DNA of 63,996 bases, filler included, from an uncultured Methanosarcinales archaeon (lineage in GTDB: Archaea > Nanobdellota > Nanobdellia > Woesearchaeales > CALCXY01), in assembly GCA_964385185.1 (NCBI GenBank). It is 3 parts of 3 records of this genome, joined end to end, with 100 filler letters (N's around TTAATTAATTAA, not from the genome) between each part and the next. Parts side by side here need not be neighbours in the genome. Positions count along the whole stretch, not along the records: positions 24,545 to 48,036 come from CAYLOA010000018.1; 2 more parts are not named here. One strand, 5' to 3'. Numbering within the stretch: the first letter of the stretch is position 1; every line of letters starts with the position of its first letter. A model generated the notes under the pieces. That model was not told where the DNA came from. It ran no database searches and saw nothing but the letters and a program-made list of their open reading frames with translations. Shown one piece after another: positions 1 through 63,996 of the stretch. The position numbers and the translations under genes were made by a program.

Positions 1-255
1 ATAATCTCCTTAGAACGAATTTGACTACCTACGCCAATGGGTCAGTTGCTGATAATATTCGTTTGACAAACTTTCGTCAAAAAGTTTTTGTCAAAAATTT
101 TAATGATAAACTGTAAAGGTTCGCCAAAACCTATTTATAATTAGTTTCTAGGATTTGTTATATATAAATGTTTGCTATTTAGGATATAGATATTGCAATA
201 TGTATATTAGAGTGGTTATGTTATTTTTTAGTGTTATAGACGAGAAATGAGAGAA

Positions 256-1689
256 TTAGTCTATAATTATAGTATCATTCCTTTCTGGTCCAGTTGAGAC
301 AAGAACTACGTTTCCACCTGTTGCTTCTGCCATACGATTGACATATGCTACTGCCTCTCTTGGGAGGTGATCCATAGATTTTGCCGCTGTTGTAAATTCA
401 GACCAGCCAGATAACTGCTCAAGTTTTGGTTCAATCTTACTGGGCCAGATTGCTTCTCTTGGATATGATTCTACAGATTGTCCTTCTTGGACTTTTCCAT
501 ATGGTGTATCGCCGGTAAAGTTCCATGTATATCCTGTTGCCATATCTAACGTTTCAATTTTGTCAAGTACGTCTAATTTCATGACTGCTAAGTCTTGAAT
601 ACCATTTACTTCCATTGCGAATTTTGTTGCAACTGCATCAAAAGCACCTGTTCTTCTATGTCTTTTGGTTGTTGCACCATATTCTCCCCCCTGACCTCTA
701 AATCCTATGCCCCTTAGGAAAGCATCATTACCATTTGCTAATTCCAATGAATCTCCAAATTCTTCATCTTCGACCTGTTTGACCCACCTTTTACCACCAT
801 CTTCTGCGCAATGCTTTTCTGATTTTTCTCCACCATATTCTGAGGGAAATGGACCATTTCCAACTCTAGTGGCGTATGCTTTTGCGATCCCTAATTTGTA
901 TATAGTGGATTCTAGACCTGGATGGATGTCACAACCTGATATTAACCCTGATGCAGTACAATCTGAAGACGTTACCATAGGATAAGATCCAAATTCTACA
1001 CTTAGATGTGTTCCTTGTGCCCCTTCGAGGACAATATTATTACCTGCTTTGATGTGTTTCAACACTATTTCACGGGTTGGCCTTACCAGATCCTTATAAA
1101 ATTCAAAATTTTCAAATGTTTGTTCTAGAACTTGTTCGACCCTCTCAGATGAAGATCCAATTAACGTTCCCATTTTTCGAAGTTGGGAAGCTGTATAATC
1201 ACGATTGTGTAAATCACCCATTAATACTCCAAACCTACTACCCTTAGCAGCATATGTGGGGCCAACTCCTTTCATTGTCGTGCCTACTTTTAGTAACTTA
1301 TCAATCCTTACTTCATCATCTATATGGAGACCTGTTGTGAGATGTGCATCTTTGCTAATATATAGTCTCTCCTTTAATAGTCTCTCCTTTACTGGGATTC
1401 CTTGAGCTTCCAGTTGTTTAATTTCATTGATGAGATGAGCATCACTAATTACCATGCCTCTTCCCATTATGTTTTCAATATCATGAAGAATTCCTGCAGG
1501 AACGAGATGTGTGATAATTTCGTGTCCCATTACATTCATGGTGTGCCCAGCGTTCGCTCCACCTGTTCCTCTGACATTCAAGGAAGCATCTTCACAAAGA
1601 AGATCGACAATTTTACCCTTTCCACTATCTCCAAAAGAAAGATCGATTACAGCTGCAATTTGATGATGATTAAAATAAGGTAGTCCCAT
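256..1689 (-). CDS. purA: Adenylosuccinate synthetase
   Basis: Motifs FGDSGKGK, GGANAGHT, LEGAQG, TRVGNGPFP, EYGATTKRHRR, KLDVLD. Confidence 0.97.
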   Translation of the reverse strand: MGLPYFNHHQIAAVIDLSFGDSGKGKIVDLLCEDASLNVRGTGGANAGHTMNVMGHEIITHLVPAGILHDIENIMGRGMVISDAHLINEIKQLEAQGIPVKERLLKERLYISKDAHLTTGLHIDDEVRIDKLLKVGTTMKGVGPTYAAKGSRFGVLMGDLHNRDYTASQLRKMGTLIGSSSERVEQVLEQTFENFEFYKDLVRPTREIVLKHIKAGNNIVLEGAQGTHLSVEFGSYPMVTSSDCTASGLISGCDIHPGLESTIYKLGIAKAYATRVGNGPFPSEYGGEKSEKHCAEDGGKRWVKQVEDEEFGDSLELANGNDAFLRGIGFRGQGGEYGATTKRHRRTGAFDAVATKFAMEVNGIQDLAVMKLDVLDKIETLDMATGYTWNFTGDTPYGKVQEGQSVESYPREAIWPSKIEPKLEQLSGWSEFTTAAKSMDHLPREAVAYVNRMAEATGGNVVLVSTGPERNDTIIID

Positions 1690-1758
1690 ACTAGAAGAAA
1701 TAATAATAGAAAGAGGTTATAAATATTTCGTAACTAGAGGACCTATTGATTATGTATT

Positions 1759-3300
1759 TCATACCTTATGATCTTGGGCGTATGTTGAGCTTTGGAGTGT
1801 AAATATACCATGTGCTCCAGATTCTTCTATAGTGGCTGGAGAAATTACTTGAAGATGTGCTGTATCATGTAGTTGTTGGATGTTTCGACATCCAAATTTA
1901 CGAAGGCCGTCACGAATTTTTAATAGTGTTTGGTTAACATTTGTAGATAACGGTCCTGAGCACACTATTTTTCCTTCGACACCTTCCTCAAAGTGACCAT
2001 TCTCTGCATCATACCTATCCCAATTTTTTGCTCGTTGTGATCCTTCTCCCCAATAGGGTTTAAATCGAATGTTGTTTTCATTAATTAAGTTTGGAGGACT
2101 TTCGTTGCATGCTGCAAAATATCTTCCCATCATAACATGATCTGCCCCTAAAGCTAAGGCCACATTAATTTGACCATCTGCACTTATCGATCCGTCACCC
2201 ATCAGTGGAATATATATTCCTGTATCTTCAAAATAGGTGTCACGAGCTTGAGCCACTTCTAGAATTGCAGATCCTTGCCCCTTACCCATGCTTGTTTGTT
2301 GTCTCGTGATGCAGATTGAACCTCCTCCAATCCCTATTTTTATAAAATCGAGGTCAGCTTCCTTTACTAGATAATTAAATGCTCTCTCATTGGTAATATT
2401 TCCTCCTCCTAGAATAATTTCCTTTCCGTATTTACCTCTGATCCATGTAGCAGCATTCTTTTGATGTTCAGAGTAACCTTGAGAGGAATCAAAACAAAGT
2501 ACATCTGCTCCTGCATCTATGAGTGCGGGAACTCTGTCTTTATAGTCTCTTGTACTTATTGCAGCTGCAACTCTAATACGCTTATCATCGTCTACTAATT
2601 GGTGTGGAAATGCATTTCGACCCTCCCAATCCTTACGGAATACTATTGATTTAAGGTGACGATCTCGTGATAATATTGGAAGTTTTCCTTTTTTCTGATC
2701 ATAGAGAAGGCTATTCGCATCTCCCAAGGAGATACTTTCACTCGCAAAAACTAAGTCCTTGAGTGGTGTCATAAAATCCCTAACAGGTTGTGATGTATCA
2801 CTGTAGCCTATGAGATAGTCATTCCTTGTAAGCAGACCTAAAAGTTCTCCATGAGGAGTTCCATCATCAGTTACAGCTACTGTTGAATGTCCTGTTTGAT
2901 TTGTAATTTCAATTGCTGCCTCGAGGCTTTGGGAAGGTTGTACATTAGCTTCAGAAATGACAAATCCTGCTTTATGATTCTTAACTTCTTTTACCATTGC
3001 TGCTTGACGGTCGATTTTTTGAGAACAAAAAATAAAACCGAGACCACCTTCCATTCCAAGTGAGATGGCAGTTTTTGGACCTGTTGCAGCTTGCATTGCA
3101 GCTGATGCTAATGGATTATTAAGATATAAGGGAGATTCTTCTTCTCCTTTTCTAAATCGGGCTAGTGGAGTTTTTAAGTCTACATCTTGTGGATTTAAAT
3201 CTGCCGGGACGAGACCTTCTTCAATTAGAAATTCGTATAATGTGTGAGAAATACCTGAATATCCTTGTATACGATCTAGTCTAGAATTTGTTAGTGCCAT
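1759..3300 (-). CDS. guaB: IMP dehydrogenase with CBS pair
   Basis: Catalytic loop GIGGGSICIT, DSSQG, MMGRYFA, EEGVEG. Confidence 0.95.
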   Translation of the reverse strand: MALTNSRLDRIQGYSGISHTLYEFLIEEGLVPADLNPQDVDLKTPLARFRKGEEESPLYLNNPLASAAMQAATGPKTAISLGMEGGLGFIFCSQKIDRQAAMVKEVKNHKAGFVISEANVQPSQSLEAAIEITNQTGHSTVAVTDDGTPHGELLGLLTRNDYLIGYSDTSQPVRDFMTPLKDLVFASESISLGDANSLLYDQKKGKLPILSRDRHLKSIVFRKDWEGRNAFPHQLVDDDKRIRVAAAISTRDYKDRVPALIDAGADVLCFDSSQGYSEHQKNAATWIRGKYGKEIILGGGNITNERAFNYLVKEADLDFIKIGIGGGSICITRQQTSMGKGQGSAILEVAQARDTYFEDTGIYIPLMGDGSISADGQINVALALGADHVMMGRYFAACNESPPNLINENNIRFKPYWGEGSQRAKNWDRYDAENGHFEEGVEGKIVCSGPLSTNVNQTLLKIRDGLRKFGCRNIQQLHDTAHLQVISPATIEESGAHGIFTLQSSTYAQDHKV

Positions 3301-3348
3301 ACCTAATTAAGTAGAAACTTGTTTATATAGATTTGGATTGTTGAGAAG

Positions 3349-3999
3349 TTATTTCTTTTTCTTCTTAGGTGTTCCTAGGTTTTTAAGAAAGTCTTTGGTT
3401 ACTTTGATGCCTTTTTTCACATGATGTTGCCATTCTCCTTGATAAAAGGGAATATCTTCTATTCTATTAGGCTGACCGCCAAAGTCTCTGAAAAACATTA
3501 CTTCTTCCATGCCGAACTCTGGAGGAGGAGGAGGGTTTTCATCTGGATATCCTACTGTGATTATAGCTTGTGGACGTGCTTGATCTGGTATGTTGCAAAG
3601 TGTTTTTATCTTTGCTTCGTCAAATGCTCCTATCCAGCATGCTCCTAAGCCTTGATTGTGTGCTTCTATTAACATGGACATAGTAGCTGCAGCTGAATTT
3701 TGTACGCTGTATAGTCTTTCTCCTCTTACTCCATAGAATTGTCTTACTTTGTCAGGTTCTGTTACAACTATAATTATTGAGGGTGCTTTTGCTATCCACC
3801 ATTGTTGGAGGCATGCTTCTGCTATTTTCTTTCTTTTTTCTGGGTCTTCGATTAATAGAAATTTCCAGTTTTGAATATTACCTGCAGAAGGCGCAGCTTT
3901 GCCCGATTCCATAATTCTTCCCATTTTTTCTCTTTCTATGGGTATGTCTAGGTATTTTCTAATGGAGCGACGGGTTAAGAGTGCTTCTGTTACTTCCAT
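3349..3999 (-). CDS. Nitroreductase family protein
   Basis: RRSIRKY, APSAGNIQNW, GLGACWIGAF. Confidence 0.93.
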   Translation of the reverse strand: MEVTEALLTRRSIRKYLDIPIEREKMGRIMESGKAAPSAGNIQNWKFLLIEDPEKRKKIAEACLQQWWIAKAPSIIIVVTEPDKVRQFYGVRGERLYSVQNSAAATMSMLIEAHNQGLGACWIGAFDEAKIKTLCNIPDQARPQAIITVGYPDENPPPPPEFGMEEVMFFRDFGGQPNRIEDIPFYQGEWQHHVKKGIKVTKDFLKNLGTPKKKKK

Positions 4000-4048
4000 A
4001 GTTGGTCTATGATTGTAGGTTTATTTAAAGGTTACTGATAATGTTTTT

Positions 4049-4687
4049 TTAAAAATACTCAGAATCCCCTTCCAGTATTCTGTTCAAAAGGTTATATATT
4101 TCTGGGTCCATTTCTTTTAGTTTGTCATGTTTTGATCCGAAGAATACTAGTGTTCTTTTGTCACGCATAAAGGCTGATCCTGAGTGGGCGAAGTATTCTT
4201 CCTCTGCGTTGCGTTCATCCTCTTTAATTCTGGAGTCTATGAGTGCATTTTTTTTATCGGCAGATTCATAGAGACTTCTTATTAGGCTTTTTGTTTTCGT
4301 ATTGAGCATATCATAGACATAGTGAAAGAGTTCATGTTGTATGACTGGGTGATTTACTAAGTCAGTAACCATAGTGAGACTTCCTATTTGAGTTCCATCG
4401 ATTTCTTTTGCTGCTATTCTTTCTGCTGCCTGGGCGACTTGACCAGTTCTTTTTGCCTTTTCAGTGAGGATATCCATAAGCTCTTTGTTCTGGATTATTT
4501 TCCATTCATCATCTAATCTGCTTGGGATAGGACAAATAGTAATACCTTGCTGTGCGATATAGACAAAAAGATGATGAAATCCCTCTAGGGCTACTTCAAT
4601 ATGGTGATAGATGTCTTTGTTTGTTTTTTCTTCGAAGAACTTTGCAAATGACTTTGATTCTTTGATTATGTCTTTTATGAAGGTCAT
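4049..4687 (-). CDS. Hypothetical protein
   Basis: 212-aa ORF co-oriented with neighbours; no recognised motif. Confidence 0.7.
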   Translation of the reverse strand: MTFIKDIIKESKSFAKFFEEKTNKDIYHHIEVALEGFHHLFVYIAQQGITICPIPSRLDDEWKIIQNKELMDILTEKAKRTGQVAQAAERIAAKEIDGTQIGSLTMVTDLVNHPVIQHELFHYVYDMLNTKTKSLIRSLYESADKKNALIDSRIKEDERNAEEEYFAHSGSAFMRDKRTLVFFGSKHDKLKEMDPEIYNLLNRILEGDSEYF

Positions 4688-4739
4688 ATTAGGTTTTTAA
4701 TAGGTAATCTTTATTAAGATTTAGATATTTGTGTGGTGT

Positions 4740-6482
4740 ATGAAATACTCAGATTTAGTGGAAGTGTATGAAGAGCTTGAAAGTACTTCTAAAAGGTTAG
4801 AGAAGACTAGGATTATTGCTAAGTTTTTGCGTACTGTTAAGGTTGGTGATTTAGAGCAGGTTTGTTTGCTTTTGCAGGGTAAGGTGTTTCAGCAGTATGA
4901 TGAGGCGAAGCTAGGAGTTGCTGCACGGTTGGTTTTGAAGGCTTTGGCAACTGCTTCTGGTGAGAGTGTAGGTGTGATTGAGAAGAAGTGGAAAAGTTTA
5001 GGGGATTTAGGTGATGTGGGAAAAGATATTCTAGGGAAGAAGAAACAAGCTACGCTTTTTAGTGCTGAGTTGACTGTCCAGAAGGTGTTTGATAATCTTA
5101 CTAAGTTGAGTGGATTGGTTGGAAGTGGTACTGTTGGGAAGAAGGTTGGTTATGTTTCTGAGTTGCTTACTTCTGCGAAAGCTGCTGAGGCAAAATATAT
5201 TGTACGGATTGTTTTGGAAGAGTTACGAGTTGGTGTAGCAGATGGAACTTTAAGGGATGCTATTGTTTGGGCTTTTTTTGGGAAAGAGATAGATGTTGAT
5301 TTAGTAGGGGAAGTAGAGATTGGTAATCGAGAGGAGTATGTGAAATACAATACTTTGGTGCAGGAAGCCTTCGATGTAAGTAATAATTGGGGTGCTGTTG
5401 CTAAGATTGCCAAAGAGAAAGGAGCTACTGGATTGGCAAGGGTGAGTATTAAGGTGTTTGTTCCGATTAAAGTTATGCTTGGTCCTAAAGAAGAGGATCC
5501 TAAGAGTGCTCTTGAAAGAGTGGGGAGTCCTTGTCAAGCCGAATTTAAGTATGATGGATTTAGGATTGAAGTGCATAAAGAAAGTGATAAGGTTGAATTG
5601 TATACTCGACGGTTGGAGAAAGTGACTAAACAATTTCCTGAAGTTGTTCAGTATATTTTGGATCATGTCAAGGGGAAGAGTTTTATCTTAGATTGTGAAG
5701 CGGTTGGCTTTGATGGAAAATCAGGTGAGTATCTTCCATTCCAACATATTTCGCAAAGAATCCGTCGTAAGTATGATATTGAAGATCTTGCTCGAAAATT
5801 ACCTGTTGAGTTGAATGTTTTTGATATACTTTTTTTTGAAGGGAAGAATATGATTGGTGAGGAGTTTGGTGAGCGTCGTAAGTTGTTGGAGAAGATTGTT
5901 AAGCCTGTCAAAAAGAAAATTCGACCTGCTGAAGGGAAGATTGTCAAAAATGAGAAAGAGGTTTCGGAATTGTATGCTAATAGTTTGGCTGCTGGCAATG
6001 AAGGGTTGATGTTAAAGAAATTAGATGCGCCGTATAAGCCAGGAGCAAGGGTTGGTTATATGGTAAAGTTAAAACATGCTATGGAAACCTTTGATGTGGT
6101 AGTTGTTGGAGCAGAATGGGGGGAAGGGAAAAGGGCAAAGTGGTTGAGCAGCTTTACTATTGCAGTTCGAAAGGGTGAAGAGTTTTTGGGAGTTGGCAAG
6201 GTTGGGACTGGGATTAAAGAGAAGGCTGAAGAAGGGTTGAGTTTTGGTGATATGACAAAGTTGTTGCGACCCCTTGTGGTTGGCGAGGAGGGGAAGACTG
6301 TTGTTGTCAAGCCAAAGATTGTTCTGGAGATTAGTTTTGAGGAGATTCAGAAAAGTACAAACTATGATTCTGGGTATGCTTTACGGTTTCCTAGGGTTGT
6401 AAGGCTGCGTGATGATAAGGGTGTTGATGAGATTACTTCTCTAAAAATGGTTGAGGGTGCGTTTGAGGGGCAGAGGAAGTAG
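4740..6482 (+). CDS. lig: ATP-dependent DNA ligase
   Basis: EFKYDGFR adenylation motif, EGLMLK, ALRFPR; start taken at ATG 4740. Confidence 0.97.
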   Translation: MKYSDLVEVYEELESTSKRLEKTRIIAKFLRTVKVGDLEQVCLLLQGKVFQQYDEAKLGVAARLVLKALATASGESVGVIEKKWKSLGDLGDVGKDILGKKKQATLFSAELTVQKVFDNLTKLSGLVGSGTVGKKVGYVSELLTSAKAAEAKYIVRIVLEELRVGVADGTLRDAIVWAFFGKEIDVDLVGEVEIGNREEYVKYNTLVQEAFDVSNNWGAVAKIAKEKGATGLARVSIKVFVPIKVMLGPKEEDPKSALERVGSPCQAEFKYDGFRIEVHKESDKVELYTRRLEKVTKQFPEVVQYILDHVKGKSFILDCEAVGFDGKSGEYLPFQHISQRIRRKYDIEDLARKLPVELNVFDILFFEGKNMIGEEFGERRKLLEKIVKPVKKKIRPAEGKIVKNEKEVSELYANSLAAGNEGLMLKKLDAPYKPGARVGYMVKLKHAMETFDVVVVGAEWGEGKRAKWLSSFTIAVRKGEEFLGVGKVGTGIKEKAEEGLSFGDMTKLLRPLVVGEEGKTVVVKPKIVLEISFEEIQKSTNYDSGYALRFPRVVRLRDDKGVDEITSLKMVEGAFEGQRK

Positions 6483-6891
6483 ATGGACTATCCTGGATCT
6501 TACTGTTTTTGTAGAATACTGCAGCAAGGGCTATGCGACCATATTCTGTGGGCCCAATTACAGATTGTGTATAGATTAGTGCTATTCTTCCTTCCAAGAA
6601 TTCTGCAACCTTTTCTCCAAGTAGTATATCTTCCATTCGTTTTCCACAGGCATGAATGAATTTACACTGAAGATCTGTAAAATCACTAACAGTATGTTCA
6701 CAATCTTCTACATCTTCTTTAGTGTTGCGTAAGGTCAGTAGATAACCAATCTTGTTAAAATCCACAGATAGATCTAAATGTGCTTCTATAATGACATTAT
6801 TATTTCCAAGATATTCGTTAATTAATTGCTCTTCTTCTCCTAGGAATTTGTCTATGGTCTTTATGTAACCTTCTCCTGTGAATTGTTTCAT
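6433..6891 (-). CDS. Hypothetical protein
   Basis: 152-aa ORF convergent with and overlapping the end of lig. Confidence 0.55.
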   Translation of the reverse strand: MKQFTGEGYIKTIDKFLGEEEQLINEYLGNNNVIIEAHLDLSVDFNKIGYLLTLRNTKEDVEDCEHTVSDFTDLQCKFIHACGKRMEDILLGEKVAEFLEGRIALIYTQSVIGPTEYGRIALAAVFYKNSKIQDSPSTSSAPQTHPQPFLEK

Positions 6892-7013
6892 ATTCTCGGG
6901 GTTTGGATTCTGTTATTTAATGATTTGTATTTTATAGTGTATTGATTACTTAAGGATAAAGATTAGATGCAAGCAATAACTTTATAAACAACATTTTAAT
7001 CCTTAGTAAGTAT

Positions 7014-7150
7014 GCCCTCGTAGCTTAGACACACCTTGTGTGGAGCAACAGGTAGAGCGTGCGGCTGTTAAATCTGTACGGTCACCGCAAGGTCAGCAGA
7101 GGCATTGAGCATTTGTTCAATGCTGCTGAATTCGAGTCTGCTCGGGGGCG
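7014..7150 (+). tRNA. tRNA-Asn(GTT) with three BHB introns (7029-7048, 7071-7083, 7100-7130)
   Basis: Spliced product GCCCTCG TA GCTT AGCAGGTA GAGC G TGCGG CT GTT AA CCGCA AGGTC AGCAG TTCGAGT CTGCT CGGGGGC G is a canonical cloverleaf; TATA-like tttataaa at 6981-6988. Confidence 0.92.
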
Positions 7151-7169
7151 TTTTTTTATTTTTTAGCAT

Positions 7170-7244
7170 GGGCCCGTAGCATAGTCTGGTTATTGCGCTG
7201 CTCTGATAAGGCAGAGATCGTGAGTTCGAATCTCACCGGGCCCA
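7170..7244 (+). tRNA. tRNA-Ile(GAT), intronless
   Basis: Acceptor GGGCCCG/CGGGCCC, anticodon arm CTGCT-CT GAT AA-GGCAG, T arm GTGAG-TTCGAAT-CTCAC, discriminator A. Confidence 0.96.
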
Positions 7245-7949
7245 GTTTTCTTTAATCAATTTCTCATACTTAGCTTGATGTTTAGGGTTCTGTGGTTGAA
7301 TTTCTTCAAACCATCTTTTCGTAAGATTTACTCCACGAATATGAATAGTGTGTAAATCATTCCATCCGTATTTGGCTCTTTTTTGAACATACAAACCATG
7401 CCTATAATTTAAGTTCGTAAGAATATCGCTTATTTGTTGCATCAAGTGTCCAGAAATAGTTGCCATTTCAATCCGAGGATATAATTTGCCATACAATCTA
7501 TACATGTAAAGACAGCCATCTGTATCGAAAAATCCTCTCAAGAACGCCATTGATAATTCTTGGCTCTTCAATATGGTACTTGGAATGGAAATTTCCTTCT
7601 TTTTTCCAAGAATCAATCCTAAAGATTTATGCTTAAATTGTACAAGGGCGTCACTCCATATTTGAAATCCTACTACTCCTGTTGATTGCATTTCTCTGAG
7701 ATTGATATCAAGATTGAATAAATCTTTGTAGATTTTGCGAATTCTTGAATAGTAATGAGGCTTATCATCGGTAATATGTCCCCTTAATTGATAGAATCCT
7801 TTAGATTTTAATCCATAGTAATTCATGCTTCCGTCTCCAATGTGGAGTCCAATTTCTTCAGCAAGCTTTGGTGTAAACACTTTTGGTAGACACAAATGTT
7901 TTTCCAAGTCAGGTTTGTTGAATGTTATTAATCTGTTATCAAATTTCAT
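7233..7949 (-). CDS. Free-standing LAGLIDADG homing-endonuclease-like protein
   Basis: Two motifs LAEEIGLHIGDGS and FLRGFFDTDGC; stop codon lies inside tRNA-Ile on the opposite strand. Confidence 0.88.
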   Translation of the reverse strand: MKFDNRLITFNKPDLEKHLCLPKVFTPKLAEEIGLHIGDGSMNYYGLKSKGFYQLRGHITDDKPHYYSRIRKIYKDLFNLDINLREMQSTGVVGFQIWSDALVQFKHKSLGLILGKKKEISIPSTILKSQELSMAFLRGFFDTDGCLYMYRLYGKLYPRIEMATISGHLMQQISDILTNLNYRHGLYVQKRAKYGWNDLHTIHIRGVNLTKRWFEEIQPQNPKHQAKYEKLIKENWAR

Positions 7950-8155
7950 TGTAAATCACAATTTATATTATTGATATGAATGTAATTTATTTTTTAAATA
8001 GTCTATGCGTGGTTGTCTTGTGGTTGTGGTTAAACTTTCCAAAACTAGCGGATACTCTTCGAAAATAATTATTTATTTATGTTAATTCTCTAAAGATTTA
8101 CAGTGTTGTGTGATTTGATAACCTTTATAATTAGAGACGGATTACCTATGAATAT

Positions 8156-8238
8156 GCCCCAGTGGTATAGTGGCGACTGCGTAAATCAGCTCGACACTTT
8201 GGACAACATCCTCGCAGGCTCGGAGTTGCCCTGCCTAC
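8156..8238 (+). pseudogene. tRNA-like 5' piece (split, nested or degenerate tRNA; identity unresolved)
   Basis: GCCCCAG TG GTATAGTGG resembles an acceptor 5' strand plus D arm; TATA-like tttataa about 30 nt upstream; T-run at 8239-8244; no local acceptor 3' strand. Confidence 0.5.
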
Positions 8239-8284
8239 TTTTTTCCATTACTTTAATAAATATTGAACGAGTTCCTCTTTTTAT

Positions 8285-8356
8285 GCCCCTGTAGTATAGT
8301 GGATAGCATACAAGCTTGCGGAGCTTGTGACCTGAGTTCAATTCTCAGCAGGGGCG
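8285..8356 (+). tRNA. tRNA-Arg(GCG)
   Basis: Acceptor GCCCCTG/CAGGGGC, anticodon arm CAAGC-TT GCG GA-GCTTG, T arm CTGAG-TTCAATT-CTCAG, discriminator G. Confidence 0.94.
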
Positions 8357-8357
8357 T

Positions 8358-8502
8358 TAGGGGACTGAGCAAAGCGATGTCCCCTATACTCGGCGGTTTG
8401 GGTTCTATCCTTTTTCAAAGGATAGTCTGAGTTCATGTCAGAAATCAAAGATTTCTGAGCATCTCGAGAATCTTCGATTCTCAAGACTTCCCCGCTGGGG
8501 CG
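8358..8502 (+). other. Multi-hairpin block ending in a tRNA-like 3' end (CCCCG CTGGGGC G)
   Basis: Hairpins TAGGGGAC/GTCCCCTA, CTATCCTTT/AAAGGATAG, TCAGAAATC/GATTTCTGA, GAGAATC/GATTCTC; 8495-8501 complementary to 8156-8162. Confidence 0.55.
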
Positions 8503-8518
8503 TTGGTTTATAGTTACA

Positions 8519-10075
8519 ATGGCTAACCTTAAGATTCCAGAAATAAGCAATGATGCAACAATCAATGTAGCTTTGGATACTATTAACAAAGGGAAACAGG
8601 CGTTAATATTTGTTAATTCTAAGAGAAGTGCAGAAAAGACTGCTGAGGAAGTAGGTAAAAAAGTAACAGGAGTTAATGAAGCTTGGAGTGTGTTGAGTAC
8701 TAAGGTTATGAAGGTACTTGCTAGCCCCACAACTCAGTGTAAACGATTATGTGGTTGTCTGCTTAAAGGGGTAGCATTCCATCATGCAGGACTTGCTGCA
8801 AAGCAAAGAGAGTTGATTGAAGATGGTTTTCGGGATGGAGTTGTTAAAGTGATTGCTAGTACTCCGACCTTAGCTGCTGGATTAGATTTACCTGCATTTC
8901 GAGCAGTTATTAGAGATTTGAAACGATTTTGTAATCGGGGAATGGCTCCTATACCTGTTCTGGAATATTTGCAGATGAGTGGTCGTGCAGGAAGGCCTAA
9001 CTATGATACCTTTGGTGAGAGTATTTGTATTGCTAAGAGTGAAGCTGAAAAGGAAGCTATCACTGAAGAATATATTAATGGTGATCCTGAGGAAATTTAT
9101 AGTAAGTTAGCTGTTGAACCTGTTTTGCGGACGTATCTTTTAAGTTTGATAGCGTCAAAATTTGTTCGGTCTCGTAAACAGATTTTAGAATTTTTTGGAA
9201 AAACATTTTGGGCTTATCAATATGAAGATATGGGTAAATTGGAAGAGATAATTGAACGAATGTTACAATTGTTGGAGGAATGGGAATTTATTAAAAGTTC
9301 TAAAGACGATTTTATTAGTGCCGATAATTTGGATAGTGTTACTTATAGGGCTACACTCATGGGAAAACGAGTTGCTGAGCTTTATTTGGATCCTTATACG
9401 GCAAACCAGTTGGTTGAGGGCATTAGGAAAACGCATTCAATTAAATATGGCGACTTTAGTTTCTTTCAGCTTCTTTGTAATACTTTGGAGATGAGGCCAC
9501 TCTTGAATGTTAGACAGAAAGAGTATGATATCGTTGAAGAGGCTATCATGAAGTATGAAGGGACGTTATTGGGTAGTGAGCCTGATTATTTTGATGATGA
9601 GCATGGAGATTATATGAAATCGATTAAGACCTCACTCTTTTTTATGGATTGGGTGGAAGAGAAGGGTGAGGATGCTTTGTTGGAGCATTATGGAATACGT
9701 CCTGGGGAGATTCGATATAAGTTGAACAGTGCGGATTGGTTATTTTATGCGATGGAAGAGTTGACTAGGCTACTTGGTTTTCATGATTTGATTAAAGTGA
9801 TTGGTAGGTTGCGATTTAGAGTTAAACATGGCATTAAAGATGAATTGGTTAGTCTTGTTCGGTTGAAAGGAATCGGTAGAGTGCGTGCTCGGAAATTATT
9901 TAGGAATGGGATTAAAGATGTTCGAGGGTTGAAACAGATTGATGTTGGTAGGTTGGGAGTGATTTTAGGAAAAGGTATGGCTGAGAAGATTAAGAAAGAG
10001 TTAGATCAAGATGTTTCAGTTGTTAAGAAAGGAACTCGGAAAGGTCAGACGAGTGTTGAGAAATTTATTAAGTAA
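8519..10075 (+). CDS. Hel308/Ski2-like helicase lacking the N-terminal RecA1 domain
   Basis: ALIFVNSKR, AFHHAGL, STPTLAAGLDLPA, QMSGRAGRP, C-terminal HhH GIGRVRAR; no Walker A or DExH motif. Confidence 0.85.
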   Translation: MANLKIPEISNDATINVALDTINKGKQALIFVNSKRSAEKTAEEVGKKVTGVNEAWSVLSTKVMKVLASPTTQCKRLCGCLLKGVAFHHAGLAAKQRELIEDGFRDGVVKVIASTPTLAAGLDLPAFRAVIRDLKRFCNRGMAPIPVLEYLQMSGRAGRPNYDTFGESICIAKSEAEKEAITEEYINGDPEEIYSKLAVEPVLRTYLLSLIASKFVRSRKQILEFFGKTFWAYQYEDMGKLEEIIERMLQLLEEWEFIKSSKDDFISADNLDSVTYRATLMGKRVAELYLDPYTANQLVEGIRKTHSIKYGDFSFFQLLCNTLEMRPLLNVRQKEYDIVEEAIMKYEGTLLGSEPDYFDDEHGDYMKSIKTSLFFMDWVEEKGEDALLEHYGIRPGEIRYKLNSADWLFYAMEELTRLLGFHDLIKVIGRLRFRVKHGIKDELVSLVRLKGIGRVRARKLFRNGIKDVRGLKQIDVGRLGVILGKGMAEKIKKELDQDVSVVKKGTRKGQTSVEKFIK

Positions 10076-11203
10076 TTATTTGTTTTCTCTGTTGTAATGT
10101 GTGAATCCTTCACCTTCAAAGCAATGGTCTAGAATCTTTTCAAATATTTCTGGAGATTTGTACATTCCTGAGACGGACATGGCATTTATTTGTCTGTAGA
10201 TTGATTCTGCTACTAATGGTGCCATGGACATGACACACTTTAGCCATGATGAGTTTTCCTTTATGTAGTCGTCTGATCTTTGGATGGTGTCTGTTGTGAT
10301 AATCTTTGGTTGTGATTTTGCGTTTTGTAATTTTTCTTCAGCTGAGACGTCATGTTTTGGAGAAGCTACCAAATGTGTTGGTAAGAAGTATACTGATTTT
10401 GCTCCATATTTTTCTTTCAGATCTGCTGAAGCTGTGATTAGTGTTCCTCCTGTGTCCATGATGTCGTCGAATACTAAAACGTGTCTGTCTTTGATATTCT
10501 CTGATAGTTGAAGGGATTCTGATTGTGATTCTCCTTGAGTTTCTTCAAATTTTCCTCTCGTTTTTTGTCTCTTTGCTAATGGGAGGTCAAGGTAATTTGC
10601 TGCCTCTTTTGCTGCTAATACTGAACCTGCATCTGGAGAGAGGACTGCTAGGTTTTCTTTATGTGTATTGTTTTGGTAGAATTCTTTGAATAAATGTCGT
10701 TTGATGTACCAACCGAATAACGGGAGTGAGGGAAGATTGTCTACTGGGATGTCAAAGAAGCCTGTAATTTGTTCTGCATGGAGGTGGGAGGTTATGTATC
10801 TCTTAAAATTGTGGCCGCCTGCAGCTTGGAGACAGTCTGCAAACATCTTTGAAGGGATAGGAACTCGTCCGTCGTCCTTTTTATCTCCTCTTGAGTTCAG
10901 GTAGGTTTGGCAGAGCATAAACCCTTCATCGTTGGCTCTTTTTAATGCATCTGTGATGAGTAGGAGGTCATAGTTTGTTTGATCTGGATGACCTACATTA
11001 TGGTTGTGGATTACGAACACTTTATTTCCTCTCACAGACGTTCCTAATTGGGTAAACCTTGAACCGTCTGGGAAGAGTTTGTCTGAAATAATATCTTGTT
11101 TGAATTTTATGGCTTCTGGATGGGTTTTTAGATAGTGAGATACTTTATCTGCGAAAGGTTGTGAGTAGGAGTTTGCGATAAGGACAAAGTCTAGTTTTTC
11201 CAT
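10076..11203 (-). CDS. prs: Ribose-phosphate pyrophosphokinase
   Basis: FPDG, HLHAEQITGFFDIPVDNL, SPDAG, VFDDIMDTGGTL. Confidence 0.93.
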   Translation of the reverse strand: MEKLDFVLIANSYSQPFADKVSHYLKTHPEAIKFKQDIISDKLFPDGSRFTQLGTSVRGNKVFVIHNHNVGHPDQTNYDLLLITDALKRANDEGFMLCQTYLNSRGDKKDDGRVPIPSKMFADCLQAAGGHNFKRYITSHLHAEQITGFFDIPVDNLPSLPLFGWYIKRHLFKEFYQNNTHKENLAVLSPDAGSVLAAKEAANYLDLPLAKRQKTRGKFEETQGESQSESLQLSENIKDRHVLVFDDIMDTGGTLITASADLKEKYGAKSVYFLPTHLVASPKHDVSAEEKLQNAKSQPKIITTDTIQRSDDYIKENSSWLKCVMSMAPLVAESIYRQINAMSVSGMYKSPEIFEKILDHCFEGEGFTHYNRENK

Positions 11204-11313
11204 GTTTTGAAGGGTGCTTGGATGATTTTTAAGGATGTGTATGGTGGAGGATATATGTATGGAAAGGTTTTTATACTACTTTTGTTGAATGTAGACTAGT
11301 TTAGGGGTGAACA

Positions 11314-11523
11314 ATGGTACTATTTGCAAACGGATTTCCAGTTTTAGAACTATTAATGGTCTTTTCTATAATTGTAGTTATCTATCTCGTTTTTTTAGAA
11401 GTTGAGCTTAAGCAACTTCGGAAAGTGAGTAAGAAGTTTCAAGAGGATGAACATGATTTGGTTAAAGAATTGAGATTGTTGCGTGAGGAGATTTCTGAAC
11501 TCAAGGAGATTATTAAAAAATGA
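11314..11523 (+). CDS. Small membrane protein with coiled-coil tail
   Basis: N-terminal hydrophobic helix, SD-like GGGGTGA, ATGA overlap with next gene. Confidence 0.7.
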   Translation: MVLFANGFPVLELLMVFSIIVVIYLVFLEVELKQLRKVSKKFQEDEHDLVKELRLLREEISELKEIIKK

Positions 11524-12767
11524 CTGAACAGATGGTAGGATCTCATAAAGGAGAGAAAATGGCTATGAATAATGAGATGAATATAGAGAAACTCAAGAAC
11601 TTGTTGATTACCTTAGATACTGAAATGGTTGCCTATCGAAAACAAGTAGGGAGTATGGGTAAGTATGATGATGTAATGAAAGTGCTTGAAGAGATGAACG
11701 CTAAATTTACTGCTGTTGAGGAAGATAAAGCTTATACAGAAGAAATGGTAGGAAAGGTGCATGATATTGCACAGCAGGTCAATTCTAAATTCGACGAATT
11801 TTCGGATGCTTTAGGGGCTATTGGAGAATTGAAGCAAAATGTTGAGCACTTAACTACTAATATGCCACAGCATAAACATGTGGTGACTAAGCAGGAGTTG
11901 AATAAAGTTTTGAGGGTACACCATGATGAAGTTACTGGGACACTTAAAGATTACAAACAAGGATTAGATAGAAGCGCAAAGGAATTTGAAGTTCACCATT
12001 TAAAACATCCTCAAGTACGACCTGTTGATGTGGATTTTAGAAATGTAGCGTTGGATAAAGTGGATACGATTAGTAAAGATGTTGCAGGATTAAAAGGATA
12101 TGCTCAAAAGAATTTTCAAGGTGATGAATTAAGTAGGATCCATCATGAAATTAAAACTATTGAGAATCAAAATATATCTACAATTGGTGCTTTAGATTCT
12201 GGTAGTCATAGTAATGAGCATATTGGTGCACATATTGAGAGATCTGCAGAGAAAGTTAAAGGTTTACGGAGTGCATTGATTGGTACAAGTGTAGATACAG
12301 GTAAAAAAGAGAAACTACATCGAGTATTACGAAAACGTCAGTTTAGAACTGCTCATCAAGATGAAGATCATGTTTCCAAAGTTGATATTGGGATTGGTAA
12401 AGTGCGTGAGAGTGCCCTGTCCCATAATCCCATTCATGAAGCGTTTAGTGATGTTCGAAAACAAGTCTATGGAAAAGAGTTGTTAAAAGAAGTTATTTCT
12501 GATGTTGCTTTAGCAAAACAGCAAGCAGCTCCTGATAGTAGTCCTATTGCATTAGATCATGTTATGAGTAACGATACAGTTGATCGATTACAAGAGATGA
12601 TTCGAGTTATTCATGCTAAGATGGCTGGAGGAGATTCTGCTGGAGCTACTTCTGAGTATGAGAGAGCGATGGAATTTTATTTGAAATTACATGAAGAAGA
12701 TAAAGAAGATTTAGATAGAAGTTATGATGCATTAGTTGATGCTTATAATAAGATAGTTGATACGTAA
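11520..12767 (+). CDS. Hypothetical coiled-coil protein
   Basis: 415-aa helical, His-rich ORF coupled to upstream gene. Confidence 0.75.
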   Translation: MTEQMVGSHKGEKMAMNNEMNIEKLKNLLITLDTEMVAYRKQVGSMGKYDDVMKVLEEMNAKFTAVEEDKAYTEEMVGKVHDIAQQVNSKFDEFSDALGAIGELKQNVEHLTTNMPQHKHVVTKQELNKVLRVHHDEVTGTLKDYKQGLDRSAKEFEVHHLKHPQVRPVDVDFRNVALDKVDTISKDVAGLKGYAQKNFQGDELSRIHHEIKTIENQNISTIGALDSGSHSNEHIGAHIERSAEKVKGLRSALIGTSVDTGKKEKLHRVLRKRQFRTAHQDEDHVSKVDIGIGKVRESALSHNPIHEAFSDVRKQVYGKELLKEVISDVALAKQQAAPDSSPIALDHVMSNDTVDRLQEMIRVIHAKMAGGDSAGATSEYERAMEFYLKLHEEDKEDLDRSYDALVDAYNKIVDT

Positions 12768-12771
12768 AGGC

Positions 12772-13068
12772 TTATGGTACTTCGTAGAATTCTTCTGTTG
12801 TGAATGTATGTGAGTGACTAATTTCGCGGGATCTGTAACATAAATGGATGTAATCAATCTTGGTCTTTCCCATGAACAAAATATTAGAAAGCAGGGCTGG
12901 CTGATTTTGAATATGTGTAATAGATTTTGCTTTTTCCAGAAATCCTGGAAGATCACGGTCAATCGATGCTCTTAATTTTCTATTTTCTATTACTTGCGCA
13001 TCTTTTGTCATTTGTCTAATGCCTGAAACACATACTGTATATGGGATGTCACAATCAAAGGAAATCAT
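12772..13068 (-). CDS. Hypothetical protein
   Basis: 98-aa ORF starting immediately after the thermosome stop and filling the gap to the next gene. Confidence 0.45.
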   Translation of the reverse strand: MISFDCDIPYTVCVSGIRQMTKDAQVIENRKLRASIDRDLPGFLEKAKSITHIQNQPALLSNILFMGKTKIDYIHLCYRSREISHSHTFTTEEFYEVP

Positions 13069-14712
13069 CTACATACCCATTCCTGGTGGCATTCCGCCCA
13101 TACCTGGAGGTGGCATTGGAGGTTCAGAGTTTGAAGAACCAGAACCAGCAATAACGTCATCTATTCTTAGGATCATTTCAGCTACTTCAGCTGCAGATGA
13201 GATAGCTTGAGTCTTGATTTTTAGGGGTTCGATAACACCTTCTTTCCAGGCGTCTACAACTTTTCCTGAAAATACATTTATGCCTGCCCCTGTTTGTTTC
13301 TTTTCGTGGGCTGATTTTAGGGCGGTGAGTATGTCAATGGGGTCAAGACCTGCGTTTTCAGCCAGAGTTCTTGGAATGATCTCCATGGCTTCTGCAAATG
13401 CTTTTACTGCTAGTTGTTCTCTTCCCTCTAATTTGTCTGAGAATTTTAATAGTTCACGTGCAAGCTCAACTTCTGTTGCGCCAGCCCCAGCAACTACTTT
13501 TCCAACTTTAAGAGCTGAGATAACATCGCCGATTGCATCTTCCATAGCTCTTTTGATTTCATCAACAACGTGATCTGTACCACCTTTAATTAAAATAGTA
13601 ACTGCTTTTGGATTCTTGCATTTTCTGACATAGGTCATTTCTTCGTCTCCAATTTTAACTTCTTCTACAAGACCTGCTTGACCTAGATCATTTGAAGTTA
13701 AGTCCTTGATGTTTGAGACAATATTAGCCCCTGTTGCTCGCTGGAGTGCTTCCATGTCAGATTTTTTTACTCTTCGCACAGCGTAGATATTTTCTTTTGC
13801 AAGATAGTGTTGGGCAACATCGTCAATGCCTTTTTGGCAGACTAGGACTGTAGCTCCACTAGATTTTATTTTATTTACCATATCATGGAGCATTTTTTCT
13901 TCTTGCTCGATAAAATTGTTTAGTTGTGTTGGATCTGAGATTTGGACTTTGGTGTCTGTCTCAGGTGATTTAATTTCAACAGCAGCATCAACTAATGCTA
14001 TTTTTGCATTGTTTACTTGTCTCTCCATTTGTGGATGGACTCTTTCTTTGTCTAGGACAATTCCTTGGACTAATTCTGTGTCAAATACTGAACCGCCAAC
14101 TTTCTTTTCAACTCTTACGTCTTCTTTGTCGATTGATATGGAGTCTGTAGTTTTTTCTGCAACAGCTTTAACTGCATCAACAGTTATTGCAGCAAGTTGT
14201 TCTTTAGCTGTTTCAGCACCTTTACCAGTCATTGCTGTCATGGCAATCTTTTTTAGAATGTCTGTATCTTTTTCTGTTACCGGTTGTGCCATGTTGTTTA
14301 AGATTAATTGTGCTTGTTCTGCTGCGATTCTGAAACCTTTTGCTAGAACTGTTGGGTGGACGTCTTTATCTAGTAAGTCTTCTGCAGACTTTAATAGTTC
14401 ACCTGCGATAACAACTGCTGTAGTTGTGCCATCTCCTACTTCATTTTCTTGTGTTTTTGCCACTTCAACGATCATTTTGGCTGAAGGGTGTTCAATGTTC
14501 ATTTCCTCTAGAATTGTTACACCATCGTTTGTTACTGTTATGTCTCCTATAGAATCTACAATCATCTTGTCCATCCCTTTTGGACCAAGTGTAGTTCTTA
14601 CTGTGTCTGCGACTTCTTTTGCAGCAGCTATGTTTGCCTTTTGAGCGTTTTTTCCTTGGGTTCTGGTTGAACCTTCAGGAAGGATAAATACTGGTTGTAG
14701 ATCTTTTGTCAT
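13069..14712 (-). CDS. ths: Thermosome subunit (group II chaperonin)
   Basis: [30 protein letters not shown]-rich C-terminus. Confidence 0.97.
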
Positions 14713-14795
14713 TTTTAATTTTCCCCCTTATTTCTTGGATAGAGGGAGCTTAGGTTGATTTATAAATGTATTGGAAAAGCTAACGCTTGTTCCAG

Positions 14796-14880
14796 ACCAA
14801 AGAAACTGTGCGTTTCTTTGGTACCTGAATAATCTAGCGATTATTCCTGTCCACAGAAACTAAAAGTTTCTTTGGTACCT
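14796..14880. repeat. Three-hairpin palindromic intergenic element with 15-bp direct repeat
   Basis: ACCAAAGAAAC/GTTTCTTTGGT, GAATAATC/GATTATTC, AGAAACT/AGTTTCT; GTTTCTTTGGTACCT at 14812-14826 and 14866-14880. Confidence 0.75.
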
Positions 14881-14904
14881 AAATTTATGTTAGAAATAAA
14901 CTAG

Positions 14905-15765
14905 TTATGGCTGAATATATAGGCACTTGATGGATGCAGTAACACTTCCTGCGTTTGGATTAGTATATACTCCTCCTCTGGTTATAAGGCATTCGGTCAA
15001 ATGATGCAGTCCATTACTACTCCGTGCCTCGCCTATAAAAATAGCTCCAGTTTTCGGAATACCGTGTGAACAATCAGCATCTGTCCAAGTATGTCGTCTC
15101 CATTTTGTTCTTAGAGTGGGAAAGAATTTATAACATAGAGTTGCTCTGGAACTTCCGTATTTTGTTAAAATGCCATTAATATTGACTTTACCGTCTCCTT
15201 TGAATGAAATAACATTTATGTCTGGATCTACTCCTCCTTCTGCACCATCACCATGATAAAGGTTAAGTGCATCTTCGGTTCCTGGTGGAATATACCAACC
15301 AAAACGTGAATTAGTAACACCATTAGATCTTCGCAACAGATAATTTGCGACTTGACCTCCACCTTCGTTAATAACTGTAGTAGTAACTGCTTTTGGATCA
15401 CTACCACTAACTGTTAGCCAACTATGTGTTTCTATTGGGTGTGGGGCGGGGGTGCCGATGCCGACTTTACCCATAGCTGTAATTCTTACTTTTTCAGTTC
15501 CATATGTGAAGGTTAAGTCATTACTTGGAGCTACTTCTTGGATATCCCAGAAAACACCATTACCAGCTGTGTCTTCTAGGCGAAGGATACCTAACTCAGC
15601 TGTTCCGGAAACAGATAGACTTGGAATTGGACTGTTAAAATCAATCTGAGAAACATCATGACCATTAGGGGGTGCTGTTGCAATGGCTATTCCTGCTATA
15701 AGAACGACGATTAAAGCTGTGAGGTATGCTAAATGATGTTTTTCTATGTCTATTTGGATACGCAT
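14905..15765 (-). CDS. Membrane-anchored or secreted fibre-like protein
   Basis: N-terminal TM helix; VRITAMGKVGIGT and FKGDGKVNING beta-repeats typical of tail-fibre-like shafts; Cys-containing tip. Confidence 0.7.
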   Translation of the reverse strand: MRIQIDIEKHHLAYLTALIVVLIAGIAIATAPPNGHDVSQIDFNSPIPSLSVSGTAELGILRLEDTAGNGVFWDIQEVAPSNDLTFTYGTEKVRITAMGKVGIGTPAPHPIETHSWLTVSGSDPKAVTTTVINEGGGQVANYLLRRSNGVTNSRFGWYIPPGTEDALNLYHGDGAEGGVDPDINVISFKGDGKVNINGILTKYGSSRATLCYKFFPTLRTKWRRHTWTDADCSHGIPKTGAIFIGEARSSNGLHHLTECLITRGGVYTNPNAGSVTASIKCLYIQP

Positions 15766-15847
15766 ATAGGTTTTTTGGGATTGGGATATAAAAATATTGT
15801 TATTGCAAAGGTTTAAAAAAGAAAGCAAACATAGGAAATGTATGCCA

Positions 15848-16873
15848 ATGGAAAATAATGGTGGAAATGGTAATCTCTCTAATATTTTACAAGAAGATTA
15901 CGAAGGATTAAGGATGCATTTCTTGGAAGGAGATAGTGATAAACCTACAGTTGTCTATGCCAAAGGATTAAGTTATCCTAGTCACGCTTTCCAATGGATG
16001 CATATGTTTAATGCATGTGGTATGGGTGCTGTTTTTGCTCCTTATAGAGGTAGTTGGGGGAGTGAAGGAAGTTTCTTGAGTGAAGCTGGTGATGTACTTT
16101 CTCCTGAGCAAGATGTTGCTGACATGGTTGCTTTTGCAGATCTTTTGAATCCTGATAGTTATGTGATTATTGCGGGGAATTGTTTTGGTGCTTCACCTGC
16201 TTTGGTTGCTGGTGCGCAAGATGATTCCGTTAGTAAAATTATGACTTGGGGTGGGATGATTTATAGTGATGATGTTTCATCAAACATTAGATATTCAACA
16301 TTGACTTATGAATCTCAACCAGGTATTGATCATTTAGTTGATAAGTGCATAGATTTGGGGAGGAATTTGAAGGATGGAGGGATTGAAGGGGAAGAGTATT
16401 TTGATACCTATAATGGGTTTAGCCATGATGTGTGGGAAAAAATGATAAATGGAGGGACTAGTCTTAATCCTTATAGACATCTTTCTGAATTAGCTGACAA
16501 AGATGTGTTATTGTTTGCTCCTAAAGAAGATCATCTAATTCATCCACAGAGGAGTCATGACTTTACGGAAGCTTTGAAGCACTATAATGGGAATGTTACT
16601 TTACATGAACCTGAAGGTGGACATAAGACTGGATTTGGTGAACAGGAAATGGTGCAAACATTGACTTGGATGTTGGGTAAGAGTCCTGAAGAGATGGCAG
16701 GTGGTTTTCAAACCATAGCTGGTTTTGGAAATTATGCTCAGGAAGTGAGTTTTGATGGGAAGACAGTTACTGTTCCTTTTTACGAGCTTAATCGAGAGCA
16801 ATTGCAAGGATTTAAAGATGAAAGATTAGTGCATGATAAGCCTTTGGAAGAATTATTCACTATGATTTACTAG
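15848..16873 (+). CDS. Alpha/beta hydrolase fold protein
   Basis: YRGSWGSEG, nucleophile elbow GNCFG, candidate acid EDHLI and His GGHK. Confidence 0.75.
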   Translation: MENNGGNGNLSNILQEDYEGLRMHFLEGDSDKPTVVYAKGLSYPSHAFQWMHMFNACGMGAVFAPYRGSWGSEGSFLSEAGDVLSPEQDVADMVAFADLLNPDSYVIIAGNCFGASPALVAGAQDDSVSKIMTWGGMIYSDDVSSNIRYSTLTYESQPGIDHLVDKCIDLGRNLKDGGIEGEEYFDTYNGFSHDVWEKMINGGTSLNPYRHLSELADKDVLLFAPKEDHLIHPQRSHDFTEALKHYNGNVTLHEPEGGHKTGFGEQEMVQTLTWMLGKSPEEMAGGFQTIAGFGNYAQEVSFDGKTVTVPFYELNREQLQGFKDERLVHDKPLEELFTMIY

Positions 16874-17474
16874 GTTTTACTTTAATTAAGTCTTTCTTTG
16901 CGTAGTGTCTGACTAAGATTAATGAGGCAATAAGAGATCCTATTGCGTTGAATAAGATGTCAACTGCGTTGTTGAGATAGTCTCCTACAGTGGTTGCTCC
17001 TAGGAAGACTACTCCTGTTAGTTCAATTATTTCTCCTAGAGATGCTAGGCCGAAGCCCACTATGAATATCAAAAATCCAAAATAGAATTTTCTTTTTTTG
17101 ACTCTTTCAATTAATGAAGGTTCTAATAATGAAAAACCGACAAAAGCTAAGAGAAATGATGTGATTGTATGGATTAAATTGTCATAACCGAAGATGAGGA
17201 AATTTAACTCGTAGATTAGTGTTCCTTTGTAGGTGAATAATCCTCCGATGAAGTGTAGTAAACCGTAAAGGGCAAAGATAACTAATATGAATACAGGAAA
17301 TCGTAATTTTTTATGGAGTCCTTCTAGGACGAAAAGACAGAGTATGAGGACAACAGCATAGTATAAGAATTCTGTGTTATCTCGCATAAAGGATAAGATT
17401 GCGAAGAATACGAGGTAAAAATACATGAAGAATAGTACAATATTGTCTTGGCTAAAATGCCTTGTGAGCGACAT
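16860..17474 (-). CDS. Multi-pass membrane protein (DUF2238/YjdF-like)
   Basis: About six hydrophobic segments; LLHFIGG, YDNLIH, EIIE, DILFN pattern. Confidence 0.7.
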   Translation of the reverse strand: MSLTRHFSQDNIVLFFMYFYLVFFAILSFMRDNTEFLYYAVVLILCLFVLEGLHKKLRFPVFILVIFALYGLLHFIGGLFTYKGTLIYELNFLIFGYDNLIHTITSFLLAFVGFSLLEPSLIERVKKRKFYFGFLIFIVGFGLASLGEIIELTGVVFLGATTVGDYLNNAVDILFNAIGSLIASLILVRHYAKKDLIKVKPSKS

Positions 17475-17525
17475 AGTCGTTTTTTTCCCTATAACTTTAT
17501 AAAGATTTTCTTTGTTCTAATGGTT

Positions 17526-18062
17526 ATGATTATTACTATATCTGGGAATCCTGGCAGTGGGAAGAATACTGTTGGGGAAATGCTTGCTAAGGAGTTAAAG
17601 TATGAGTATATTGTTATGGGTGATATTCGGCGGCAGATTGCAGAAGATCGAGGGATTTCATTGGCTGATTTGAATAAATCTGATGAAGAGAGTGGAGAGA
17701 CTGATAAAATCGTAGATGATAAACTCGTTCAGATTGGAAAAGAGCAAGATAATATTGTTGTTGTTGGTCGAGTAGGTTTTCACTTTATTCCTGATTCTTT
17801 TAAGATATTTTTAGATGTTGATGTTGAGGAAGGGGCTAAGCGGATTTCTATTCAAGCTCGAGAACATGAAAAATATAAAGATGTAGAGTATGGAGTGGAG
17901 AAGATTAATGAGAGGATTAAATCGGATGATTTTAGATATAAGAAATTATATTCAATTGATTATTTAGATAAAGAGAATTATGATCTTTGGGTAGATACTA
18001 CCCCTATTTCTGCAAAAGAAGTATTTGATACTGTGTTGGAGAAGGTTAAAGAAAAGATTTAA
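17526..18062 (+). CDS. cmk: Cytidylate kinase (archaeal type)
   Basis: IITISGNPGSGK, RYKKLYSID, YDLWVDT. Confidence 0.92.
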   Translation: MIITISGNPGSGKNTVGEMLAKELKYEYIVMGDIRRQIAEDRGISLADLNKSDEESGETDKIVDDKLVQIGKEQDNIVVVGRVGFHFIPDSFKIFLDVDVEEGAKRISIQAREHEKYKDVEYGVEKINERIKSDDFRYKKLYSIDYLDKENYDLWVDTTPISAKEVFDTVLEKVKEKI

Positions 18063-18087
18063 ATAGCGTCTAGAACCACTATTTTCT

Positions 18088-18816
18088 ATGTTATACTTAA
18101 TAGGAATCGGACTTGGTGATGAGAGAGATATTACTGAGAAAGGTTTAGAGTTGGTACGTAACGCTGATACGGTCTATTTGGAGAGTTATACTTCTACACT
18201 TGCAGTTGGTAAGGAAGCTCTAGAGAAACTGTATGGTTGTGATGTTATTATTTGTGATAGGGAGATGGCTGAGCAAGGGATGGAGGAGATTGTTTTAGAG
18301 AGTAAGAAGAAGAATATTGCTTTTTTAGTTATTGGTGATGTATTTTCGGCTACTACGCATACTAATTATTTAGTTGAGGCTCGGAAGGCTGGAGTTGAGG
18401 TAGAGATTGTTCATAATGCTTCTATTTTGACTGCTGTTGGTGTAACTGGATTACAACTGTATAATTTTGGTAAGGTTACTAGTATTCCTTATCATCATAC
18501 CGATGTAAAAGGACCTGTTAATGTATTGAAAATGAATCAGAAGAATGGAATGCATACTTTGTTTTTGCTTGATTTAGATCCTAGTTCTGACAATTATCTT
18601 AGTATTAAGGAAGCTTGTGCCTATTTGATTAAGAATAAGGTTGACGGTAAGACTATTGCTGTTGGGTGTGCACGATTAGGTAGGAAAGATTTTATTATTA
18701 AGAAATGGACAGTTTCTAGTTTGCAGAAAGTTGACTTTGGAAAGGCACCGTATAGTTTGGTTATTCCTGGCAAAATGCATTTTGCAGAAGAAGAAGCTTT
18801 GGACATGTGGAAATAG
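18088..18816 (+). CDS. dph5: Diphthine synthase
   Basis: MLYLIGIGLGDERDIT, YLESYTS, ATTH, GLQLYNFG, HTLFLLD. Confidence 0.96.
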   Translation: MLYLIGIGLGDERDITEKGLELVRNADTVYLESYTSTLAVGKEALEKLYGCDVIICDREMAEQGMEEIVLESKKKNIAFLVIGDVFSATTHTNYLVEARKAGVEVEIVHNASILTAVGVTGLQLYNFGKVTSIPYHHTDVKGPVNVLKMNQKNGMHTLFLLDLDPSSDNYLSIKEACAYLIKNKVDGKTIAVGCARLGRKDFIIKKWTVSSLQKVDFGKAPYSLVIPGKMHFAEEEALDMWK

Positions 18817-18881
18817 AATTCTAATAGTAATTGCAGTTCAACAAAAAGGTTTTTAAAGGATGTCTCGACCCTATAAGGCAT

Positions 18882-18954
18882 AGCCCCTTGGTGTAGTGGT
18901 CAATCATTATGCCCTTTGGAGGCATAGACGGCGGTTCAAATCCGCCAGGGGCTA
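18882..18954 (+). tRNA. tRNA-Gln(TTG)
   Basis: Acceptor AGCCCCT/AGGGGCT, anticodon arm ATGCC-CT TTG GA-GGCAT, T arm GGCGG-TTCAAAT-CCGCC. Confidence 0.96.
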
Positions 18955-18963
18955 TCCATTTTT

Positions 18964-21900
18964 TTATTGTAACTTTTTGTTTATTTTCTTTTTTAATGTA
19001 TTTACTTTCTTCTTAAATTTTCGTACATTATATTTTAATTTTTTTTGTATATTTTTATGAACTGCTTTTATTTTTTTAGTTGTCTTTTTCTGAAACTTCA
19101 ATTGTTTATTATTTATCTTAAAGGGGAGCTTTAGATTTTTGAACTTTACTGCATATGCACCTATTAATGTGAAGAGTATAAGTAATAAAATCAAAGTATT
19201 TTCGTTTAGCCTCCCTGTGAAATTAATAACATTGGCAAAGGCCTTACCAATCAGGTTTGAATTGGAGGAAAGGTGTGGTGATGTGTGGTCTGGATCTTGA
19301 GGGGGGGAATACATGCAAGATTGTTGAATTACTGGTACACCACTGCCACATGTGCCTCTTCGTATGCAAGATCGTAGTTGTGTGGAATCTATAGAGCATG
19401 GACCCCAAATAGAACAGTCCCATCTTGGTGTGCAAGTTGATCTTGAAGTGTGGCTGCCTGAAGTTGAAGAATCTGATGAAGTTGTTGTTGATAGTCCAGG
19501 TTCAACGTTTTCTGTACCGAATACACCAAATGAACTGAAGCTTGTGACATTACCCCAAACATAGTTTAGGTCTTCCTCTACCCCTCCTGGATCTAGGAGA
19601 TCCCACTCTGTGGCATTTTCATTATATTTGTAAAGTCTTAGAGTCGATTCCCTGAGATCTGAGTCTTCAATTTCTTCATCCGTATAATAAATTCTGACTG
19701 TAGCTGTTGTGATATTTTGATTAATAGCAGGATCAACTATAATGTCAATGTATTTTTTCAATTCAGTTACTGTTGTTGGAGTTGATTCCTTAGTATTGTT
19801 TGAATATTGGGCAATCCCCACAGATGCATTCTTAGATATTCCTGAAGAGATTTTTATCCATGTACCTGTTCTATTGGTGGAGTTTACAATAATCGATCTA
19901 TTTGCTCTAAAGCGTACTGATGAGTTCAAAGATGTGTTTATTGAATGAGTAGATAGCGCTACAATTGCACCATTTTCTTGTTCTTGATAATTTCCTGACG
20001 TATCATTTACGATAATATCTAGGACATATGTCCCTGATGATTGAGATGAACTATTCCAACTTCCATTGTATAAACCGTTTAATAAACCTAAGGTGATATT
20101 TAATGAACTATTTTCATCGGGTTTTTGAATATAAGCAGTGACAGTGGAGACGTTATGATTATCTGATGTGTTTACTGAAACATTAAAAATGGTTCCCTTA
20201 AGACCAATAGTAGGTGTAACATCAACTGTGTGAATTATGGGTTTAGTTGTATCTGTAACATTTACAAACATTATTTCTGAATTCTTTTGATTGAGAGTGT
20301 CATTTGCAGTTATGTTTAGCCAGTGATTTTTGAGATCTAAGAATGAATTATTTTGTAGAAGACCTGCGCAATCAATCTGGAAGTTCTCTGTATCATTAAC
20401 TGTGAAACAACTTACATTACTTGGATCGGATGCGTTTATATTGTGAGTAAATGATGTGTTGTATTCTATTGTAAGATTGTTAATATTGTCAAATGTTGGA
20501 GGGGAAATGTCTGGAGTAATATTCACCCACATAATTTCTGATTTGTTGTTGTCTGAGGTATCATTAACAGTGATGTTAAGATTGTAAATGGCTACATTTA
20601 GGATTGTGTTGTTTAGTAGTATACCGTCGCAGTCAATCTGGAAATTATCTGAATCATTTACTTTGTAACAATCTATTGCAATGTTATCGGATGCGCTAAT
20701 GTCATGGCGGAGGGCTGTTCCGAACTCTAGAGTTTGGTTGTTGATGTCATCTATTGTTGGAGGGGAAATGTCTGGAGTAATATTCACCCACATAATTTCT
20801 GATTTGTTGNNNNNNNNNNNNNNNNNNNNNNNNNNNNNNNNNNNNNNNNNNNNNNNNNNNNNNNNNNNNNNNNNNNNNNNNNNNNNNNNNNNNNNNNNNN
20901 NNNNNNNNNGGCGGAGGGCTGTTCCGAACTCTAGAGTTTGGTTGTTGATGTCATCTATTGTTGGTAGAATGCTATCTGAACCTGAAATGATTGAAACATT
21001 CCACCGAATCGTTTGGTTGTTAACTGATTCGTCGGATGTTTTATTTGTTTGGACATAGAATGTGAAGTTCCTTGCTAATTCACCTGTAGCATTTACCCAC
21101 CAAGTCACTATTTCTGACGTGGAGTTGGCTAGAGTTAGGTTGTAGGGATTGGATGTGTTTGTGAAGAAAGGGGTCGCTCCTGTGGTTTTGTTTATTAGTT
21201 GATTCTGTGAACAGTCACTACTACCTGTTGCTGCCCAGCAGATTGCTTGCTTTATAATTTGGGAATCATTTCCTGTTGTGCTAGGATAGGTATCTGCTGT
21301 ATCAAAGCCTAGATAGACAAATGTTCCTTGGTCGGTTCCTGTTGTTGCTGCCCCTTTTTCCACTACGAATCCCGCTATTTTGGCAGCTCCAGAGTCTTCT
21401 GGGGCAAAAAGTTTTGTATATGGATCTGTCATTTGGGCCTCTGTAAAAGAACAAAGGTCATCACTAGTAGAGTCAATATATACTGTTCCAGAAAATCCTG
21501 ACATGATGTTATGGTCTTGGATATCGATAATTTGATTGTCGGAGCTGTCTGTTGAACATGTTGCAGATGTGATTCCCATCCTTTCTGGAGTGTATCCTGT
21601 ATCTAGCGCAACAACTAATGGCATTGCTTCATCCTCAAATGCATCTCTTGCTGGGTCAGACGCTGAGTCGAATGCATAATACCCTACAAGATAATTTCCG
21701 CCCACTACCATTACGTCAAATGCTGAACTGTTTAGGGTTGCATCAGCCCATGAAGTGTATCTTTGGATTGTTATGTCAAATCCTTCGTCAATTAGGTATC
21801 CGCTAAGATCATCTGCGTCGCTACAGGATGAACTGTAACATAGGAATGCAACTCTCACATCACTCGTGTTTCCGTACTTGTTATAGAGACTGACATTTAC

Positions 21901-24444
21901 GTCATCACAATCTCCTCTGTGGCAACTGACATTTACATCTACGTTGAAAAATTCATTTAGGTTTGTTGTGATGTTTGTAGTTGGATTGTCTAGGGTGAGA
22001 CCTAAAAATGGTTTAACAGTCACATTTACAAACATTAGGTTGTAGTTACTGTTGTTTTCTGTATCGTTAATGGAGATGTTGAGCCAATACACTGAGGGGT
22101 CTAGTACTGTGTTATTCTCTAGGTATCCTGTACAGTTAATTTTGAAGTTGTCCGTGTCGTTAAGACTGAAACAACTGATATTTGCTGCATCTGTTGCAAT
22201 GATGTTATATGTAAGAGCGTCTAAGTCGTAGATTGATTGATTGACTATAGTTGTAAATGTTGGAGCTAATGTATCTGAAACATTTACCCACATTACTTCG
22301 GATACTTCGTTGGCCGTTGAGTCATTTGCTGTGATGTTTAGATGGTATTGATAGATATCTAGGATGGTGTTGTTTTCTAGAGTACCAGAACAATTAATCT
22401 TGAAATTAGCTGAGTCGTTCACACTGAAACATTCTACGCCAATTGCATCAGTAGCGTTTATGTTCAATTCAAAGGCAGTTTTGTATTCACTTGTTTTGTT
22501 TGTGATGTTAATTATTGTTGGGGATGAAGTATCTACTGTTACTGTTCTTAGTGTAGTTTCATCTTGATTTCCATTTAGATCTTCTGCTGATATTCTGTAT
22601 GTGTATTCTCCGTCAGGGAGAGTTAGAGTGGTATTCAAACTTTGATTGATAAATAGATTCCAATTATCTGATTGGTATTTTCTTAAGTTTGAAATGTACA
22701 TTTGGTAGACTGCTTCGTCTGATAATCCTCTGTTTAGGATTTGTAGTTCATCGATAGCACCCTTGAAGAATTCGTCACCGCCGTGTACATCTCTCCCGAT
22801 ATTGAAGGGATTGGAATTGTCGACATTATGTATTGATGTTCCTGAATGATTACGTACACCATCAACAAAAATGGACAGATTGGATCCTACACGATTTAGG
22901 GTAATAAAATGCCATTCATTCAGATAGTTTGTGGTGTCAAAGGTTGTTTGTACTTGCAGAGTTCCTTGACCTGAGCCTTGTATATATGATTCTAACACGT
23001 TGTTGATAAGTTGAAGTTCAACATTACCTGAACCGTCTACTCGTTTTCCAATTATCTGCATAGTTCCACTTTCCAGAAAGTTGGTCTTCATCCAGAGATT
23101 AATTGAAAAACCACCTGTTCCAAAGTCGAGTGAGTCATCGTGAGGAATTGCAAGATAGTCATTTGAACCATCCAATTCTATAGCAGATCCATGTCTTCCT
23201 GTTGCATTAAGAGCTAAGATTCCTACAATGGTGAGGTGATTTTCACTTCTGGATAGGTCTGTCACGGTCGAGGCCGTAAGACCGTAGTTTTCTCCTAAGT
23301 CTGTAATATTATCGAAGTTGTACATTGCCACAACTGAATTATTGTAGTATGTGTAGTTTTTTCCATCCCATTCATAGATTACATCTTTGAAGGATTGCTC
23401 TGCGATTGTGATGTTTAATTCAATTCTATCATCCGTTGTGAATGCGTTGTCAACAGGATTAGGGGTTACATATTCTATAACTGGTGCAGTTATATCAAGA
23501 CCAAGTGTTCTATTTGTACTCCAATTATAGTTTCCTTCGTTGTCTTCTATTAAACAATTCCAGGTGTAATTTCCTTCTACTAGAGGAACTGTCCAGTTGC
23601 TGGAATTTAATTGACCCACCTTTGCTGTTGATTGGTTATGAGCGAAACTGCTATTTGTGTAGTCTGTTAAATATAGACTCATATTAAGTAGTGACGTGGT
23701 ATCCCATCCTGTGCAATTGAATGTGACGTTTTGTAGTGAGGCTCCGAATCCGAATCCGTCTGGAGGTGCATCGAGGTAAGAAACAGGAAGATCTGTACCG
23801 ATTTGATGAAATGAGTTTGATGTGCCTGTATAGATAATCCCATTTGCTATGGATGGATTTCTACCACTTGTAAGGCTATAATTTGCAACATGTTGACTTA
23901 TATCATCTGCCTTTAACTGGAAGATGGAGCTTCCTGCAACAATGAGATAATCGTCGGTAATAGTCAAACCTTGGTAGACAGGTCCTGTACTATAATTGGC
24001 TATATGTTGACTAATATTTGATGAATCTAATTGATAGGTTGTTCCTGCAGTGGTTGCAATATAGAGATACCCATTTGCGATTGCTGGGCCAGTTGAGAGA
24101 TCTCCATCGGTGGTAAATTCTTCAATTTTTTGGCTCACATTTGATGCATTTAATTGGTATACCTTATCATTGTTTGTTCCAAAATAGACAAAATTATCGA
24201 CAACTGCTAATGCGTCGGATGTAGCAAATGAACCACCTGCAGTAAATTGGGATTGCTTCACGGAAACGTTTGATGCATTAAGCTGATACACTATTGACCC
24301 ACAAGGATAATACAATGAATCATTTGCGATTGCGGGGGCACTCTTACAGCTACCGACACTTTGAATGGCTATGGTTTGAGATATGTTGCTTGCGTTGAGT
24401 TGGTAGATACCTTGTCCACCCGTACTGTGCCAATCTGTGGCAAA
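18964..24444 (-). CDS. Giant cell-surface glycoprotein, 5'-truncated at contig end
   Basis: Frame open to the gap; YQLNASN propeller-like repeats, LamG-like domain, Ig/cadherin-like repeats, SFSSFGVFG (PGF-pre-PGF-like), Cys module, C-terminal TM and Lys-rich tail; internal N gap 20810-20909. Confidence 0.85.
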   Translation of the reverse strand, partial: FATDWHSTGGQGIYQLNASNISQTIAIQSVGSCKSAPAIANDSLYYPCGSIVYQLNASNVSVKQSQFTAGGSFATSDALAVVDNFVYFGTNNDKVYQLNASNVSQKIEEFTTDGDLSTGPAIANGYLYIATTAGTTYQLDSSNISQHIANYSTGPVYQGLTITDDYLIVAGSSIFQLKADDISQHVANYSLTSGRNPSIANGIIYTGTSNSFHQIGTDLPVSYLDAPPDGFGFGASLQNVTFNCTGWDTTSLLNMSLYLTDYTNSSFAHNQSTAKVGQLNSSNWTVPLVEGNYTWNCLIEDNEGNYNWSTNRTLGLDITAPVIEYVTPNPVDNAFTTDDRIELNITIAEQSFKDVIYEWDGKNYTYYNNSVVAMYNFDNITDLGENYGLTASTVTDLSRSENHLTIVGILALNATGRHGSAIELDGSNDYLAIPHDDSLDFGTGGFSINLWMKTNFLESGTMQIIGKRVDGSGNVELQLINNVLESYIQGSGQGTLQVQTTFDTTNYLNEWHFITLNRVGSNLSIFVDGVRNHSGTSIHNVDNSNPFNIGRDVHGGDEFFKGAIDELQILNRGLSDEAVYQMYISNLRKYQSDNWNLFINQSLNTTLTLPDGEYTYRISAEDLNGNQDETTLRTVTVDTSSPTIINITNKTSEYKTAFELNINATDAIGVECFSVNDSANFKINCSGTLENNTILDIYQYHLNITANDSTANEVSEVMWVNVSDTLAPTFTTIVNQSIYDLDALTYNIIATDAANISCFSLNDTDNFKINCTGYLENNTVLDPSVYWLNISINDTENNSNYNLMFVNVTVKPFLGLTLDNPTTNITTNLNEFFNVDVNVSCHRGDCDDVNVSLYNKYGNTSDVRVAFLCYSSSCSDADDLSGYLIDEGFDITIQRYTSWADATLNSSAFDVMVVGGNYLVGYYAFDSASDPARDAFEDEAMPLVVALDTGYTPERMGITSATCSTDSSDNQIIDIQDHNIMSGFSGTVYIDSTSDDLCSFTEAQMTDPYTKLFAPEDSGAAKIAGFVVEKGAATTGTDQGTFVYLGFDTADTYPSTTGNDSQIIKQAICWAATGSSDCSQNQLINKTTGATPFFTNTSNPYNLTLANSTSEIVTWWVNATGELARNFTFYVQTNKTSDESVNNQTIRWNVSIISGSDSILPTIDDINNQTLEFGTALRXXXXXXXXXXXXXXXXXXXXXXXXXXXXXXXXXXNKSEIMWVNITPDISPPTIDDINNQTLEFGTALRHDISASDNIAIDCYKVNDSDNFQIDCDGILLNNTILNVAIYNLNITVNDTSDNNKSEIMWVNITPDISPPTFDNINNLTIEYNTSFTHNINASDPSNVSCFTVNDTENFQIDCAGLLQNNSFLDLKNHWLNITANDTLNQKNSEIMFVNVTDTTKPIIHTVDVTPTIGLKGTIFNVSVNTSDNHNVSTVTAYIQKPDENSSLNITLGLLNGLYNGSWNSSSQSSGTYVLDIIVNDTSGNYQEQENGAIVALSTHSINTSLNSSVRFRANRSIIVNSTNRTGTWIKISSGISKNASVGIAQYSNNTKESTPTTVTELKKYIDIIVDPAINQNITTATVRIYYTDEEIEDSDLRESTLRLYKYNENATEWDLLDPGGVEEDLNYVWGNVTSFSSFGVFGTENVEPGLSTTTSSDSSTSGSHTSRSTCTPRWDCSIWGPCSIDSTQLRSCIRRGTCGSGVPVIQQSCMYSPPQDPDHTSPHLSSNSNLIGKAFANVINFTGRLNENTLILLLILFTLIGAYAVKFKNLKLPFKINNKQLKFQKKTTKKIKAVHKNIQKKLKYNVRKFKKKVNTLKKKINKKLQ

Positions 24445-24544
24445 NNNNNNNNNNNNNNNNNNNNNNNNNNNNNNNNNNNNNNNNNNNNTTAATTAATTAA
24501 NNNNNNNNNNNNNNNNNNNNNNNNNNNNNNNNNNNNNNNNNNNN
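24445..24544. other. Artificial contig-joining spacer
   Basis: N-run with TTAATTAATTAA (stops in all six frames) at 24489-24500. Confidence 0.97.
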
Positions 24545-24545
24545 T

Positions 24546-25748
24546 GAAGCTGAGGTTCGGACTAAGTTAGGAGTATTTAGAGCCATGGTGCCTTCTGGTG
24601 CAAGTGCTGGGAGTCATGAAGCTTTAGAATTACGAGATACAGGAAAACGATTTCTAGGGAAAGGTGTGGAGAAGGCTGTCCATCATGTTAACGCATCTTT
24701 ACGGAATGCAGTTAAAGGTCATGACGTAACTGATCAAGAAGATATTGATGGAATCATGGTTGACAAAGATGGAACAGAAGATAAATCTAAATTTGGAGCA
24801 AACGCAATCTTGGCAGTAAGTATGGCTGTGTGTAAAGCAGGAGCTGCAGCCAAGAATAAATCTTTGTATTCCTATATTGGAAAGATGTTTGAAGAAAATG
24901 CTCGAGTTATGCCGCTTCCGATGTCGAATGTTATTAATGGTGGTAAGCACGCAGGACAGAAGCATGATGTCCAAGAGCATATGATCATTCCAAAAGGTGC
25001 TAAAAATATTAAAGAAGCTGTTGAGATCATCTCTGAAATTTATCATGTCCTAGGTGGAATGTTAAAAGATAAATATGGCCCAGCTGGTGGTCTTGTGGGA
25101 GATGAAGGTGGTTATGCTCCACCAAGATTAAGAACTATAGAAAAAAGATTTGATTTGATTTTGAAGGCGGCTCATGAAGTGGGACATGAAAGAAAGATTG
25201 CTCTCGGAATAGATGTAGCTGCTAATGAATTGTTAGTGGGGGATTATTATGTGATGGGGCGGAAGAAATACAGTGCTCCTGGACTATTGAAATATTATAA
25301 TCAGTTAATTGATCGGTATCCGTTAGTCAGTATTGAAGATCCTTTTGCCGAGGATGATTGGGAGCATTGGAGATTAATGGAGAAGTATATGGGCAAACGG
25401 ATTCAGATTGTCGGTGATGATTTATTTGTGACGAATACGGAACGGATTATGAAAGGGATTGCCTTAGATGCTGCTAATGCTGTCTTGATTAAGGTGAATC
25501 AAATTGGGACGGTGAGTGAAACGTTAGATGCTTGCGCTATTGCTAAACAGAAAAAATGGAATTTAGTTGTGAGCCATCGTTCAGGGGAGACTGAGGATAG
25601 TTTTATTGCTGATCTGGCTGTTGGAGTGAATGCAGGACAATGTAAATTTGGAGCTCCTGCTCGAAGTGATAGAAATGCTAAGTATAATCAGTTGTTACGG
25701 ATTGAAGAAAGTTTGGGGAGAAAGGCTAAGTTTGGTACATTATTTTAA
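24546..25748 (+). CDS. eno: Enolase, 5'-truncated at contig start
   Basis: EAEV...VPSGAS, GDEGG, SIEDPF, GDDLFVTN, SHRSGETED. Confidence 0.96.
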   Translation, partial: EAEVRTKLGVFRAMVPSGASAGSHEALELRDTGKRFLGKGVEKAVHHVNASLRNAVKGHDVTDQEDIDGIMVDKDGTEDKSKFGANAILAVSMAVCKAGAAAKNKSLYSYIGKMFEENARVMPLPMSNVINGGKHAGQKHDVQEHMIIPKGAKNIKEAVEIISEIYHVLGGMLKDKYGPAGGLVGDEGGYAPPRLRTIEKRFDLILKAAHEVGHERKIALGIDVAANELLVGDYYVMGRKKYSAPGLLKYYNQLIDRYPLVSIEDPFAEDDWEHWRLMEKYMGKRIQIVGDDLFVTNTERIMKGIALDAANAVLIKVNQIGTVSETLDACAIAKQKKWNLVVSHRSGETEDSFIADLAVGVNAGQCKFGAPARSDRNAKYNQLLRIEESLGRKAKFGTLF

Positions 25749-26705
25749 AAGTTCAAGTCTTTTCCAATGATCTTTTTTCTGTTTATTTGATATGTAGGGT
25801 GTTGTTATTTCTTCAGTATCATATAGCGTTTGGATTAATTTGATTATTTTTGGACGGTATCTTTCAGATTGTATAATTGCCACCTCCACCATCCCTATAC
25901 CCATCTTAAGTTCCCTTGCTGTCACTTGGGCGGTATACCCCGTATCAAGCCATTCATACATTTGGGAGGCTTTACTTAGATCTAAAAATTTAAATGTACT
26001 GCCAACTAGTGCCTTGTTCCTTCCCTCTGCTCTTGAGGTATTTGATGTAGTGGTTCTACGAATGTATGCAACCGAAGATTTGGATACACTAGAGAAATAA
26101 CTTACTTCATCAATCGATGCATCCAGTTTAACTACTCTTATAACTGCATCTCGTTTATATTTGGGAGTTTCACCTAAATTTGTTGATAAGCCCATTCTTT
26201 TTAAGATACCCGACACCATCATCAAATAATTTGGAACCTTAAACAATCCTTTTCCCAAGGCTTTTAATGAGGTCATTTCTTGGTTATCTTGTGCATGCTT
26301 GTATCTTTGAAATAGAGTAATTAGCGTAGGCAATGTACCCCATGTTCTGAAAGTATCGGTGGTACCCATTCTTGACGTAGATTTAATAAATTCAACAGCT
26401 TGTTCTTCTGCCCAATTATCCTTAGCTGAAGCAGTAATTTGTGATTCAATTCCGAGGTAGATGGTAGCATATACTTCCCGTTCTCCAGATACAGTATTTA
26501 GTTTTCTTCTTTTTTGATATTCTGCATAGAGATTTCTTGACTTTAAATGTTTTCTTACCTGTTCATGGGAGATGTGTACTTGAAGAGCTAATTTTCGCAG
26601 AGTATCAGGGTTATCTCTAGCTGCAAGTATTTCAAGTTTAGAGTAATCTGGCTCCAGAGACTTTTTTGGTTCTTTAATTTTTTGAGTAGACTTTATTTTG
26701 GGCAT
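25740..26705 (-). CDS. Hypothetical basic protein with HTH-like segments
   Basis: 321-aa ORF; TLRKLALQVHISHEQVRKHL and YTAQVTARELKMG resemble HTH motifs. Confidence 0.65.
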   Translation of the reverse strand: MPKIKSTQKIKEPKKSLEPDYSKLEILAARDNPDTLRKLALQVHISHEQVRKHLKSRNLYAEYQKRRKLNTVSGEREVYATIYLGIESQITASAKDNWAEEQAVEFIKSTSRMGTTDTFRTWGTLPTLITLFQRYKHAQDNQEMTSLKALGKGLFKVPNYLMMVSGILKRMGLSTNLGETPKYKRDAVIRVVKLDASIDEVSYFSSVSKSSVAYIRRTTTSNTSRAEGRNKALVGSTFKFLDLSKASQMYEWLDTGYTAQVTARELKMGIGMVEVAIIQSERYRPKIIKLIQTLYDTEEITTPYISNKQKKDHWKRLELLK

Positions 26706-26811
26706 CTTAGCATCAAATTAGAATGATTCTGGTGTACATATAAAAGTATCTTTATTGTAGAATGAAGATGTAAATAAGAACATTTTTATATCTATATTTG
26801 AGAATATAGGT

Positions 26812-28293
26812 ATGAAAAAGAAGGTTTTACTTGTTGTCCATGATGGTTGGGGGATTGCCCCTAAAGGGAAAGGAAATTGGCTAGAGATGGCTGATAAGCC
26901 ATTTATGGATGGATTGTTAAAGAAGTATCCTCATTGCCAGAATGACGCTGCAGGAGAGGCTGTGGGGCTTCCTAAAGGGACTATGGGAAATTCTGAGGTG
27001 GGCCATCTCCATATTGGTGCGGGAAGGATTGTCTGGCAAGAATTAGCATTAATCAATAATGCAATTAAAGATGGGAGTTTTTTCTCTAATAAGGTTTTAT
27101 TGAATAGTATGGAGAGAGCTAAGGAAAGTAGATTACATCTCATTGGATTGTGTAGTGATAAGGGAGTGCATAGTAGTCTGGAACATTTGTATGCTTTGTT
27201 GGAAATGGCAAAAAAACAAGGTGTTCATAATGTCTATATCCATTTTATAGCTGATGGTCGTGATGCTCCTGAAAAGAGTGCTTTGCACTATGTTAAAGAA
27301 ATTGAAGCGAAGTGTCATGAGATTGATGTGGGAGATATCGCATCTGTTATGGGCAGGTTTTATGCGATGGATAGAGACCATAACTGGAATCGAACCAAGA
27401 TAGCATATGATCTCATTGTTCATGGAAGAGGGAAAAAGGTAGTTGATGCTTCAAGTGCAATTAAAGATGCATATAAGAAACATGTTAAAACAGATTATTA
27501 TCTGAAACCTTATCGTACGGATGCTTTTGTACCGATTGAGAAAGAGGATGTGGTTGTCTTCTTCAATTTCAGGACAGATAGGCCAAGACAGTTAACTAAG
27601 ATGTTGATTGATGGTAAGAAAGATGTGGTTACGATGACTGAGTATGAGGAAGATTTTAGCTGTGATCATGCTTTTGCTGAACCTTCAGTGAGTTGGAACT
27701 TAGGGAATGTGTTGGCTCAGCATAAATTAAGACAATTACGAGTTGCAGAGACAGAGAAATATGCTCATGTCACTTATTTTTTTAATTCTCAAGATGAAGA
27801 ACCATGTAAAGGAGAAGAGAGAATTATGCTTGAAAGTGATAAAGTGAAAAGTTATGATTTAGCTCCTGATATGAAAGCATTTGAGATTACTAAGGAAGTT
27901 GATGCTGCTCTTGATTCTGGAAAGTATGATTTTGTATTGGTTAATTATGCTAACTGTGATTTAGTGGGACATGCTGGTGATAAGGAATCGATAATTAGGG
28001 CTGTTGAAGTTGTTGATGCTTGTACAGAGATGGTTGTTCATGCTGGCTTGAAGAATGGGTATACTGTGTGTATTACTGCAGACCATGGAAATGCTGAGGA
28101 TAAGTTGTATCCTAATGGGAAAGTAAAACCTGCGCATTCTTTGGATCCTGTTCATTTTATATTAGTGAGTGATGATAAGAAGTTGTCTCAGGTTAAATTA
28201 CATAATGGTGGGCAATCAGATGTTGCTCCTACTATTTTGAAGATTATGGGCTTGAAAAAGCCTGATGAAATGACTGGAAAGAGTTTGTTTTAG
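26812..28293 (+). CDS. gpmI: 2,3-bisphosphoglycerate-independent phosphoglycerate mutase
   Basis: GNSEVGH, DGRD, GRFYAMDRD, AETEKYAHVTYFFN, DLVGH, TADHGNAE. Confidence 0.97.
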   Translation: MKKKVLLVVHDGWGIAPKGKGNWLEMADKPFMDGLLKKYPHCQNDAAGEAVGLPKGTMGNSEVGHLHIGAGRIVWQELALINNAIKDGSFFSNKVLLNSMERAKESRLHLIGLCSDKGVHSSLEHLYALLEMAKKQGVHNVYIHFIADGRDAPEKSALHYVKEIEAKCHEIDVGDIASVMGRFYAMDRDHNWNRTKIAYDLIVHGRGKKVVDASSAIKDAYKKHVKTDYYLKPYRTDAFVPIEKEDVVVFFNFRTDRPRQLTKMLIDGKKDVVTMTEYEEDFSCDHAFAEPSVSWNLGNVLAQHKLRQLRVAETEKYAHVTYFFNSQDEEPCKGEERIMLESDKVKSYDLAPDMKAFEITKEVDAALDSGKYDFVLVNYANCDLVGHAGDKESIIRAVEVVDACTEMVVHAGLKNGYTVCITADHGNAEDKLYPNGKVKPAHSLDPVHFILVSDDKKLSQVKLHNGGQSDVAPTILKIMGLKKPDEMTGKSLF

Positions 28294-28514
28294 AGAATAT
28301 AGTGTTTCTTTGACTTTTCTGCTGTTGGTTCTGTTGATTGTTCTGGGACTTCTTTTGTTTCCTTAATATGGAATATCTTCTCTCGTAATGCTTCTGTAGC
28401 TAGCTCTTGGATGTTCTTGTAGCTGTAAGCTGCCATATAGTCTTTAGCTGCATCTAGTAAGGTTGTGGGTAATGTGAGGTTTATTTGCTTCTGTTTTACC
28501 TTTTTTTCTTCCAT
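28290..28514 (-). CDS. Ribbon-helix-helix (CopG-like) protein
   Basis: KQINLTLP strand followed by two helices ending EALREKIF. Confidence 0.7.
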   Translation of the reverse strand: MEEKKVKQKQINLTLPTTLLDAAKDYMAAYSYKNIQELATEALREKIFHIKETKEVPEQSTEPTAEKSKKHYIL

Positions 28515-28536
28515 TTTAGTGGTTCTTTATATATAG

Positions 28537-28561
28537 ATACTAATTAGTATTAATTAATACT
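28537..28561. promoter_or_regulatory. Overlapping palindromes upstream of RHH gene (candidate operator)
   Basis: ATACTAATTAGTAT (28537-28550) and AGTATTAATTAATACT (28546-28561) are perfect palindromes. Confidence 0.45.
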
Positions 28562-28616
28562 TAATAGTATATAAATGTTACGAATGAATGAATAATTGGG
28601 TGAAATGATGTAGAAT

Positions 28617-30401
28617 TTATTTCTTAATAGAAAGATTATGAGCCTCAATGTATCTCTTAGCAAATACTTTCCAATCTGCTTTTTGAGCTAGAGAACGAGC
28701 AACAATCTTATTTTCAACTCTTTGTTGCTTAGTTAAATGAGTAAAATTATGTAACGTGTTAGTTAATTCATCAGTTACTTTGTTATCTGGGATGTTGAAA
28801 CGTTTTAATACCCATACTCCTGGCTGTTTTGACTTACTCGGTTCTTTACTAATATATCTTCCAAATCCTGCCAAGTCTGTTGTGACTGATCCTACGCCTA
28901 ATGCTGCAGCCTCTAAGGGGGTATATCCCCAAGGTTCGTAGAATGATGGGAAGACTCCTAGATGAGATCCTACCATAGATTCGTAGTATGAAGTATTCAG
29001 TAATCCGTCTGCTCCTGTGAGGTAGATAGGGTAGTAGACTATTTTTACATTATCTTCTTTTCTGTTGAGCAATCCTTGTGCCTTACATGCACTTATAATT
29101 TCATCAGTCTCTTCGTTGTATAGATCGTGTGTGGAGAGTGGAGGATTTCCTTTTGCTTTTGTTTTAGCAATTTTTGTCTTTAGGTCTTTCCAAATATCTT
29201 TGTCGAATAAGGTAGATTGTGATAATTTCTTCTTGGATAGTAGAGCGTGGAGGATCTTGTTTTTTATTTCTGGAAGATCTACTTCCAGTTCATCCTTTAC
29301 ATCTTGAAATTGAGTTTTGGCTTGGAGTAATTCAGGCCTAATTCCTTTAATATTTCCAGGGACAAAGAAAAATGCAATAATGGTTTGGTCTGATTTTTCT
29401 TCTTTGAGGATATTGTTTAATCTTGCTAAGGAGGAGATAAAAATATCAATACCTTTATCGTGGAATTCATATCTTCCTGCGATGAAGTAGAGTAGTGCAT
29501 TGGCCAAGTCAAAACTGTAATAGGGGAAAAAGTAGTAGAGGAGAAATTCCTTCATTTTATTCTTGAATAATTTGTGTTTAATGGATACTTCTTCAAAGCT
29601 GGGAAACTTAGCCATATCAAGACCATTGAATAATAAGACGTCTGGTTTTCTTCCTAGGAGATGTTCGGCTTCTATACCTGTAATTTCAGAAACGGTGGTA
29701 AATATATTGGCGTTTGTTGCACATTCTTTTTCCATTAACCATTTCGCTTGGATTCCTCGTTCAAAGGCTTCCTTTTGAGGGTCTATATTTTTTAATTCTG
29801 CATAGAGGTTTACACCTGCCGTTGCTAACGTTCTTCCCAGCATGGTAGCATGGGTTGTGAACACTGTGCCAATTCTTGATTTTATGTTGTTAAGGTGGAG
29901 TAAAGCAGATCCTGCCAACCATTCGTGAAATTGAGCAACCATTTTTTTTCTTGGATAGGCTTTTGATAGTTCATGGAGTAATATTCCTACAGCTCTTCCC
30001 CATAATACGGGCTCTCCAAAATCGTTGAAAGATGTGGTGAGAGAGTCTACTTGATATTGATCCCAGAGTTCTTTTTTTATTTGGTTAGTTTGTGATTGAT
30101 AGTTTGCTGTGTCTACTAGAATTGCGATGGGTTCACCTTGAATATTCCAGACTCCATAATGGCAATCGATTCCCATTTCTCTTAGTTTTTCAAATACTTT
30201 TTTTATTTCTGGAGGAGGTAGTTTTTCTTCAAAGATTCCATACGCTTTTTTGGGAAAGTAGGGGCCGACCATGAAAAAAGAATCTTGTTTGTAATAGGAT
30301 AACATCTGTGCTGCTTTAGAAGAGACTACTGTGTATATTCCACCGACTTTATTACATATTTCCCAAGAGACCTCTACAAAGATATCTGCATTAGCTTTCA
30401 T
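28617..30401 (-). CDS. Glycogen synthase, GT3 (eukaryote-like) family
   Basis: EVSWEICNKVGGIYTV, FHEWL, FTTHATMLGR, GRYEFHDKG, FPSFYEPWGYTPLE. Confidence 0.93.
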   Translation of the reverse strand: MKANADIFVEVSWEICNKVGGIYTVVSSKAAQMLSYYKQDSFFMVGPYFPKKAYGIFEEKLPPPEIKKVFEKLREMGIDCHYGVWNIQGEPIAILVDTANYQSQTNQIKKELWDQYQVDSLTTSFNDFGEPVLWGRAVGILLHELSKAYPRKKMVAQFHEWLAGSALLHLNNIKSRIGTVFTTHATMLGRTLATAGVNLYAELKNIDPQKEAFERGIQAKWLMEKECATNANIFTTVSEITGIEAEHLLGRKPDVLLFNGLDMAKFPSFEEVSIKHKLFKNKMKEFLLYYFFPYYSFDLANALLYFIAGRYEFHDKGIDIFISSLARLNNILKEEKSDQTIIAFFFVPGNIKGIRPELLQAKTQFQDVKDELEVDLPEIKNKILHALLSKKKLSQSTLFDKDIWKDLKTKIAKTKAKGNPPLSTHDLYNEETDEIISACKAQGLLNRKEDNVKIVYYPIYLTGADGLLNTSYYESMVGSHLGVFPSFYEPWGYTPLEAAALGVGSVTTDLAGFGRYISKEPSKSKQPGVWVLKRFNIPDNKVTDELTNTLHNFTHLTKQQRVENKIVARSLAQKADWKVFAKRYIEAHNLSIKK

Positions 30402-30544
30402 TTATGTTAGATTGAGTAATAAGTGTATTTAAAGAGTTTGTACTACTGAGTAATGGCCAACAAGGGACAGAATGTATTCTCAAAAGTAAACTTTATATAC
30501 AAGTAATCTTTGTACTCTTTTATCAGTATATGGAGGTTATGACT

Positions 30545-30595
30545 ATGAGATATGGAGACGGAGATGAAGACGGCTGCGGATGCGGTAAGAATTAA
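30545..30595 (+). CDS. Candidate micro-peptide MRYGDGDEDGCGCGKN
   Basis: SD GGAGG at 30532-30536, TATA-like ctttatata at 30491-30499, GC-rich island followed by T-run; in-frame ATGs also at 30530 and 30539. Confidence 0.45.
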   Translation: MRYGDGDEDGCGCGKN

Positions 30596-30642
30596 TTTTT
30601 TTATTTTATTTTTAATATATTAAATAATAATTGGGGTGGATA

Positions 30643-30960
30643 ATGGCAAAAAAAGGGGTAAATACTAATTTAGAAATAATTGCTGTTGTAGCAATAGTTG
30701 CAATTGTGGCAATCTTTGTTCTATTCTTAAATGCTGGACATGCTTGTAAAGGAAAGTATACTGGCGATTTTCATAAAGATACATTTAGTAAATCAGGAGT
30801 AAGTGAGAAAGTTGCACCGGAAGGTATTGCAGATGAAGCAACTGTTGAACCAGCCGGTAGTGGAATTACAGGAGCTGTTGTTGGATTACCTTCAACAAGT
30901 TGGGGGGGATTACAGCTTCCAAAACCTCCTGTTGCGCCTGGTGCACCACCTTTATCATAA
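30643..30960 (+). CDS. Small membrane-anchored protein
   Basis: KKG plus hydrophobic helix; ITGAVVG motif and Pro-rich tail. Confidence 0.65.
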   Translation: MAKKGVNTNLEIIAVVAIVAIVAIFVLFLNAGHACKGKYTGDFHKDTFSKSGVSEKVAPEGIADEATVEPAGSGITGAVVGLPSTSWGGLQLPKPPVAPGAPPLS

Positions 30961-31093
30961 ATTTTTCTTTCTAATTTCTCTTATTTTCTTCAAAGTATAG
31001 TTTGGAATATTTAGTTATATTTTGTATCTATAAAAGATATACCTTGTGAGCAGTATACTACTATGTTCTAACTATAAATAGATAGCTTTATAT

Positions 31094-31435
31094 ATGATAA
31101 TCTCTAGAATGAAGGATATGATTAGAGGTGAGCCCGTTAAGCGGACGTTCGATAAGATTCGAACGAATATGTTAATCTGTCTGTCTAAAGGTCAGAAGAC
31201 ATTAAATCAAATTTCTAAAGAGACAGGAATCAATTGGAAGACAGTTGATAACCATATTGTGTATTTGGTAGGTAGAGGATTGGTGACTGAAGTGTTTAAA
31301 TCTAGCTATGTGCGAATCTATGAATTGTCTGATGAAGGAAAAGAGTTTCTCATTGAGAAGTTTAGAAAGAAAATCAAGATTATTGATACTAAAATCAAAG
31401 CCAAAGTAGGTGGGAGTGGGTTGTTGTTTTTATGA
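31094..31435 (+). CDS. Winged-HTH transcription regulator (ArsR-like)
   Basis: TLNQISKETGINWKTVDNHIVYL...RIYELSDEG. Confidence 0.85.
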   Translation: MIISRMKDMIRGEPVKRTFDKIRTNMLICLSKGQKTLNQISKETGINWKTVDNHIVYLVGRGLVTEVFKSSYVRIYELSDEGKEFLIEKFRKKIKIIDTKIKAKVGGSGLLFL

Positions 31436-31448
31436 GAGGTAGACACAT

Positions 31449-32687
31449 ATGAAGGTGTTGATGTTTGGTTGGGAGTTTCCACCCTTCAACAAAGGAGGAT
31501 TAGGGACGGCCTGTCACGGTTTGACTAAAGGTCTCACTAATCAGGACGTAGATGTGACTTTTGTCTTGCCTAAAGCTCCAGAAGAAGCTGATGGAGGACA
31601 TGTGAAACTGTTAAAGGCAAATGCATTGGCATTTTGGGATACATTAAAAATCAAAAAAGTGGATAGTTTGTTGACTGAATATGTAAGCCAAGAGGTGTAT
31701 GATGAACGAGTTGAAGGGTATTTACATCAGGTGAGAAGTAATTCAGGGGATAATTTGTATGGTAAAGATCTCCATCATGAAGTTTGGAGATTTGGAAAGG
31801 TTGCAGGATTAATTGCCAAGCATGAGGATCACGATGTTATCCATTCCCATGATTGGATGACCTATGAAGCGGGTATGGAAGCTAAGAAGCATTCTGGAAA
31901 ACCATTAGTGGTACATGTGCATGCAACTGAGTTTGACAGGACGGGTGGACATAATGTTAATGAGTATGTGTATGGGATTGAGAAAAAAGGGATGGAGACT
32001 GCAGATAGAATAGTTACTGTCAGTAATTATACAAAACAGATGGTAGTTTCAAAGTATGGGATTGATCCTGGTAAGATTGAAGTGGTGCATAATGCAGTTG
32101 AGTTTACTGATTATAAAGGAGGAAATACTATTGAGAATTCAGATAAGATCGTGTTGTTTTTAGGTCGTATAACGATTCAAAAAGGTCCTGATTGGTTTTT
32201 GTACGCTGCCAGAAAGGTATTGGATAAAAATCCTGATGTGAAATTTATCTTTGCTGGAGAGGGAGATATGGAAGCTATGATTATTAACAAAGCTGCTGAA
32301 TTAGGGATGGCTGACAAGGTATTATTTTCTGGTTTTTTAAAAGGAACTGATATTGATAAAGCCTATCAGATGGCAGATTTGTATGTTATGCCTTCTGTGT
32401 CTGAACCTTTTGGGATTACCCCTTTAGAGGCTATGCAAAATGGTACTCCTGTGTTAATGTCAAAACAGTCTGGGGTGAGTGAGGTTGTCCAACATTGTTT
32501 AAAATGTGATTTCTGGGATGTGGATGAGATGGCTAATATGATGGCTTCTGTGTTGCAATATAGTGCATTACAAGAGCAATTGAGTGAGAATGGTGGACAA
32601 GAAGTGATGAAATTTAGTTGGGATGAACCTGCTGCTCAATGTTTGCAAGTGTATGACCAAATCTGTGGAGGGGGCAATCATGGTTGA
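31449..32687 (+). CDS. GT4-family glycosyltransferase
   Basis: MKVLMFGWEFPP, GGLG, HSHDWMT, PSVSEPFGITPLEAM. Confidence 0.93.
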   Translation: MKVLMFGWEFPPFNKGGLGTACHGLTKGLTNQDVDVTFVLPKAPEEADGGHVKLLKANALAFWDTLKIKKVDSLLTEYVSQEVYDERVEGYLHQVRSNSGDNLYGKDLHHEVWRFGKVAGLIAKHEDHDVIHSHDWMTYEAGMEAKKHSGKPLVVHVHATEFDRTGGHNVNEYVYGIEKKGMETADRIVTVSNYTKQMVVSKYGIDPGKIEVVHNAVEFTDYKGGNTIENSDKIVLFLGRITIQKGPDWFLYAARKVLDKNPDVKFIFAGEGDMEAMIINKAAELGMADKVLFSGFLKGTDIDKAYQMADLYVMPSVSEPFGITPLEAMQNGTPVLMSKQSGVSEVVQHCLKCDFWDVDEMANMMASVLQYSALQEQLSENGGQEVMKFSWDEPAAQCLQVYDQICGGGNHG

Positions 32688-33897
32688 TGTCTGTTGGTAT
32701 TTCCAGGTGCATCAGCCCAAGAGGTTGGCCAAATATAGTGTTTTTGATATTGGTAAAAAGAGTGACTACTGGGATCATAAGAAGAATAGAGAAGTCATGG
32801 AGAAGGTAGCTCGGAAGTGTTACATGCCGACGAATACTTTGATGCATGATTTAATTAAACAAGGGAAGATGAAAGCTTCCTATAGTATTACGGGGACTGC
32901 TATCGAGCAATTTGAAGAGTATGCTCCTCATGTGTTACACAGTTTCCAGGAGTTAGCTGATACTGGACAGGTTGAGTTTTTAGGGGAGACTGAATTTCAC
33001 TCATTGAGTTATTTATTTTCTAAAAAAGAGTTTCGTGAGCAAGTCAACAAACATGATAAGTTGATTAAGAAACATTTTGGGCAGAAGCCAAAGGTGTTTC
33101 GAAATACTGAGTTGATTTTCAACAATGAATTGGGGAAGTATGTTGAAGAAATGGGCTATAAAGGAATGATTGCAGAAGGAGCAGATCATATTTTAGATTG
33201 GAAAAGTCCCAACTTTGTCTACAAATCAGTAGGGTGTGACAAGATGAAATTATTATTGAAGAATTATAAATTGAGTGATGATATTGCCTTTCGATTTTCA
33301 GATAAAGGGTGGAAAGACCATCCTCTGAGTTGTGAGAAGTTTGCTTCCTGGTGTGATTTAGCTGAAGGTGATTCTATCAACTTATTTATGGACTATGAAA
33401 CTTTTGGAGAGCATCAGTGGGCAGATACAGGGATTTTTAATTTCTTGCGAGGATTACCTGATGCTTTGGCTCAAAAAGGTATTGGATTTAAATTACCTCA
33501 TGAGGTGCTTGATGCTGAAGCTAAAGGGACGGTTGATTATCACAATTTTGTAAGTTGGGCAGATATTGAACGTGATACCAGTGCATGGATGGGTAATAAA
33601 ATTCAAGATTCTGCATTGGCTCATTTGTATAAAATGGAAGAAGCTGTTAAGAAAAGTAAGGATAAATCTTTGTTAGGGGATTGGAAACGGTTGACAACTT
33701 CGGATCATTTTTATTATATGTGTACTAAGTGGTTTAACGATGGAGATGTGCATAAATACTTTAATCCTTATGATAGTCCTTATGAGGGATATATTGCTTT
33801 TATGAATGTTCTTCATGATATGAAGTTACGATTGGAGAAGAAAGAGAATAGTTCTTTATTGAGGAAGATGCCGCTTGTGAAATCCAGTACAAATTAA
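32680..33897 (+). CDS. GH57 alpha-amylase-type glycoside hydrolase
   Basis: YFQVHQP, FRNTEL, FMDYETFGEHQW, TSDHFYYM. Confidence 0.94.
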   Translation: MVDVCWYFQVHQPKRLAKYSVFDIGKKSDYWDHKKNREVMEKVARKCYMPTNTLMHDLIKQGKMKASYSITGTAIEQFEEYAPHVLHSFQELADTGQVEFLGETEFHSLSYLFSKKEFREQVNKHDKLIKKHFGQKPKVFRNTELIFNNELGKYVEEMGYKGMIAEGADHILDWKSPNFVYKSVGCDKMKLLLKNYKLSDDIAFRFSDKGWKDHPLSCEKFASWCDLAEGDSINLFMDYETFGEHQWADTGIFNFLRGLPDALAQKGIGFKLPHEVLDAEAKGTVDYHNFVSWADIERDTSAWMGNKIQDSALAHLYKMEEAVKKSKDKSLLGDWKRLTTSDHFYYMCTKWFNDGDVHKYFNPYDSPYEGYIAFMNVLHDMKLRLEKKENSSLLRKMPLVKSSTN

Positions 33898-33977
33898 CTT
33901 CATTCTTTAAACACAACCTTTAAATATCAGTTTTCTGAATTATGACTATATTAATAGAGTTTGCAGTAATCTATACA

Positions 33978-34310
33978 ATGAGTAAACGGAAAAAAAAGGG
34001 TGTGGGTGTTGAATTTGACATCACGGTGAAGAAAAAGGTCTTAGGAGAAGCTCCGCAGGAGTTTCATTTCGTTCTGAAAGATGGGAGAAGGTTAAAGAGC
34101 ATCTATGATCTTATTGACAGTCTAGAAGATATGGCAGACGATACTTTTAATTTTCACGTAGGAAATGACAAGAATGATTTTTCTTCATGGATTAAAGATA
34201 TTTTCGAGGAAGAAGGACTCGGTAGTACATTACATGGAATTGAAGATCGATTAGAGACTCAACGTGAGTTGTTGAACCATATGGTGAAGGAATTACGAAA
34301 GATCAAGTAA
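33978..34310 (+). CDS. DUF5752-like protein
   Basis: FVLKDG...FNFHVGNDKNDFSSWIKD. Confidence 0.75.
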   Translation: MSKRKKKGVGVEFDITVKKKVLGEAPQEFHFVLKDGRRLKSIYDLIDSLEDMADDTFNFHVGNDKNDFSSWIKDIFEEEGLGSTLHGIEDRLETQRELLNHMVKELRKIK

Positions 34311-34312
34311 AA

Positions 34313-34615
34313 ATGGCTGTGACTAAAAAAAAGGCAAGAAAAATTCTTTCTAACTGTCCTCCTCAAGAAAGTTTCTGGGTTAATAATGGACCTATTATCA
34401 AAAACTTAAGTGAATTGTATAGAGAATTAAAGTTAATGAATCCTGAGACGTTTAAACATCATGTCAGTCGGGAGAAGAATGATTTTAGCAAATGGATTAA
34501 AGACTGTATTGGTGATCAAGCATTAGCAATTGAGTTGAAAAAAACAACCGGAAAGAAAACTACTGTTACTAAATTACGAACACGATTATATATGTTAAAG
34601 AAAGTTGCTAGATAA
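34313..34615 (+). CDS. DUF5752-like protein
   Basis: FWVNNG...FKHHVSREKNDFSKWIKD. Confidence 0.75.
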   Translation: MAVTKKKARKILSNCPPQESFWVNNGPIIKNLSELYRELKLMNPETFKHHVSREKNDFSKWIKDCIGDQALAIELKKTTGKKTTVTKLRTRLYMLKKVAR

Positions 34616-34626
34616 AAGAGGGGCAT

Positions 34627-35232
34627 GTGAAACATAAATTTTTAAAAGAGGTGAAAGCAGACCATCATTTTATTCTTAAGACAGGTGAAGCCATCTCCAA
34701 TTTAGAAGATCTTCATAGTAAGTTGCGTGGTATGAATGAAGATACGTTTTCTCATCACGTGAATGACGATAAAAACGATTTTAAGAATTGGATTAATGAT
34801 ATTATCAAAGATAAAGACTTAGCTGAAAGTTTAGGGAGTATTATTAAGAAAAATGAAATGTTGCATACTGTAAAAGGTCGTATTACTCAGTTGAAGAAAA
34901 GACAGAAAGTACGGAAGACAACGATTAAGTTTAAAACTAAGGGAGCTAAGATTAAGAAAAAGAAGAAAACTGAAAAAGATATTTCTAAAGAGGTTGAAAA
35001 AGCATTTGATAAACATAAAGTGAAAGTTGTTGAGCCTGTTACCAAACAGGAATGGATTGGTGACAAGATGGAGAATATTGTGATGCAGATAGCTCAGAAA
35101 GTGGGCATGGTTGAAGAGGATCGTAAAGAATTTAGAGAAAAAGCTGAGATGATTAAAGGGATAAATGACTTCTTTCTCGGATTGATAATTGGTATTGTTA
35201 TTGGATTGGTATTGGCTCGGTTTTTGTTTTAG
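34627..35232 (+). CDS. DUF5752-like protein with C-terminal membrane anchor
   Basis: FILKTG...FSHHVNDDKNDFKNWIND; terminal FFLGLIIGIVIGLVLARFLF; GTG start. Confidence 0.75.
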   Translation: MKHKFLKEVKADHHFILKTGEAISNLEDLHSKLRGMNEDTFSHHVNDDKNDFKNWINDIIKDKDLAESLGSIIKKNEMLHTVKGRITQLKKRQKVRKTTIKFKTKGAKIKKKKKTEKDISKEVEKAFDKHKVKVVEPVTKQEWIGDKMENIVMQIAQKVGMVEEDRKEFREKAEMIKGINDFFLGLIIGIVIGLVLARFLF

Positions 35233-35454
35233 TTTTTATCGTCTATAGTTTTTGTATTTTTTGGAGAAGGTAAATATTCTATGATTATTGGAATTAATTT
35301 TGGAAAATTTACTAATAGTATGGTGAAAATTTACAAAAACCGTGTAAAAGTTTACAATTTTTTCTAGAAGATGTTATTAAGAATAAAAAGAAAGAAAAAC
35401 TATAAACCGACGTAGCCCGATATTTGTCGGGTGACTGAGGTTTATAAACTTTGT

Positions 35455-35572
35455 GCCGACGTAGCCTAACCAGGTAGGGCGACAAGTTGATACCTTGTTT
35501 ACCTCTCCCGGTTCTGCGGGTTCGAACTCGTATATTCAGTTCGAATTACGGGCGAAAATCCCGCCGTCGGCG
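35455..35572 (+). tRNA. tRNA with Ser-type body, GAT anticodon and T-loop BHB intron (35527-35558)
   Basis: GCCGACG TA GCC TAACCAGGTAG GGC G ACAAG TT GAT AC CTTGT [17-nt variable arm] GCGGG TTCGAA|T CCCGC CGTCGGC G. Confidence 0.85.
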
Positions 35573-35789
35573 CTTTTTCCTAAATGATTATTATTTTCTA
35601 TAACTCAGACTTTTGTCTGAGGAATAGAAAATTAAAGCTCATTCAAGAACTATATTTGATTTTAAGTTAACGAATGTACAGTAGCTTTTATTTTCTATAT
35701 GGTAATATATTAGTTTATTACTTCTAAGTGGTAAAAAGCACAAGGTTTATATAGGAGTAATTCGAGTAATATAAGAAGGGGGAATACCG

Positions 35790-36224
35790 ATGGATGATAA
35801 ACAACCTAAATATACTAACATAAAATTGGATGCTGTAGAGGGAGATTTTCAGGTTACAGAATATCCTAATAACATGATCATTAGTTATAGTCCTACCAAA
35901 AGTAAGGTAGAAGGAGAAGGAGATCGGATCTGGAAATTGAATGGGCATCATGAACTATTTTTTGCTGATGATAAATGTAGAACATTGAAGTATGCTCTCG
36001 ATACTAGAATATCGATGCCAGGAACAGGAAATGAATCTGGACCTATTATTGAAGATGCACCAGATCCACTTCCACATGTAATTCATAACCATATTGATGA
36101 TATTTTAAATAAAGTTGAAGGTCTTGGTCGACGGAAAATATTAATTTCAGAATTTTTAAGAGCACGGGTTGAAGAGAATCCAGAATATGATCCTTGGCCT
36201 AAAACACAAACTCCAAGAGGGTAA
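35790..36224 (+). CDS. Hypothetical protein
   Basis: 144-aa ORF with G-rich SD and upstream TATA-like tttatata. Confidence 0.7.
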   Translation: MDDKQPKYTNIKLDAVEGDFQVTEYPNNMIISYSPTKSKVEGEGDRIWKLNGHHELFFADDKCRTLKYALDTRISMPGTGNESGPIIEDAPDPLPHVIHNHIDDILNKVEGLGRRKILISEFLRARVEENPEYDPWPKTQTPRG

Positions 36225-36643
36225 TGATGGCAGGAAAAATTCAAGTGTACAAGGGAGATATTCCAGATAATCGAGAAATACGTATCGCTAGAGATGAAAA
36301 GAAATATACAATTTCGGTTCTAAATAAGTCTGATGAAGAACTAAAATATTTTGCAACATTACTAGGCCCCCATGGTTTCTTTATAATTACAGAAGAAGGG
36401 TATTATGAAGGAAGTCAGAGAATATCTGGATTTACCTTATCGATGAATCCCCCAGAAGATTATGAACAAATTAAACAAGATATAGGACAAATTATACTTA
36501 AGCTTCCAATTCAACATAGGGGTAATATTGGAAGGGCATATACACGAATAGAGGATGTTGCTGAATATTATCGGGAGCTTTCAGAACCTGATCTTATAAG
36601 CCAAATTCCACGACCTGGAAATTGGCAAGGTAAACTTAAATGA
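36224..36643 (+). CDS. Hypothetical protein
   Basis: 139-aa ORF overlapping both neighbours by 1-4 nt. Confidence 0.7.
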   Translation: MMAGKIQVYKGDIPDNREIRIARDEKKYTISVLNKSDEELKYFATLLGPHGFFIITEEGYYEGSQRISGFTLSMNPPEDYEQIKQDIGQIILKLPIQHRGNIGRAYTRIEDVAEYYRELSEPDLISQIPRPGNWQGKLK

Positions 36644-37638
36644 TCAATAAATCAATTCAGATATTAAAACAATTACAACATCCGAAAGGATTGTTTATGG
36701 CAAGTTCTGCTAGTGTAACTACTGGATATAATAGAGCTTGGATACGAGATACTATTTATGAAACTCTTGGAGTAGAAGTTGTAGGAGATAAAAAAAGTGT
36801 CATAAAAGCTATGAGAGCGTTACTAGATGTTTTACTGAAGCATGAAGATAAAATAAATTGGGCTATCAAGGAAAAACCTGATGCAAGATATAAATATATT
36901 CACGCTCGATATGATCCTAACACTCATGAGGAAATTATGGGAGAATGGGGAAATAAACAAAACGATGCTATTGGTGCAATTTTATTTCGTGTTGGAGAAT
37001 TAGAAGAGAAAGGAATTAAGGTTATTCGAAATGAAAATGATACTCGAATATTACAGAAATTAGTTTTTTATCTTAAGAGTGTTGAATACTGGCAAGATGC
37101 AGATAATGGAGTATGGGAAGAGAATGAAGAAGTCCATGCTTCAAGTGTAGGAGCTTGTGTTGCAGGTTTGAAAAAGATTTCAAAGATCGTTGACGTTCCT
37201 ATAGAATTAATCAATCATGGTAAGCATACCTTAAAGGAATTACTTCCTAGAGAAAGTGTAACTAAAGAAGCTGATTTAGCTTTATTGTCTTTAATTTATC
37301 CGTTCAATGTTGTTTCGAAAGAAATGGCTAAGAAAATTGTTAAGAATGTTGAATTCAATTTACTTCGAGCTAAAGGTGTTATTAGATATGATAATGATGT
37401 CTACTACAACAAAGGTTTTGGTGAAGCAGAATGGTGTATGGGATTTCCATGGTTGGCTATTATACATAAACAATTAGGAAATACTGGAAAGTATGCTCAG
37501 TATATGAGAAAAACGGTTGAAGCTATGAATGACAAAGGAGAATTACCTGAGTTGTACTATGCTAATTCAAATATTCATAATGAGAACAGTCCATTAGGTT
37601 GGGGACAGAGTTTATATTTGGTTGCCGTTCAAGACTAA
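36640..37638 (+). CDS. GH15-family glucoamylase-like protein
   Basis: RAWIRD, QNDAIG, DNGVWEE, HASSVG, LPELY, PLGW. Confidence 0.88.
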   Translation: MINKSIQILKQLQHPKGLFMASSASVTTGYNRAWIRDTIYETLGVEVVGDKKSVIKAMRALLDVLLKHEDKINWAIKEKPDARYKYIHARYDPNTHEEIMGEWGNKQNDAIGAILFRVGELEEKGIKVIRNENDTRILQKLVFYLKSVEYWQDADNGVWEENEEVHASSVGACVAGLKKISKIVDVPIELINHGKHTLKELLPRESVTKEADLALLSLIYPFNVVSKEMAKKIVKNVEFNLLRAKGVIRYDNDVYYNKGFGEAEWCMGFPWLAIIHKQLGNTGKYAQYMRKTVEAMNDKGELPELYYANSNIHNENSPLGWGQSLYLVAVQD

Positions 37639-38337
37639 TTTTTTTGGTTCTATATCAAAATGATCTAATAATCTGGTTGTCAATCCTCGAAGATGTCCCC
37701 TAGAATATTTTATTTTGTCATATATCCCACCAGATTGTTCAAAGATTTCCACTTGTTCACTTTGAAGGCTCATATGATATACATCTTTATGACACACAAC
37801 GGCATAGGCTACATCTTGTTGGAGGAAATCTCTGAGGGGATTCAATTTTCGTGATACTGACTTTGTGTCTACAATGTTCTTAACTCCTGTTCTTCGACGA
37901 TGTGAGTTTGCAGATCCCCAAATTGATGGTGTTGCATCGATGACTAGATAGAGATCACCTAATTTAACGACATGATCATATTTTTCTGTGTGTTCTGGAA
38001 AGTAATCGTTGCCATCAGGATGTGCAAATACAACTTTACGATGTGAGTTTGCAAAAACTTTACCAGCACTGTCTGTGATAAATTTGTATTTATCTGTTGA
38101 AACTCCTTGGGGAATTACTCCTGTCAACAGCTCAGGGTATAATCCTTTTGTAGCAATTGTTTTAATTGCCATGTCTACTATAATGTGGAAAAAATGCCGA
38201 TGATAGTCCATGATGGTAAAAGAAAAATCAGGATCATACTTAGGATGAGCCATAAAGGACTGGATAATCTCACCAGGTTCTATACATAAGGAAGTTATAT
38301 CAGCAATAAAATCTTCACCAATATCAGATTTAATCAT
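37612..38337 (-). CDS. Hypothetical protein (possible PD-(D/E)XK-like fold)
   Basis: 241-aa ORF; EKYDHVVKLGDLYLVIDAT resembles a restriction-fold core, weak. Confidence 0.6.
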   Translation of the reverse strand: MIKSDIGEDFIADITSLCIEPGEIIQSFMAHPKYDPDFSFTIMDYHRHFFHIIVDMAIKTIATKGLYPELLTGVIPQGVSTDKYKFITDSAGKVFANSHRKVVFAHPDGNDYFPEHTEKYDHVVKLGDLYLVIDATPSIWGSANSHRRRTGVKNIVDTKSVSRKLNPLRDFLQQDVAYAVVCHKDVYHMSLQSEQVEIFEQSGGIYDKIKYSRGHLRGLTTRLLDHFDIEPKKLVLNGNQI

Positions 38338-38371
38338 ATCATCAGAAATATCGATTTACTTTTAAATCTAA

Positions 38372-40111
38372 CTAAGAAATTTCTTTTGCTAATTCGATAA
38401 ACATTGCTAAACTCCAAGCTTGAGAGAGACATCCTTGGGATTTAAGTTCTGAGGCTGATGAGAGTTCTGCATGAGAACCAATAATACCTAGTTTTAAGAT
38501 ATCTTTACAGGAAGCTTTTGTTAATTTGTCAATGTAATGTCTGAATTTTTTCTTGTTTACTTTATGTAGGGAGAGTGCTGCTAGATTGTTTATCCAGAAC
38601 CAAGAATCCCCTCTGTGGTATGAATTAGGGACTTCTCCAGAGTGTTCTGTCTGGTAGAGTTGGTGTGATTTAGATATAGTTGAAAGTCCTCCCCAGTCTA
38701 ACCATAACTGTTTTAGGGCAAATGTGAAACATCTTGTCCATTCAGCATTGCTTAACAGTTGTGGATAGAGATAGTGAGCTATGAAGATGTTGGGACGTAT
38801 GGTTTGGTCAGTAGATCCATCTGCTAGGAAGTTTTTGTTCCAGAATTGATCTCGGACTTTCTTTTTTAATCTCAGTTCTAGATCTTTGTAGATTTTCTTT
38901 TTACTTATTTTGTGCATTAAGTGATACATGTTCAATCTTCCTGCTTGGATTTCAATTCGAGAACCTTCTCTTGTGTCATTCTGGTATACAGTGTCCATCC
39001 AGGTTTCTTGAGCAGTATTAGTTGCTAACGTGTTATTTGTGGATGATTTTAACAATCTTGAGATTGCATTCTGTAATTTCTTTTCAACTTCCTTTTTTTC
39101 TATGGGTGAGAGTGTGGGGAGAATAGAGTCTGCACGTTTGAATAACCAACCTACTGCATCTGCACATCCAAGATCTGTTGGTGGCAATCTATTTGCAATA
39201 TTACCATCTTCTTGCATTCTGCCAAGGATGGTGAAGAAAATACTCTTTGCAGTGTTATTCTTTCCTATTAGGTTTGCTGCTTTCAGAGAGATTGATTCAT
39301 CTCTGCTCCAGTATTGAAAGAACCAAGGCAGGCCTGCATAAATTCCTTTTCTAGCGTCAACATTCGTTAATAATTGATCATATGAGACTACAGCATGTTT
39401 GAGTGCTTTGGTTAAAGTTGCTTTTTTTGTTTTAGTGTTTTTTAGTAATGCTGTATGATATGTCTTTTCTAAGTTCTTTAATGATTTCATATTTTTGAAG
39501 ACAAAATCTGCATCGTATAATGCTCGCTCTTTATCTAAGGAGAAGGCTATGGCCATCTTTTTTGTTTTTATTTTTAGAGCTGAGAAAACGTGTCTATCGG
39601 ACGGTGTGGAACCTCTTCTTCTATCTAAACCATAATCTTTGTGTATGAATTCTTTAATTTCATTATATTGTAATGAGTCTGGTTTAATTACTACGTATAT
39701 TTTGTATTCTGTTTTATTTTCTGTTTCGTCTTCCTCTAGGTTGGTTTTCTTTGTGTAGGTGATTATTATTTTACCATCCTCTTCTTGGATATCGTAGAAT
39801 CTTCCGAAAGATCTGTTATCATATGATTCTTTACAGTCTAAGACTATTTCTGATTCGAATTCTTTGTCTAGATCGTAGGTGATGGCATTAAATCCATGTA
39901 CCATACAGTATCTTTGCGTTACTTCTGGATACTTTCTTTCAATCATCCAATAGTTTGAGTTAAGGGATTTTGGGGAACGCTTTATCTTTATGTCGTCTAT
40001 AACTTTGAAGGTTGATTTCTTTTCTCTGAAAAATATTCCTGAGTATCGTGAAAATGACCTAGTGCCTATTAAAGCGTATCCTCCTGTCCTGTTTGTTATG
40101 AGATATGACAT
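38372..40111 (-). CDS. Amylo-alpha-1,6-glucosidase (glycogen debranching enzyme)
   Basis: YAGLPWFFQYWSRD, ADAVGW, TWMDT, IRPN, YHRGDSW, SQAWS. Confidence 0.92.
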   Translation of the reverse strand: MSYLITNRTGGYALIGTRSFSRYSGIFFREKKSTFKVIDDIKIKRSPKSLNSNYWMIERKYPEVTQRYCMVHGFNAITYDLDKEFESEIVLDCKESYDNRSFGRFYDIQEEDGKIIITYTKKTNLEEDETENKTEYKIYVVIKPDSLQYNEIKEFIHKDYGLDRRRGSTPSDRHVFSALKIKTKKMAIAFSLDKERALYDADFVFKNMKSLKNLEKTYHTALLKNTKTKKATLTKALKHAVVSYDQLLTNVDARKGIYAGLPWFFQYWSRDESISLKAANLIGKNNTAKSIFFTILGRMQEDGNIANRLPPTDLGCADAVGWLFKRADSILPTLSPIEKKEVEKKLQNAISRLLKSSTNNTLATNTAQETWMDTVYQNDTREGSRIEIQAGRLNMYHLMHKISKKKIYKDLELRLKKKVRDQFWNKNFLADGSTDQTIRPNIFIAHYLYPQLLSNAEWTRCFTFALKQLWLDWGGLSTISKSHQLYQTEHSGEVPNSYHRGDSWFWINNLAALSLHKVNKKKFRHYIDKLTKASCKDILKLGIIGSHAELSSASELKSQGCLSQAWSLAMFIELAKEIS

Positions 40112-40112
40112 A

Positions 40113-40298
40113 TTAGTGTTTTAGTGATTTAATCCTCTCTAGTTTATCTGATTGTTCTTGTCTGTCTTTTGCTTTTTCATCTACGACTGATTGCATGAAC
40201 ATTTGTACTTGTTTTGACATGCTTATTCCATGAGATTTGCAGAACTCTGAGAAGTCTTTGTATGTTTCTTGCTCTACATTGAAGGTTTTTAGTACCAT
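40113..40298 (-). CDS. Small ribbon-helix-helix-like protein
   Basis: LKTFNV strand followed by FSEFCKSHGISMSKQVQMFM; abuts debranching gene. Confidence 0.7.
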   Translation of the reverse strand: MVLKTFNVEQETYKDFSEFCKSHGISMSKQVQMFMQSVVDEKAKDRQEQSDKLERIKSLKH

Positions 40299-40410
40299 TG
40301 TTATTTAACTTTTAATAGTTATATTTAATGTTATTTAAGTTATTATATTTAAATGTATTGGTTTTTAGATAGGAATTTTGAGAATTAGGTACTTAGTGAA
40401 ATACAATAAG

Positions 40411-40480
40411 GTGTGCAGGCTCACACAGTGAGCCAGTCCTTCTACATTTCCAGACCATTAGCTGGAAATGTAAGGACACT
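40411..40480. repeat. Two-hairpin palindromic intergenic element
   Basis: GGCTCAC-ACA-GTGAGCC (40418-40434) and TACATTTCCAG/CTGGAAATGTA within GTCCT/AGGAC (40436-40477). Confidence 0.7.
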
Positions 40481-40499
40481 ACGTTACTGTTTGAGAAAT

Positions 40500-41420
40500 C
40501 TACTTTTTTAACCAACTAGCTGCTGTCTCGGGAGAGACTGCGTTTATGATAATACCAGAAGAGAGTTCAAATCCAGCCCAAGTAGCAACTCTTGGGAGAA
40601 TTTCAATGTGGAATCTCATGTTTACTCCATTTGGTGAGGAGTAGGTGAGGATGTTGTAACTGTCACAGACCTGTTGCATGTTTTTTAATATACCTTTTAG
40701 GATAATAGATAGTTCCATGACTTCTTCGTCTGTTAATTCTGTCATAGACTTTACTTGTCTTTTGGGATAGATCCAGGACTCAAAGTTATATCTTGAAGCG
40801 TAGGGAGCCCATGCGAGGAAATTCTTAGTTTCTTTTATGGTTCTTTTAGAGTTTTTTTCTTCTTTGAGGATACTGTCTATCTTTTTTGGAGTGTATGCAC
40901 TCGCTTTTTGTTTAATATAAGGTGGAGTAAAGGGGGTTGTTATTATTTGAGAATGTGAATGGAGTATGGAAGTACCCCCCGATTTTCCATGGTTTTTGAA
41001 AATTGAAACAAAAGAAACATGTGCTTGTTTTTGTAGCGTTTGAACTCTGAGTTGGTAGACTTTGAGCACTTGGTGTATTTCTTTTGGTGTGAGGTTCCAA
41101 AGTTGTTTACCTCCAGGAGTTTCTACAATAACTTCATGATGGCCATAGGCTGGAGTGGAGACGAATAATCCTTTTTTTAGGTGGAATTTATTTTCTGTTG
41201 AAACTGCAGGGAATTTATTATTAAACCATCGAACTAACCAAGAACCTTTGTTTTCAACTCGTCCAATTTCTGGTGGTGTGAGGTGTTCATTCCCTGGAGC
41301 AAAGTAATCAGTAGCGTTTTTATCTTGTTCTGGTTTTTTAAATTGGTGAGGTCTTAGGTTACGTTTTTCTACTATTATAACCCAACGGTCTAAAGCATAG
41401 TCTCTTCTTAGTTCTGACAT
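40500..41420 (-). CDS. galT: Galactose-1-phosphate uridylyltransferase family protein
   Basis: ELRRD...WVII...RNLRP, NKFPA, GHHEVIVETP, HSHSQ, AGFEL. Confidence 0.9.
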   Translation of the reverse strand: MSELRRDYALDRWVIIVEKRNLRPHQFKKPEQDKNATDYFAPGNEHLTPPEIGRVENKGSWLVRWFNNKFPAVSTENKFHLKKGLFVSTPAYGHHEVIVETPGGKQLWNLTPKEIHQVLKVYQLRVQTLQKQAHVSFVSIFKNHGKSGGTSILHSHSQIITTPFTPPYIKQKASAYTPKKIDSILKEEKNSKRTIKETKNFLAWAPYASRYNFESWIYPKRQVKSMTELTDEEVMELSIILKGILKNMQQVCDSYNILTYSSPNGVNMRFHIEILPRVATWAGFELSSGIIINAVSPETAASWLKK

Positions 41421-41529
41421 ATGTTGTTTTTGAGATTATTGTTATTTAAATGTTCTGCAATGCAATTTAAAGATAAACTTATGTTCAAGACACTAAATTT
41501 ATTTAAAGAATATCCCTTTCTGTCATGAT

Positions 41530-42741
41530 ATGGAAACATCATTCTATGACGGGTTACTCGAAAGGTATAAAAATATCATGAGATTTATAAGTTCAAATCG
41601 AGGTGAAGTTGAAGCAGATGTTCAAAAGGAAACCCTCATTAATTTTTTCAAGTATTTGTATGAACATTCAGATTCTTTCCTTTCTTCATTTCATTCTGAA
41701 GATAAGATTGCATCATTAATTTTAGATTTTTTGTTTTATTCCCTACTATGTGATTTTAGAGATGAGATAAATGATTTATGCACTGATATGTACAATAATT
41801 TCTCGTCTGACTCTGATATTGATTTATTGCTTAGAGGGGTGGATGATCCTTTAGAAAAACAATTTATAATGGAGGGAATTTATTTATTAGTTGTTAGTAC
41901 AAGCATATACTACGATTTAGAAGCTCCAAAGAGACTAAGAGAACATTTGGATGATTTAACTACACATTTTAATGTTGAAAAAAGAAAACTAATTAGTATT
42001 CTTCAAATTGTGGCAAAATATTTGAAGATATATTCTATATGTAGTTCAAGAGAAATAACTGAAAAAGAGTTTCTTGAATTTAGGAAATTTGAAAGAGCCG
42101 AAAATCCTTATATTATGGCAGGTTATATTAATGCTAGTATAAAGTATATGGAATCTATAAATAAAATCTCACCCTTGGGATTTCAATTCGAATCTTTGTT
42201 CTCTACAGTTGATCAATACAATTATGAGAAATTTAATGAAGGATATTATTACCTTCTTTATGCGAGATATAAACTCATAGACCGAAAATACCAAGATGCG
42301 TTAAAATATGTTAGATACTCTCTGTGGTCAACCAATAAATATTGTCCAAGGAATGGTTCTCGTCGGAAGGACATAATTGAACTACGACAGAAGATTATAA
42401 GGCAAATAAATGTTGCAAAAGAGCTAAGAAATTTGGAAAAAACAAAATCTAGGTTCAATGAATTGAAATCGGAAATCTATCGGTTAGTTGGGATAATATT
42501 ACCAGTTATAGTAATTCCAATATCTGTATTAATTGCATTTCTCCAAGTCAGTAAGAATAATCACGATTTAGGGCTTGTTTTAATATTACTTGCAGGCGTT
42601 ATAGTAAGTGTGCTTTTGACTGCCCTTTTTGTAATCTCGGTTCCTTATATTTTTAGAATTATAGATAACACTTGGGCAATAGAAATGGAAAAGCATTTAA
42701 AGGATAAAAGGGGAGGAAGATATACGAGAGGTGAGATATGA
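41530..42741 (+). CDS. Hypothetical helical/TPR-like protein with two C-terminal TM helices
   Basis: YYYLLYARYKLIDRKYQDALKYV is TPR-like; coiled coil then two hydrophobic helices. Confidence 0.75.
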   Translation: METSFYDGLLERYKNIMRFISSNRGEVEADVQKETLINFFKYLYEHSDSFLSSFHSEDKIASLILDFLFYSLLCDFRDEINDLCTDMYNNFSSDSDIDLLLRGVDDPLEKQFIMEGIYLLVVSTSIYYDLEAPKRLREHLDDLTTHFNVEKRKLISILQIVAKYLKIYSICSSREITEKEFLEFRKFERAENPYIMAGYINASIKYMESINKISPLGFQFESLFSTVDQYNYEKFNEGYYYLLYARYKLIDRKYQDALKYVRYSLWSTNKYCPRNGSRRKDIIELRQKIIRQINVAKELRNLEKTKSRFNELKSEIYRLVGIILPVIVIPISVLIAFLQVSKNNHDLGLVLILLAGVIVSVLLTALFVISVPYIFRIIDNTWAIEMEKHLKDKRGGRYTRGEI

Positions 42742-43262
42742 AACTAGACCAATTGGCAAAATTGGAATTATTCTATAAGGAACTGGGCATTAACTTGAAA
42801 GAACCATTAGATTTTAAAAGTAGGTTTAGAATGCAAAAGGAGTCTTTCATTGTTAATGAAATTGGTAAGCTTCAAATTTTTGATTTAATTAGCATGGAAA
42901 ATGATTACTCTTGGTATATCCGGGGAGTATATTCTCAAAACATTGCCAATGCGTATTATTCAATTATGCTTAATCGTCATGTTCTAGATACTATCGATAT
43001 TAAGTCATTAAATGGAGAGTTTGTTCAGACATTGAAAAAAGTAAAGGAATTCTTTAATAAATTTAAACAACAGTTTAAGGTGAAAAAAGGATTTGGCAAA
43101 TTTGATGATTTACTCGAACTTTATTCTTCAATTATATACTTTCAAAACTATCAAAAATTAGATAACTATAATGAAATTTGGAAAACGATAAAAAAAGAAA
43201 AACCTCATTTAAAAATGTATGAAAAGGAAGGATTAATCATGTTTAATAAATGGATTTTCTAA
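42738..43262 (+). CDS. YwgA/Panacea(SocA)-like winged-helix protein
   Basis: RFRMQK...YSWYIRGVYS...LLELYSSIIYF matches the QK...GPYS...LEL pattern; ATGA overlap. Confidence 0.65.
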   Translation: MKLDQLAKLELFYKELGINLKEPLDFKSRFRMQKESFIVNEIGKLQIFDLISMENDYSWYIRGVYSQNIANAYYSIMLNRHVLDTIDIKSLNGEFVQTLKKVKEFFNKFKQQFKVKKGFGKFDDLLELYSSIIYFQNYQKLDNYNEIWKTIKKEKPHLKMYEKEGLIMFNKWIF

Positions 43263-43317
43263 TGGTATCAGTATTCTAATCCAAAGCTTTAAATAATTCT
43301 TTACCGAAGGTGTTACT

Positions 43318-44034
43318 ATGGGGGTAAAGATACTTTTATCTGTAATTCTAACTGTTTTACTAGCTTCAACAGTTTCAGCAGGTATTGTCATTAGTGATAG
43401 TTTACTCGAAGGAGATTCTTCAGTATACAAAGTAGGTAATGAAGGGTATTTGCTCACACTGGTTATTGTAGATATTAAAAAGAAAGCTGCCATGTTTGAA
43501 CTTAATGGGGAAAGAAGTTCTATACTAAAAGAAAGAAATGAACATAAATTTGAAGATGGAAGCATTATTATTGTAAAAAATGTATTTGGAGACCGAGATG
43601 GAAAAGATTTAGTTGACTTTTACTTTGCAGGTACAGGTAAAAATACAGTGCCTATCAAAGAAGATAGCATCATAAGAGAACCTACAGGAACTATTGAGGG
43701 TATTGATCAGTGTGATGATGAATGTGGAGATGACAATCCTTGCACAGAAGATGTCTGCCTAGCAGGAAGGTGTGTCTACAACGATATTGATGGTTGTGCT
43801 ATAGAAGGAAAATGTATTGACAGAGGAGAGATAAAAAACGGCCAGTATTGTGCTAGGAGAGGAATTATACCTTTACGAGCGGATGGCCAAACCTGTGTTG
43901 AGCAAGATGAATGTGAAAACAGAAACTGCAATGATGGTATTTGTGGCGAGAAAGAAGTACTCGTAGAACAGAAGGTAGAGAAAAAGGGTGTATTTAGTAG
44001 ATTCTTTAGTTGGCTAGGAAACATATTCTCATGA
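43318..44034 (+). CDS. Secreted Cys-rich protein
   Basis: Signal peptide; CGDDNPCTEDVC and other Cys modules; amphipathic FSRFFSWLGNIFS tail. Confidence 0.8.
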   Translation: MGVKILLSVILTVLLASTVSAGIVISDSLLEGDSSVYKVGNEGYLLTLVIVDIKKKAAMFELNGERSSILKERNEHKFEDGSIIIVKNVFGDRDGKDLVDFYFAGTGKNTVPIKEDSIIREPTGTIEGIDQCDDECGDDNPCTEDVCLAGRCVYNDIDGCAIEGKCIDRGEIKNGQYCARRGIIPLRADGQTCVEQDECENRNCNDGICGEKEVLVEQKVEKKGVFSRFFSWLGNIFS

Positions 44035-44366
44035 AGATCTTAAAACGTGGAAAGAAGTTTAAGGTAGAATCGGGTACTAAAGGAACGTTTTATGATGTCA
44101 GTTTAGAGAAGAAAACATGTACCTGTCTCCACTATCAGTTTCGAATGGCTAAAGAAAAGGGAGAGTGTAAACACATCACAGGAGTAAGAGAATGGGTGAG
44201 TGAGCGTGTTGAAAAAAAAGGAAAAGGAATTCTTGATTATGTTCGGGAACATCAACCAGTGGATGTTATAGAGTTGATGGACAAGTATGGTCAGAGTATA
44301 GTAAATGATCTTATTGCTACTGGAGAATTGATTGAAGAAAGTGGTAAGATTGAGATATTAAGTTAA
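44031..44366 (+). CDS. SWIM zinc-finger protein
   Basis: CTC...CKH motif. Confidence 0.85.
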   Translation: MKILKRGKKFKVESGTKGTFYDVSLEKKTCTCLHYQFRMAKEKGECKHITGVREWVSERVEKKGKGILDYVREHQPVDVIELMDKYGQSIVNDLIATGELIEESGKIEILS

Positions 44367-44530
44367 GGATAATTGTTTAAATATATGGATTTTGTATATG
44401 ATCTCCCCATGGCAATTGCTTTTTTAATTTACCTACAATTTTTCCCAGAGTAGGTTTATCTTGAGAAATGTAGATTCTTCTCGCTCCACCTTGCTTCCCA
44501 TTGCAAAATACTCCGACATACGGTTTAGAA

Positions 44531-45139
44531 TTAAGGATTTACCGTCTTCTCAATTTTAACTAAGGATTTACTGCCTTGTAGAATTTCAAACTTAATGGTG
44601 TGATCTTCATTTGAATACATCTTCATAGGAATAGATAATCTGAATGAATTTGTGTATGTTCCTCCTGAAATAATCGGTGGGAGTGTAATGGGATTGGAGT
44701 TCAATGGTTTGAATGCTCCTGCAAATTCTTTTTCGTCTTTGGTATACGGTCTGTAAAAATTCAATACAATATTATTTTGAGTTTCATCTTTTCCATTGGA
44801 TACCGAAATATCAAAATCGTCAATAATCCAAAGATCTCCTTCTTTATCTACATCTAATGAGGATACGGTCATGGTTATTTTACCATTTAAATTTCCAGAT
44901 GAGGTAGTGGGTTCAATTTCTGGTTCAGGTTCTTTCTCTACTATTTCTTCTTCAACCGTAGCTTCAGTCTCTTTTACTTCTGCAACTTCATTCGTCGCAG
45001 TCGCTTCTTCAAGTGCTAATCCTGGAGTGCAGTCTGAATTATATCCATAATGGTAGAGAGCACCCAGCAATACAAATATGATAAGAAGTAAGATTACTCG
45101 TTCGATTCTTCTTGGTGTAATCTTAATTTCTATGGCCAT
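44531..45139 (-). CDS. Membrane-anchored hypothetical protein
   Basis: N-terminal TM, acidic linker, beta-rich C-terminal domain. Confidence 0.75.
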   Translation of the reverse strand: MAIEIKITPRRIERVILLLIIFVLLGALYHYGYNSDCTPGLALEEATATNEVAEVKETEATVEEEIVEKEPEPEIEPTTSSGNLNGKITMTVSSLDVDKEGDLWIIDDFDISVSNGKDETQNNIVLNFYRPYTKDEKEFAGAFKPLNSNPITLPPIISGGTYTNSFRLSIPMKMYSNEDHTIKFEILQGSKSLVKIEKTVNP

Positions 45140-45229
45140 ATTCTACGTTTATGAAAAAGTTATATTTAAAGTTTGTTGTTGTGTGGTGTATGGGTGGGTT
45201 TTTTAAATGACATAGATTCTCTATTTTAT

Positions 45230-45745
45230 ATGACAGAGGATGAAGAATCGTTTGAAGAGGATACTCCAGATATGATGGTTATTCCGGGTATTGTTGACAT
45301 TCGTAGACGTAGAGGATTTCCTGAAGAAGATAATGTTTGGAAGTTTGTCCAGCTTTATATGTATGATACACCGGTGTTGGTGTATGGGCATGGATCAATT
45401 AATCATGCAGAAATTTTAAGATATACTCTTCGTAGTGAAGATATTGAATTTGAGGAAATTAATGTTGGAGACTTATATCCCGATTGGATACCAGCCTTGC
45501 AACAAGAAGGATCCTACCGAGCGGTAGGGATGGGGAATATGAGGACTGGAGATGCAAGCTATGGGAAAAGACTCTTACTTTTTGATAAAAGTCATCATTA
45601 CAAAATAGGACCTAACACTGAACATGCTAGGAAGTTAGAGGATGTAAGTGAAATTAAGATTGAAATTGATCTCAATGCAAATAACTTGATACGTCGTCCC
45701 GCTCGGTTTAAATATGAAAAAGATCTACAAAAAAAAGAACGATAG
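45230..45745 (+). CDS. Hypothetical protein
   Basis: ATG 45230 downstream of TATA-like ttttaaat; no recognised motif. Confidence 0.7.
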   Translation: MTEDEESFEEDTPDMMVIPGIVDIRRRRGFPEEDNVWKFVQLYMYDTPVLVYGHGSINHAEILRYTLRSEDIEFEEINVGDLYPDWIPALQQEGSYRAVGMGNMRTGDASYGKRLLLFDKSHHYKIGPNTEHARKLEDVSEIKIEIDLNANNLIRRPARFKYEKDLQKKER

Positions 45746-45845
45746 TGGATGGAATTTACATCAATGATCTGAAGAGAGTCTAGAAAGTTTTCCTTACTCA
45801 CTGTGTTCTTAAGCAAAACCTTTATATTCAATTAAGTTATCAGAT

Positions 45846-47096
45846 ATGTCTATGGGCTTTATTAAATTCAAATATGAGAAAGATGATGAGGACGAACCGA
45901 AGCCAAAGGTAAAAAAAGCAAAGAAAGGTTGGTTCCCTGTCAAATTTAAATATTCAGAAGATCCTGAAGATGATGCCCCTATTTCTCAACCTGAAGAGGC
46001 TGTAGCTGAAGCAGTAGAGGAAGAAGTTCCTATCCATGATCCTATTGATCCTACAAAAGCAAAGAAAAAAGGTTTTGTATTGGATTGGGAGCAAGCTTTA
46101 GGATTTCGAGCCGATCCATTTTCTGGAGATACACCAAGCCCTGTTGAAGATCATATTGCTGGAATGAAAAAAGAGAGAAACAAACTTAATCTTTTTGTTA
46201 TTAATAATAGTCGATTTGGAACCATCCAAGGGGAAGAAGGAATTGGTAAAACTATTCTTATGCATTGGTTAAAAGAAGCTCTTGATGAACACGATGAGAA
46301 ATTGTTTTGTGTCTATGTCGATGGTGGAAATAAAGATACTCGAGTCTTGAAAGAGATTGTTGTTCCTTTGATGAGTCGGTATGAAAAAACCGTGAAGAAA
46401 GGTCAACTTAAGATGAGCCTTGATCAATTTGTCTTTTTTATCCAAGAAAAAATTGGAGATAGGAAATTAGTAGTCTTAGTTGATGGAGTAAAAGCATTAT
46501 TGCCAAAAGATTTAGTGTTATTTTCTAAATTGTATAAACTTATTAGTTTACAGGTGGTTTTGGCTGATACTAAAGAGGCTATTCGAAATAGTATTCTTGG
46601 ACGTGTTGAGCGAATTGAAGATGTAGATAAAAGTCAATTTCATGATGATCTTCATATTGGTGTTGATGGGTTAAGTGTAGGGGAAGTTGAAGATATGTTA
46701 ACCTCTCGGATTGAATCTGCAGGAGGACATGGCATTGCTCCGTTTAGTCCTAATACTGTGCGTGCTTTGCATAGGAAATCAAATGGTAATCCTAAAACAT
46801 TATTGAGAATGTGTAAAACAAAGGCTATAGAGTTAAGTGTTAAGGAGGATGATTCTGAAGAGGAAGATATTCCTCAGCCTACATCGAAGAGAACGGCTAG
46901 TAAGATGGATTCATCTGGCGCTAAGGCAAGTTCTGGACATGAAACTGAAGATACTAAAGGAGATATTGACCTTACTGCGGGTGCTAGTAGAGGGGATGAT
47001 TATAAGATTGAAGTGGTGAATAGTAATTCTGATTTCCAGATGGTTACTGAAGTGGATAAGAAAGGGAAGAAGAGTGTTAGAGTAAAGAGTAAGTAA
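45846..47096 (+). CDS. ExeA/GspA-like AAA+ P-loop protein
   Basis: LGFRADPF, Walker A GEEGIGKT, Walker B-like LVVLVDG, SNGNPK. Confidence 0.75.
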   Translation: MSMGFIKFKYEKDDEDEPKPKVKKAKKGWFPVKFKYSEDPEDDAPISQPEEAVAEAVEEEVPIHDPIDPTKAKKKGFVLDWEQALGFRADPFSGDTPSPVEDHIAGMKKERNKLNLFVINNSRFGTIQGEEGIGKTILMHWLKEALDEHDEKLFCVYVDGGNKDTRVLKEIVVPLMSRYEKTVKKGQLKMSLDQFVFFIQEKIGDRKLVVLVDGVKALLPKDLVLFSKLYKLISLQVVLADTKEAIRNSILGRVERIEDVDKSQFHDDLHIGVDGLSVGEVEDMLTSRIESAGGHGIAPFSPNTVRALHRKSNGNPKTLLRMCKTKAIELSVKEDDSEEEDIPQPTSKRTASKMDSSGAKASSGHETEDTKGDIDLTAGASRGDDYKIEVVNSNSDFQMVTEVDKKGKKSVRVKSK

Positions 47097-47131
47097 TAAG
47101 TTTTTTATAGTAGGTTTCAATTCTTATTTTT

Positions 47132-47560
47132 ATGAGTAACAATTCTCAATTGGAAGGTGTTGTAGTTAATGCATGTTTTGAGTTTGGACATCCTCCAGCT
47201 GATGAAGATGATGATGCTTGGGTTATGCTTTCTTATACATGGGAAGGAGTAAGTTATCAGATTGATCTTAGTATGGAAGAATTTGATTCATATATTCGTA
47301 AAGGAGTCAAAGGACACGAAGGATTAATAGGATATGAAGGTGAAGAGATGGAAATGCACTTTAAAGATAAAATCGTAAAAGGAGAAACACCTTTCACTTT
47401 GGTTGCTAAACCTGACGCTCAGAGAAGATATGAAACCCACAAAAGAGAAGAGAGGGAATGGTACGAAGCGAAAGGAGTTCCCATTCCACCTGATGACATG
47501 AATGATCCTGAGCAACTGCAAAGATTTGATAATAGATTGGATGAATTATTTCCTGACTGA
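47132..47560 (+). CDS. Hypothetical acidic protein
   Basis: 142-aa ORF co-oriented with neighbours. Confidence 0.65.
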   Translation: MSNNSQLEGVVVNACFEFGHPPADEDDDAWVMLSYTWEGVSYQIDLSMEEFDSYIRKGVKGHEGLIGYEGEEMEMHFKDKIVKGETPFTLVAKPDAQRRYETHKREEREWYEAKGVPIPPDDMNDPEQLQRFDNRLDELFPD

Positions 47561-47630
47561 ACCTTTATCACAATTCTACACCTAGTTTTCAGATAGATTT
47601 ATAAACAACCCAAATTCCCTAACTATTACC

Positions 47631-47694
47631 AATGATTGATGAACCTTTCTTCGGAAAGGGGAATGAGGCGAGAATTTAATTCTTACCTAGGAGG
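47631..47694 (+). promoter_or_regulatory. Structured 5' leader of rpl7ae
   Basis: TGATGA, then CCTTTC-TTCG-GAAAGG hairpin, ATGA, second hairpin, SD AGGAGG; TATA tttataaa at 47598-47605. Confidence 0.5.
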
Positions 47695-47701
47695 ATATAA
47701 A

Positions 47702-48036
47702 ATGGCAGATAAAAATGATCAAGTGTTTGAAGCTATCGAGGTAGCTAAAGCAACTGGAAAGTTAAAAAAGGGTACAAATGAAGTTACAAAAATTATCGAG
47801 CGTGGGCAAGCTAAATTAGTTGCATACGCTAAAGATGTGGAACCAAAAGAAATCACTATGCATATTCCACTTTTGTGTAAAGAAAAATCAGTAATGTGTT
47901 TCGAAGTTGACTCTAAAGAAGAGTTAGGAACAGCTGCTGGTGTTGCACGAGGGACTGCGGCTGTGGCTATTACAGAAGAAGGGGAAGCAAAAAAGATTCT
48001 AGCAGAATTAACAAAGGCTGCACCAAAAGCAGAACC
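47702..48036 (+). CDS. rpl7ae: Ribosomal protein L7Ae, 3'-truncated at contig end
   Basis: GKLKKGTNEVTK, DVEPKEI, LCKEK, KEELGTAAG. Confidence 0.96.
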
Positions 48037-48136
48037 NNNNNNNNNNNNNNNNNNNNNNNNNNNNNNNNNNNNNNNNNNNNTTAATTAATTAANNNNNNNN
48101 NNNNNNNNNNNNNNNNNNNNNNNNNNNNNNNNNNNN
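48037..48136. other. Artificial contig-joining spacer
   Basis: N-run with TTAATTAATTAA at 48081-48092. Confidence 0.97.
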
Positions 48137-48182
48137 AACACTACCTAAAACAACCAACAATATTAGCAACAATCCGGTGAGT

Positions 48183-49178
48183 TTATTCATCTTCAATCAT
48201 AAACTTAATTGGCCTGCAATCACTAGCCAAATATCTATCCTCAACACAAACTTCAATATCATACTCTCCAACAGTAGGTGGTGTAAAACTAAACTTTCCA
48301 TCATTTGACATATCAATCAACGCATTATCAGTATAAAATCGTAAGACATCATCATCAGAATCACTTGCATTTAATTGGTAGCTAAACTCTCTACCTTTTG
48401 TAAGAACAAAATCAGGGACAAAATCCATTCTAGGAGCACTATTCCCTAAAGATTTAACAGCAAAGTTAAAGATAAATGGACTTTCCCCAGACTCATTATC
48501 ATACAAAGCATAGACCATTGCCTCTTTATTAAAAGGCATAAGAATAACTTCTGCATCACTCTTAGCTAAGAAATTCAAATCTATAAACTCCTTACCAGCA
48601 AAATTCCTAATAATATCGTCCTTAACATCAACCAAATGTCCTAAACGCAGCTGCAGATCTAGCGCAAACTTTGAAAACTTGAAAACAACTCCATCCATCT
48701 CCATCTCTACAGGATAATCCAAATCAATTTGGACAACTTCTTTCTCAATATCTACCTCAGCCTCCCCTTCACCAAATCGAAGAGTAAAGTCTTCCAATTC
48801 ATTCAAATCTAATAAACAAACATCCATACTCTCAACAACAAATCTTTCAATCTCAGCTTCCATAAACTCAACATCCACCCCAACATCATGATCAAAATCT
48901 AGATGATAAGCAACTTGAATTTTATCTGTCAGTAGAACATTATCATAATCATAGATATACCCTCCATTTGAAGCCAATAAATATACTCCAGGTAAAGCAA
49001 CATCTTCTAGACATTGCTGAACAAGCGCCTTAACAGGAGCAGATTCGAAACTGATATCATCATTACTAGAAACACCATCACCTTTTCCCATCATAAACAA
49101 ATATGTAAAGATAAGAATAACAAGAATAATAGCTACCAAAATAAAATAACTCACCTGTCCTTTTTTATCTTTTATCAT
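48183..49178 (-). CDS. Class III signal-peptide (pilin-like) protein with C-terminal Ig/cadherin-like domain
   Basis: KKGQ/VSYFILVAII cleavage motif; NSAP...ASDSDDD...FSFTP domain. Confidence 0.8.
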   Translation of the reverse strand: MIKDKKGQVSYFILVAIILVILIFTYLFMMGKGDGVSSNDDISFESAPVKALVQQCLEDVALPGVYLLASNGGYIYDYDNVLLTDKIQVAYHLDFDHDVGVDVEFMEAEIERFVVESMDVCLLDLNELEDFTLRFGEGEAEVDIEKEVVQIDLDYPVEMEMDGVVFKFSKFALDLQLRLGHLVDVKDDIIRNFAGKEFIDLNFLAKSDAEVILMPFNKEAMVYALYDNESGESPFIFNFAVKSLGNSAPRMDFVPDFVLTKGREFSYQLNASDSDDDVLRFYTDNALIDMSNDGKFSFTPPTVGEYDIEVCVEDRYLASDCRPIKFMIEDE

Positions 49179-49311
49179 GTCCTTTCCTCGCACAGTGTGC
49201 CAAATAGGTACTAAACTTAATCATCCTCTTCTCACAGTACTCTTTCATCTCTTTGTAGAGCTCTCTATCTATAGAAACACATATTTTCTCCTTAGTTACT
49301 CCTTTCTGCAT
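49165..49311 (-). CDS. Small ribbon-helix-helix protein (absent from ORF track)
   Basis: Translates MQKGVTKEKICVSIDRELYKEMKEYCEKRMIKFSTYLAHCARKGHDKR; overlaps start of next gene; AGTATTACT tandem pair at 49318-49335. Confidence 0.7.
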   Translation of the reverse strand: MQKGVTKEKICVSIDRELYKEMKEYCEKRMIKFSTYLAHCARKGHDKR

Positions 49312-49456
49312 TCTAAAAGTATTACTAGTATTACTTTATAAGATTTACGGAAAAAATTCCCAAATCTTTCCGAATTTATCGCAAAATACCGCAAGACAAC
49401 CACGCACAAAAGCTATATAAACCAGTAAGTCTTAGTGATTAATAAGGAAAATAAAA

Positions 49457-49816
49457 ATGGATGAATTCAAAAATTGGATAAAACTTGCAAAAGAAGATCT
49501 TAAGACAGCAGAATACAACAAGAAAGGTAAGAAGTATAAAGTTGCTGCCTTTTTATCACAGCAAGCAGCTGAGAAAGCACTAAAAGCTTTAGCAATAAAG
49601 AAAAAAGGAGAAATCAGAAAAATACATGATCTTGTAATTTTAGGAAAGGATGTAGGTATATCAAATGATTTACTCCAAAAGTTAAAAGAACTTTCACCAG
49701 TGTATATTTATACTAGATACCCTGATGTTCCCGAAATTGATAACATTAAAGATAAAGTTACAAGCTTCTTAGAAACAGCAAAGGAGGTCATCAAATGGGT
49801 GGAAGAAAATCTTTAA
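49457..49816 (+). CDS. HEPN domain protein (HEPN-MNT toxin)
   Basis: SQQAAEKALKA, KIHDL, YTRYPD. Confidence 0.92.
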   Translation: MDEFKNWIKLAKEDLKTAEYNKKGKKYKVAAFLSQQAAEKALKALAIKKKGEIRKIHDLVILGKDVGISNDLLQKLKELSPVYIYTRYPDVPEIDNIKDKVTSFLETAKEVIKWVEENL

Positions 49817-50112
49817 AGGATAATTTGAAATCCTTTAAATACAGATTGAATAAAGATATTCCTGTCAATAGAATGATTTTTTTTGGTAGTCGAACAAAAG
49901 GGAAGTCAGGTAGAGATAGGGATGTAGATTTAATCATTGTAAGTAATAAATTCAAGAAACTAGATTTTATCCAAAGAGGGGCAAAAATGTATGACTATTG
50001 GAATTTAAACTATCCAGTTGATTTTCTTTGTTATACCCCTGAGGAATTTGCTAAACTTCGAAAAGGAGTCACAATTGTTAGAGAAGCTGAAAAAGAAGGA
50101 ACTGTTATTTAA
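49795..50112 (+). CDS. Minimal nucleotidyltransferase (MNT antitoxin)
   Basis: FFGSRTKG...DVDLIIVS, VDFLCYTPEEF. Confidence 0.92.
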   Translation: MGGRKSLKDNLKSFKYRLNKDIPVNRMIFFGSRTKGKSGRDRDVDLIIVSNKFKKLDFIQRGAKMYDYWNLNYPVDFLCYTPEEFAKLRKGVTIVREAEKEGTVI

Positions 50113-50276
50113 ATCCAGATGAAAAAACTGTTTCCTTTCGGATATCAGGAAGAGATTATAATTATGTGGATACAGTAAAAACAACATTCCAAGCCATTGA
50201 TGATTATCTTGCCAATCCAAATTAAACATTAATTCTAACAACAATCTTTAAATAAACCCCAATATAACAAACTTCT

Positions 50277-53200
50277 ATGGCTCCATATGACTTTAAAACA
50301 GTAGAACCAGAAATACTCCAATTCTGGGAAAAACATAAAATCCTAGAAAAAGCTAGAAAGAAAAATAAGAATCAAGATCCATTCTACTGGTTAGAAGGGC
50401 CACCTTACACTTCTGGAAAAGTACATCTAGGACACGCTTGGAACAAAGCCCTAAAAGACATGGTACTCAGATACAAACGTATGCAAGGATACGATGTTTG
50501 GGATCGTTCTGGGTATGACATGCATGGTCTCCCAACAGAGCATGCAACCATGAAAGTTTACAATCTTAAAAATAAAGATGACATCTTAAAACTAGGCCTA
50601 GAAAAATTTGCAGCTCAATGTAAAAAGGTTTCTGTAGATTTTATGAAATCCATGAATAAAGACTTCGTAAAAGAAGGTATCTGGATGGACTTTGAAAATG
50701 CTTACCAACCTATACAACCAGAGTATATCGAAGGAGTTTGGTGGATGGTCAAAACTGCCCATGAAAAAGGAAGATTATACGAAGGTCTAAGAACCATACA
50801 CTGGTGCCCATCATGTGCAACTGCTGTGGCTAAACACGAATTAACCTATAAAGAAATTACTGACAATTCCATTTTCATAAAACTTCCAGTAGACAAAGAA
50901 AAGAATACTTTCTTACTGGTGTGGACCACAACTCCCTGGACAACTCCGTTAAACCTAGGAGTCATGGCAAACCCAGAGGTAGATTATGTTAAAGCAAAAG
51001 TAGACAACGAAACGTGGATTCTAGCTAAAGCTCTTGCAGCTCCAGTCATACAAGCAGTAGCTGAAAAAGAATTCAAAATCACCTCCACATTCAAAGGAAA
51101 AGAACTAGAAGGTACAAAATACACACTTCCACTCTACAAAGAGATGGAAAATTACTACAAAGAAATAGAATCTAAATCCAAAAAAGCATTCACAGTAGTC
51201 ATGTCTAAAGAACATGTAGATACTACTTCAGGAACAGGATTAGTCCATATGGCACCAGGATGTGGTCCTGAGGATTATGATGTAGGGCATAAAAATGGAA
51301 TCCCTCCATTAAATCCTCTAGATGAACAAGGATACTTTCCAAAAGATGCAGGAGCCTTTGGAGGATTAAGAGCAAAATATGAAGATAACAAATTCATAGA
51401 ACTTTTTGAAGATTCAATAATTGCTTCAACAAAAGTCCAACACGATTATGCTCACTGTGAAAGATGTAAAACAGCAGTAGTTTTCAGAACCACAAAACAA
51501 TGGTTCTTCAAAGTAGAAGACTTAAAAAAGAAAATTATTGCTGAAAATAAAAAAATACAATGGCAACCCAAAGCTGCTTTTAACGCATTTAACAGTTGGC
51601 TTGAAAACTTAAGAGACAACTCCATAACAAAACAAAGATTCTGGGGAACACCGATTCCTATTTGGAGATGCAATCATTGTAACAATTACGATGTCATAGG
51701 ATCTCGAGAAGAACTCAAAAAATTAGCAGGAAAACTACCTAAAGATCTCCACAAACCATACATCGATGAAATTACCTACAAATGTGATTGTGGGGGAGAA
51801 AAAACTAGGCTCCCTGATATCTTAGACGTTTGGCTAGATGCAGGATCTGCTTCATGGAACTGTCTTAACTTTCCACAAGAAGAAGAAGATTTCAAACGAC
51901 TTTTCCCCGCAGATTTCATAATGGAAGGAAATGATCAAATCAGAGGATGGTTTAATCTCTTAATGGTAGCATCCATGGTCACCATGGAAACAATCCCGTT
52001 TAAAGCTTGTTACATGCACGGAATGATCAATGACGCTAAAGGGAGAAAGATGTCAAAGAGTGAAGGTAATTATATTCTTCCTGAAGAAGTGTACAAACAA
52101 TACGGTGCTGATACGTTTAGATACTATTCCACAGGGGGAGCTCAACCCGCTTTAGATCTCAACTATAATTTTGATGATATTAAAGTAAAATACCGAAATC
52201 TCATAATTCTATGGAATGTCCATAACTTCCTGATAGAATTATGCAAGAATAACAAAATAAATCCTTCAAAGTTAAAAATTGAGGAAAAAGAACTCTCAAG
52301 AGAGGAAGAATACATCTTATCAAAAACACATTCAACGATAAGAACCGTAACTGATAAACTAGAAGCATTCCTCATGCCAGATGTTCCGCATGCAATCGAA
52401 GATTTGATGTTAGAATTATCAAGATCGTATATCCAATTGACAAGAGACAAAGCTTCCATAGGCACAGAAAGACAAAAAGAGATAGTCGCCCATACCACAT
52501 ACACCGTATTAATGGAAAGTCTCAAACTGTTTGCAGTAGTAACACCCTTCATCACTGAAAAAATATATTTGAACTTCAAAGATGCATTCAAACTTAAAAC
52601 AGAATCTATCCACCTACATAAGTGGCCAACTTTTGATGAAACGTTAATCGATGAACAACTAGAGAGAGATTTTAGTATCTCCTCAAAAGTTATCCAAGCT
52701 ACCCTCCATGCAAGAGAAAAAGCACAAGTGGGAGTACGATGGCCTTTATCTCATATCAGAGTAGCTACCACAAACGATGATGTACAAGCATCCTTAGAAA
52801 GATCAAAAGAAATAATCCTGCAACAAACAAATGTTAAAGAATTATTAATCGAAGAGACATTTAGAGATGCCAAAACCACAGTAAAAGCAGATTTCAAACA
52901 ACTCGGTCCTGATTTTGGAAATAAAGCACCATTAATTGTTGCAGCTTTAGCGAAAGAATCGTCACAATCCATATTAGAAAAACTAGAAAAAGATAAAAAA
53001 TTCGTTGTAGAAGTAAACGGAGAAAAATGTAATGTGGTAAAAGAACATCTCATTGTCCAAAGAGAAGTTCCAGACAATTATATTGAAGCAGACTTTGGAG
53101 TAGGCCAACTCTATCTATCAACTGAGTCTAATGAAGCTTTGGAAGGAGAAGGATACGCAAGAGAAGTCATGCGAAGAATCCAATCTTTAAGAAAAGACAA

Positions 53201-53411
53201 TGGTTTGGTCAAAACAGATAGAATTTCATTATTCTTAAAAGTGGATGAAGAATTAGAAACCATGTTGCAAGAGTGGAATAGACAGATTGTAGACAAAGTA
53301 GGAGCTAAAATAATGAAAATATCCACAAATAATCCTGCTAAAACTCACATTGTTTCAAGTAAAGAGAAAGTAAAGAATCATAGCTTTGAGATATATTTTG
53401 ATAAAGTATAA
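50277..53411 (+). CDS. ileS: Isoleucine--tRNA ligase
   Basis: GPPY, HLGH, WTTTPWT, GTGLVH, DQIRGWF, KMSKS. Confidence 0.97.
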   Translation: MAPYDFKTVEPEILQFWEKHKILEKARKKNKNQDPFYWLEGPPYTSGKVHLGHAWNKALKDMVLRYKRMQGYDVWDRSGYDMHGLPTEHATMKVYNLKNKDDILKLGLEKFAAQCKKVSVDFMKSMNKDFVKEGIWMDFENAYQPIQPEYIEGVWWMVKTAHEKGRLYEGLRTIHWCPSCATAVAKHELTYKEITDNSIFIKLPVDKEKNTFLLVWTTTPWTTPLNLGVMANPEVDYVKAKVDNETWILAKALAAPVIQAVAEKEFKITSTFKGKELEGTKYTLPLYKEMENYYKEIESKSKKAFTVVMSKEHVDTTSGTGLVHMAPGCGPEDYDVGHKNGIPPLNPLDEQGYFPKDAGAFGGLRAKYEDNKFIELFEDSIIASTKVQHDYAHCERCKTAVVFRTTKQWFFKVEDLKKKIIAENKKIQWQPKAAFNAFNSWLENLRDNSITKQRFWGTPIPIWRCNHCNNYDVIGSREELKKLAGKLPKDLHKPYIDEITYKCDCGGEKTRLPDILDVWLDAGSASWNCLNFPQEEEDFKRLFPADFIMEGNDQIRGWFNLLMVASMVTMETIPFKACYMHGMINDAKGRKMSKSEGNYILPEEVYKQYGADTFRYYSTGGAQPALDLNYNFDDIKVKYRNLIILWNVHNFLIELCKNNKINPSKLKIEEKELSREEEYILSKTHSTIRTVTDKLEAFLMPDVPHAIEDLMLELSRSYIQLTRDKASIGTERQKEIVAHTTYTVLMESLKLFAVVTPFITEKIYLNFKDAFKLKTESIHLHKWPTFDETLIDEQLERDFSISSKVIQATLHAREKAQVGVRWPLSHIRVATTNDDVQASLERSKEIILQQTNVKELLIEETFRDAKTTVKADFKQLGPDFGNKAPLIVAALAKESSQSILEKLEKDKKFVVEVNGEKCNVVKEHLIVQREVPDNYIEADFGVGQLYLSTESNEALEGEGYAREVMRRIQSLRKDNGLVKTDRISLFLKVDEELETMLQEWNRQIVDKVGAKIMKISTNNPAKTHIVSSKEKVKNHSFEIYFDKV

Positions 53412-53442
53412 TCTTAAATAACCTCTAAAATTTCTAACAAGT

Positions 53443-54195
53443 ATGAAATACAAAGGAATAGTATTTGACCTAGATGGAACATTGTATTCACATACTCCTT
53501 TCTTAGATAGATTTGCAGAGAGATTAAGTGAAGCTAAATACAATTCACCTCCAGAACCAGGTGAATTTCTAGAATTATATGTAACAGCAAAAAAAACGTT
53601 AGCTGTAGGTAATATCTATGATCCCGTAACGTATAGAAAAGGGCAATCTGGAATTTTAGTAAGAAACCCATCTATTGTACCCATCCTCCTTACTGCCCAA
53701 TTTGGATTAACCTTGGAACCTTTTAAAGAATATCTCAAATTATACCATCATGACATTCTACATACTCTACATGATGAAGAATTCCATCTGAGCACAGATA
53801 GAAGATGTGTTGAAAGAATGCTCATGCAAAATATTCGAACAGCTATAGTATCTGATAATAACGATGGAAAAAAAGGGCTAAGAAAATTAGACTTTCCAGA
53901 AAAATGGGATTATATTGATATTCCAGCAAAAAAAAGAGAAAGATTTGAAGAAATTGCTGAAAACTTAGATCATGATTTTAATCTTCCAAGAGAAAAAACA
54001 CTCTGGGTTGAAGATGATGTTGAAGTACTACGAATAGCTAAAAACTTCGGATATGGGACAGCCCTAAGAACATGCCCCTTAGTAAAATACAATACGAGGG
54101 TCCTCGATACATGGGTAGACATCTACCTACCAGATTCACTAAGGCCACTGCATGACCACATGGATCCAGAACGGATGCAACCCACAAAACACTAA
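53443..54195 (+). CDS. HAD-superfamily hydrolase
   Basis: FDLDGTL motif I, IVSD motif II, WVEDD motif IV. Confidence 0.82.
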   Translation: MKYKGIVFDLDGTLYSHTPFLDRFAERLSEAKYNSPPEPGEFLELYVTAKKTLAVGNIYDPVTYRKGQSGILVRNPSIVPILLTAQFGLTLEPFKEYLKLYHHDILHTLHDEEFHLSTDRRCVERMLMQNIRTAIVSDNNDGKKGLRKLDFPEKWDYIDIPAKKRERFEEIAENLDHDFNLPREKTLWVEDDVEVLRIAKNFGYGTALRTCPLVKYNTRVLDTWVDIYLPDSLRPLHDHMDPERMQPTKH

Positions 54196-54225
54196 ATTTA
54201 AATACTAAAAACTCTAAATCAAGCT

Positions 54226-54699
54226 ATGTTTGTAAAAAGAGGGATTATTCTATTAGCTCTTACTATTCTATTAATGAGTACTGTTTCTGCTTTAACATAC
54301 AGTAATAACATTAGAGATATGTTACCACAGTTACAAGAATTAACGGATACCTACAATGCTAATTTTGATAAAGTACCCTCATGGGTAAAACCGATTGTAG
54401 GTTCAGAAAAAATAAATGTCTTAATCGTAATGAATGACAATTCGTTAATCCACATAGGACTTATCCTAAATTCTGGAAAAATAGTAGCCATGAGACAAGG
54501 AAGATTAAAAGATTCAACAATTAACCTCTACCTAAAAGAATCACAAATTAAAAAAATTCTAGATCTCCAAGGAAGTGCTGCACGAATCAATAGAATTAAA
54601 CAACTCTATGATGATGATCTTATCAGTTATGAACCTGTTTCTTTTAGAGCTAAAGCAAAACTAGACACAGTAGGATTCGCCCTACGAGTGTTAACCTAA
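54226..54699 (+). CDS. Secreted hypothetical protein
   Basis: Signal peptide ending TVSA. Confidence 0.75.
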   Translation: MFVKRGIILLALTILLMSTVSALTYSNNIRDMLPQLQELTDTYNANFDKVPSWVKPIVGSEKINVLIVMNDNSLIHIGLILNSGKIVAMRQGRLKDSTINLYLKESQIKKILDLQGSAARINRIKQLYDDDLISYEPVSFRAKAKLDTVGFALRVLT

Positions 54700-54700
54700 A

Positions 54701-55159
54701 ATGGCTAGGAGAGTTGCAAAAGATACTCCATTAGCAGAAATAATACTGAGAAGGTATGAGAAGCCACATAATCTAGAAGGACGAGAGTTAATTAAAAAAC
54801 TCTGCCTTTCTATAGGATTATTACAGCCAGGAGATTCTAGAGACGTTATTGTTGACGTATTCCAAGTATTGATCGAAAAGAAAGAAGAACTCTCTACTAA
54901 GGACATTGAAACAGCTGTCATAGCCAACAGAGAGAAACATAACCTTGAATTGATCGGTATAACACCCCCTAACATTAGAAGACAATTAAAACGATTAAAA
55001 TCATTATTCTTAATTGAAACAAACCATACGCTGTACAGAATATCTGAAAATGCTACATTACTCGAATTGTATGAAGAAAAAATAAAGAAATATTATCTTG
55101 ATTCTATTGTTTCAAGAGTAAAAGAATACTTTGAAGCGGTTTCTGAAACAAAAGAATAA
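54701..55159 (+). CDS. Winged-helix hypothetical regulator
   Basis: CLSIGLLQPGDSRD, NIRRQLKRLKSLFLIE. Confidence 0.75.
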   Translation: MARRVAKDTPLAEIILRRYEKPHNLEGRELIKKLCLSIGLLQPGDSRDVIVDVFQVLIEKKEELSTKDIETAVIANREKHNLELIGITPPNIRRQLKRLKSLFLIETNHTLYRISENATLLELYEEKIKKYYLDSIVSRVKEYFEAVSETKE

Positions 55160-55185
55160 TAAAAGAAAGTCTACCTTCTAATCCT

Positions 55186-55713
55186 ATGATATACGAACCA
55201 AGAGAAGATTCATTCCTCTTACAAAAACAAGTTAAAAAACTTGCAAAAGGAAAAGTCTTAGAAATTGGCACAGGTTCTGGAATCCAAGCAGTTACCGCTT
55301 CCGAAAACAAAGCAGTAACTGAAGTTTTAGCCGTTGACATCCAAGAGGAAGTGATTGATCATTGTTTAAGAACAATAACTAATAAAAAAATAACATTTCA
55401 AGAATCAGACTTATTCTCAACAGTAGAAGGAAAGTTTGACACAATTATCTTTAATCCACCTTATCTTCCTAATGATCCTTCAGTAGCTGACCTCACTCTA
55501 GATGGAGGAAAAGAAGGCTATGAAATTGTTGAAAAGTTCTTGAATCAAGTAAAAAAATACCTAAACAAAGAGGGAATAATCTTACTCCTATTTTCTTCAT
55601 TAACAAAGAAAGAGAAAGTTGATGAATTAATTAAAAAAAATAAACTAAAAACAAAACTATTATCTCAAAAACATATCTTCTTTGAAGATTTGTTTGTCTA
55701 TGAAATCAAGTAG
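55186..55713 (+). CDS. HemK2/PrmC-family N5-glutamine methyltransferase
   Basis: IYEPREDSFLL, LEIGTGSG, FNPPY. Confidence 0.93.
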   Translation: MIYEPREDSFLLQKQVKKLAKGKVLEIGTGSGIQAVTASENKAVTEVLAVDIQEEVIDHCLRTITNKKITFQESDLFSTVEGKFDTIIFNPPYLPNDPSVADLTLDGGKEGYEIVEKFLNQVKKYLNKEGIILLLFSSLTKKEKVDELIKKNKLKTKLLSQKHIFFEDLFVYEIK

Positions 55714-56167
55714 AAGGTAATCTACAATTTTTGTAATCTAATAAATAGTCTCCTTTTTTGAGGCCAACTCCTACAACGCTAAATTCTCCGCTACTAAAAG
55801 CCATATCATCGTAATGCTCCTGATCACCCCATGCAGTAAATAATCGATCTTTATACTTGGAAGATACAAAATATCCCAATAGAGGTAAAGGTTCAAATAA
55901 TAATTGACCTGCCAATCCCATAACTGAAGGTAATACTACTTCCCCAATCATCTGTTTAGTATCATCAGTAGGCATAAAAGTTACACCAAAGTATGCCACT
56001 TTTCTAGCTTGTTGTTCTTGATCTCCAAAAGGGACTACAATCATAGTGTCATTCTTCTCATACGTATTTCTGATGGGCCTTTCAAAATGAGGATGTTTGA
56101 ATTTATATTCAGCCCTTAGAATATGACCATTTCGAACCACTGTATCTATTGTTAATTGATCTTTCAT
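55706..56167 (-). CDS. Hypothetical protein
   Basis: 153-aa ORF with SD-like GGGTGA. Confidence 0.7.
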   Translation of the reverse strand: MKDQLTIDTVVRNGHILRAEYKFKHPHFERPIRNTYEKNDTMIVVPFGDQEQQARKVAYFGVTFMPTDDTKQMIGEVVLPSVMGLAGQLLFEPLPLLGYFVSSKYKDRLFTAWGDQEHYDDMAFSSGEFSVVGVGLKKGDYLLDYKNCRLPST

Positions 56168-56189
56168 TCATTTCACCCTTTTTAGAATA

Positions 56190-56717
56190 TTATTTAGCTG
56201 GAGAATATCCTTTAACTAAATCTCTAACAGTAGTTGTTCCTTCTTGATCTTCAAAAATCATGGCTCGATATCCACCATGGGTGTTTCTACCTACAATATC
56301 TACTTTTTTACGATTAAGGTGCATACCTAAATTTCCCTGATCTATGATGGAATCTGGAAATAATACTTGAATACTACCATTTTGAACAAACTGATGATAA
56401 TGAGTAACTCGAGAACTATGATCTGTATGTAAGTCTCTTTGAATCCGTATTAAAAGAATGTTCACTTGATTCTCCATCTCTTCAGGCGTTCTATCTCCTC
56501 TCTTAATTTCTACACGATATTGATTAGTCCAATATAAAGGTCCATTATGATTACCTTCAACAAATAAAGGACGATTATCATATTTGACATTAGCTACAAC
56601 ATCTTGAGACTCCGTGTTAGGATCTCCTGGAAGAATATATTGCCTATGAAAAATTCCTCCTGGAAAATTTTTTACTTGAATTCGAGGTAATGCTTCAACT
56701 TTTTCGTTTTTATTCAT
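56190..56717 (-). CDS. Hypothetical protein
   Basis: 175-aa ORF in three-gene opposite-strand block. Confidence 0.7.
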   Translation of the reverse strand: MNKNEKVEALPRIQVKNFPGGIFHRQYILPGDPNTESQDVVANVKYDNRPLFVEGNHNGPLYWTNQYRVEIKRGDRTPEEMENQVNILLIRIQRDLHTDHSSRVTHYHQFVQNGSIQVLFPDSIIDQGNLGMHLNRKKVDIVGRNTHGGYRAMIFEDQEGTTTVRDLVKGYSPAK

Positions 56718-56720
56718 TTT

Positions 56721-56906
56721 TCAGTTTGTAGGCCCCATATATTGATAATTTGAAAGATTTAATGTATAATCCGGTTGTGCAGTATTTTCTTGAGACTGAT
56801 CTGGGTTAGTTTGGTCCTTAATTGAATCAGGTCCTGGTAATTGACCATCCATAACAAAGGCATCAATAGATCCTCTTTCAGTCGACTCTCTTCTTGGTTT
56901 TTCCAT
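56721..56906 (-). CDS. Hypothetical small protein
   Basis: 61-aa ORF ending 3 nt before next start. Confidence 0.5.
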   Translation of the reverse strand: MEKPRRESTERGSIDAFVMDGQLPGPDSIKDQTNPDQSQENTAQPDYTLNLSNYQYMGPTN

Positions 56907-57080
56907 TTTTATAACTCAAACTTGGGCACGCGCAAGTTTGAGGAATTGAAAATCTCGGTATAATCACATTTTGAGATTTTCTATAATTTNNNNNNNNNNT
57001 ACGAATTTCGGCCCCTTTAAATAGCTTTTGGTTTTAGCAATTTCCAACATTTTATATATTCTCTACACCTTACATCACCC

Positions 57081-57644
57081 ATGAACATACCTGGAGTAAC
57101 CAAAATAGAGTACTTTTCTAAAGGAAAACGTGGTTTAATCTACACAGGAATCTATAAAAAAAAGAAAGTGGGAATTAAAACAAAGAACCCCAAATCACAA
57201 GCAATTAACAAAATTGAAATCGAAGCTAAGTTTCTCAAAGTATTAAATAAACACAATATTGGTCCAAAATTCATCAAAGGAACCAAAACCTATGTTATGT
57301 ATGAGTTTGTAGAAGGAGAATTACTCAAAGACAAAATAGAAACAATGACAAAACCCAAACTTAAAGCAATCCTAAAAAATATGGTAAAACAATGCTACCA
57401 AATGGACAACCTGGGAATTAACAAAGAAGAAATGCATAGACCTCACAAACATATTGTCCTCACAAAAAAAGGTCCCATCCAATTAGACTTTGAACGATGT
57501 CATTATGCTGAAAAAATGCATAATGTAACTCAGTTTTTGCAGTATATCAGACAGTTAAGATTAATTCCTCAAGCCAAGCTTCTAACACTATCAAAAAATT
57601 ATGGAAAAACTAATAAAATCGGAGATATACTAAAAGCTCTATGA
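57081..57644 (+). CDS. Atypical Ser/Thr kinase (RIO/Bud32-like)
   Basis: KGKRG loop, VGIK, IGPK, YEFVEG, QLDFE. Confidence 0.8.
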   Translation: MNIPGVTKIEYFSKGKRGLIYTGIYKKKKVGIKTKNPKSQAINKIEIEAKFLKVLNKHNIGPKFIKGTKTYVMYEFVEGELLKDKIETMTKPKLKAILKNMVKQCYQMDNLGINKEEMHRPHKHIVLTKKGPIQLDFERCHYAEKMHNVTQFLQYIRQLRLIPQAKLLTLSKNYGKTNKIGDILKAL

Positions 57645-57937
57645 CATTCCAATCCCAAGTCCTACAATTAGTATCTCAAATACCTAAAGGGAAAGTAACT
57701 ACCTACAAACTTCTTGGAAATAAATTAAACTCTAAAGCATACAGAGCAATTGGACAAGCATTAAAGAACAACCCAAACCCAGTAACAGTCCCTTGCCATA
57801 GAGTTATAGCCTCAGATCTCTCATTAGGTGGATACTGTGGCAAGATGAACAATCCTAAGAAGATTAAGTTGTTAAAAGATGAAGGAATTACTTTTGAAAA
57901 CAATAAAATTTCCCCAATTAAATTACATATGTTTTAA
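57641..57937 (+). CDS. ogt: Methylated-DNA--protein-cysteine methyltransferase (MGMT family)
   Basis: IPKGKVTTY, RAIG, PCHRVI. Confidence 0.92.
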   Translation: MTFQSQVLQLVSQIPKGKVTTYKLLGNKLNSKAYRAIGQALKNNPNPVTVPCHRVIASDLSLGGYCGKMNNPKKIKLLKDEGITFENNKISPIKLHMF

Positions 57938-57939
57938 AC

Positions 57940-58311
57940 CTACTTCACAAACTCCACATTATCTTTGTCTTCGAATTTCTCATCACCAGTTAGAAATTTA
58001 ATCCCCAATTCTTTTGCTTTAGCCCAGCCTATACAATCCACATAACTTAAATGTTCTTTTTTATATTTTAATTTAAATTTCATCCCTCCACGAATATTTC
58101 CCAGATTGATAGGAATAAGACTCTTTGCAACTTTAATCAAAAAATTATATGCTAGATTTTTTTGCCCTTCTTTTACTAAATTATAATATAGTTCCATTAA
58201 ATTATACTTAGTAACTAAGAATTCATAATCTGCATACTTATCATAATTGGGATTCTTTCTCAAAATTTCAAAAATAGCGTAAGTATCTGCAAAAATTGTC
58301 TTATCATTCAT
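57940..58311 (-). CDS. PIN-domain (VapC-like) toxin
   Basis: FADTYA, LSYVDC, FLTGD. Confidence 0.9.
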   Translation of the reverse strand: MNDKTIFADTYAIFEILRKNPNYDKYADYEFLVTKYNLMELYYNLVKEGQKNLAYNFLIKVAKSLIPINLGNIRGGMKFKLKYKKEHLSYVDCIGWAKAKELGIKFLTGDEKFEDKDNVEFVK

Positions 58312-58456
58312 CAATCTCATCCATCATCTGTTGAGTTGACTTCTTAAACTTAAAAGTACCTCTAGCGTTCCATAAAGATTTAGAACCTTGCTTAATGTTT
58401 TGAAGATTCTCCATTATTTCTGGATGTAATCCATTGGTAATATTCTTTTTCTTCAT
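58304..58456 (-). CDS. Putative antitoxin
   Basis: 50-aa ORF overlapping the PIN start; no family recognised. Confidence 0.55.
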   Translation of the reverse strand: MKKKNITNGLHPEIMENLQNIKQGSKSLWNARGTFKFKKSTQQMMDEIDE

Positions 58457-58570
58457 AAATATGTAATAGTTAAACTCCTTAATAAATCTTTGTAGAAATA
58501 ATTGTAAAAATATCCGATACAATTCTAAAGAATACAAAATTATATATACCATAAAGTGTAAAATAGCTAC

Positions 58571-59121
58571 ATGGAAGCCTGGTTAGAAAAAGCATTGCAA
58601 GAAATTCTAGATAACAATCAAAACTATATTGGAATGTTCAAACCACCCAAAAAATTAATGGAGTTATTAACGAGTCAGGGAGGGAAAGCAGAGATCACTA
58701 TTCTTTAAAATTCAATAATGCCAAAATTAGTGGGAGTGATCTCAACAAATTTGTGGATCAAAGAGTATCGAAATTAAACGATGACAAAAAGAATGTTATA
58801 GGTATTGAATTATATAAAAAAGGACTTTGGGGAAAACCAGTAATTATCATTGCCATTGTCCCAGGATTAGACAATTCAAAAAAAGATTTTTCATATGACA
58901 ACCGCCAAGGTGGATCTTCCTACATTGCCTTAGCATATCACCTCGATGTAGGAAGAAAATGGAAACAAGTAAAGATGTTTTTTGAACAAGATAGAACACC
59001 TGCATTTGGATGGCTAAACCAACTATTAGGCAATCTTGAAGTACAAACAGAACATAAAGTAAAATTCAATATAAAGAAATATTATCCCAACTTAAGTAGT
59101 TATGATTTGGCTGTATACTAA
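58571..59121 (+). pseudogene. Frameshifted hypothetical gene
   Basis: ORF from ATG 58571 stops at 58708; the -1 frame is open 58615-59121; A6 run at 58649-58654 in the overlap. Confidence 0.5.
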
Positions 59122-59137
59122 AGTAAAAAATAAAAAA

Positions 59138-60064
59138 CTATCTTTTTTTCTTAGTTTTCTTAATCTCTTTCTCAAGATCTAACTCATCGAGCAATTCCTT
59201 ATACCGATTTCGAATAGTAACTTCAGTTACACCTGCAACATCAGCAACTTCTCTTTGAGTTCTTTTTTCACCATGAATTAAAGCACTCACATACAAAGCA
59301 GCAGCAGCAATTCCAGTCGGACCCCGACCTGAAGTCAATTCAGCTTTCTGAGCAATCTCTAAGATTTCAACAGCCTTTGACTGAGTCTCAGGAGTTAATT
59401 TCAAAGATGATGCGAACCGTGCAATATAATCTGCAGGGTTTGATGGTAAAATAGTAATTCCAAGCTCTCGAGTAACGAATCGATACGTTCTTCCAATCTC
59501 CTTTTTCTCAATACCAGAAGCTTCTGATAATTCGTCAAGAGTTCTTGGAACTTCATGTCGTCTACAAGCAGCATACAATGCTCCTGCAACAACTGATTCC
59601 ATACTTCTTCCTCTAACTAATCCTCTTTGAACAGCTAAAGTATAAATTCGAGCAGCCTCTTCCTCAACTGATTTAGGTAATTTCAAGAAACTTGAAGCCC
59701 TTTTCAATTCAGCAAGTGCTAATTTAAGATTTCTTTCAATAGCAGTTGAGATTCTATACTGCCATTTTCTTAATCTAAAGAATTTTGATCGATTTTTGTC
59801 ACCTAAATGACCTAAATCTGAGGATTGACCAACTTCTGTACCTAATCCTTGATCGAATTGAGTATATGTCATAGGCGCACCAGTTCTTCTTTTACTAGTA
59901 TCTCCGCCACCAGAACTATCGAACTCTCGCCATTCTTGAGTAAAATCTACCATCTTGTCTTCTAATACAAGACCACAATCTTTACAAATGACTTCACCTT
60001 TTTCACGATTGTGAAATAAGTTTATAGAACCGCATTCCGGACATTTTTTTACGAAGTTTGCCAT
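59138..60064 (-). CDS. tfb: Transcription initiation factor IIB
   Basis: CPECG...CKDCG zinc ribbon, EWREF, ERNL, GRGPTG, TEVTIRNRY. Confidence 0.98.
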   Translation of the reverse strand: MANFVKKCPECGSINLFHNREKGEVICKDCGLVLEDKMVDFTQEWREFDSSGGGDTSKRRTGAPMTYTQFDQGLGTEVGQSSDLGHLGDKNRSKFFRLRKWQYRISTAIERNLKLALAELKRASSFLKLPKSVEEEAARIYTLAVQRGLVRGRSMESVVAGALYAACRRHEVPRTLDELSEASGIEKKEIGRTYRFVTRELGITILPSNPADYIARFASSLKLTPETQSKAVEILEIAQKAELTSGRGPTGIAAAALYVSALIHGEKRTQREVADVAGVTEVTIRNRYKELLDELDLEKEIKKTKKKR

Positions 60065-60258
60065 AGTTATCCCTCACAATAATTACATTAATTTTTATTG
60101 TTCCCCAACAATAACTTTATATACTGAATGCATAGGTGATATATAAACCTTTGCTTTGATATCGTCGTCTAAGTTCATCTAGAGTCTCCAGAATATATTT
60201 TACTATATAGAAATTAATTAAACACAAGTTTTATAAAAATCCAACCTACATGAACCCT

Positions 60259-60420
60259 ATGACAGATCCATTTACAGATGAACTACTTAACAAACTAGCT
60301 TGTCCTGTATGCAAAGGAGAATTAACCAAAAACGAGAAAGGATTATACTGTAAAAAATGCACACATACCTATGCTATTAAAGACGATATACCAATTTTGA
60401 CGCCGCCGGGGATGGATTAA
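60259..60420 (+). CDS. Trm112-family zinc-binding protein (absent from ORF track)
   Basis: Translates MTDPFTDELLNKLACPVCKGELTKNEKGLYCKKCTHTYAIKDDIPILTPPGMD. Confidence 0.88.
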   Translation: MTDPFTDELLNKLACPVCKGELTKNEKGLYCKKCTHTYAIKDDIPILTPPGMD

Positions 60421-61051
60421 GGGCAAGTGTTTCATTCCTATCAGAGTGTTGTAATGGTTTACTTTTCTGTTTCTTTTTAGGCGTAAATATCTCTAGTATT
60501 GCATCCTCAACATCAGATTCTAACTGTTCTTTTTTCTGAAGTTGATCCTTAGTCTGCTCCCCATAATAGAATTCCACAATAGCCCGCCCATAAGACTCCA
60601 TTAATGAAGTAAATTCAGAATCATTTTGGATAATCATATCATTAGTCTCTCCTACAAAATTCTTTCCAATGAGACAGACCTCTCCCTTTGTTCCATATTT
60701 GAATAATATATAATAGATATCAGTATCTTTATCATTTTCCAAACCAAGGATAAATTTCATATGACTAGATTCTCCTGTAAGTAGATAACTCACCAGCATA
60801 GGCATGACTCCCTCCTGGTCAGATGAACCTTGGGCAACCTTTTCTTGAAATTGAAGAGCATACAAATCAAGAGTACAATCACCATTCGGCATAAAAAGAA
60901 AAGGATCTCTCATATGCAAATCCAATAGTGTATCCTCTAAATTAGAAAAAACAGTTTGTTGGTATGAAACAACAGTCTCCTGTCTTAAAGCACTACCTCT
61001 ACATCCTGCTAATGCAGCACATCCTGCCAAAATCAATCCTGCTCTATACAT
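60377..61051 (-). CDS. Putative lipoprotein
   Basis: N-terminal LAGC lipobox-like motifs. Confidence 0.65.
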   Translation of the reverse strand: MYRAGLILAGCAALAGCRGSALRQETVVSYQQTVFSNLEDTLLDLHMRDPFLFMPNGDCTLDLYALQFQEKVAQGSSDQEGVMPMLVSYLLTGESSHMKFILGLENDKDTDIYYILFKYGTKGEVCLIGKNFVGETNDMIIQNDSEFTSLMESYGRAIVEFYYGEQTKDQLQKKEQLESDVEDAILEIFTPKKKQKSKPLQHSDRNETLALNPSPAASKLVYRL

Positions 61052-61128
61052 AAGGAATAGAAGTATAACATAATTTATAAATCTTAGCCAAACGCAAACT
61101 ATATAACAGATAAAAATACAAAACTTCC

Positions 61129-61995
61129 ATGGTGGACTTACTCACAGCAATTGTCGTAATCATAGCATTTACAGCCATGTTTATTGGCTCTATCACCGAT
61201 CTAAAAACACGAGAGGTGCCAGATTGGCTCAATTTCTCATTAATAGCCATGGGCTTAGGGGTAAGAACAATTTTCTCAGTCGTCCAATGGGATTATCACC
61301 CTATTCTGAATGGATTAATAGGATTAGGAGTATTTGTTGCATTAGGCTATCTAATGTTCTACACAGGTCAATGGGGTGGAGGAGACAGTAAGATGTTAAT
61401 GGGTTTAGGAGCCCTAATCGGTTGGGACTTTTCCTTTGATCATTTTATAATCAACTTTGGGATAGCCTTAGTATTTGTCGGAGCACTCTATGGTATTCTC
61501 TGGAGTTTTGGATTAATCATATTCAATTTCAAAAAGTTCATTAAAAAAGTAAGAGAATACCTCCATAATAAAAAAATATTCCCAATTAGAATTGTAACCA
61601 TGGCAGTAGCAACCATAGGAATTATTGCAGCATTTGTTGTCCCCAATACAGCCATGAGATTAGTAATCATAACAGCAGTATTATTCATCTATGCCTCATT
61701 ATATCTCTACGTTTTTTCAAAAGCGCTTGAAGAAGTCTGCATGATTAAAACAGTCCCTATTTCGAAAGTGACAGAAGGAGACTGGATTGTAGGAGTTGTT
61801 AAACACAATGATAAAGTCTTAGCATCAAGTAAAGACTTAGGAATAAAATTAGAACAAATTCAAGCCATTAAAAATGCAAAAATAAAACAAATTACAATAA
61901 AAGAAGGTATTCCCTTTGTCCCCTCATTCTTGTTAGCATTCTTAGTAGCCTTAGAATATGGTAATATCTTGATAGTATTAACTAGTTTATTGTAA
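61129..61995 (+). CDS. Prepilin/preflagellin peptidase (A24)
   Basis: SITDLKTREVPD, WGGGDSK, EGD, GIPFVP. Confidence 0.93.
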   Translation: MVDLLTAIVVIIAFTAMFIGSITDLKTREVPDWLNFSLIAMGLGVRTIFSVVQWDYHPILNGLIGLGVFVALGYLMFYTGQWGGGDSKMLMGLGALIGWDFSFDHFIINFGIALVFVGALYGILWSFGLIIFNFKKFIKKVREYLHNKKIFPIRIVTMAVATIGIIAAFVVPNTAMRLVIITAVLFIYASLYLYVFSKALEEVCMIKTVPISKVTEGDWIVGVVKHNDKVLASSKDLGIKLEQIQAIKNAKIKQITIKEGIPFVPSFLLAFLVALEYGNILIVLTSLL

Positions 61996-62022
61996 ACATA
62001 ATAAACAATACTAACTAGAATC

Positions 62023-62127
62023 CTACTTCCTTCTCTGCCTTCTACGTTTTTCTCGCTTAATTCGCTTTCGCTGCCACTTCCAACGCATCTGGCCTTTCTT
62101 TTTCCATCTTCTGGAACTTCTCTTCAT
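62023..62127 (-). CDS. rpl41e: Ribosomal protein L41e (eS32) (absent from ORF track)
   Basis: Translates MKRSSRRWKKKGQMRWKWQRKRIKREKRRRQRRK. Confidence 0.85.
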   Translation of the reverse strand: MKRSSRRWKKKGQMRWKWQRKRIKREKRRRQRRK

Positions 62128-62157
62128 ATCCTTCTTAGGAACTGACGGTCCTTTTTA

Positions 62158-62420
62158 AAGGTTTTGTTTGGAGATAAGCGAGAAACACAACCTTCAAGAC
62201 GTCAGTCTTGTANNNNNNNNNNNNNNNNNNNNNNNNNNNNNNNNNNNNNNNNNNNNNNNNNNNNNNNNNNNNNNNNNNNNNNNNNNNNNNNNNNNNNNNN
62301 NNNNNNNNNNNNAGATAAGCGAGAAACACAACCTTCAAGACGTCAGTCTTGTAAGGTTTTGTTTGGAGATAAGCGAGAAACACAACCTTCAAGACGTCAG
62401 TCTTGTAAGGTTTTGTTTGG
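62158..62420. repeat. Tandem array of an identical 54-bp hairpin unit (at least three copies, spanning an N gap)
   Basis: AGATAAGCGAGAAACACAACCTTCAAGACGTCAGTCTTGTAAGGTTTTGTTTGG at 62313-62366 and 62367-62420, permuted copy 62158-62212. Confidence 0.85.
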
Positions 62421-62436
62421 AACAAAGTGGGATATG

Positions 62437-62545
62437 GCACTACTACTACCGGCACACGAAGTGTGCAGTAGTGGTGAATAACAGTAAGACAAAACTCGCA
62501 GTCGAAGGACTGCGAGAGTGGGCACTCTGTGAGTGCCTCCCCTAT
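62437..62545. ncRNA. GC-rich multi-hairpin element of unknown function
   Basis: GCACAC-GAA-GTGTGC inside a CACTACTACT/AGTAGTGGTG-like stem; CTCGCAGTC-GAAG-GACTGCGAG; GGCACTC-TGT-GAGTGCC. Confidence 0.45.
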
Positions 62546-62607
62546 TTCCTTCATAGCCCCAACTTTTTATCCAAAACAATTAAAAACCCTCAACCTAAAA
62601 AACAGTA

Positions 62608-63228
62608 ATGCCTGATAGTCCTAAAAGGAAAATTCCCACCAAAATAATTTTATTTATATTAATCATCTTAGCATTATTCTTAGTAGGACATTTCAGGCAA
62701 TATTTCATAGATTTACTCCAACAATGGCCAATGGCATGGTCACTATACAAACATGCAATCTCACAAATTGAAGGAAGAACACTTTTAGGATTATTCTATG
62801 CAAACTTCTTTGGAGGATTATTCTTCGTATTTCTACCAGTAGAAATCATCTATGTATACTACACATTACTAGATCATAATGATTTAATCATTTTCTTAGT
62901 ATCCATGGTAGGAATAATGCTCGGGATGGCAATCAATTATGGAGTTGGAAGAATACTAGGATCAACCGTACTAAAATTTGCATTAAGAAAAAAGTTTGAC
63001 TGGCTTACCAACCTCAACGATAAATACAGTGCATGGATTATAGTAATAGGAAATGCAGTAATATTTCCAGCTCAATTATACGCATTAATAGTGGGTGTAA
63101 CCAAATATCCATTCAAAAAATATATGTTATATACAGCATTAGGAAGAACCATAAAATATGTTTTATTAACAGTAGGATCAGAATATTTCTTAAAAGTTAT
63201 CATGCCTTGGATGCAAGCATTTATGTGA
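62608..63228 (+). CDS. DedA/VTT-domain membrane protein
   Basis: FLPVE, GIMLGMAINYGVGR, LGRTIKY; several TM helices. Confidence 0.85.
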   Translation: MPDSPKRKIPTKIILFILIILALFLVGHFRQYFIDLLQQWPMAWSLYKHAISQIEGRTLLGLFYANFFGGLFFVFLPVEIIYVYYTLLDHNDLIIFLVSMVGIMLGMAINYGVGRILGSTVLKFALRKKFDWLTNLNDKYSAWIIVIGNAVIFPAQLYALIVGVTKYPFKKYMLYTALGRTIKYVLLTVGSEYFLKVIMPWMQAFM

Positions 63229-63229
63229 A

Positions 63230-63889
63230 TTACATAAAATTCAATTGTTTATCATGCACTACTTGATTTCCTTTCAATCTATCAACAACAGCTGCAGCTA
63301 AAGAAAAATCATGTTCAGTAATAGCTTGCAAAACTTCAGTCCCAATCTTCACACTCTCTTCACAACTTAAACTACAAGGAAAATGAGATAATAAACAAGC
63401 ATCCTTATCTCGATGAAAAATATTAGTAACTGCACTAAACGTCTCACCCAAACTATTCTGCACAACAGGTTCTTCAAAATCATTATCTAACTGTTCACGA
63501 ACATGCCTGTGTTCATTAAAAAACCGGCAACAGCACCGTGGATAACCAAGTTCCCTACCAAGAAGATAGTGATTGCCTCGAAGTTCCCAGAGAGCCGTCC
63601 TATTGGCTTTTAATTCATCCTTAGAAATGTAAACAAACACTTGACCTTTTCTAATATCAGTTTTTTTAACACGAAGACCTTTATTTGAAAAACTCTGTTC
63701 AGAATCTAAAGGAATGACTTTAAATTTACTCACAACTACATGCAATGCATGTTTCTCACAAAAAGAATACAATCCAGGAAGTTGATCCTCATCATAACTT
63801 TGTCTGATAACGGGCTTAACACCACACAACAAAGCTACCATCTCAATCAACTTCATACGAGAACCTAATAGTGGGAGTAACACTTCCAT
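63230..63889 (-). CDS. DUF483-like protein
   Basis: GVKPVIR, LGRELGYPRCC, SHFPCSLSCEES. Confidence 0.7.
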   Translation of the reverse strand: MEVLLPLLGSRMKLIEMVALLCGVKPVIRQSYDEDQLPGLYSFCEKHALHVVVSKFKVIPLDSEQSFSNKGLRVKKTDIRKGQVFVYISKDELKANRTALWELRGNHYLLGRELGYPRCCCRFFNEHRHVREQLDNDFEEPVVQNSLGETFSAVTNIFHRDKDACLLSHFPCSLSCEESVKIGTEVLQAITEHDFSLAAAVVDRLKGNQVVHDKQLNFM

Positions 63890-63996
63890 ATAACACATTA
63901 AGAATTTTGGATTAATAAGTGTTACTATTTCCAATTAAATAAAAGATTATTTCAAAATCTTAGAAATTTTAACCACAAGCACAAGACAACCATGAG

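Follow-up and report, generated by a model that had tools for sequence, protein, structure and literature searches.

The gene at 35455-35572 combines the body of a serine tRNA with an isoleucine anticodon (GAT), which raises the question whether it is a working tRNA and, if so, which amino acid it carries and which codons it reads. It belongs to a Woesearchaeales MAG (G000; 1.30 Mb, 85 contigs, 35% G+C, rated 100% complete). The window, i.e., the whole stretch of 63,996 nucleotides that was analysed, consists of several contigs joined by runs of N, and its positions 24545-48036 represent contig C18 of this genome. The gene sits in a 557-bp gap within a glycogen-metabolism cluster coding for glycogen synthase, GT4/GT5, GH57, three DUF5752 proteins, GH15, and a debranching enzyme, and nothing mobile-looking was found in the cluster around it. 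We tentatively regard it as a functional archaeal tRNA gene from a tRNA-Ser-derived family of the Woesearchaeales, whose product may accept serine and read AUY codons at a low or conditional level.

Structure and class of the tRNA

A reading of the sequence identifies 35455-35572 as a well-formed, intron-bearing class II tRNA gene of archaeal type on the plus strand. Exon 1 (35455-35526) contains the 5' strand of the acceptor stem, the D arm, the anticodon arm, a 17-nt variable region, the 5' strand of the T stem, and the T-loop bases TTCGAA; it scores 87.7 bits with covariance model R1, made from the 5' 72 nt, and 78.4 bits with model R3, made from 33 members of the family described below. 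A BHB intron of 32 nt (35527-35558) interrupts the T loop between tRNA positions 59 and 60, and exon 2 (35559-35572) provides the last T-loop base, the 3' strands of the T and acceptor stems, and G73. The arms that the earlier note had described are all found in the sequence, namely a 7-bp acceptor stem (GCCGACG, 35455-35461, paired with CGTCGGC, 35565-35571) followed by discriminator G at 35572, a D arm with the 3-bp stem GCC/GGC (35464-35466/35478-35480) and the 11-nt loop TAACCAGGTAG, an anticodon stem ACAAG/CTTGT (35482-35486/35494-35498) that closes the 7-nt loop TTGATAC (35487-35493) with GAT at 35489-35491, and a variable region (35499-35515) with an internal ACC/GGT pairing. The T stem is GCGGG/CCCGC (35516-35520/35560-35564), 12 of 12 pairs of the T and acceptor stems are formed, and the four-arm cloverleaf with U33, a purine at position 37, and a T loop of the form GTTCRAAT agrees with the features of Rfam RF00005.

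The splice signal had likewise been called intact. Its central helix pairs TTCG (35521-35524) with CGAA (35553-35556) between the bulges AA(C) and AAT, and a cut after the second bulge base takes out 35527-35558 and restores the T-loop sequence TTCGAAT, as claimed. The 5' bulge can be read either as AAC with a 2-bp inner helix or as AA with a 6-bp inner helix; because it has 2 nt in the best-paired register, the archaeal arrangement of a 4-bp helix, two 3-nt bulges, and flanking helices should be regarded as present in a slightly relaxed form. The precursor is predicted to fold at -46.7 kcal/mol (z = -3.84), a stability attained by 0 of 200 shuffles. Both the acceptor stem and the anticodon arm appear in the minimum-free-energy structure, as does the T stem together with the BHB. 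Oligo-T tracts work as transcription terminators in archaea, and the run of five T at 35574-35578, two bases past G73, is a likely transcription stop.

Standard tools do not report the gene in its unspliced form. ARAGORN made no call at 35455-35572, Rfam gave no match there at its gathering score, and the partial match of the Rfam tRNA model (23.1 bits) lies under the 29-bit cut-off. A BHB motif scan of the genome yielded 259,342 candidates, from each of which the intron was removed by script before ARAGORN was run; 17 of the resulting calls crossed a splice junction, and one of them is this gene, for which ARAGORN gave a length of 87 nt and the anticodon gat. Spliced forms of such genes would be annotated as tRNA-Ile or tRNA-Phe. 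As standard finders miss these genes, tRNA inventories of DPANN archaea and the code predictions made from them can be wrong. Incomplete tRNA sets left by standard finders have been described for DPANN genomes, including one of the Woesearchaeota, together with non-canonical intron positions and relaxed BHB cutting as seen here (PMC5829648). That work, however, is concerned with intron positions and endonuclease types, and its passages on these subjects do not mention a class II family with mismatched anticodons.

Tested against the known tRNA classes, the gene has the long variable arm and the G73 of an archaeal tRNA-Ser, and its acceptor stem and D loop follow the serine consensus of the order, which upholds the description of the body as serine-type; its anticodon is GAT instead of NGA or GCU. 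A class I tRNA-Ile would share the anticodon GAU, but not the 17-nt variable region and G73. The archaeal tRNA-Leu class does not fit either, as judged from G73, from a D loop with GG at loop positions 7-8 as in tRNA-Ser, and from the lack of any match of a model of standard Leu tRNAs (R2) to the gene at E values up to 10. The features of tRNA-Sec (UCA, 9/4 or 8/5 architecture, long D stem) are replaced by GAT, a 7/5 architecture, and a D stem of 3-4 bp. Likewise, the 12-bp branch of allo-tRNAs (8/4 or 9/3) is represented here by 7 bp in the acceptor and 5 bp in the T stem, although the combination of serine identity elements with a non-serine anticodon that marks these tRNAs is present at the level of sequence.

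The standard tRNA set of the genome appears to need no such gene. Intron-aware ARAGORN searches found separate Ser tRNAs with GCT, GGA, and TGA, as well as Leu GAG, class I Ile GAT, and class I Phe GAA, and model R2 added Leu TAA on contig C51 and Leu TAG on contig C10, both with A73 and two introns. Since all standard Ser and Leu tRNAs are present, the decoding of serine and leucine codons is complete without the gene, and the idea that it stands in for missing Leu tRNAs was rejected because of the A73-containing Leu TAA and TAG genes. The normal tRNA-Ile(GAT) reported at 7170-7244 was recovered by both ARAGORN and Rfam; it is a class I tRNA of 77 nt and lies on a different contig of this MAG. 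A replacement of class I Phe and Ile tRNAs was rejected as well: the closed genome G017, fetched whole, contains a family gene with GAT alongside class I Phe(GAA) and class I Ile(GAT), the latter with a 5-nt variable region and A73. Both class I genes of G017 are disrupted by introns, which explains why blastn missed class I genes in several relatives, including class I Ile in several family-bearing genomes. The closed genome G085 has the usual complement of tRNAs: the 400 kb fetched gave 38 ARAGORN calls, with four Leu tRNAs with A73, four Ser, and class I Phe and Ile, and no family member was found among its model hits.

The unusual anticodon might also reflect an assembly error, a decaying pseudogene, or a one-off C35A mutant of tRNA-Ser(GCT), but we consider any of these very improbable. 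Assembly of reads from four sequencing runs over the tRNA region did not span the anticodon, one run reaching only 35577-35650 and three giving no contig, and this speaks in favour of an error. Against it, a sequence-word search detected the stretch or part of it in 20 runs from 17 studies, and all 61 sampled words of 35200-35800 are present in five runs from five studies, any of which may be the source; no RNA run was among the sequencing runs found to contain the stretch. Moreover, the loop TTGATAC recurs in the same kind of tRNA in the independent MAGs G017, G008, G052, and G101, which makes an assembly error unlikely. Decay is further opposed by the perfect stems and the intact BHB. The C35A origin, which the earlier note had put forward as one option, did not hold: the three Ser tRNAs of the genome, including Ser(GCT), are closely alike, and because the body of the tRNA at 35455-35572 differs strongly from all of them, it is not a recent C35A copy.

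An order-wide family with A35 anticodons

The genome contains five such genes, i.e., this one and four further Ser-like class II genes with GAA or GAT, which argues against a single mutational event. A Ser-type D loop and a T-loop intron are present in all four paralogues. Three of them (on contigs C37, C5, and C11) have the anticodon GAA and G73, and the C11 gene has a D-loop intron in addition; the fourth, on contig C2, has GAT, an irregular, doubtful T arm, and a doubtful G73. Model R1 was run on 100 relatives and R3 on 150 genomes of the order; the relatives available for comparison comprise one genome of the same genus and many single-genome families of one order. Because R3 failed to separate the family from normal Ser genes, which score equally high, membership was decided by reading the sequences. 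In this way, 63 Ser-like hits from 41 Woesearchaeales genomes were read, and 36 of them, from 21 genomes and 19 family-level groups, were assigned to a family whose anticodons all contain A35; for the other 20 genomes, reading was limited to the top hits, and 21 is therefore a lower bound. Its anticodons are GAT (15 genes), GAA (13), CAA, CAG, and TAG (2 each), and TAA and AAG (1 each), which means that 8 of 36 are of the Leu type. Related MAGs, which the earlier note had proposed to search for the same body with GAT, do contain genes of this kind.

All 36 family genes have G73 and a T-loop intron, of 13-76 nt if two doubtful parses at the long end are included, and variable regions of 15-23 nt. 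In contrast, the 26 normal Ser genes have Ser anticodons and variable regions of 14-17 nt, and G73 is found in 25 of them, a T-loop intron in 3; one of the 63 genes is ambiguous. In 36 of the 40 intron-bearing Ser-like genes compared, the intron occupies the same site, and the 4 bp of the central BHB helix are all formed, with no shift in register. The consensus of the 5' body (GCCG.GG T. GC. TAA..GGTA..GC G) is nearly that of normal Ser tRNAs, as is the consensus of acceptor stem, D arm, and T arm, and the T and acceptor stems are complete (12/12 pairs) in 28 of 36 members. In an alignment of 33 members that was fitted to the model, 98.3% of the cells are paired compared to 30-47% in slid controls, changes on both sides occur in 11 of 11 pairs, and 0 of 500 shuffles reach the observed score. 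The family is thus conserved in the Woesearchaeales, and its stems covary strongly, which speaks for selection on the fold. As judged from sequence, it appears to keep the whole serine identity set (long variable arm, G73, Ser-type acceptor stem and D loop), always together with A35. Both A and G occur at position 37 within the GAA and GAT groups, a variability not usual in tRNAs that work as decoders.

A tree of 62 spliced genes with masked anticodons, which left out L038 and L207 (3' end doubtful), L190 (ambiguous), and the C11 and C2 genes of G000, places 23 of 34 family members in one group (89/86, not starred) and the others in an unresolved Ser backbone. The family may therefore have a single or several origins, the tree indicating neither. 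Our gene clusters with two CAA genes of G086 (96/95), so that its nearest relatives are CAA and not GAT genes, and GAA and GAT genes of one genome often group together (G008, G052, G073); such anticodon switching within a genome fits a synthetase that does not read the anticodon. The GAA gene on C37 and its counterpart in G001, a genome of the same genus, share their neighbours on both sides. No orthologue of the present copy was found in G001 (77% complete), a DNA search of 60 relatives gave short partial matches only, and when synteny was followed at 80 loci with GH57 homologues, the model matched once, in L080; the match is a normal tRNA-Ser(GCT) that carries an intron in its D loop, lies about 2.8 kb past GH57, and is not clearly at the same site.

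Gene layout and a possible antisense RNA

The surroundings of the family genes differ from those of normal tRNA genes. A palindromic box A, TTTATAAA, lies at 35441-35448, only 6 nt upstream of tRNA position 1. In normal tRNA genes, the box ends 24-27 nt ahead of position 1, and the median distance is 25 nt in G000 (12 of 18 genes at 24-26 nt) and 26 nt in G017 (7 of 8 at 24-27 nt), compared to a median of 16 nt in family genes (15 of 18 at 6-19 nt); a box A at 22-28 nt is found in 0 of 18 family genes vs 26 of 41 normal ones. Further upstream, 23 nt left of box A, a same-sense copy of tRNA positions 2-12, CCGACGTAGCC, occupies 35407-35417 on the plus strand. With 11 nt and a score of 22 it is weak alone, but its layout is that of the longer upstream copies of other family genes. 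It is preceded, within 35383-35407, by an A-rich tract (35383-35399, oligo-T on the minus strand) and a box-like sequence, CTATAAAC (35400-35407), both of them putative signals.

Upstream same-sense partial copies scoring at least 28 are present in 24 of 33 family genes vs 5 of 24 normal Ser genes, and a comparable copy downstream in 0 of 36 family genes. In most cases, these copies extend over the anticodon arm into the variable arm, of which they include the 5' half. They end 19-25 nt (mostly 21-22 nt) left of box A and follow an A-rich tract; in 19 of the 25 family loci measured, A makes up at least 70% of the 14 nt before the copy. The differences between gene and copy are skewed (base in gene/base in copy: G/A 50 and T/C 20 vs C/T 9 and A/G 5; binomial test 4e-10, the related loci not being independent), a pattern to be expected if a minus-sense RNA transcribed from the copy keeps G-U pairing with the tRNA or within its own hairpin. 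Several copies show compensatory changes that keep their own hairpin, and five minus-sense stretches of family loci fold as a hairpin before an oligo-U tract (z -0.8 to -3.5). The upstream copy may thus represent a divergent gene for a small antisense RNA. This idea rests on the other members of the family, because the minus strand upstream of the present gene has no structure (z = +0.85).

Another element of the layout is a helix of 5-9 bp between leader and trailer that includes G73 and leaves exactly three bases unpaired before position 1. It occurs in 14 of 34 family genes and 1 of 50 normal genes, mismatched leader-trailer controls giving 7-16%, and implies a transcribed leader and perhaps processing of the ends by the splicing endonuclease. 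The present gene has no such helix and displays the family layout weakly. With box A at 6 nt, no helix, and a copy of 11 nt, it has the least typical surroundings in the family, so that this particular copy may be poorly expressed or decaying.

The layout may be explained in two further ways. In the first, which we regard as rather unlikely, the family tRNAs, whether charged or uncharged, do not serve as adaptors in translation, but as regulatory RNAs, as substrates of tRNA-dependent transferases, or, in a toxin-antitoxin-like pair, as the harmful partner of the antisense RNA, and are kept off the ribosome. The displaced box A, the frequency of the upstream copies, and the variable position 37 would all agree with such a role, and bacterial allo-tRNAs with serine identity are described as often located near toxin-antitoxin systems and in many cases inactive in translation (PMC5389517). 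However, the acceptor stem, the anticodon loop with U33 and a purine at position 37, and the T stem and loop all have the form known from elongator tRNAs in working order, no partner enzyme was detected, and the present copy lies in a glycogen gene cluster rather than a mobile or defence island. The anticodon has not drifted either, A35 being fixed, which suggests that codon reading or recognition of the anticodon matters.

The second explanation, still less probable to us, is a two-part system of Ser-charged tRNAs reading Phe, Ile, and Leu codons and one divergent antisense "anti-tRNA" per tRNA gene. Transcription of the anti-tRNA would begin at the canonical distance from the shared palindromic box A and stop in the oligo-U tract, and the product would base-pair with both the anticodon arm and the variable arm of the tRNA concerned. 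If this were true, release of the tRNAs would lead to a conditional, proteome-wide replacement of hydrophobic residues by serine, which might act as a response to stress or starvation or as a toxin-antitoxin-like switch.

Codon meaning, charging, and relation to known systems

Codon usage shows that the code itself has not changed. When G000 was compared with the fetched part of G085 over 166 conserved ORF pairs, ATT and ATC were found aligned to Ile at 51-52% of the positions and to Ser at 0.9-1.5%, like other hydrophobic codons, and TTT and TTC are aligned to Phe at 58-63%. Codon reassignment was rejected because ATT and ATC still occupy conserved Ile positions. A shifted anticodon register (TGA) or editing of A35 was discarded by reasoning, since no single change of register or base fits both GAA and GAT.

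Serine identity is generally associated with a long variable arm and G73. The genome contains one SerRS gene, on contig C7, and single genes of the size of IleRS (on C27), ValRS, LeuRS (on C4), and MetRS, as judged from ORF size only; a candidate for PheRS was recognised by its size as well. A second SerRS was looked for and not found, 94 of the 95 genomes with a match to the SerRS N-domain having exactly one and G063 showing a second, weak match. A small class II synthetase-like ORF is present on contig C64. Given the rule on long arm and G73 and a SerRS that is blind to the anticodon, the family tRNAs should be serylated and able to read NUN codons; aminoacylation of tRNA-Ser has been described as not specified by its anticodon (PMC6827378).

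A SerRS that is blind to the anticodon does not account for A35 being kept so strictly, and this counts against serylation. The synthetases for NUN codons use A35 as an identity element, and the family may instead supply harmless extra isoacceptors, charged either according to the anticodon (Ile, and Phe or Leu for the paralogues) or with Leu throughout, with no change in the proteins or conservative Ile/Phe-to-Leu changes. The restriction of the anticodons to Phe, Ile, and Leu codons would be sensible for a single hydrophobic amino acid, and the unchanged codon meaning agrees as well. A parallel is offered by the nematode nev-tRNAs, lineage-conserved class II tRNAs whose Gly or Ile anticodons mismatch the body and which are charged with Leu, weakly expressed, and present together with the cognate tRNAs (Hamashima et al. 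2012, PMC3333845). Unlike the present family with its Ser-like body and G73, however, these are described as derived from tRNA-Leu. We nevertheless consider the isoacceptor explanation unlikely: all 36 members have G73, whereas A73 is found in the Leu tRNAs whose 3' ends were read (three in G000, four in G085) and in the class I tRNA-Ile of G017; D loop and acceptor stem match the Ser and not the Leu consensus; the loops of the variable arms lack a conserved motif such as the TTAGT of standard Leu tRNAs; model R2 does not match the gene; and position 20 is T, compared to G20 in the class I tRNA-Phe of G000 and G085.

The reading we tentatively prefer, that of a serine-accepting tRNA, can be put as follows, with splicing, serylation, use on the ribosome, and regulation all as predicted steps. 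The splicing endonuclease would remove the BHB intron at position 59/60 from the pre-tRNA, and the single SerRS, which should not read the anticodon, would charge the mature 87-nt tRNA with serine. The tRNA would then decode AUC and AUU in competition with the normal class I tRNA-Ile(GAU) and cause at most a low level of Ile-to-Ser ambiguity, or of Phe-to-Ser or Leu-to-Ser ambiguity in the case of the paralogues. Since AUY still means Ile in the proteome, such activity must be low or conditional. This is also favoured by the fact that the target codons are very common and conserved, so that full activity looks too costly; any Ser inserted would fall on conserved Ile sites of the commonest codon. 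The close promoter box, the antisense-like upstream copy, and the universal T-loop intron may point to tight control.

With the expected serylation and reading of NUN codons, the family resembles allo-tRNAs, yeast tRNA-Ser(CAG), and a human G35A variant. The tRNA-Ser(CAG) of CTG-clade yeasts was derived from a tRNA-Ser by a change of the anticodon, and in these yeasts the codon is either reassigned or rare and avoided at conserved sites. Like the present gene, it combines a serine-type body with an A35 anticodon, and it reads a codon for a hydrophobic amino acid, Leu (PMC2246281). In the present case, by contrast, the targeted codons ATT, ATC, TTT, and TTC are among the commonest and stand at conserved Ile and Phe positions, and the cognate tRNAs are kept. 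The human variant of tRNA-Ser-AGA-2-3, in which G35 is changed to A, is reported to put Ser at Phe codons (PMC12993449, PMC9956149), but is a polymorphism of one species, unlike the conserved multi-gene family described here.

The bacterial allo-tRNAs, found by metagenome mining, share the serine identity, the long variable arm, and the mostly non-Ser anticodons, including those for Ile, Phe, and Leu; some insert Ser at other codons in E. coli, and their role is described as unsettled (Mukai et al. 2017, PMC5389517). They are, according to the same source, intron-free, often located near toxin-antitoxin or mobile genes, equipped with anticodons for 35 codons, and of 8/4 or 9/3 acceptor/T-stem architecture, in contrast to the canonical 7/5 of the present gene. 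The archaeal family always has a T-loop BHB intron, contains A35 anticodons only, and has ordinary chromosomal neighbours at the two loci checked (the present gene and the C37 gene). It differs from the allo-tRNA, yeast, and human cases in that its fold is the canonical 7/5, its introns are archaeal, A35 is strictly kept, and the genes have a special layout. The family is previously unremarked, no description of such an archaeal family having been found in the openly accessible full-text literature, with subscription-only papers and supplements outside the scope of the search.

Mismatched Ser tRNAs have so far been seen as rare variants, as code changes in yeasts, and as bacterial allo-tRNAs. 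If the present family is charged with serine, we know of no earlier case in which mismatched Ser tRNAs are conserved across a whole archaeal order, and they would act on sense codons that are among the commonest, alongside cognate tRNAs that have been retained. The family could thus blur the genetic code in the Woesearchaeota and, if so, would represent a natural, possibly regulated codon ambiguity that can be tested in archaea by simple charging and proteomic assays.

Surroundings of the Ser-type tRNA gene and of tRNA-Arg(GCG)

Downstream of the Ser-type tRNA gene carrying the GAT anticodon (35455-35572), at a distance of 32 nt, lies the perfect inverted repeat CTCAGAC TTTT GTCTGAG (35604-35621), and the ORF starts listed near it are at 35724 on the minus strand and 35790 on the plus strand. 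Runs of N at 20810-20909, 24445-24544, 48037-48136 and other positions join the contigs that make up the window. Binning alone connects features that lie on separate parts of it, for instance the normal tRNA-Ile and the Ser-type GAT gene.

The intact tRNA-Arg(GCG) gene at 8284-8357, on contig C17, is flanked on both sides by apparent pieces of a second Arg-like tRNA (8150-8540). An apparent 5' piece (GCCCCAGTGGTATAGTGG...) is located about 130 nt upstream, and the apparent matching 3' end (...CTGGGGCG) about 170 nt downstream. This arrangement may represent one tRNA gene nested within the intron of another; alternatively, the flanking sequences may be leftover pieces.

Introns and tRNA complement

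Multi-intron tRNA genes of this genome (G000) are found at C51:2882-3042, C10:22025-22159 and C11:~36250-36400. The standard tRNA-Leu(TAA) and tRNA-Leu(TAG) genes contain two introns apiece and are mislabeled by ARAGORN as Gln and Thr, and several introns are present in tRNA-Ala(TGC). Although rated complete, G000 yielded no tRNA for Asp, Asn, Lys(TTT) and some others. Across the whole genome of the closed relative G017, ARAGORN detected only 15 tRNAs, and only 16 scored above the Rfam cut-off. T-loop introns at position 59/60 are common to many isotypes of G017 (Pro, Val, Asp, Gln, Glu, Arg and Ile), all of them sharing the 3' junction ...GAAAG|T.

Outside the window, a 2.5-kb contig of G000 encodes a 251-aa ORF (C64:613-1365), whose sole match, at 31 bits, is to PF00587, the core domain of class II synthetases, and which contains no anticodon-binding domain. 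The ORF could code for a stand-alone aminoacyl ligase.

Partial gene copies and paired gene ends

Likewise outside the window, repeats flank two normal tRNA-Ser genes of G000, those for Ser(GGA) and Ser(TGA) (C22:8400-8870 and C6:12600-13040). Hairpin units upstream of these genes repeat their first 12-14 nt, and their last 14-15 nt recur downstream in copies that each follow a conserved leader, about 70 nt long (...GTCAACTAACTTGTGTAGTTGT). Also present at these loci is a third piece, which resembles the 3' portion of a further Ser tRNA that has a T-loop intron of its own.

Same-sense partial copies also occur upstream of the family genes, i.e., the Ser-like tRNA genes with A35 anticodons, at loci L031-L059 and L190-L221 in relatives and on C37, C11, C2 and C5 of G000. 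These copies are preceded by an A-rich tract and end 21-22 nt from the palindromic promoter element, box A. The differences between copy and gene are skewed toward G-to-A and T-to-C, which would fit a divergent minus-strand antisense RNA originating from the upstream copy.

The 5' leader and 3' trailer form a helix of 5-9 bp that includes G73 in 14 of 34 family genes (relatives' loci and C37 of G000), with exactly three bases before position 1 staying unpaired. The unpaired bases and the helix together resemble half a bulge-helix-bulge splice motif, and this likeness suggests that the ends of these tRNAs may be processed by the splicing endonuclease.
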